The notes under the pieces were generated by a model. The model was not told the origin of the DNA and did no database searches. It saw nothing but the letters and a program-made list of their open reading frames with translations. A stretch of 32,000 bases of DNA from an uncultured bacterium (GTDB taxonomy: Bacteria; Babelota; Babeliae; Babelales; RVW-14): assembly GCA_963759805.1 (NCBI GenBank), contig CAVXAT010000009.1, forward strand, positions 8,635 through 40,634, given 5' to 3'. Shown here piece by piece: positions 1 to 32,000 of the stretch (the stretch's first letter is position 1; every line of letters begins with the position of its first letter). The translations under genes and the position numbers were made by a program.

Positions 1-273
1 CACTGAAAAATTAGGAGATCGAACATCGGTATTTGTCCATTCAAGTGTGACTGGAACGCCTGATTTATCTATGGCTGAAAGGTGCCCACTTTTCTGTGTA
101 GCCGTAACATTTTTCACATGTTGCAGCCACACAGAAGTTTGAGGCGCAACATCTTTTGGATTACTCATTTTTTTATTACTTTCGACATTATTAGCTTTTT
201 TTATACAACTACTAAACAACATCATTCCCATGTAAGTGCAAAGCACAAATGTAATTCGATTAGCGCAAAACAT
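1..273 (-). CDS. Partial CDS (N-terminal 91 codons, continues past window start): putative lipoprotein/secreted protein of unknown function
   Basis: The minus-strand frame is open from ATG (273-271) to position 1 with no stop. It is absent from the ORF track because it is truncated. The N-terminus MFCANRITFVLCTYMGMMLFSSC is hydrophobic and ends in a lipobox-like Cys23. It resembles the signal peptide of the upstream hydrolase. The start overlaps the hydrolase stop by 14 nt, which suggests an operon. Confidence 0.5.
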   Translation of the reverse strand, partial: MFCANRITFVLCTYMGMMLFSSCIKKANNVESNKKMSNPKDVAPQTSVWLQHVKNVTATQKSGHLSAIDKSGVPVTLEWTNTDVRSPNFSV

Positions 274-1375
274 TTTGAACCCAATCTAACATAGTTTTTA
301 ATACCACTGGCGCGATCGTTTCTTTAATAGTCCCATATTCAGCCAATGCCCCGGTTTTACAAGTCTGGAGAGAGTGATTTAGATTTGGAAATTCAACTGC
401 TGTTACATCACAATTTCCAGCAACTTTACAAGTGTCAGTGATAATAGAAATTGAAGGTTTCGACGATGTAATCCAATCATGATCTCCATAAAGTGCCAAC
501 ATAGGAACTTTAATTTGTGCAAGGAAACTTTCTGGCTTGCAACCAATAAAATAACGATACCATGGTGAATTGTAAACATTGACCATGCCCTCAATTTTGG
601 CCTGAGTAATCGCAAATGGAATCTTCTCAGATTCAAGCTTTAACTGCTCCGGCAGATTGTTGCAATAATCGTGCAAAATTGTTTCTAGCTTAACCTTGGA
701 TTCTTCAGAGCTTGATTGATTTACTATTGTAAGCATCTGTGTGCGCAACTTATGATCTTGATCAAGAAGCTCTTGGCTTGCACCATCAGCTTTCAATTGT
801 TTGCCAGTCTGGATAACTAGTCCATCAATGTCTGCTTGAACAACTCCGGCCATGAGAACAACAAAAGCAACGTCAGTGGATTCCGCAGCAATCATGCTTG
901 AGATCATACCACCCTCGCTATGTCCGATTAATCCAATTTTAGTTGAATCAATATCTTTGCGAGCCTTTACGTACTCAATTCCAGCAAGAACATCATCGGC
1001 AAAATCTCGACTTGTAGCGCTATCATAATCACCGGTTGATTTACCAACCCCGCGTTTATCAAATCTCAGTACAGCAATTCCATTCTGCGTCAGATATTCT
1101 GCGAGAACAAAGAACCGCTTATGCCCCATCAACGTATAATCACGATCGTTAGGACCATATCCAGGCACTAAAATTACTGTCGCTTCGGGCTTTTTATTAA
1201 TCGGAGTTGTTAGTGTTCCGGAAATTGTTATTCCAGCCTTGTGGCTCTGATAACTAACATCTTCTGATTTAATCAACATTTCATTTCTTTCAGTTTTTTC
1301 AGATAAACAAATATTCATTAAAAATATACCCATACATAGACACAAACCAAGGGCTATGCGATTAGCATATAACAT
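260..1375 (-). CDS. Secreted or lipid-anchored alpha/beta-fold serine hydrolase
   Basis: 371-aa ORF with an N-terminal hydrophobic signal (MLYANRIALGLCLCMGIFLMNIC). It has the nucleophile elbow GHSEGG, and later GDHD and LNHS motifs consistent with a Ser-Asp-His triad. Confidence 0.85.
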   Translation of the reverse strand: MLYANRIALGLCLCMGIFLMNICLSEKTERNEMLIKSEDVSYQSHKAGITISGTLTTPINKKPEATVILVPGYGPNDRDYTLMGHKRFFVLAEYLTQNGIAVLRFDKRGVGKSTGDYDSATSRDFADDVLAGIEYVKARKDIDSTKIGLIGHSEGGMISSMIAAESTDVAFVVLMAGVVQADIDGLVIQTGKQLKADGASQELLDQDHKLRTQMLTIVNQSSSEESKVKLETILHDYCNNLPEQLKLESEKIPFAITQAKIEGMVNVYNSPWYRYFIGCKPESFLAQIKVPMLALYGDHDWITSSKPSISIITDTCKVAGNCDVTAVEFPNLNHSLQTCKTGALAEYGTIKETIAPVVLKTMLDWVQNVLR

Positions 1376-1730
1376 TTAATGTCCCTATAAATTAATATAT
1401 GGAAAATATAAAAACAAAACACTGTATCCGTGAAAACAATTTCATGATACTGGTAAACATTAAGAGAAAGTATTCTATCACAGCAGCCAGCAGCCACTAG
1501 TACTTAGAAACTTATAAAATAACTGAAAAAACTTTCATAACGGCCCCGCTAAATTTTAAAGGCCCAACATGCCATATCCGACGTACTAACTACATCTTAG
1601 CATAGCCTATTTCTTTTACAATAGGCCCAAGTTGACTTAATGCTTTCAAATGGCTTAAATCCAAGCCTCTGATGTATATAAAAATATTTTTAAAATATAA
1701 AAAAAGCTTGTAAAAGTCAGGTTGGAAACG

Positions 1731-1760
1731 TGATATAATGGTTGTAATAAGTACTTATTA
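1731..1760 (+). promoter_or_regulatory. Candidate ssb promoter: extended -10 (TGaTATAAT, 1731-1739) followed by a 16-bp perfect palindrome TAATAAGTACTTATTA (1745-1760)
   Basis: Sequence read directly, about 55-80 nt upstream of the ssb ATG. The RBS AAGGAG lies at 1801-1806. No good -35 at canonical spacing (TTGTAA at 1708-1713 is 20 nt away). Confidence 0.35.
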
Positions 1761-1812
1761 ACATTAACGTTTTTTATATTATTTTATTTTATTTTAATTT
1801 AAGGAGCCTAAA

Positions 1813-2277
1813 ATGGCTTATATAAACAAAATTACCATTGTTGGTAACATAACAAAAGATCCAGAGGTTAGAAAAACCTCTACTGGTACATCTGTATGCT
1901 ACTTCGGAATAGAGTCAAGTCGCCAATTCAAGAATAGACAGAGTGGCGCAATGGACAAGGAGACCTGCTTTATTGATGTTAACATTTGGGGTGCACAAGC
2001 CGAGGCATCCACTCAATCACTAAAAAAGGGGCTGAATGTTCTTGTTGAGGGCCACATCAAATTCAACACCTGGCTGGATCAAACAGGTGTCAAACATGCT
2101 AAGCATTTGATCGTTGCTGAGCAAGTAATACCATTTTACGCAAGTCCTGACCAAATAATGAATTCAGGCAACTCATCGCAACCTAACTCAGTTGCTACAA
2201 ACGCATCAGTGGCCAATTCTGGCAACGCAGTAATCAATAATAATCCAGCTCAGGATTACGACAATCTTCCATTTTAG
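1813..2277 (+). CDS. ssb: Single-stranded DNA-binding protein
   Basis: 154 aa with an N-terminal OB-fold pattern (ITIVGNITKDPEVRKT...), a low-complexity N/S/Q-rich linker and the canonical acidic tail DYDNLPF. AAGGAG RBS 7 nt upstream. Confidence 0.95.
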   Translation: MAYINKITIVGNITKDPEVRKTSTGTSVCYFGIESSRQFKNRQSGAMDKETCFIDVNIWGAQAEASTQSLKKGLNVLVEGHIKFNTWLDQTGVKHAKHLIVAEQVIPFYASPDQIMNSGNSSQPNSVATNASVANSGNAVINNNPAQDYDNLPF

Positions 2278-2304
2278 GAAATAATTAACTTTTCTTTTCT
2301 CGTG

Positions 2305-2329
2305 GGACCACATTTAATCGGTGTGGTCC
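2305..2329 (+). terminator. Possible hairpin terminator after ssb
   Basis: GGACCACA (2305-2312) pairs with TGTGGTCC (2322-2329) around a 9-nt loop. The downstream T-tract is weak. Confidence 0.4.
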
Positions 2330-2462
2330 TCATAATTTCTACACAGATCACAAAATTTCACTTCTTTTAGACCAATTTAACAAAAACTGCTACCTTATAC
2401 ATTCAGTTTTTACTGATTTATAAAGCAAAATATCGCACCTTCAATGAAAGATGTAATTAAAC

Positions 2463-3931
2463 ATGAACAAAGTTGTAATCTATGCTCGAGTTTCATCCAA
2501 AGAGCAAGAATCTGAAGGCTATTCCATCCCATCTCAATCAAATTATTGAATGAACATGTTGAAAAGAATAAATTTGCTATCGTTGAAAAGTTTGTTGACG
2601 TTGAGACCGCAAAGAAAGCCGGACGACCAGAATTTAACAATATGATTGAGTTCGTAAAGCGTAATAAGTTTATTAAAGATATCCTGGTAGAGAAAACGGA
2701 TAGATTGCTACGCAATTTTTCTGATCTTGCAACAATTTATGACGAAATGATTATAGGCTTTGGGGTTAAGGTTCATTTCGTCAAAGAAGGCATAATACTT
2801 GATAAATCATCTAAGTCGACTGATAAGTTTTTCTTTGGACTTAGGGCTTTAATGGCCAAGCAAACGGTAGATAATCTATCTGAAGAAGTTCGAAAAGGGA
2901 TGAAAGAAAAGGCTGAGCAGGGAACATTGCCTACGCGTGCACCTTATGGCTATTTAAATGATGGAGTTAAGGGAAGAAGAGGCATAAAAGTAGATCCAGA
3001 CGCAGCTTCATATGTAATAAAAATGTTCGAATTATATGCAACTGGAACCTATACACTTTTTACACTACGCAAGAAAATGTTTGATGATGGAATCGTCTAT
3101 AGAAATGGTAAAAATTTTCATAAAAGCATTGTAGAGCGTATTCTAAAAAATGAATTTTACACTGGAGTGCTTAAGTGGGATGGTTTTAGAAATGAGAATG
3201 CTACGCATACTCCAATAGTTAGTAGGGAATTATTTAACCAAGTACAAGGATTGCTCGTGAGTACAAATAAACCTAAATCACGTAAGGGTCTATTCCCTTA
3301 CACAAATCTCATCAAATGTGGACTATGTGGGTGTTATATGACTGCTGAGATTAAAAAGGGAAAATACATTTACTATCGCTGTACTGGAAGTAAAGGCAAG
3401 TGCGCTCAGATATACATCAAGCAGGAGGCCCTTGATGTTGAATTTGAAAGGGTACTTGAAAGCATTCATATTCCCGAAGAAGGTCATCGCTTGATTATGA
3501 AGGGGCTAAAGGAAAATCTCAGCGAAAAGATAGAATATCATAATACCTGTGTTAAACAGATAGAATCACAGATAGCTTTATTGCAAGGTCGTATCGATAG
3601 GGCTTACACTGATAAAGTAGACGGAAAGATATGTGAAGAGTTTTGGCAGCAGAACACTGATAAATGGTTGGCCGAGAAAGAAGAGCTTACTACAAAATTG
3701 TTAAGTCTTCAGAAGACGGATACCTATTTCATGGAGAACATAAATTTAATCCTCGAACTCTCCAAACAAGCGGCTGAGCTATTTAAGACACAGAATGCTG
3801 AAGAAAAGCGTAGATTGATAAAATTGATAACATCGAACTGCATTTTAAAAGATGGGAAGATCGTGCTGGAGCTGGCTGAACCCTATAATGAAATCATGAA
3901 AACCAAGGAATCTGGGAAATGGTGTGCCTAG
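2463..3931 (+). pseudogene. Large serine recombinase (phage-integrase/TnpX type) disrupted by a 1-nt frameshift near 2537
   Basis: ATG 2463 encodes MNKVVIYARVSSKEQESEGYSIPSQ, the catalytic-Ser resolvase motif, then hits TGA at 2547-2549. The family sequence continues in another frame from about 2537 (IKLLNEHVEKNKFAIVEKFVDVETAKKAGRPEF...) for 461 more codons. These include the recombinase domain (APYGY), a zinc ribbon (CGLCGCYMTAE...YYRC) and a coiled-coil tail. One missing base after 2537 would restore a single frame. Confidence 0.85.
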
Positions 3932-3996
3932 CAGGACTCGAACCTGCGGCCTAGCGATTAGGAATCGCTCGCTCTATCCACCTGAGCTATAGGCAC
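3920..3996 (-). tRNA. tRNA-Arg (anticodon CCT), CCA encoded
   Basis: The reverse complement folds as a cloverleaf. Acceptor GTGCCTA/TAGGCAC, D arm GCTC-AGGTGGATA-GAGC, anticodon arm AGCGA-TTCCTAA-TCGCT, T arm GCAGG-TTCGAGT-CCTGC, then A-CCA. 77 nt. Confidence 0.9.
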
Positions 3997-4007
3997 TCAA
4001 AAAAGAG

Positions 4008-4081
4008 TGCGCCCGGCAGGGCTCGAACCTGCAACCTGCGGATTCGAAGTCCGACACTCTATCCAATTGAGCTACGGGCGC
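4008..4081 (-). tRNA. tRNA-Arg (anticodon TCG), no encoded CCA
   Basis: The reverse complement folds as a cloverleaf. Acceptor GCGCCCG/CGGGCGC, D arm GCTC-AATTGGATA-GAGT, anticodon arm TCGGA-CTTCGAA-TCCGC (one terminal mismatch), T arm GCAGG-TTCGAGC-CCTGC, discriminator A. 74 nt. Confidence 0.9.
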
Positions 4082-4164
4082 ATAAAAATCATTTACTTAT
4101 TTTTACCAGAGAAATAGAAAAAGAGCGAACATTTTGCATAAATTTTTATTGTATTTTGTATTTA

Positions 4165-4317
4165 ATGGGGCTCGAATGCACCTTCACGACTTGTCCCCCA
4201 TAGCTACCTGCCTGCCCATCGTAGCCACTTGGGCGAAGTTGGGAGCGAAGGGGGAAGGGCATAGGTGGGCTTGTCATCCGTAGCTATGAGCCCTTGAGGG
4301 CGAAAGCGAAGGATGAA
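4165..4317. repeat. GC-rich structured island with internal GTAGC(C/T)A(C/T) and GGGCGAAG-type sub-repeats
   Basis: Sharp GC spike inside an AT-rich spacer. Complementary segments: ATGGGG 4165-4170 with CCCCAT 4196-4201; CATAGCTAC 4199-4207 with GTAGCTATG 4280-4288; GGGCT 4267-4271 with AGCCC 4289-4293; GCCC-TTGA-GGGC 4290-4301. It has no ORF and contains one copy of the hairpin motif listed below. Confidence 0.5.
4215..4243 (+). repeat. GC-rich hairpin motif copy (stem CCCA/TGGG, loop TCGTAGCCACTTGGGCGAAGT)
   Basis: Shares the loop core CGTAGCCAC...GGGCG.AG with 12186-12213 and 8419-8449. The stem differs but stays complementary. Confidence 0.55.
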
Positions 4318-4363
4318 GCTACGGGCGCACAAAAACATATACTTATATTTACCAGAGAAATGG
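4318..4363 (-). other. Duplicated fragment: first 11 nt of tRNA-Arg(TCG) plus one flanking base and its upstream flank (imperfect copy of 4071-4117)
   Basis: GCTACGGGCGCA (4318-4329) is identical to 4071-4082. The following flank is similar with a few substitutions and indels, including the identical block TTACCAGAGAAAT (4349-4361 versus 4103-4115). Confidence 0.7.
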
Positions 4364-4582
4364 ATAAAATACCAGGAAATCTAGTCTTTTTCAAAAACAT
4401 TGTGTAAATCTTGCCAGCCCAAAATATTAATACCCTTGCAAGGCTCCTTTATGCGATTCAATGAGACATGTAATGGGTAGTTTGTAAATCTGCAATCCAA
4501 TTCTGTAATTGTAATGGCATCAAATTAAGTCTGGTAGAAGAGTTGGGAAAAATCATGTAAATAAGGGGCTTAGTTCATGCAC

Positions 4583-5236
4583 TTAATTTCTATAATATTC
4601 CAGAATATAGCGAGTTGGTTTGCCGTCTTCGTAAAAATATCCAATTTCTTTAAAGCCTGCTTTTTTCAAAGCTTTGTAGCTAGGTTTATTCCAAAGTCTT
4701 ACATGAGCATTAAAAACGTCTCTGTCGGGATGAAGTCTGAAATAAGTAGAGGAGATAAGTTTTATTGATTCCTGAATTCTGCCCCCACCGCGATAGTTTT
4801 CATTAATCCAGCATCCAAATTGTCCCGGATCGTCCGGGTTTTTTTCGCGAATTTCAAGCGATCCGATTAGCTTATTGCTTTTGTTATCAAAAATGATGTA
4901 CATAAGTTGCTTGCCTTCATGGCATTTTTCCATTTCAATTTTTAAATACCTGATGGTATAACTTAGAGTTATTGTTTCGGGAAACTCGAGACCTTTTCGT
5001 ACATTGTTTGAAAACATATTGTGATAATCAATGAAGTAATCCTCTTTGAGTGTGCGCAATGTTACTAGCTTTCCTTGAATCTCTTCAGGCGGTGTTAGAA
5101 GTTGGGTTTGTTTAACGTGTAACCAACCGGATTGGTAAACAAAATATCCTGCCGGTAGTGATAATAAAAAAGCTAGCAGTAGCCATTTTATAATAGATTT
5201 TCTATTGAATATAATTTTCCGAATATTAAAATTCAT
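4583..5236 (-). CDS. GNAT-family N-acetyltransferase (RimJ/RimL-like) with N-terminal membrane anchor
   Basis: 217 aa. Residues about 15-35 are hydrophobic (WLLLAFLLSLPAGYFVY). The C-terminal part carries GNAT-like motifs (GCWINENYRGGGRIQESI..., NKPSYKALKKAGFKEIG). Confidence 0.75.
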   Translation of the reverse strand: MNFNIRKIIFNRKSIIKWLLLAFLLSLPAGYFVYQSGWLHVKQTQLLTPPEEIQGKLVTLRTLKEDYFIDYHNMFSNNVRKGLEFPETITLSYTIRYLKIEMEKCHEGKQLMYIIFDNKSNKLIGSLEIREKNPDDPGQFGCWINENYRGGGRIQESIKLISSTYFRLHPDRDVFNAHVRLWNKPSYKALKKAGFKEIGYFYEDGKPTRYILEYYRN

Positions 5237-5357
5237 GATTTCTCCCCTCCCTTACTACCCCAAATTTTAACAAAACTTTGTCCATAAAAATTGTTTTATT
5301 ATCTGAAGTTTAAACTAATCTGGTTACCTGCAGCAATAAATAAACAAATAAACTGTT

Positions 5358-6980
5358 TTAAAGTGGTATATTTCCATGCTTTTTCTTTGCCGAAAGTTCG
5401 ACTTTGTTTTTTAATATTTCAATCGCGCGAATTAGATGATATCGTGTTTTGATCGGTTCGATGATAGCGTCGATATATCCATTTTCGGCTGCGGTCAAAG
5501 GGTTCATGAACTCTTCTTCGTACTGTGTCTCAAGTTTCTGAATAAGCGCTTCTCTGTTTTCAGGAAGAGCTTTTTCTATTTCAGATCGGTGTAAGATAGC
5601 AATTGCACCTTTTGCTCCAAGAACTGCTATTTGAGCGTTGGGCCATGCAAAATTAAAATCTGCACCGAGTTCTTTGCTGCCCATAACAACGTAAGCTCCA
5701 CCAAATGCCTTGCGTAAAATTAGTGTGATTTTGGGAACGGTGGCTGAGGCATAAGCGTAAATTAACTTTGCACCATGGCGAATTATACCGTTGTGTTCCT
5801 GTTCGACCCCCGGTAAAAAACCGGGAACATCAACCAACGAAATTATAGGTATGCAGAATGCATCGCAAAAATTAATAAATCTTGCAGCTTTGCATGAAGC
5901 CTGAATGTCGATTACTCCGGCTTTGACTTTTGGCTGGTTCGCGACCAGTCCGATATTTTTTCCATCAAGTTTTGCAAATCCAACAACAATATTTGGTGCG
6001 AAATATTCATGAACTTCGAAAAAACTTTTTGAATCAAAAATGGAATTAATCAGATGTCTTATGTCATAGCCTTGTGAAAAATTTTTAGGGACTAGTCCCG
6101 TAGGGAGCAGACCCGTAGTGTCAAGATCCATGGGAGCAAGATTTGCAGGATTAAAACCCGTAGAGTCAAGACTTGCAGAATCAAGATTCGTAAGATTAAA
6201 ATCTGCCTGGTGATTCTCTTGAGCCCCTGGTTCAGATAAATAATTTTGTGGCAAATATGACAAAAGCCTTTTGACCTGTTCCAAGCACTCGTCCTCACTG
6301 TTCGCAACAAAGTGTGCAACACCGGACTTTTGTGCATGGACCAATGCCCCACCAAGCTCCTCTTTTGATACCTTTTCGTGTAAAACCTGTTCTACCACCT
6401 GAGGTCCTGTTATAAACATGTTGCTGGTGTTGATAGTTGTAAAAACAAAGTCGGTCAGAGCGGGGGAGTAGGTTGCACCGCCTGCACATGGGCCAAGAAT
6501 TATTGAAATTTGAGGAATAATCCCTGAATATTTGACGTTACGCATAAAAATCTGACCATAGCCGGCAAGAGCGTGAACCCCTTCATCGATACGAGCACCA
6601 CCTGAATCTATTATTCCAATTATGGGGCAACCAACTTTAGCGGCCATGTCCATGATTTTGCAAATCTTATCTGCATGTCGCTTGCCAAGAGAGCCACCTT
6701 TTATTGTAAAGTCCTGGGCGTAAACGGCAACCTGCCTCCCCTGAATGGTCCCAAAACCGGTTACGACGCCGTCTGTTATAAATTTTTCTTCTAAAAACAG
6801 TGATTTTGCGAGATGATCAAGTTCTTCAAAACTTTCTTGATCAAGAAGATACTCCAGCCTTTCCCACGCAGTTTTTTTCCCTAGTTTATGCTGCCTTTCT
6901 GTCTTTTGCTCGATGATATTCGACCCAACCATTGTGCCCATCTGAACGGGCGTTCCCATAATTGCAATATCTGCCGACAC
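5358..6980 (-). CDS. Acyl-CoA carboxylase carboxyltransferase (beta) subunit, PccB/AccD5/methylmalonyl-CoA decarboxylase-alpha family
   Basis: 540 aa with a family-typical pattern (TAWERLEYLLD..SF.E, GVVTGFG.I.GR.V.VYAQDFT..GGSLG, PII...DSGGARI.EG, FAWP.A.IAV.G..GA..I, ...GNIPL). GTG start at 6980; an internal ATG at 6959 is an alternative. Confidence 0.9.
   Translation of the reverse strand: MSADIAIMGTPVQMGTMVGSNIIEQKTERQHKLGKKTAWERLEYLLDQESFEELDHLAKSLFLEEKFITDGVVTGFGTIQGRQVAVYAQDFTIKGGSLGKRHADKICKIMDMAAKVGCPIIGIIDSGGARIDEGVHALAGYGQIFMRNVKYSGIIPQISIILGPCAGGATYSPALTDFVFTTINTSNMFITGPQVVEQVLHEKVSKEELGGALVHAQKSGVAHFVANSEDECLEQVKRLLSYLPQNYLSEPGAQENHQADFNLTNLDSASLDSTGFNPANLAPMDLDTTGLLPTGLVPKNFSQGYDIRHLINSIFDSKSFFEVHEYFAPNIVVGFAKLDGKNIGLVANQPKVKAGVIDIQASCKAARFINFCDAFCIPIISLVDVPGFLPGVEQEHNGIIRHGAKLIYAYASATVPKITLILRKAFGGAYVVMGSKELGADFNFAWPNAQIAVLGAKGAIAILHRSEIEKALPENREALIQKLETQYEEEFMNPLTAAENGYIDAIIEPIKTRYHLIRAIEILKNKVELSAKKKHGNIPL
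6087..6203 (-). repeat. In-frame degenerate tandem repeat (about 45-nt/15-aa unit) inside the carboxyltransferase linker
   Basis: Encodes FNLTNLDSA-SLDSTGFNPANLAPM-DLDTTGLLPTGLVP. On the coding strand the units AGTCTTGACTCTACGGGT and GATCTTGACACTACGGGT lie 45 nt apart. Confidence 0.7.
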
Positions 6981-7133
6981 CTTACACCCACCTATGTTAA
7001 AATACAGCTCTTTAAAATTATTATTTACTTGTACTGGAACACGCAGTATAACATAGAGTATGGTGTAATCAAATGCCCCCCGGGGGCATGCCAGATACCA
7101 AGGATAGTAAGTTTAAAAATGGGAGCGGAGGTA

Positions 7134-7706
7134 ATGAATCAAAATCAAAGGATTCCTCAAAACAATTCAAGTGTTGCATGGTTCAAAATTGCCAATCTGA
7201 TTGAACGAAAAGAACGAGAAAAGGCATTGAGCGTTTATAAGCTTATGTCCCATTCACTGCAGGATAGAGCATATGCCTTGCAACTGGAGGGTGACATTCT
7301 GTGGTATTTTGAAGAGATTCCGGAATCCTGTTTGAAATATCTGCAGTCTGCATTTTTGTACAGAAATGCCCAACGTTGGCTTGATGCCGTTTCGCTTTAT
7401 GAACAAGTTTCCCTTCTTGACCCAAATAATTATGATGCGTTGATTTATTCAGTGCCTTGCTATGCGCAGCTTGCTTGGGATAAGAAATTTAAACAAAACT
7501 TGGAGACGATTTCTGCTTTTGTATCACAGAACCCGTCTGATGAAAAATTGGTTGCCCATTTAATTAAAAGCCTTGCCGAGGTTGTTCGCGAAATTGATGT
7601 TGTGAGTTTTAAAACTCAGTTACATGATAAGTTAGTACAGTTGCTAGCATCAATCCCCAAACATATGGCAGAAAAACTTGATCCGGTAGTTAAAAAGTGT
7701 CTTTAG
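7134..7706 (+). CDS. Hypothetical protein, helical-repeat (TPR-like) appearance
   Basis: The track ORF 6888..7706 overlaps the divergent carboxyltransferase start. The first plausible starts are ATG 7119 or ATG 7134, the latter preceded by GGAGCGGAGG. No recognisable catalytic motifs. Confidence 0.55.
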   Translation: MNQNQRIPQNNSSVAWFKIANLIERKEREKALSVYKLMSHSLQDRAYALQLEGDILWYFEEIPESCLKYLQSAFLYRNAQRWLDAVSLYEQVSLLDPNNYDALIYSVPCYAQLAWDKKFKQNLETISAFVSQNPSDEKLVAHLIKSLAEVVREIDVVSFKTQLHDKLVQLLASIPKHMAEKLDPVVKKCL

Positions 7707-7717
7707 TTGCGTATTTT

Positions 7718-10700
7718 TTATAATTCTATAGAGATACCAACGCTACAATCAGTTTGTAGTTTCAAAAGCGTATCAAGCGCGCAGCTTACTTTTTGTCTTG
7801 AAAAAACAGTTAGAAGTTGATCATTTTCATTAAACTTAAATTTAAGTGGAATGCTTCCTGCCGGAAGCAATGTTTTGATCTGATTCATTTGTGCGTCAGT
7901 TGTTGAGCGCGGTAGTTTTAGCGTTAATCCTTGAATGTTTTCACATTTATCGAAGAAGTGTTCGATTGGGATCATTTTGTTTGCTTTGATTTTACACTTA
8001 TTCTGAGAAGTGATATCAAGAGCACCGCGAATTACAAAGACATTGTACTGTCCAAGCAAAGATCCGACGTCTTTGAATACTGATGGAAAGACTATGATTT
8101 CACAATGACCTGAAAGATCTGCAAGATCGACAAATGCCATGCGATCGCCTTTTTTAGTTGTGATTTCTTTGTAGCCCTGTACAAAACCCACCACTGTTAC
8201 AAATGGTTCTTTAACAGAATTAATTGTTTTTATTTTATCTAGGCAATCAGTAAAACTTTCGGTCTTTAGCCATTTAATCTGGGGATAACTTTTTAGTGGA
8301 TGTGAGCTTAGATAAAAACCAATGACCTCTTTCTCTTTTTCCAGTTTCTCTTTGTCCGAAAATTCCGGCAATAATTGAAATGCATAAGCAGGATATCCTG
8401 AATCAAGAGATCCTGAATCCCGCCTACGCCCTGCCGTGGCTACGTCGGGCACGGCAAGTTCCTGGCTTTGTGCTGTTGATTCTGGCTGTGCGCTCATACC
8501 AAACAGATCCATCTGCCCTGTTTTTTCTTTCTCCTTTTCTGCGTGGGCTATGTCAATAATCTTATCAATTTCGGCTATCTTTTGTGCGCGATTGCCCGGC
8601 AAGCAGTCGAATGCTCCGGCGTATGTTAAATTTTCAAGGACTCTTTTATTTGCCGTTCGTAAATCCACTCTCTTACAAAAATCGAGTAAATCTGAAAATG
8701 GCTTTTTATCTCTCTGCTCAAGAATGTTTACAAGTGCTGCTCCCCCAACGTTTTTAATTCCCTGTAATCCAAAAACAATTTTTCCCTCAGCCGATTTAAA
8801 TTCCGAATCAGACAGATTAATATTTGGTGGAATCATCGTTAACCCCATATCCTGAATTTCATGCAGATAAAGTTCAAATGCATCAGGGTTGCTTGTTTCT
8901 AATGAGATTAAGCTGGCCATAAATTCATTGGGGTAGTGTGATTTTAGATATGCTGTGTGATAGGCAATTAAGGCGTAAGCCGTAGAGTGGGATTTATTAA
9001 ATCCATACCCGGCAAAGTAAGCCATCAAGTCAAACAGTTCGACCGCTTTTTTTTCATCAAATCCACGTTCTTTGGAGCCTTTAACAAACAACACCTTTTG
9101 TTGCTCCATAACTTCAAATTTTTTCTTACCCATGGCTTTACGCAGAATGTCTGCGCCGCCTAACGTGTAGCCTGCTATTGCAGATGCAATCTTCATAACC
9201 TGTTCTTGATAAACGATGACGCCATAAGTCTCTGACAACACCGGTTCAAGTTCCGGGAACATATACGTTGTCTTTTTACGGCCGTGACGACGGTCAATGT
9301 AATCGTCGACCATGCCCGAGCCAAGTGGGCCGGGGCGGTAAAGTGCGTTAACTGCAATTAGGTCTTCAAATTTGTCCGGTTGCAGCTTGCGCAAAACATC
9401 TTTAATCCCATCGGATTCAAACTGGAATATTCCGTTTGAATTTCCATCGCACAAAAGTTTAAATGCCTTGTCATCATAAAGCGGTAGGGTATCAAGATCG
9501 ATTTCCACGCCATGATTTTTTTTGATGGCTTTCAGCGTGCGGTCAATGACGGTTAAGTTTTTCAGGCCAAGAAAGTCCATCTTTAAAAAGCCAAGAGCTT
9601 CAAGATCGGTCATTGAGTATTGCGAGACTAAATCGTCAGATTTAGATGGAACATAAAGTGGCATTGTTTCTTGCAGTGCCGTTGGTGATATTACAATTCC
9701 GGCCGCATGTTTTGAAGCGTGTCTGGTTAACCCTTCAAGGGTTAAGGCTATCTCAAAAAGTTTCTGCACTTTTGGATTTGATTGTATTAAATCTTTTAAT
9801 TTGGGTTCCTGCTCAATGGCTTCTCCCAATGTTATTTTTAACTGCTCCGGAATTAGGTCCGTAATTGCATTTGCATCTTGAAACGGAAAGCCAAGTACCC
9901 GAGCGACATCTTTAAGCACACCTTTGGCCATCATTGTTCCGAATGTAATGATTTGGCATACGCAGTCATGTCCGTACTTTTCTTTGACGTAATCAATGAC
10001 TTCTTCTCGTCTTTCGATGCAAAAGTCTATATCTATATCAGGCATGCTTATACGTTCGGGGTTTAGGAAGCGCTCAAAAAGTAAATTAAATTTTAATGGG
10101 TCAACGTTTGTGATCTCAAGCGCCCATGCGACAAGAGATCCTGCGGCAGAACCTCGTCCGGGGCCGATGGGAATACCTTGACGTTTTCCCCACTGAATGA
10201 AATCACTGACTACCAAAAAGTAGCCCACAAAACCCATTTTTTCAATTAAATCGACTTCGAGTTTTAAGCGTGCATCGTACTGTTCAAACTGATCCGCAGG
10301 GATTAAATTTTTCTGTTTTAATTTATCAAGACCTGTTGTACACAAGTGTTCAAAAAAACTTTCTGGTGTATGTTGTTCCGGAATTGGGAATTTGGGGAAG
10401 AACAGTTTACCAAACACGAAATTAAATTCACATCTGTCTGCTATTTCCCCGGTGTGCCACATGGCGTCTAGTGCATCCGGGTTGCCTTTAAAAGATTCAC
10501 GAATTTCTTCTTCTGTCCTGAGGTGTCCCGAAAATTCTCCAAATGAGAATCGCTTAGGGTTGTCTATCTGATCTTTTGTTTGTATTGAAAGCAGGACTTC
10601 GTGAGCGTCATGATCCTGTTTGTTTACAAAGTGGGCGTCGCAACCGACGGTTAATGGAACTCCCCATTTTTTGCTGTACTCAATTAAAAGTGGATTTGTG

Positions 10701-11245
10701 ATTCGGTTAATTTCAATCTCCGGTGGTGCAATTTCGAAATAAAATCTGTCGCCGAGCAGGTTTTTCATGAAAGTGGTTCGTGTTTCAGCCTCTTGAATGT
10801 TTCCGTCGCGCAGTAATGTTGGTATATGTCCGCCAACACATGCAGTTGTAATAATTAGGCCTTGCGAATATTTTTCGAGTTGGGCGTAATCTATTCGAGG
10901 CTTGAAGTAGAATCCGTCTTGGTATGCAAACGAGAATAACCGGCACAAATTTTTGTAACCTTGTTCATTCTGCACAATTAGCATTATATGATGATATCGG
11001 TCTTTGTTATCTTTGATTTTTGCATCGGGAGTTATATACATCTCAACGCCAAGAATGGGCTTTATGCCTTCTTTCTTAGCCAACTGGAAGAATTTAATTG
11101 CACCAAAAATATTGCCATGATCAGAAATTCCGACGGCTTTCCAGTTATTTTGCTTGCAAAATTTTAGCAAGTCAGGAATTTTTATTGCTCCATCAAGCAG
11201 CGAAAATTCGGTATGTAAATGCAGATGTACAAAATGCTTATCCAT
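7718..11245 (-). CDS. dnaE: DNA polymerase III alpha subunit
   Basis: 1175 aa. N-terminal PHP domain (HLHLHTEFSLLDGA), polymerase core (PDIDIDF, KMDFLGLKNL, YRPGP), HhH region and C-terminal OB fold. Confidence 0.97.
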   Translation of the reverse strand: MDKHFVHLHLHTEFSLLDGAIKIPDLLKFCKQNNWKAVGISDHGNIFGAIKFFQLAKKEGIKPILGVEMYITPDAKIKDNKDRYHHIMLIVQNEQGYKNLCRLFSFAYQDGFYFKPRIDYAQLEKYSQGLIITTACVGGHIPTLLRDGNIQEAETRTTFMKNLLGDRFYFEIAPPEIEINRITNPLLIEYSKKWGVPLTVGCDAHFVNKQDHDAHEVLLSIQTKDQIDNPKRFSFGEFSGHLRTEEEIRESFKGNPDALDAMWHTGEIADRCEFNFVFGKLFFPKFPIPEQHTPESFFEHLCTTGLDKLKQKNLIPADQFEQYDARLKLEVDLIEKMGFVGYFLVVSDFIQWGKRQGIPIGPGRGSAAGSLVAWALEITNVDPLKFNLLFERFLNPERISMPDIDIDFCIERREEVIDYVKEKYGHDCVCQIITFGTMMAKGVLKDVARVLGFPFQDANAITDLIPEQLKITLGEAIEQEPKLKDLIQSNPKVQKLFEIALTLEGLTRHASKHAAGIVISPTALQETMPLYVPSKSDDLVSQYSMTDLEALGFLKMDFLGLKNLTVIDRTLKAIKKNHGVEIDLDTLPLYDDKAFKLLCDGNSNGIFQFESDGIKDVLRKLQPDKFEDLIAVNALYRPGPLGSGMVDDYIDRRHGRKKTTYMFPELEPVLSETYGVIVYQEQVMKIASAIAGYTLGGADILRKAMGKKKFEVMEQQKVLFVKGSKERGFDEKKAVELFDLMAYFAGYGFNKSHSTAYALIAYHTAYLKSHYPNEFMASLISLETSNPDAFELYLHEIQDMGLTMIPPNINLSDSEFKSAEGKIVFGLQGIKNVGGAALVNILEQRDKKPFSDLLDFCKRVDLRTANKRVLENLTYAGAFDCLPGNRAQKIAEIDKIIDIAHAEKEKEKTGQMDLFGMSAQPESTAQSQELAVPDVATAGRRRDSGSLDSGYPAYAFQLLPEFSDKEKLEKEKEVIGFYLSSHPLKSYPQIKWLKTESFTDCLDKIKTINSVKEPFVTVVGFVQGYKEITTKKGDRMAFVDLADLSGHCEIIVFPSVFKDVGSLLGQYNVFVIRGALDITSQNKCKIKANKMIPIEHFFDKCENIQGLTLKLPRSTTDAQMNQIKTLLPAGSIPLKFKFNENDQLLTVFSRQKVSCALDTLLKLQTDCSVGISIEL
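8419..8449 (-). repeat. GC-rich hairpin motif copy inside dnaE, on the sense strand (stem CCCG/CGGG, loop ACGTAGCCACGGCAGGGCGTAGG)
   Basis: The minus strand reads CCCGACGTAGCCACGGCAGGGCGTAGGCGGG. It is translated in frame as part of ...VPDVATAGRRRDSG.... It sits in a local GC spike within the AT-rich gene. Confidence 0.55.
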
Positions 11246-11385
11246 AAGACCCAGCTATTTTAAAAATTACCGTTATTACAAGTTCTAAAGCTTAACTAAT
11301 TTTTGAATAAATGTTGAGCTGATTTATTTTAAAAATTTTCATATGAATCCCTGAGGGTGTGGCGCATATTAATGGTAGGATCTAA

Positions 11386-12217
11386 GTGATTCAAAGAACA
11401 GTAGTTTTTCCAATAGTTCTCGACAAAGCGCAAGCGGAAGCCCTTGGCGAAACCGCAAGGCTTTACAAAGAAGCCTGGCAGCATTGCATTGATGTTGCAT
11501 GGGATTCCGAAGAACTGTCTGCCATAGATCTTCACAAAAAAGTCTATGCATTGCTGAAGGCAAGGCTTGGTCTTAAATCTCAATATCTGTGTTCTGCGAG
11601 AAATAGAGCGGTAGAAAATGTTAAGGCAGTAAGAATTCTTTCGAAAAAAGGAATAAAGACGTGCAAGCCGGAGCTTAGGCATGTTCCAATTCGTTTGGAT
11701 GCCAGAACACTTTCGTTTGACAAGCCTAGGGAAACAGCTTCTGTTGCAACTCAACAAGGAAAATTGCGATCGAATTGTAGCAAAAGAATTGATTTCTAGG
11801 CTTCAGCCTGGAGATACTGTGGTTTTGGAACGATTGACCAACATAAGAAAGCGCTGTGGTGAAAAGGGAAGGGCCCGTAAAAAGCATAGGGCTCATATGG
11901 GAAGGTGGAGTTTTAATCGCGTTGAAAACGCAATTAATTACGGTGCAGAGTTGCATGGAATTTACGTTGAATACGTTGAACCGCATTATACGTCTCAAAC
12001 ATGTTCTCAATGTAATATTGTGCTCAAAACAAATAGAAAAAGCCAATCTCTTTACTCCTGTTCGTGTGGTCTTATGTTAAACGCAGATCTCAATGCTGCT
12101 AGAAATATTTCAAACAAGTGGTGTATTGCCAATGGCTATATACCCGGGCTGCCTGTCAACCAGCCTATTGTAGCGAGTTACCTGTCCTCCGTAGCCACGA
12201 AGGGCGAAGGAGGATAA
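11386..12217 (+). pseudogene. tnpB: tnpB (RNA-guided nuclease of IS200/IS605) remnant: frameshifted and internally deleted
   Basis: The N-terminal frame (11386-11799) matches the TnpB N-terminal pattern. The C-terminal frame (useful from about 11755 to 12217) has RuvC-II (VVLERL), a Zn finger (CSQCN...CSCG) and RuvC-III (NADLNAARNI). Two frames and about 277 codons in total, versus about 380-410 for intact TnpB. No GxDLG RuvC-I motif is present. Confidence 0.8.
12185..12214 (+). repeat. GC-rich hairpin motif copy at the tnpB 3' end (stem TCCTCC/GGAGGA, loop GTAGCCACGAAGGGCGAA)
   Basis: Read directly. It lies in the region where TnpB omega-RNA scaffolds are normally encoded (last part of the ORF plus the right end). 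Confidence 0.6.
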
Positions 12218-12397
12218 AAATTCAGTTACAAGCTTTCGACTTTAGTCGAGAGTTGTTGACGTTGCTTAATAACTGGCTATTAATGGCTTGCGCATAATTC
12301 AGTTAAAAAAACAAATATCTTTATCTAGATGATCACTAGCGATTATTCTAACTGACAGAATTAAGTATTTGGATGTCCATACTATTGGAGGGAGAGT

Positions 12398-13402
12398 ATG
12401 AAAAAACGGTTTCGCGTGAAATTTTTTGCGTGCGTGTCCTTCTCGCTCTGTATTTTTCAAGTTGATGCCGCACGTCGATGCCAAGAGTGCCAAGATGTTG
12501 TTGTGGACAATGTTGTAGTGCAAAAGGGACTTAGTGATTGTCAAGGGTACTACGACGCTATTAAGCCCATATTAGATCGATACAAACGTCCTATTACGGT
12601 ACTTGATCTTGGTGCCGGACAAGGATATTTTTCATTTCGTATAGCCCATGATTATGATTCAACATGCATTATGGTTGAGGATAATCGTGATTCATCTCGA
12701 CGGGCCGACCAACTCTTAGAGCTTTGTCATTTGAACTCTCATTTGCAAAACATAGTTCTTTTAAAAGAAAAAATGTCATTGCAAGAGTTGCAAAAGCTTG
12801 CCGATTGTGAGCATTTTGATGTTGTTTTGGCTTTTGATTATATTAATCCTGAAAGTCGCCATTGGAAACAAAAAATTAATGCGATATTACGCCTGGGGAA
12901 CAATATATTTATCCAGGCTCCTTGGTCCTCAGAAAACGAGGCAGCAAGAAGTGTTGTTGAGTTTCTTGCTAAACGATCTGGAAAATTGATTTTACAAACT
13001 CCTTGTGCATATGAACCCAAAATTGAAGAGCAAATGTTTTGGTTGCAGCGCAGTAAAGAATGGTTGTACTGCAAGTGTTTTGCTTACCAGAGTAAGGATT
13101 TATTCCGTATTGAAAGCTCTTATGTGCACAAGACCTTGATTAAAAAAGGCCATTCATCTGGTCCCGAATGGAAAAAGGGAATAAATCTTGTAACATTTCT
13201 TATGCTTAATGGTACATATCCAACTAAAAAAAGTATTAAGCAAGCAGTATCCCGACTTACAAGAGAAAGACTAATGGATTTTGTGCCAAAGAACCTAATA
13301 GTACAAGGCAGTAATATTGCGCTTATCGACCAAAATGATAAAGAATGGCGTGAAGTTGATATACAAAGAAGTTTAGAATTCATAAATGATGTCATCGATT
13401 AA
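12398..13402 (+). CDS. Class I SAM-dependent methyltransferase with N-terminal signal peptide
   Basis: 334 aa. The N-terminus MKKRFRVKFFACVSFSLCIFQVDA looks like a Sec signal. Motif I VLDLGAGQGYFSF is followed by an acidic post-I residue (MVEDN) and VVLAFDYI. GGAGGGAG RBS upstream. Confidence 0.7.
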   Translation: MKKRFRVKFFACVSFSLCIFQVDAARRCQECQDVVVDNVVVQKGLSDCQGYYDAIKPILDRYKRPITVLDLGAGQGYFSFRIAHDYDSTCIMVEDNRDSSRRADQLLELCHLNSHLQNIVLLKEKMSLQELQKLADCEHFDVVLAFDYINPESRHWKQKINAILRLGNNIFIQAPWSSENEAARSVVEFLAKRSGKLILQTPCAYEPKIEEQMFWLQRSKEWLYCKCFAYQSKDLFRIESSYVHKTLIKKGHSSGPEWKKGINLVTFLMLNGTYPTKKSIKQAVSRLTRERLMDFVPKNLIVQGSNIALIDQNDKEWREVDIQRSLEFINDVID

Positions 13403-13609
13403 TCATCAGCATGTGGTGTTTTAAACCTTCTTAAACAAGATAATAAGCGGCATATAAGGAAGCGCACGCGTAACTGGCTAAGTCGTTTAATATGGAAGGG
13501 CCGTACGGACTGATTTTTTGTTAATATTGCAAATAAATACTGTTTAATTATATTTAAACCTTGTTATTCGTGATTTTTACGTTACGGCGAATTACTGGGG
13601 GAATATAAG

Positions 13610-14692
13610 ATGGATCAGCTTATACCAAAAGAATTACTGGAGAAAAGTAGTAAAATTTTATTTATTGATGGCATTGCCATCGGAGATTTTTCGTACCTGC
13701 ATAACTGTTTTAAGGCTTTATCCGAGCAGTATCCTAATCTTAAAATCGATCTATGGGTTGATGAGTATAGAGGTAAAAGTTGTTTATTCCGCTGGAAAAG
13801 CAAAAAACATGATATTGTATATGAGTGGCTCGAATCCTGCTCTTTTTTTAACAAAATTTATAAAAATGTTGGGGCATGGTGGAATATGCCTGGGTTTTTC
13901 AAGCAGCTGAGGCAAGAAAATTATTCGATTATTGTATGTGCGTTGAATGCAAGACCAAAAAGAACTGCAAGATTTGCAAAAATCATAGCGCCACAAAGTT
14001 TTATTGTTACATCTACTGATTCTATTAACACGTTAAAAATTGCTTTTATAAGAGATTTTTTTACGTACCAATTTGAAAAGATTTTTGGTATTAATATCCC
14101 AGATTCGCAAAAGAAATTATCTTTTAATATTGATAAAAAATGGATTGATGATGCTAGGGCCAAGTTTTTGACATGGGGAATTAAAGAAAAACAGGATAAG
14201 ATTATATTTTTAAATTCTTTTGCCAAAATTGAAAATCGTTGTTGGGATATTGATAGTGTTATTGATTTGATAAAAAAAATTAAACAAGAAGAGCTTTTTT
14301 CAAGTGAAACTTGCTCAAGCGAAGCTTGCTCAAAATTAAGTTTTATTATCAACGCATTACCCGAAAAAAGAGAGTTAATTGAGGATATTGTGAAATGCAA
14401 CTCGTTGAAACACGTTCATGTTTTTACTGCAAGCAAGAGCTTTTTTGAATTACCGTCGATTATCTCTTTGTGTGATTTAGTTATTTCCGTAGACACATCT
14501 GTTATTCATTTGGCGAATGCCTTGAATATTCCATTGGTTGGCTTAGTAAGACAGAAAAATGCGATCTGGACTCCCAAATCAGAGAAATCCTCTTTTATTT
14601 ACACAAAAAACAGGCGAGAATGGACTAGCGATATATCTGTAGCTGACGTATTTGAGGTTGTTAAGGAATCTGCTAAAAAAATTTGCTCTTAA
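13610..14692 (+). CDS. Glycosyltransferase family 9 (LPS heptosyltransferase-like)
   Basis: 360 aa. The N-terminal ILFIDGIAIGDFSYL...LKIDLWV and the C-terminal DLVISVDTSVIHLANALNIPLVGL match the GT9 pattern. Confidence 0.8.
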   Translation: MDQLIPKELLEKSSKILFIDGIAIGDFSYLHNCFKALSEQYPNLKIDLWVDEYRGKSCLFRWKSKKHDIVYEWLESCSFFNKIYKNVGAWWNMPGFFKQLRQENYSIIVCALNARPKRTARFAKIIAPQSFIVTSTDSINTLKIAFIRDFFTYQFEKIFGINIPDSQKKLSFNIDKKWIDDARAKFLTWGIKEKQDKIIFLNSFAKIENRCWDIDSVIDLIKKIKQEELFSSETCSSEACSKLSFIINALPEKRELIEDIVKCNSLKHVHVFTASKSFFELPSIISLCDLVISVDTSVIHLANALNIPLVGLVRQKNAIWTPKSEKSSFIYTKNRREWTSDISVADVFEVVKESAKKICS

Positions 14693-14722
14693 AGCCCCGG
14701 AATAGATCCAGGGGCTTTTTTT
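14693..14722. terminator. Rho-independent terminator between convergent GT9 gene and frr
   Basis: GCCCC (14694-14698) pairs with GGGGC (14711-14715). A T7 run follows on the + strand and an A-run flanks for the opposite direction. Confidence 0.7.
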
Positions 14723-14758
14723 AAAAAAATTAACAAAAAAGTTAAGCAGATTAAAAGC

Positions 14759-15346
14759 TTAAACAGCTCTTAGTTCGCCTGCCTTTTTCTCATATAAATC
14801 ATCGGCTTTTTTGATAAATTCATCAGTGATTTTCTGGAGTAATGTGCTGAGCTTTTCGGCAAAGTCTTCAGAAATTATATGTTTTTTATCAGCATCTCTG
14901 ATCTCATTGTGAATATCTTTACGAGTGTTTCTTATTGCAACTCTGCATTCTTCAACCTTTTTTCCAAGAATTTTGACCAACTCTTCACGTCTTGTAGTAC
15001 TCATCTGAGGCAGTTGAATTCTTATGATTTTACCATCATTTGCGGGTGTTACTCCGAGGTCTGATGATTGAAGTGCCTTTTCAATATCGCCGATAATGCT
15101 TGGATCCCAAGGTTGAATTGTTAGTAATCTTGCATCAGGGGCTGCCAATGTTGCAAGTTCTCTTAACCCCATTAATTGACCATAGCATTCGACTTTTAGA
15201 CCTTCGAGCATACTGACGTTTGCTCGGCCGGTTCTGATTGCCAAAAGTTCTTTCTCAAAATGTTTGAGTGCTTTATCCATTTCCGCTTTTGTAAGGGTCT
15301 CAATACTTTTTGAATCACCCTCAATAAATGCTATCTCTTCCATCAT
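14759..15346 (-). CDS. frr: Ribosome recycling factor
   Basis: 195 aa with the typical RRF pattern (LAIRTGRANVSMLEGLKVECYG, LRELA...P, TTRREELVK). Confidence 0.95.
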   Translation of the reverse strand: MMEEIAFIEGDSKSIETLTKAEMDKALKHFEKELLAIRTGRANVSMLEGLKVECYGQLMGLRELATLAAPDARLLTIQPWDPSIIGDIEKALQSSDLGVTPANDGKIIRIQLPQMSTTRREELVKILGKKVEECRVAIRNTRKDIHNEIRDADKKHIISEDFAEKLSTLLQKITDEFIKKADDLYEKKAGELRAV

Positions 15347-15359
15347 AAACCCTTCAAAT

Positions 15360-16097
15360 TTAACTTATTGTACTGCCAAAATTCAAATCTTTTGAGACTT
15401 TTAATAATGCATTTTTTTCAAACACATTAAAAACTCTTATTTTTACACTGTTTCCTGCGGCAAGCGTTATCGCTGTTGGGTCGATAATTTTTAAATTGTT
15501 TTCCAGAATTTTGGAATATCCAATCTCTTTAAATTTCTTTGCTTTTTTGTCAACCATTGGATCGGCTGAATAAACGCCGTCAACCTTTGTTGCTTTCCAA
15601 ACCTGTTTGGCTCCAATCTGTAGCGCACGCAAGACTGCATTGGTATCCGTTGTAAAAAAAGGATTACCGGTTCCTCCGACAAAAATAATTATTTTGTTTT
15701 CACTTAGCGCTGAATCAATCAGCACTTGATTAATTCTTGGAACCATTGAGTCAATCGAAAATGCACTTAAGACCACAGATTCCAGATTAGCTTGCCTAAA
15801 GATGTCTTGCAGTATTATCCCATTCATAACTGTTGCAAGCATTCCAACGGCATCTGCACCGGTCTGTTGCATCTTTAGCTGCACTCCCTGCTTAGATCCT
15901 CTAAAAAAATTGCCGCCACCTATTACGATTCCAAAATTGTTTTTAGTGGATAACTTTTTTATCTGGTCTGCAAAATCTTTGAGTCGTTCATGATTAAACC
16001 CATTAGGGGTATGTTCATTAGCATTACACCCGTCCGGATTGCATCCGTTCGGGCTGCGCAAAAACTCGCCACTTAATTTGATTAAAACAGATTCCAT
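15360..16097 (-). CDS. pyrH: UMP kinase
   Basis: The family pattern begins at MESVLIKLSGEFL (ATG 16097-16095), 1 nt after the tsf stop. The longer track ORF to 16169 overlaps tsf. Motifs GIVIGGGNFFRG, VFVGGTGNPFFTTD and KATKVDGVYSADP are present. Confidence 0.93.
   Translation of the reverse strand: MESVLIKLSGEFLRSPNGCNPDGCNANEHTPNGFNHERLKDFADQIKKLSTKNNFGIVIGGGNFFRGSKQGVQLKMQQTGADAVGMLATVMNGIILQDIFRQANLESVVLSAFSIDSMVPRINQVLIDSALSENKIIIFVGGTGNPFFTTDTNAVLRALQIGAKQVWKATKVDGVYSADPMVDKKAKKFKEIGYSKILENNLKIIDPTAITLAAGNSVKIRVFNVFEKNALLKVSKDLNFGSTIS
15993..16052 (-). repeat. In-frame 15-nt pentapeptide repeat in pyrH (PNGCN-PDGCN-ANEHT-PNGFN)
   Basis: The coding strand reads CCGAACGGATGCAAT CCGGACGGGTGTAAT ... 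CCTAATGGGTTTAAT. It lengthens the loop after the SGE motif. Confidence 0.7.
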
Positions 16098-16098
16098 A

Positions 16099-16980
16099 TT
16101 ATCTACCAATTCCAATTCTGACAAACTGCTTGACTGTAATTTTGTTGCCAAGCTTTTTGCTAGCCTCATCTAAGTAATTCTGGATTGTAATCTTGTCATT
16201 CTTAATGAAGAATTGATTGAGTAAACAGACGTCCTCGTAGTATTTTTTAATTTTGCCTTCTAAAATTTTTTCAATAACATTGGCCGGTTTGCCGGAAAGC
16301 TTTAGCTGTTCTGTTGCTATTTCGCGTTCTTTTGCAACGGCTGCCACGTCAAGATCAGTAGGTGAAACGGATAAAGGTTTGTTTACCGCAATTTGCATGC
16401 AGATGTCTTTGGCCACGGTTTTTAACTCTTCAAGATGTGCAGAAGGGTCCTTTTCCATTCCTAGCTCAACCATTACGCCTACGGTAGAACCGGGATGAAT
16501 ATAGGCGCTTACCATGCCGAATTTTCCGGCTTTGAAAAGCACAACCTTGATTACTTTAATGCTTTCAGCAATCTTTGCTATCAACTCATTAAGATGATCT
16601 TTCACCACAAGTTTAGGATTTTTTAGTGATTTTTGACTCAAAATTGCCTGTGCGTCATTAACAGCGGTGATTGCAGCAACTTCAGCCGTGTGTTTTGCAA
16701 AATACTCCATATCCACTGTTTTTGCAGAAAAATCAGTTTCACATGCGATTTCAACCATTGCGCCGGTCTTTGTGTCAGGAGAGATAAAACATTCTACACG
16801 ACCATTGGTGGTTGCATTTTCGCCCCGTTTAGCTGCAACGGACGAACCCTTTTTCCTCAATATTTCAATTGCTTTCTCTATATCGCCATTTGACTCTTCC
16901 AGTGCCTTTTTACAGTCCATCATTCCAACTTGAGTCTTTTCCCTAAGTTGTTTTACCAAGTCCATCGATATATTTGCCAT
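16099..16980 (-). CDS. tsf: Translation elongation factor Ts
   Basis: 293 aa. N-terminal UBA-like VKQLREKTQVGMMDCKKALEESNGDIEKAIEILRKKG and the conserved tsf-pyrH-frr order. Confidence 0.95.
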   Translation of the reverse strand: MANISMDLVKQLREKTQVGMMDCKKALEESNGDIEKAIEILRKKGSSVAAKRGENATTNGRVECFISPDTKTGAMVEIACETDFSAKTVDMEYFAKHTAEVAAITAVNDAQAILSQKSLKNPKLVVKDHLNELIAKIAESIKVIKVVLFKAGKFGMVSAYIHPGSTVGVMVELGMEKDPSAHLEELKTVAKDICMQIAVNKPLSVSPTDLDVAAVAKEREIATEQLKLSGKPANVIEKILEGKIKKYYEDVCLLNQFFIKNDKITIQNYLDEASKKLGNKITVKQFVRIGIGR

Positions 16981-17117
16981 TTCAAAACTCCCATATTCAT
17001 TTATAATGCGTTTGCGGTTGCAGTTTTTTTAAACATATAGTATTATTTTGCCAAATATACCTAATTTTTACAAGGACAAAACAAGTTTTTTAAGTTTGAA
17101 CACGATGGGAGTTTACT

Positions 17118-17393
17118 ATGCCAACGCCAAAGCGTAAACAGTCAAAATCTAGAAGAGACATGCGATCTGCCAATAAAGGGTTAAAACCAAAGAGTGTTGC
17201 TGCGTGTCAAACATGCCAGGCCCCAATTATTCCGCACCAAGCTTGCAAAGAGTGTGGTTACTATAAGGGCACGAAAATTTTAAGAACAAAAACTGACAGA
17301 ATGTACCAGAGAGGGAAGGCGAAACAGGCAAAGGAACAGCAGATGCAAGCCAAAGCGCCAGCAGCTACTCCTGAAAATGGTGCAAAAGAATAA
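17118..17393 (+). CDS. rpmF: 50S ribosomal protein L32 with a K/A/Q-rich C-terminal extension
   Basis: MPTPKRKQSKSRRDMRSA... plus the zinc ribbon CQTC...CKECG. It lies immediately upstream of plsX, as in many bacteria. At 91 aa it is about 30 aa longer than usual. Confidence 0.9.
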   Translation: MPTPKRKQSKSRRDMRSANKGLKPKSVAACQTCQAPIIPHQACKECGYYKGTKILRTKTDRMYQRGKAKQAKEQQMQAKAPAATPENGAKE

Positions 17394-17399
17394 ATTAAA

Positions 17400-18353
17400 A
17401 TGATTGCCTTGGATGTCATGGGTGGGGATTACGCGCCGGAGCAGATAGTTCTTGGGGCGTTGAATGCAGCCAAAAAATCGATTCCACTTACTCTTGTTGG
17501 TCCGCAAGATGTTATAAAAGAGTATCTTTATAAATATGATTCGAACTGGCAAAGTTATCCGATAAATTTTTGTAATTCAACAAGTGTCATTGCTATGGAC
17601 GAGGATCCGGTCAGTGCCGTACGCAAGAAAAAAGATTCTTCTATTGTCAAAATTATCGAGCTTGTCAAATCTGGGCAGGCAGATGTTGCAATTTCTGCCG
17701 GTAATTCCGGGGCTGTGATGGTAGCTGCCAGTTTTATTTTGGGTAAAGCGGAAAACCTTGACCGACCTGCCATTGCCGGTTTTTTACCAACGTCAACAGG
17801 AAACAAGGTTTTGGCCCTTGATTTGGGCGCAAATACTGACTGTAGACCGAATAATTTGGTGCAGTTTGCGTATCTGGCAGATGATTATGCCAAAAATATC
17901 TTAAACATATCCACCCCCAGAATAGCTCTTCTATCCAATGGGCATGAGGACTGCAAGGGGTCATTGGTTACAAAAGAGGCTTTTGTACTGCTCAAGAATT
18001 CAACACTTAATTTTATTGGAAACATTGAGCCATTAGATGTTTTCGACTACAAAACAGATATTGTTGTGAGTGATGGCTTTTCGGGAAATATTTTTTTAAA
18101 AACACTTGAAGGCGCATTTGATCTGTTTATTAAGTTAATTAAAAGAGAAACTGAGCTCAAAAGTGTGACTGATCCCAAAGTTGATCCCAAAATTTGTGAT
18201 TTTGCTCATGATATGGCCAAAGGTGTTTTATACACAGGCGGGGCTGTTTTGTTGGGGGTTAAGGGAAATGTTATTATCTGCCATGGAAATTCTACTGCAG
18301 ATGTGATAGAAAATACAGTAAAAAACAGCACCAAATTTTTCAGTGTGAAATGA
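17400..18353 (+). CDS. plsX: Phosphate acyltransferase PlsX
   Basis: 317 aa with IALDVMGGDYAP, SAGNSGA and GNIEP..., plus conserved rpmF-plsX linkage. Confidence 0.93.
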   Translation: MIALDVMGGDYAPEQIVLGALNAAKKSIPLTLVGPQDVIKEYLYKYDSNWQSYPINFCNSTSVIAMDEDPVSAVRKKKDSSIVKIIELVKSGQADVAISAGNSGAVMVAASFILGKAENLDRPAIAGFLPTSTGNKVLALDLGANTDCRPNNLVQFAYLADDYAKNILNISTPRIALLSNGHEDCKGSLVTKEAFVLLKNSTLNFIGNIEPLDVFDYKTDIVVSDGFSGNIFLKTLEGAFDLFIKLIKRETELKSVTDPKVDPKICDFAHDMAKGVLYTGGAVLLGVKGNVIICHGNSTADVIENTVKNSTKFFSVK

Positions 18354-18490
18354 TAATGTTTCAGGGCGAAAATTCTTAATATAAATAGCATTTTTAGTAT
18401 ACAAAAATGATAAGTTATATATACTCAATTTTGTGTAGATCTTTAATTTGAAATTTGTTAATAAATTGATAAAAACTATAGGAGAATTCG

Positions 18491-19225
18491 ATGGAAGTTA
18501 AGCAGGCGATGTTAATAAAGTGGTTTGATGATGTACTTAAAAAAGTAAAAGTTTATCAACAGCTTTTAATTATTGCGGCTTTGGGGGTAATTATCTTGAG
18601 TGCGGCTATTTTTGGCTATGCATTTTATAAAAATAAGGTTCGTGCTGCTGCCTATAAAGATTTTATGTCAGCAATTCAGTACTACGATGGGGCAGTCAAA
18701 AGCAAAAAAACCAGTTCAAACTATCCTGGAGTTAAGCAATTTGAGAGTGAAAATGATAAGTGGGTTCAGACTGAGCAGGTATTCGGGCAGGGGTATCAAA
18801 ATTATAAAAATACAGAATTGGCGCCGGCATTTTTGGCATTTCAAGCTGAAGCTTTGCTAAATCTTGGAAAAGTAGAGCAAGCGATTAAAATATTTAAAGA
18901 TGTTGTTAATCAGGTTAAAAGCGAAGAGATTAAAGATTCATATAAAGTAAAAATAGCTTTGATTAATATGGATAATAAAGACGCAAAAATTCAGAGCGAC
19001 GCGCTTAATGAACTGATTGCTATCGCGAATAATGATAATAGTGTTGCAAATGAGATAGCTCTTTATCAGGTAGGTTCATATTTTTGGACACAAAAAAAAT
19101 ATAATGAGGCTAAAAATTATTGGCAAAGGCTTTTGGTTAAAACAACTGCAAAGTCCGGACAAGCGTCTGTTTTTGCGGGTGAAGTCAGAGAGAAATTGAG
19201 TCTAATTTCGGCTGAGAATTTGTAG
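18491..19225 (+). CDS. Membrane-anchored TPR-like protein (YfgM-like architecture)
   Basis: 244 aa with one N-terminal TM helix (LLIIAALGVIILSAAIFGYAF) followed by helical repeats. Assigned from architecture only. Confidence 0.5.
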   Translation: MEVKQAMLIKWFDDVLKKVKVYQQLLIIAALGVIILSAAIFGYAFYKNKVRAAAYKDFMSAIQYYDGAVKSKKTSSNYPGVKQFESENDKWVQTEQVFGQGYQNYKNTELAPAFLAFQAEALLNLGKVEQAIKIFKDVVNQVKSEEIKDSYKVKIALINMDNKDAKIQSDALNELIAIANNDNSVANEIALYQVGSYFWTQKKYNEAKNYWQRLLVKTTAKSGQASVFAGEVREKLSLISAENL

Positions 19226-19280
19226 TCTCCGTTAATAAATAAATGTGAGGTTATTTTCCAATCATTTCAAAAATGCAGGT

Positions 19281-20309
19281 ATGACTATGAAAATAGGGAT
19301 GATTTTTCCTGGGCAGGGATCCCAGCTTCTTGGAATGTGTAAAGAACTTTATGATCGAGAACGTTTGGTTCAGGAGCTTTTTGAACAGGCTTCGAGTTGT
19401 TTGGACCAGAATTTTGTTCGACTCTGTTTTGCGTCATCAGAAAAAGAGCTCAGAGAAACTATTAATGCACAAACATCGATTTTTCTTGTTAGTGCGTCAA
19501 TCTACAAAATACTTAATGAGAAATATGGAATTATACCGGATATAGTTGCGGGACATAGCTCGGGAGAGTACTCCGCAATTTTCGCTGCCGGCGGAATGAC
19601 ATTTCCTGATGCGTTGTATCTGCTTAAAAAGCGTGCGCTATTTTTGGAAGAAGCGACCCAAAAGTATGAAGGGGGCATGTTAGCATCTCTTGGATTACCA
19701 TTTGAGACGGTTCAGGAGATATGCCAAAAGTACGATGACCCAACTGATCTCAAAGTTGTTGCCCAAGTCGTAAATTATAATTCGCCAACTCAATTTGTTA
19801 TATCAGGGACAAACAATGAACTTATTGCTATTGCAAGTGATATTAAGCAGGCCAAAGGTAAGGCAATAGCGCTCAATGTTGCAGGGGCATTTCATTCAAG
19901 AATGATGCGAGAGGCTGAAGAGAATTTTGCCGCATATTTGGTTAAAGTTGATTTTAAAGATCTTGCTGTTCCACTTGTTAACAATGTTGCAGCTAAGATT
20001 GTAAAATCAAATGAAGAGATCAAAGAGTCGCTTGTCAGTCAGATGAGTTCTAATGTTTTGTGGTGGCCGGCTATGAAACATTTCAAAAAATGTGATCTGA
20101 TTATTGAGGTAGGTCCCGGTACCAAATATGCAAAAATGCTCAAACGGGAGTGGCCGAAAGCAAATGTTGCTTCAATTAATACACAGGCTGACATTGAGCA
20201 GTTGGTGACATCTTTGGGTAAGGAGATTCAGAAAACTGAAATGGATCTTGTTGTTGAGCAAGAGTTGAGTGATGGACAGAAGGGCAGTGAGGGCGATGGC
20301 TCAATTTAA
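19281..20309 (+). CDS. fabD: Malonyl-CoA:ACP transacylase
   Basis: FPGQGSQ, active-site GHSSGEYSA and GAFHS motifs. The start is probably ATG 19281 or 19287 rather than GTG 19245. An acidic C-terminal extension of about 30 aa overlaps the fabG start. Confidence 0.92.
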   Translation: MTMKIGMIFPGQGSQLLGMCKELYDRERLVQELFEQASSCLDQNFVRLCFASSEKELRETINAQTSIFLVSASIYKILNEKYGIIPDIVAGHSSGEYSAIFAAGGMTFPDALYLLKKRALFLEEATQKYEGGMLASLGLPFETVQEICQKYDDPTDLKVVAQVVNYNSPTQFVISGTNNELIAIASDIKQAKGKAIALNVAGAFHSRMMREAEENFAAYLVKVDFKDLAVPLVNNVAAKIVKSNEEIKESLVSQMSSNVLWWPAMKHFKKCDLIIEVGPGTKYAKMLKREWPKANVASINTQADIEQLVTSLGKEIQKTEMDLVVEQELSDGQKGSEGDGSI

Positions 20310-21033
20310 CTCTTTAATCACCGGAGGGGTGCAGGGGATAGGCCTTGCTGTCGCTAAAAAACTTTTGTCTCGTGGAGATTGTGTTTCTGTTTTTGACATT
20401 TTATCGCAAGATGCACCAGTTGTTCAGGATCTAAAAAAATTAAATATTCAATACTTTCAAGTCGATGTTACATCTGTTGAATCAATAAAAAACGGATTTG
20501 ATCAATTATCTAAGTTTTTGGATAATCAGCCAAATAAAGATTTAAATTTGCTTGTGAATAACGCAGGAGTCACGCGTGACACACTTGCGATTCGAATGTG
20601 TGAATCCGATTGGGATACTGTTTTAGATGTGAATCTAAAAGGGACATTTTTCTGCTCTGCGCAAGCACTTAAGCGCATGATTAAGCAAAAAAAGAGCTAT
20701 GTTATTAATATTAGCTCAATTGTTGGCATTCATGGTAATGCCGGGCAGGCTAATTATGCTGCTAGCAAGGCCGGAATTATAGCATTAACCAAAACTCTCG
20801 CGCAAGAGTACGCAAGTCGCAATGTCTTGATCAACGCCATTGCGCCGGGATTTATCCAAACAAGCATGACTGAAAAATTACCTGAATCTGCCAAACAGAT
20901 GGCACTAGATCACATAGCGCTCAAGCGCTTTGGACATCCGGATGATATTGCTAATCTTATTGATTTTTTGACCTCAGGCAGGGCTGACTATATTACCGGC
21001 CAGACTATAGAGTTAACCGGTGGAATGTTTTAA
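20296..21033 (+). CDS. fabG: 3-oxoacyl-ACP reductase
   Basis: SDR motifs ITGGVQGIG, NNAGV and S...YAASK. ATG 20296 (MAQFNSLITGG) is preceded by GAGGG. Confidence 0.92.
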   Translation: MAQFNSLITGGVQGIGLAVAKKLLSRGDCVSVFDILSQDAPVVQDLKKLNIQYFQVDVTSVESIKNGFDQLSKFLDNQPNKDLNLLVNNAGVTRDTLAIRMCESDWDTVLDVNLKGTFFCSAQALKRMIKQKKSYVINISSIVGIHGNAGQANYAASKAGIIALTKTLAQEYASRNVLINAIAPGFIQTSMTEKLPESAKQMALDHIALKRFGHPDDIANLIDFLTSGRADYITGQTIELTGGMF

Positions 21034-21060
21034 ATGATACATAAAATATGTTTTTGATTT

Positions 21061-22200
21061 CTATAAAAACAGTTCGGATAAAAATTTTTCTGCACTCAAT
21101 ATTTTTATTTCATTTTGCTCATGTTCATGACGAAGTAATTTAACCAATTGAATAGCGGGATAGTTATATTTTTCATGAAAATGTACCAACGCATGGCTAA
21201 GAGATCCATCTGACAGTTTAACTTCTATTATCTGTTCAACATTTTCTTGTCGAGCTAATGCAAAGTCCACTTCTATTCCATCTTTTGTACGCAAATAATG
21301 TAGATTATACTCTTCGGCATGATAATCGGTTTTTGCGCAAGCATGTTTTAGTAGACTGACGGCAACTAAATTTTCTAACTTTGCTCCATCATCCCCCTGC
21401 ACAAGGCCTGTATCAAAAAAGTATATTTTGGGCTCTTTCAACAAGCTGCGTGCAATATTTTTGGAGTAAGGGGTCACTCTAAAAATAATGTATAAAGCTT
21501 CTAAAATCTGGATATATTTTTTTATCGTCATTGGAGATACAGCAACATCCTCTGCCAAAGATTGGAATGAAACCGGTGAGCCAACACGATTTCTTAATAA
21601 ATTAAAAACAAGCTGCATAGCCTTTAAATTATAAATTTTATCTATTTCAAAAACATCAGAACTTAAAATACTGTTAATATACTGCAATCGCCATCTACTG
21701 GCTTCAACTTCATCATCAACCAAATAAGGTTCCGGAAAACCACCTCGCACAATCAGCCTTTGGATATCCAATGGCTCAGATACCTGCGCAAGCTCAGCCA
21801 AAGAGAGTGGGAATAATCTATGTCGGAAATACCGTCCGGCCAATGAGTCTCCTAAGTGGTCATAGATATCCAAGCGGGCGCTGCCTGTTACCAAGACATG
21901 CATAGATTCAGGTTTTGTATCATACAATCCCTTGAGATAATTCTTCCAATCTCGCATTTTATGAAGTTCATCAAGCACCAAAAGATCCGTAGTTGGCAAC
22001 CAAGACTGCGCGCTAATAATTTCGCGATCTAAGATTTGATCATAATTGAGATAGACACTGCTTTTAAATTCTTTTGCAATGTCCTTTGCCAACCAGGTTT
22101 TACCTGACTGGCGAGGCCCAACGATAAGAACCATTTTTTTTTCTAAATCCCTAAGGATCCACTGTTTTTGTATTCTCTTCATATGACTATAATATATCAT
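21061..22200 (-). CDS. AAA+ ATPase of the AAA_14/DUF4143-like (COG1373-like) type, function unknown
   Basis: 379 aa with Walker A GPRQSGKT and Walker B LLVLDELH. The C-terminal half resembles the DUF4143-type architecture by pattern, not by search. It lies antisense between fabG and acpP. Confidence 0.75.
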   Translation of the reverse strand: MIYYSHMKRIQKQWILRDLEKKMVLIVGPRQSGKTWLAKDIAKEFKSSVYLNYDQILDREIISAQSWLPTTDLLVLDELHKMRDWKNYLKGLYDTKPESMHVLVTGSARLDIYDHLGDSLAGRYFRHRLFPLSLAELAQVSEPLDIQRLIVRGGFPEPYLVDDEVEASRWRLQYINSILSSDVFEIDKIYNLKAMQLVFNLLRNRVGSPVSFQSLAEDVAVSPMTIKKYIQILEALYIIFRVTPYSKNIARSLLKEPKIYFFDTGLVQGDDGAKLENLVAVSLLKHACAKTDYHAEEYNLHYLRTKDGIEVDFALARQENVEQIIEVKLSDGSLSHALVHFHEKYNYPAIQLVKLLRHEHEQNEIKILSAEKFLSELFL

Positions 22201-22392
22201 AATATGTAAAAGTCAAGACTTTTCTCCAATATGATATCGTTTTGTCATAAATTATTAAGTAGCAATTAACTAAAAACAGCTTAAAAATACACACTTTTGT
22301 GGAAAATTTTTCAAAAATCAGATATCATATAAACCTGTGTTATTAAAAATTTATTGATTAAAGCTGTGATTAAAGTTTTTAGGAGTATTTTT

Positions 22393-22641
22393 ATGGCATT
22401 CACAAAAGAAGAGACTCTGAGCAAAGTAGTTTCCATTATTTCAGAAAAATTGAACCTTCCTGCGCAAAATATTACAGAATCTTCTACATTTAAAGATTTG
22501 GGCGCAGATTCACTTGATGTTGTTGAGATCATAATGAGTTTTGAAGAGACATTTGGTCTTGAAATCAAAGATGAAGATGCCGAAAAAATTAAATCAATCG
22601 GTGAAGCTGTAAATTTAATTCACACATATCGTACAAAATAA
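22393..22641 (+). CDS. acpP: Acyl carrier protein
   Basis: 82 aa from ATG 22393, with AGGAG 8 nt upstream. Phosphopantetheine site DLGADSLDVVE. Confidence 0.95.
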   Translation: MAFTKEETLSKVVSIISEKLNLPAQNITESSTFKDLGADSLDVVEIIMSFEETFGLEIKDEDAEKIKSIGEAVNLIHTYRTK

Positions 22642-22655
22642 GAAGTTAGCTTACT

Positions 22656-23921
22656 ATGTCAAAATGTGAGGTTGTAATCACAGGGGTGGGACTTATTACC
22701 CCATTGGGCAATGACACGCAGACAACTTGGAGTAACTTAATCGCCGGAAAATCCGGAATCGGTTTTATAAGTGATCGTTACAATCTTGAAAATTATCCAT
22801 GTAAAGTTGTCGGTTTTGTAAAAAATGATCAGGCCCTTATCGATCAAGTTTTGTCCCAAAAGGATCAGAACAAGGCCGGGAGATTTATTCAGCTAAGTCT
22901 GGTTGCAGCAAAACAGGCAATTGAAGATTCCGGCTTATCGCAAGCTGTTCCTGAGCAACGGGACAGATTTGGCTCATACATGGGAATTGGAATTGGTGGA
23001 CTTGGTGAAATTGAGCATTGTGTTCGTGAGTACATGGCCGGAGGTTCCAAAAGGATATCCCCCTTTACAATCCCAAGTTTGATTAGTAACGAGGCTGTAG
23101 GTTGGGCGAGTATAAAGTGGAATTTACAAGGTCCTTCTGCCGTAATTACAAATGCCTGTTCTTCAAGCAGCGATGCTTTGGGCCTTGCTTTCAGATCAAT
23201 AAAAGATGGATATGCAGATTACATGCTTGCCGGTGGAGTTGAAAGTTGTGCAATTCCTATGACAGTAGTTGGTTTTGGCAACATGAGAGCTCTTTCAACA
23301 TGGTCCGGTGATCCTGCGCGAGCAAGCAGGCCGTTTGATGCTTTACGCACCGGTTTTGTAATGGCCGAAGGTGCCGCAATGCTTGTACTTGAGCGCAAAG
23401 ACCTGGCAATTAAACGTGGCGCCAAAATTTATGCGCAAATAGTGGGCTATGGCGCAACCTCTGATGCCCACCACATTACTGCAATTCATCCTGATGGACG
23501 AGGAGCCATAAATGCGATAAAAATGGCACTGAATGAGGCAAAAATTAATCCTGAAGATGTTGGGTATATTAATGCTCACGGCACGGGTACACGCATGAAT
23601 GATGTCGTTGAGACTAATGCACTAAAGCATGTTTTTGGAGAGCATGTCTGTGCAGAAAAACCAAATCACATTGCAGTTAGCAGCACAAAGTCCATGACAG
23701 GACATATGCTTGGGGCAACAGGAGCTGCGGAAGCAATTTTTTGCGCTCTTGCGCTTGAAAATCAAATTCTGCCGCCGACAATAAATCTTGAGAATCCTGA
23801 TCCGGAATGCGACCTTGATTATGTTCCCGGCTGTGCCAGAGATTCAAAAATAAGTTACGCCATATCCAATTCGTTTGGGTTTGGTGGTGGTAATACTGTT
23901 CTTGTGTTGAGAAAGAATTAA
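22656..23921 (+). CDS. fabF: 3-oxoacyl-ACP synthase II
   Basis: 421 aa with active-site NACSSS, HGTGT and SFGFGG motifs. Confidence 0.93.
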   Translation: MSKCEVVITGVGLITPLGNDTQTTWSNLIAGKSGIGFISDRYNLENYPCKVVGFVKNDQALIDQVLSQKDQNKAGRFIQLSLVAAKQAIEDSGLSQAVPEQRDRFGSYMGIGIGGLGEIEHCVREYMAGGSKRISPFTIPSLISNEAVGWASIKWNLQGPSAVITNACSSSSDALGLAFRSIKDGYADYMLAGGVESCAIPMTVVGFGNMRALSTWSGDPARASRPFDALRTGFVMAEGAAMLVLERKDLAIKRGAKIYAQIVGYGATSDAHHITAIHPDGRGAINAIKMALNEAKINPEDVGYINAHGTGTRMNDVVETNALKHVFGEHVCAEKPNHIAVSSTKSMTGHMLGATGAAEAIFCALALENQILPPTINLENPDPECDLDYVPGCARDSKISYAISNSFGFGGGNTVLVLRKN

Positions 23922-24045
23922 ATTAAACAAAATCTTTATTTTTTAGTTTAGTTTGATATATAATTCAGTTAGTAAAGTTATCCGTTGGCAAATTAAGTAA
24001 TATAGACGTAAGATTTTGGTAATTTTCATAGGTAAGGAGATTTTT

Positions 24046-24813
24046 ATGAATATAAAACAACTTTCGGTGTTACTTTTGGCTGTATCGATGGTCGCGACCC
24101 AATCCATTAGTCCAGTAGCAGTAGAGGAGAGGGGGAAGCCAGAAGAAAAGACGAAAGTGTCAAAACAGCTTACGGCCAAACAGGTTGTTCCTGCTAAAAA
24201 ACAGATGGGTACTGTTAAGGACGTAAAAGCAAAACCTGTTATAGCAAAGAAAAAGACGGCCACTGCAAAAGTAAAATCTGCTCCGAAGAAAGTCGTCAAA
24301 CCTGCTCCTAAGAAAGTTGTCAAGCGTCCACCAGTAAAAAGAGCTAAGAAGTCACGTGGGAAAATCGTTAAAAAAGAAAATAAATTAATGACTGAGCCAA
24401 TTGCCAAACTTGGAAAGTTTGATGCCAGAGGTTCTATTAAATCATTTACTGGTGCTGCTAATAATATCATTGAATTTATGCACGAAAAAGGTTCATCTGC
24501 AACGGCAAGTCAAAAGGCGGAGATTTTTACGGTAATTGCGCGTTTTAATTGGATTGCTGGTCGTAAGAATTTTGATACACCTGCCCACTATGCGCAAGCT
24601 GAAAAGCTTTTAAATGAAGCAAGCAAACATGAGGCTTTGTTTGGGGCCACAAAGATGAAGTTTATTAATAAGTGGAAAGCGTCAATTCTAACACGTCAGA
24701 AAAAAGAGGTAGCTAAGGCGCCAATTAAAAAAGCAACACAAAAACCGGTTGTTAAAGCGGTTGAAAAGCGTCGGGCAGAAATGCCAAAAAAAACGGCAAC
24801 GCGCGCTAAATAA
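24046..24813 (+). CDS. Secreted Lys-rich protein of unknown function
   Basis: ATG 24046 follows AAGGAGA. Signal peptide MNIKQLSVLLLAVSMVATQS. K/P/A/V-rich repeats (KSAPKKVVKPAPKKVVKRPPVKRAKK), a non-repetitive central segment and a K-rich C-terminus. Confidence 0.7.
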   Translation: MNIKQLSVLLLAVSMVATQSISPVAVEERGKPEEKTKVSKQLTAKQVVPAKKQMGTVKDVKAKPVIAKKKTATAKVKSAPKKVVKPAPKKVVKRPPVKRAKKSRGKIVKKENKLMTEPIAKLGKFDARGSIKSFTGAANNIIEFMHEKGSSATASQKAEIFTVIARFNWIAGRKNFDTPAHYAQAEKLLNEASKHEALFGATKMKFINKWKASILTRQKKEVAKAPIKKATQKPVVKAVEKRRAEMPKKTATRAK

Positions 24814-24857
24814 ATAAAGATTTTTTATAAGCTAGATATTAAGCTAGATAAAGATAA

Positions 24858-24876
24858 GGGCTCCAAGTTGGAGCCC
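24858..24876. terminator. Hairpin terminator between convergent genes
   Basis: GGGCTCC-AAGT-TGGAGCCC followed by TTT. Confidence 0.55.
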
Positions 24877-24902
24877 TTTGTCAGTTACTTTTTATTTTAT
24901 GA

Positions 24903-32000: not shown

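Follow-up and report, generated by a model that had tools for sequence, protein, structure and literature searches.

Small palindromic repeats (REPs, RPEs and SDRs) are already known. REPs are imperfect hairpins of 20-40 nt that bear a short, conserved and unpaired tag at one terminus; REP/REPIN sequences, mobilised by RAYT (TnpA_REP) Y1 transposases, include GTAG- and CGTC-tagged superfamilies, RPE-4 and RPE-6 being CGTC-tagged REPs (PMC3733652). Within REP subfamilies, the stems vary in a compensatory manner, G-T pairs are frequent and the loops are variable, sometimes with GC..GC termini, and REPs occur as singletons, dimers and clusters, mostly between genes and sometimes in frame within genes, including replication and repair genes (PMC3733652). 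Indeed, the dnaE gene of R. conorii contains a REP (PMC3733652). No supplementary sequence of that REP survey (Di Nocera et al. 2013, PMC3733652) matches the hairpin family described here, copies of which lie in a 32,000-nt stretch of DNA (the window) from a Dependentiae/Babeliales (TM6) bacterium. This window family resembles REPs in being an imperfect palindrome with compensatory subfamilies that is dispersed and mostly extragenic. It differs from GTAG-tagged REPs in that GTAG is internal to the hairpin, where it separates the outer stem from the inner GC helix, and the unpaired tag at the terminus is CCTG or CTTG; it differs from species-specific REPs in that its core is nearly identical across distant lineages. 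Furthermore, unlike REPs, its copies nest at a fixed internal site, and neither a RAYT gene nor any other partner emerged within 2.5 kb of them.

SDR1-8 of Nostoc and relatives, which Elhai et al. reportedly described in 2008, are said to measure 21-27 nt, to share a hairpin with compensatory changes, to insert into their own copies and at one exact position of a short motif, to occur in many contexts, and to be confined to one cyanobacterial subgroup. A passage of PMC4390886 cites a precise insertion of SDR5 into HIP1. Compared by description only, the window family is likewise very small, with a shared compensatory hairpin and nested self-insertion, but its unit is larger (~30-45 nt) and its hosts comprise Dependentiae, members of the PVC group, Bdellovibrionota and many unassigned contigs. 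Similarly, it shares with Rickettsia palindromic elements (RPEs), the hosts of which are obligate intracellular, a lineage-specific in-frame residence in genes, including essential ones, that adds a peptide; unlike RPEs, it is not limited to intracellular bacteria, and it is probably unrelated to them in sequence. RPE-1 is ~100-150 nt long, and the unit of the window family is, by that size, much smaller. The likeness to IS200/IS605 elements and PATEs lies in one copy being located in a tnpB 3' region and in the working parts of that family being hairpins recognised as single strands, whereas, unlike IS200/IS605-derived PATEs, the unit is a single hairpin that lacks both a tetranucleotide target and separate left and right ends. 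Lastly, the GC clusters of yeast mitochondria are GC-rich palindromes of 30-50 nt in AT-rich DNA, which are mobile, can nest and occur in arrays, and may reside in frame within a gene (var1); by description, they differ from the window family in being organellar and presumably unrelated in sequence.

Motif and hairpin architecture

An earlier note on this DNA had described three GC-rich hairpins of 29-31 nt, with a conserved loop and closing helices that differ in sequence while staying complementary. The underlying motif, CGTAGCCAC-N2-5-GGGCGWAG, matched the window exactly at 4220-4238 (+), 8424-8444 (-) and 12190-12209 (+), compared with no match in 100 dinucleotide-preserving shuffles of the window. 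The three closing helices (CCTCC/GGAGG, CCCA/TGGG and CCCG/CGGG) indeed differ and are complementary, and the copies are GC spikes (0.54-0.66 GC versus 0.386 for the window). The complementary arms thus stood but the length did not, since a 5' tag and one further arm base pair belong to the unit. Likewise, the basal CGTAGC...GCGWAG of the loop is conserved, whereas the apical CAC..GG characterizes a subtype only. Copies beyond these three were present too, two more being found in the GC island beside tRNA-Arg, so that the window has five (Table 1).

The full hairpin unit is GC-rich and ~30-45 nt long. Read on the purine-rich strand, it consists of a tag CCTG (or CTTG), an arm YCC-NN, C, GTA and GC(C), followed by a variable tip and then by (G)GC, G(A/T)A, G and an arm N'N'-GGR, with GGA or GGG as 3' terminus. 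Above the outer stem of 5-6 bp, the middle pairs of which covary, come a purine-rich internal loop, symmetric at 3x3 (GUA opposite GAA or GUA), and then a GC helix of 2-3 bp; the tip may measure 3-4 nt, or it may hold an additional small hairpin or an entire second copy. The terminal unpaired tag was CCTG in 214 of 309 copies, a share inflated by the ascertainment of ~240 loci with a CCTG-containing pattern, and CTTG in 21 of the 309. Folding energy alone is insufficient to support the hairpin, since the z-scores of single copies are weak (-0.3 to -3.1). The claim of a structured element with a compensatory stem was borne out by covariation of the closing helix, which was 89.6% paired among 24 genome copies, with double changes in five of six pairs, and 94.5% paired among 73 metagenome copies picked regardless of their 3' arm. 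In neither copy set did any of 500 shuffles reach the observed pairing or covariation score, and the apical closing pair of the hairpin covaries too. Among the non-Watson-Crick arm pairs on the purine-rich strand, G-T exceeded A-C (41 versus 11), which suggests that this strand is the one that folds.

Table 1. Features of the window that bear on the hairpin family (positions count from the first letter of the window)
Feature	Position	Strand	Evidence
Outer copy CTTG-TCCCC-C-ATA-GC..GC-GAA-G-GGGGA, split by copy C	4190..4255	+	Sequence, fold
Copy C, 38 nt, nested in apical loop of outer copy	4207..4244	+	R2 E=2.2e-9
Copy D, with long apical insert (GCCC-TTGA-GGGC hairpin)	4270..4316	+	R1, R2, synteny
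dnaE (DNA polymerase III alpha, 1175 aa), gene hosting copy A	7718..11245	-	
Native GATTCAGGA (codons of SLDSG), direct repeat of insert-tail end	8396..8404	-	
dnaE insertion, 60 nt in frame, encoding QSQELAVPDVATAGRRRDSG	8412..8471	-	
Copy A, full unit of 41 nt (CTTG tag, arms and core; 3' end GGGA)	8418..8458	-	
Copy A, hairpin core CCCG-A-CGTAGCCAC-GGCA-GGGCGTAG-G-CGGG, in frame in dnaE	8419..8449	-	
tnpB remnant of IS605-type element, two frames, without tnpA	11386..12184	+	
Copy B, 34-nt unit CCTGTCCTCCGTAGCCACGAAGGGCGAAGGAGGA, inserted at 3' end of tnpB remnant	12181..12214	+	
Displaced ancestral tnpB tail, KNSVTSFRL-stop	12216-12245	+	
Displaced tnpB tail plus IS right end with subterminal hairpin	12216..12260	+	

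Insertions into dnaE and the tnpB remnant

A first filled site is the dnaE gene. The in-frame translation of the motif (...QSQELAVPDVATAGRRRDSGSLDSG...) was confirmed, as was the lineage-specific nature of the insert in the variable linker: 60 nt (20 aa) were absent from all 40 closest orthologs, those at 90% and 88% identity included, and DNA alignment with L002 and L007 displayed the empty site. The identical insertion is present in an independent assembly (L001). The insert is composed of unit A, ~13 nt on its left and 6 nt on its right, and the last 9 nt of its tail (8411-8419) repeat the native GATTCAGGA. Because the insert thus exceeds unit A by 19 nt and carries this 9-nt repeat, the dnaE event may represent a templated or gene-conversion-like capture rather than a clean transposition. 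Copy A belongs to a subfamily marked by the 3' tail ATTCAGGRTC, common to L054, L013 and L053. It scored 49.2 bits under model R1, the training set of which contains it. Model R2 was trained on the 73 metagenome copies only, none of them from the window, and its only matches in the window with E≤1 were the four intact copies, with copy A being the fourth and weakest (E=0.099). Chance similarity, or an ancestral dnaE sequence that happens to use GC-rich codons, is of negligible probability as an explanation; nothing further than the variability of the dnaE linker speaks for it, against the shuffled windows without a single match, the 60 nt missing from 88-90% identical orthologs, and the same sites being picked by the externally built R2. 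Copy A would be a tolerated passenger in dnaE, by which the variable linker before the OB fold gains 20 residues.

A second filled site is the tnpB remnant, where copy B (R2 E=1.7e-11) provides a new tail, SYLSSVATKGEGG-stop, and the translation ...SVATKGEGG-stop given earlier was found to be correct. The 3' ends of three homologous IS605-type tnpB genes (L009, L010 and L011) align on both sides of copy B and have a clean gap in its place, so that the window has a net gain of 34 nt. TnpB homology ends at 12184, where copy B starts, the ancestral tail being still encoded directly 3' of copy B, and the resemblance to other IS copies stops at ~12260. Reading the inserts in dnaE and tnpB as ancestral would demand that the same deletions had arisen independently in over 40 lineages. 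Omega-RNA (reRNA) scaffolds are encoded in the tnpB 3'-end region, and copy B, at the 3' end of the remnant, falls in the terminal ~80 nt of the IS. This had led to the proposal that the copies are fragments of such a scaffold that spread from the IS, which is highly improbable. Indeed, the idea was rejected because it is precisely the 34-nt unit that the three IS homologs lack, the old tail being preserved downstream; in addition, hundreds of loci of the element have no tnpB nearby. An Rfam comparison of 4000-12400 at E≤10 likewise gave no match to an omega-RNA or IS605-orfB RNA model. As the empty-site alignment makes copy B itself foreign to the IS, the other copies are not scaffold-derived either. 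An origin of the arms by copying from the target (inverted target duplication) was discarded too, both arms of copy B being missing from the empty site. The insertion of copy B would have disrupted the C-terminal tail of TnpB and the region that would encode an omega-RNA scaffold.

Copies beside tRNA-Arg

In the GC island, the fold of 4185-4262 places CCCCC/GGGGG arms and a GCU/AGC pair around the inner copy C. Copy D, which is outside both training sets, was recognised by R1 (E=2.3e-6) as well as R2 (E=3.3e-5). Synteny identifies its ortholog in the 88% relative (L006/L007), a copy with different, still complementary arms.

Distribution beyond the window

The extended consensus occurred at ~20 low-GC genome loci, mostly in Dependentiae/Babeliales MAGs. 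In the genome scan with the strict pattern, chance or coding matches dominated in GC-rich genomes, family members being found only among the low-GC matches. A generalised pattern gave numerous matches in a viral scan and at least 125 metagenome matches, and 88 of the 125 metagenome matches listed had a complementary, unselected 3' arm followed by GG, for which ~2% is expected by chance. Furthermore, a relaxed finder returned 222 copies, versus two in reversed-sequence controls. Related copies were thus present in many uncultured bacteria and viral-flagged contigs, with Babeliales/Dependentiae, Lentisphaeria, Kiritimatiellia, Verrucomicrobiota and Bdellovibrionota MAGs as named hosts. As every family locus was ascertained by pattern, these counts indicate neither abundance nor taxonomic spread. 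The copies matched no Rfam family, either at the gathering threshold or at E≤10 (with only tRNA and noise over 4000-12400). BLAST of the consensus gave no match in PLSDB plasmids, and none over 80% of the query in cultured-phage records. A literature sequence search with CGTAGCCAC and six core variants returned unrelated primer matches only, and a keyword search on Dependentiae repeats returned nothing relevant. Hence, the hairpin family, which corresponds to no RNA family or searchable paper, is apparently undescribed.

Placement, orientation and nesting

About 85% of the copies were intergenic, and the intragenic ones comprised eight in sense and 12 in antisense orientation. ORFs that house copies in either orientation remain unbroken, and long ORFs in L054, L087, L088, L097 and L129 also carry copies in frame. 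As many as nine dispersed copies lay within 14.5 kb, in both orientations. In seven of nine strict cases of nesting, the precise site of the inner unit was the CGN/AGC junction of the outer one, and in the remaining two it was the tip; nesting in the window is of the tip type. No target-site duplication was seen at the copies, and the left flanks of copies showed no target consensus except inside other copies. An intrinsic terminator was considered and dismissed, as there is no T run and the nine terminator-like sites of 4000-12400 all fall outside the copies.

These data bear on the possibility that selection maintains the hairpin chiefly for a function as structured RNA or protein-binding module, its dispersal being secondary; a conserved protein might, for instance, bind a purine internal loop of the loop-E or kink type. 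The cross-phylum conservation of the loop, together with the G-T excess, would also be compatible with selection for an RNA or protein-binding motif: the internal loop and its flanking pairs are invariant across loci of 0.32-0.71 GC, with the tip and arms varying, and G-U exceeds A-C on one strand. One viral-flagged contig, moreover, has three identical copies in sense orientation between co-directional genes. However, copies occur in both orientations relative to neighbouring genes (44 intergenic copies antisense-flanked versus 26 sense-flanked) and within ORFs, their nesting and tandem arrays are typical of repeats, an Rfam match is absent, and the genetic context is not constant. A role as selected module is therefore unlikely as the primary explanation.

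At seven independent copies, the overlap with a tRNA 3' end consists of precisely the CCA triplet and the orientation is invariably opposite, compared with ~0.006 such cases expected. Together with the window cluster adjoining tRNA-Arg genes, this might point to a tRNA 3'-trailer hairpin that pairs with the CCA end as a processing or termination signal, the other copies being decayed duplicates. This is very unlikely, as the arrangement concerns seven of 309 copies only, a T run is absent, the window cluster lies on the 5' side of the tRNA, and the genic insertions would be left unexplained. Moreover, the CCA-end arrangement suits an insertion preference equally well.

Proposed mode of spread

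Taken together, the motif is best explained, with a probability of roughly 0.7, as the core of a miniature insertion element that is non-coding and non-autonomous and resembles REPs, SDRs and RPEs. An independently spreading, RPE-like mini-element had been among the readings of the earlier note, and it agrees with the discrete insertions, the dispersal, the nesting and the in-frame genic copies. The insertion of the unit is discrete in the tnpB tail, inside the longer dnaE insert and in copies inside copies. As to its mechanism, we infer that the unit would be copied and inserted in trans by an enzyme encoded by the host or by a mobile element. Such an enzyme would recognise the folded single strand by its tag, its stem and the internal loop that contains GTAG, comparable with the recognition of REPs by RAYT or of IS200/IS605 ends. 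Integration would favour unpaired sites in other hairpins, namely the CGN^AGC step, the tip and the CCA end of tRNA genes.

As to the mobilising gene, an all-against-all clustering of 2214 ORFs located at most 2.5 kb from copies yielded no recurrent neighbour. The largest cluster covered nine of 164 loci, all on viral-flagged contigs, and no candidate transposase was prominent among these clusters, which are unannotated. An IS605 Y1 TnpA is present in the related contig L009, not adjacent to copies. By eye, the gene between two inverted copies in L013 resembles that of an AlaX-type editing protein, and genes in L100 resemble those of Rpn/YhgA-type nucleases; neither recurs.

A wider reading is tentative and rather doubtful as a whole, namely that the family may be a cross-phylum mobile superfamily among the smallest known (basic form of ~30-34 nt), the hairpin of which would serve as both recognition structure and preferred target. 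A widely distributed enzyme would then move it in the form of a folded single strand, and it could add peptides to essential proteins such as the replicative polymerase.

Significance

The window family offers clean material, consisting of a ~34-nt unit with exact empty and filled sites and a fixed self-insertion point. Also useful are the reproducible docking at tRNA CCA ends and the conservation of the core from AT-rich intracellular Dependentiae to GC-rich contigs. This combination makes a search for the mobilising enzyme directly feasible. For genome annotation, it follows that hairpins at the 3' end of tnpB are not necessarily part of an omega RNA. Finally, the copies generate spurious or altered ORF tails and, in the window, add in-frame peptides to essential proteins, and they mark recent genome change in uncultured symbionts.

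The hairpin element and its insertion in dnaE and tnpB

The window, a bacterial chromosome segment with a GC content of 0.386, carries ssb, a serine recombinase gene, two tRNA-Arg genes, dnaE, tsf-pyrH-frr, and fab genes, and the named homologs nearest to its dnaE are from Candidatus Dependentiae/Babeliales (TM6). The pattern CGTAGCCAC-N2-5-GGGCGWAG occurs three times in it (4220-4238 and 12190-12209, plus strand; 8424-8444, minus strand) and in none of 100 dinucleotide-preserving shuffles of the window. Re-reading of the sequences confirmed the description in the earlier note of three elements with a shared core and complementary flanks.

The copy in dnaE is, as judged from sequence comparison, a lineage-specific insertion. 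When the window DnaE was aligned with its best 40 homologs (65-90% identity), 20 extra residues (QSQELAVPDVATAGRRRDSG), present in none of these homologs, were found in the variable part of the protein that separates GQMDLFG from the conserved FQxL..EKEKEV(I/A)GFYLSSHP block, in agreement with the linker extension of about 20 residues noticed before. In a DNA alignment, exactly 60 nt (8471-8412, minus strand) were absent from the relatives L002 and L007 (90% and 88% DnaE protein identity, respectively), and an independent assembly (L001) contained an insertion identical to that of the window. Hence, the alternative that the relatives encode the same, ancestral residues with AT-rich codons does not apply. 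The insert is composite, consisting of the unit, a left part, possibly a decayed half-copy, and a tail, and may have arisen by templated or conversion-like capture. Its 3' tail, ATTCAGGRTC, marks a subfamily comprising the dnaE copy, a copy in a relative's genome (L054), and copies at the external loci L013/L053. As this tail belongs to the element subfamily, the 9-nt direct repeat GATTCAGGA (8396-8419, minus strand; copies six bases apart) may represent either microhomology at insertion or coincidence.

Similarly, copy B is located in an ORF (11681-12217) encoding a Cas12f1-like TNB domain; this ORF belongs to a tnpB remnant in two frames (11386-12184) that lacks tnpA. The C-terminus reads ...VNQPIVANSKNSVTSFRL in tnpB homologs versus ...VNQPIVASYLSSVATKGEGG in the window. 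DNA alignment with three homologous tnpB 3' ends, among which that of contig L009, from an IS605-type element also encoding a Y1 transposase, revealed a clean 34-column gap in all three, facing window positions ~12180-12213, with conserved IS sequence on both sides of the copy up to a shared right end near 12260. The copy was read as the unit CCTGTCCTCCGTAGCCACGAAGGGCGAAGGAGGA (boundary uncertain by one base), and the ancestral tail KNSVTSFRL*, now displaced, is still encoded at 12216-12245. Judged by this alignment, copy B is an insertion and not part of the IS. The gap and the old tail downstream indicate that the hairpin invaded the region where omega RNA would be encoded, ruling out that it is part of this RNA, as had been proposed from its position at the tnpB 3' end. 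Directly upstream of the insertion point, the IS sequence (12170-12177) reads GTAGCGA(A/G), which recalls the element core without its loop (GTAGC..GCGAA) and is possibly a pseudo-target. The region 9325-12376 of the related contig L009 holds the same IS605-type element, with a Y1 transposase gene and a fragmented tnpB, and, no more than ~550 nt beyond it, a gene for a group II intron reverse transcriptase (RVT_1 + GIIM).

Other features of the window concern its gene content. The gene order near dnaE is unlike that in close relatives. The ORF of a large serine recombinase (Resolvase, Recombinase, and zinc ribbon; 2546-3931, plus strand) has its 3' end within tRNA-Arg(cct) (3920-3996, minus strand), so that 2546-3996 has the appearance of an element integrated at this gene. 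An AAA_14/DUF4143 ATPase gene (21061-22200, minus strand) lies between fabG and acpP/fabF; as fabG-acpP-fabF are contiguous in L002, the fab operon has gained a lineage-specific gene here. Three ORFs of comparable length (736, 691, and 703 aa; 24903-31729, minus strand) lie in tandem and are possibly paralogs; the first had no Pfam match.

Structure and further copies

Covariance modelling, as suggested in the earlier note, extended the set of window copies. A model from 24 genome copies (R1) yielded a fourth significant copy (4263-4321; E = 2.3e-6), absent from its training set, and a model trained on 73 metagenome copies only (R2) recovered the four intact copies as the only window matches with E ≤ 1. 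In addition, an outer copy (CTTG-TCCCC-C-ATA-GC..GC-GAA-G-GGGGA) was visible on reading 4185-4262; copy C fills its tip, and its arms are predicted to pair around this inner copy. Copy D, the fourth copy found with R1, is orthologous to a copy in the 88% relative, the tips being almost identical and the arms different yet complementary (CATC/GATG versus CCGC/GC(T)GG).

Coordinates of element copies and associated repeats (R2, covariance model from metagenome copies)
Feature	Location	Strand	Remark
Copy C	4207-4244	+	R2 E = 2.2e-9
Copy D	4270-4316	+	R2 E = 3.3e-5
dnaE copy	8418-8458	-	R2 E = 0.099; most diverged of the four
Copy B	12181-12214	+	R2 E = 1.7e-11
GATTCAGGA, first copy	8419-8411	-	Tail of dnaE insert
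GATTCAGGA, second copy	8404-8396	-	Native dnaE codons; GATTCAG in relative L002
Copy overlapping tRNA CCA	L006:19828-19865		
Copy overlapping tRNA CCA	L017:3672-3701		
Copy overlapping tRNA CCA	L038:3788-3817		
Copy overlapping tRNA CCA	L053:1265-1294		
Copy overlapping tRNA CCA	L113:2067-2109		
Copy overlapping tRNA CCA	L127:2023-2048		
Copy overlapping tRNA CCA	L195:11213-11239		

The compensatory closing stem, recognized before in three copies, was corroborated by covariation of the outer helix, which was 89.6% paired in 24 genome copies, with two-sided changes in five of six pairs, and 94.5% paired in 73 metagenome copies selected regardless of the 3' arm; in both sets, the observed pairing or covariation score was reached by 0/500 shuffles. 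The middle two outer-helix pairs occur in GC, UA, AU, and CG forms, the tip-closing pair is CG (38) or UA (27), and the outer stem is separated from the GC helix by a symmetric loop, GTA over G(A/T)A, that does not vary. On the purine-rich strand, imperfect arms showed 41 G-T versus 11 A-C, an excess indicating that this strand is the one selected to fold, as RNA or single-stranded DNA. Folding energies of single copies were unremarkable. Within 4000-12400, no Rfam family was found on the copies, even at E ≤ 10, and a role as terminator was rejected, as no copy had a terminator-like T run.

Distribution and genomic placement

All external loci were ascertained by pattern, their counts representing neither abundance nor host range. 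Among the matches listed in the strict-pattern scan of genome representatives, most were from GC-rich genomes and due to chance or coding sequence. At least ~20 matches, in low-GC loci, had the extended consensus (G)CCTGYCC-NN-CGTAGCCAC-N3-5-GGGCGWAG-N'N'-GGR, and their hosts, among the matches listed, were Babeliales/Dependentiae MAGs, several unclassified MAGs, Lentisphaeria, Kiritimatiellia, Verrucomicrobiota, Bdellovibrionota, and the 88% relative, which places family members outside the window. In these loci, R1 found additional copies without the CAC..GG tip; of the conserved loop claimed before, the base CGTAGC...GCGWAG is thus conserved, together with arms and tag, whereas the tip varies.

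The generalised pattern CCTGYCC-NN-CGTAGC-N2-30-GCGWAG gave at least 125 matches in the metagenome collection and, among the matches listed, many in the viral-contig collection, whose contigs are possibly misclassified. Among the 125 metagenome matches listed, 74 had a 4-nt tip (CTTG, TTTA, CTCG, or TTCA), and the unselected 3' arm was complementary to NN, then GG, in 88, versus ~2% by chance. A relaxed finder on loci from the matches listed retrieved 222 copies versus 2 in reversed sequences, and one 14.5-kb contig contained nine dispersed copies in both orientations. In L100 (4200-5420), two identical copy pairs, which form part of a ~1.1 kb repeat, are situated between putative paralogous Rpn/YhgA-type (PD-(D/E)XK) nuclease genes, as judged by eye. 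The viral-flagged contig L274 (3717-6111; GC 0.41) carries the same copy three times (GGATG-CCTGCCCTT-CGTAGC-GCA-GCGTAG-AAGGG-ATAGCA); all three are in sense orientation and lie where two co-directional genes meet.

Of the copies in loci with GC ≤ 0.5, ~85% were intergenic, without strict orientation (44 with antisense and 26 with sense neighbouring genes), and 20 were within long ORFs (12 antisense, 8 sense). When inner units of nested copies were excised in silico and the flanks examined, CGN and AGC of the outer core directly flanked the unit in seven of nine strict cases, and in the other two it lay in the outer tip; looser cases (among them one triple nest and tandem arrays) behaved likewise. 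Furthermore, seven independent copies share exactly CCA with a tRNA 3' end (~0.006 expected by chance); all seven are oriented opposite to the tRNA, which lets the element's distal arm pair with CCA.

Relation to known repeats and proposed mobility

In architecture and genomic behaviour, the element matches REPs/REPINs, RPEs, and cyanobacterial SDRs, which bears out the likeness to Rickettsia palindromic elements seen earlier. SDRs, reported by Elhai et al. in 2008 to nest by self-insertion, resemble it in this respect. For cyanobacterial SDR5, PMC4390886 cites an exact insertion point in HIP1. RPEs reside in frame in genes, R. conorii dnaE included (PMC3733652), as the present element does in dnaE. 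The defining tag of REPs is GTAG, whereas here the tag is CCTG and GTAG is internal, so that the element is not a GTAG-tagged REP; nor is it a PATE. Its sequence had no match in the searchable literature, PLSDB plasmids, or Rfam, and cultured-phage records held no match to its consensus covering 80% of the query. Given its palindromic-repeat architecture, the failed REP-tag, omega-RNA, PATE, and terminator assignments, and the lack of a match in these collections, it is regarded as a small palindromic repeat, probably of new sequence.

The element has been gained as a discrete unit at two sites, has nested at a fixed position, and has dispersed; its arms covary and its copies are tolerated inside ORFs. 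Clustering of 2214 ORFs neighbouring copies yielded no partner gene. In REP/RAYT systems (PMC3733652), as at IS200/IS605 ends, the recognition element consists of a tag and an irregular hairpin, and by analogy the present element may be mobilised in trans via a folded single strand.
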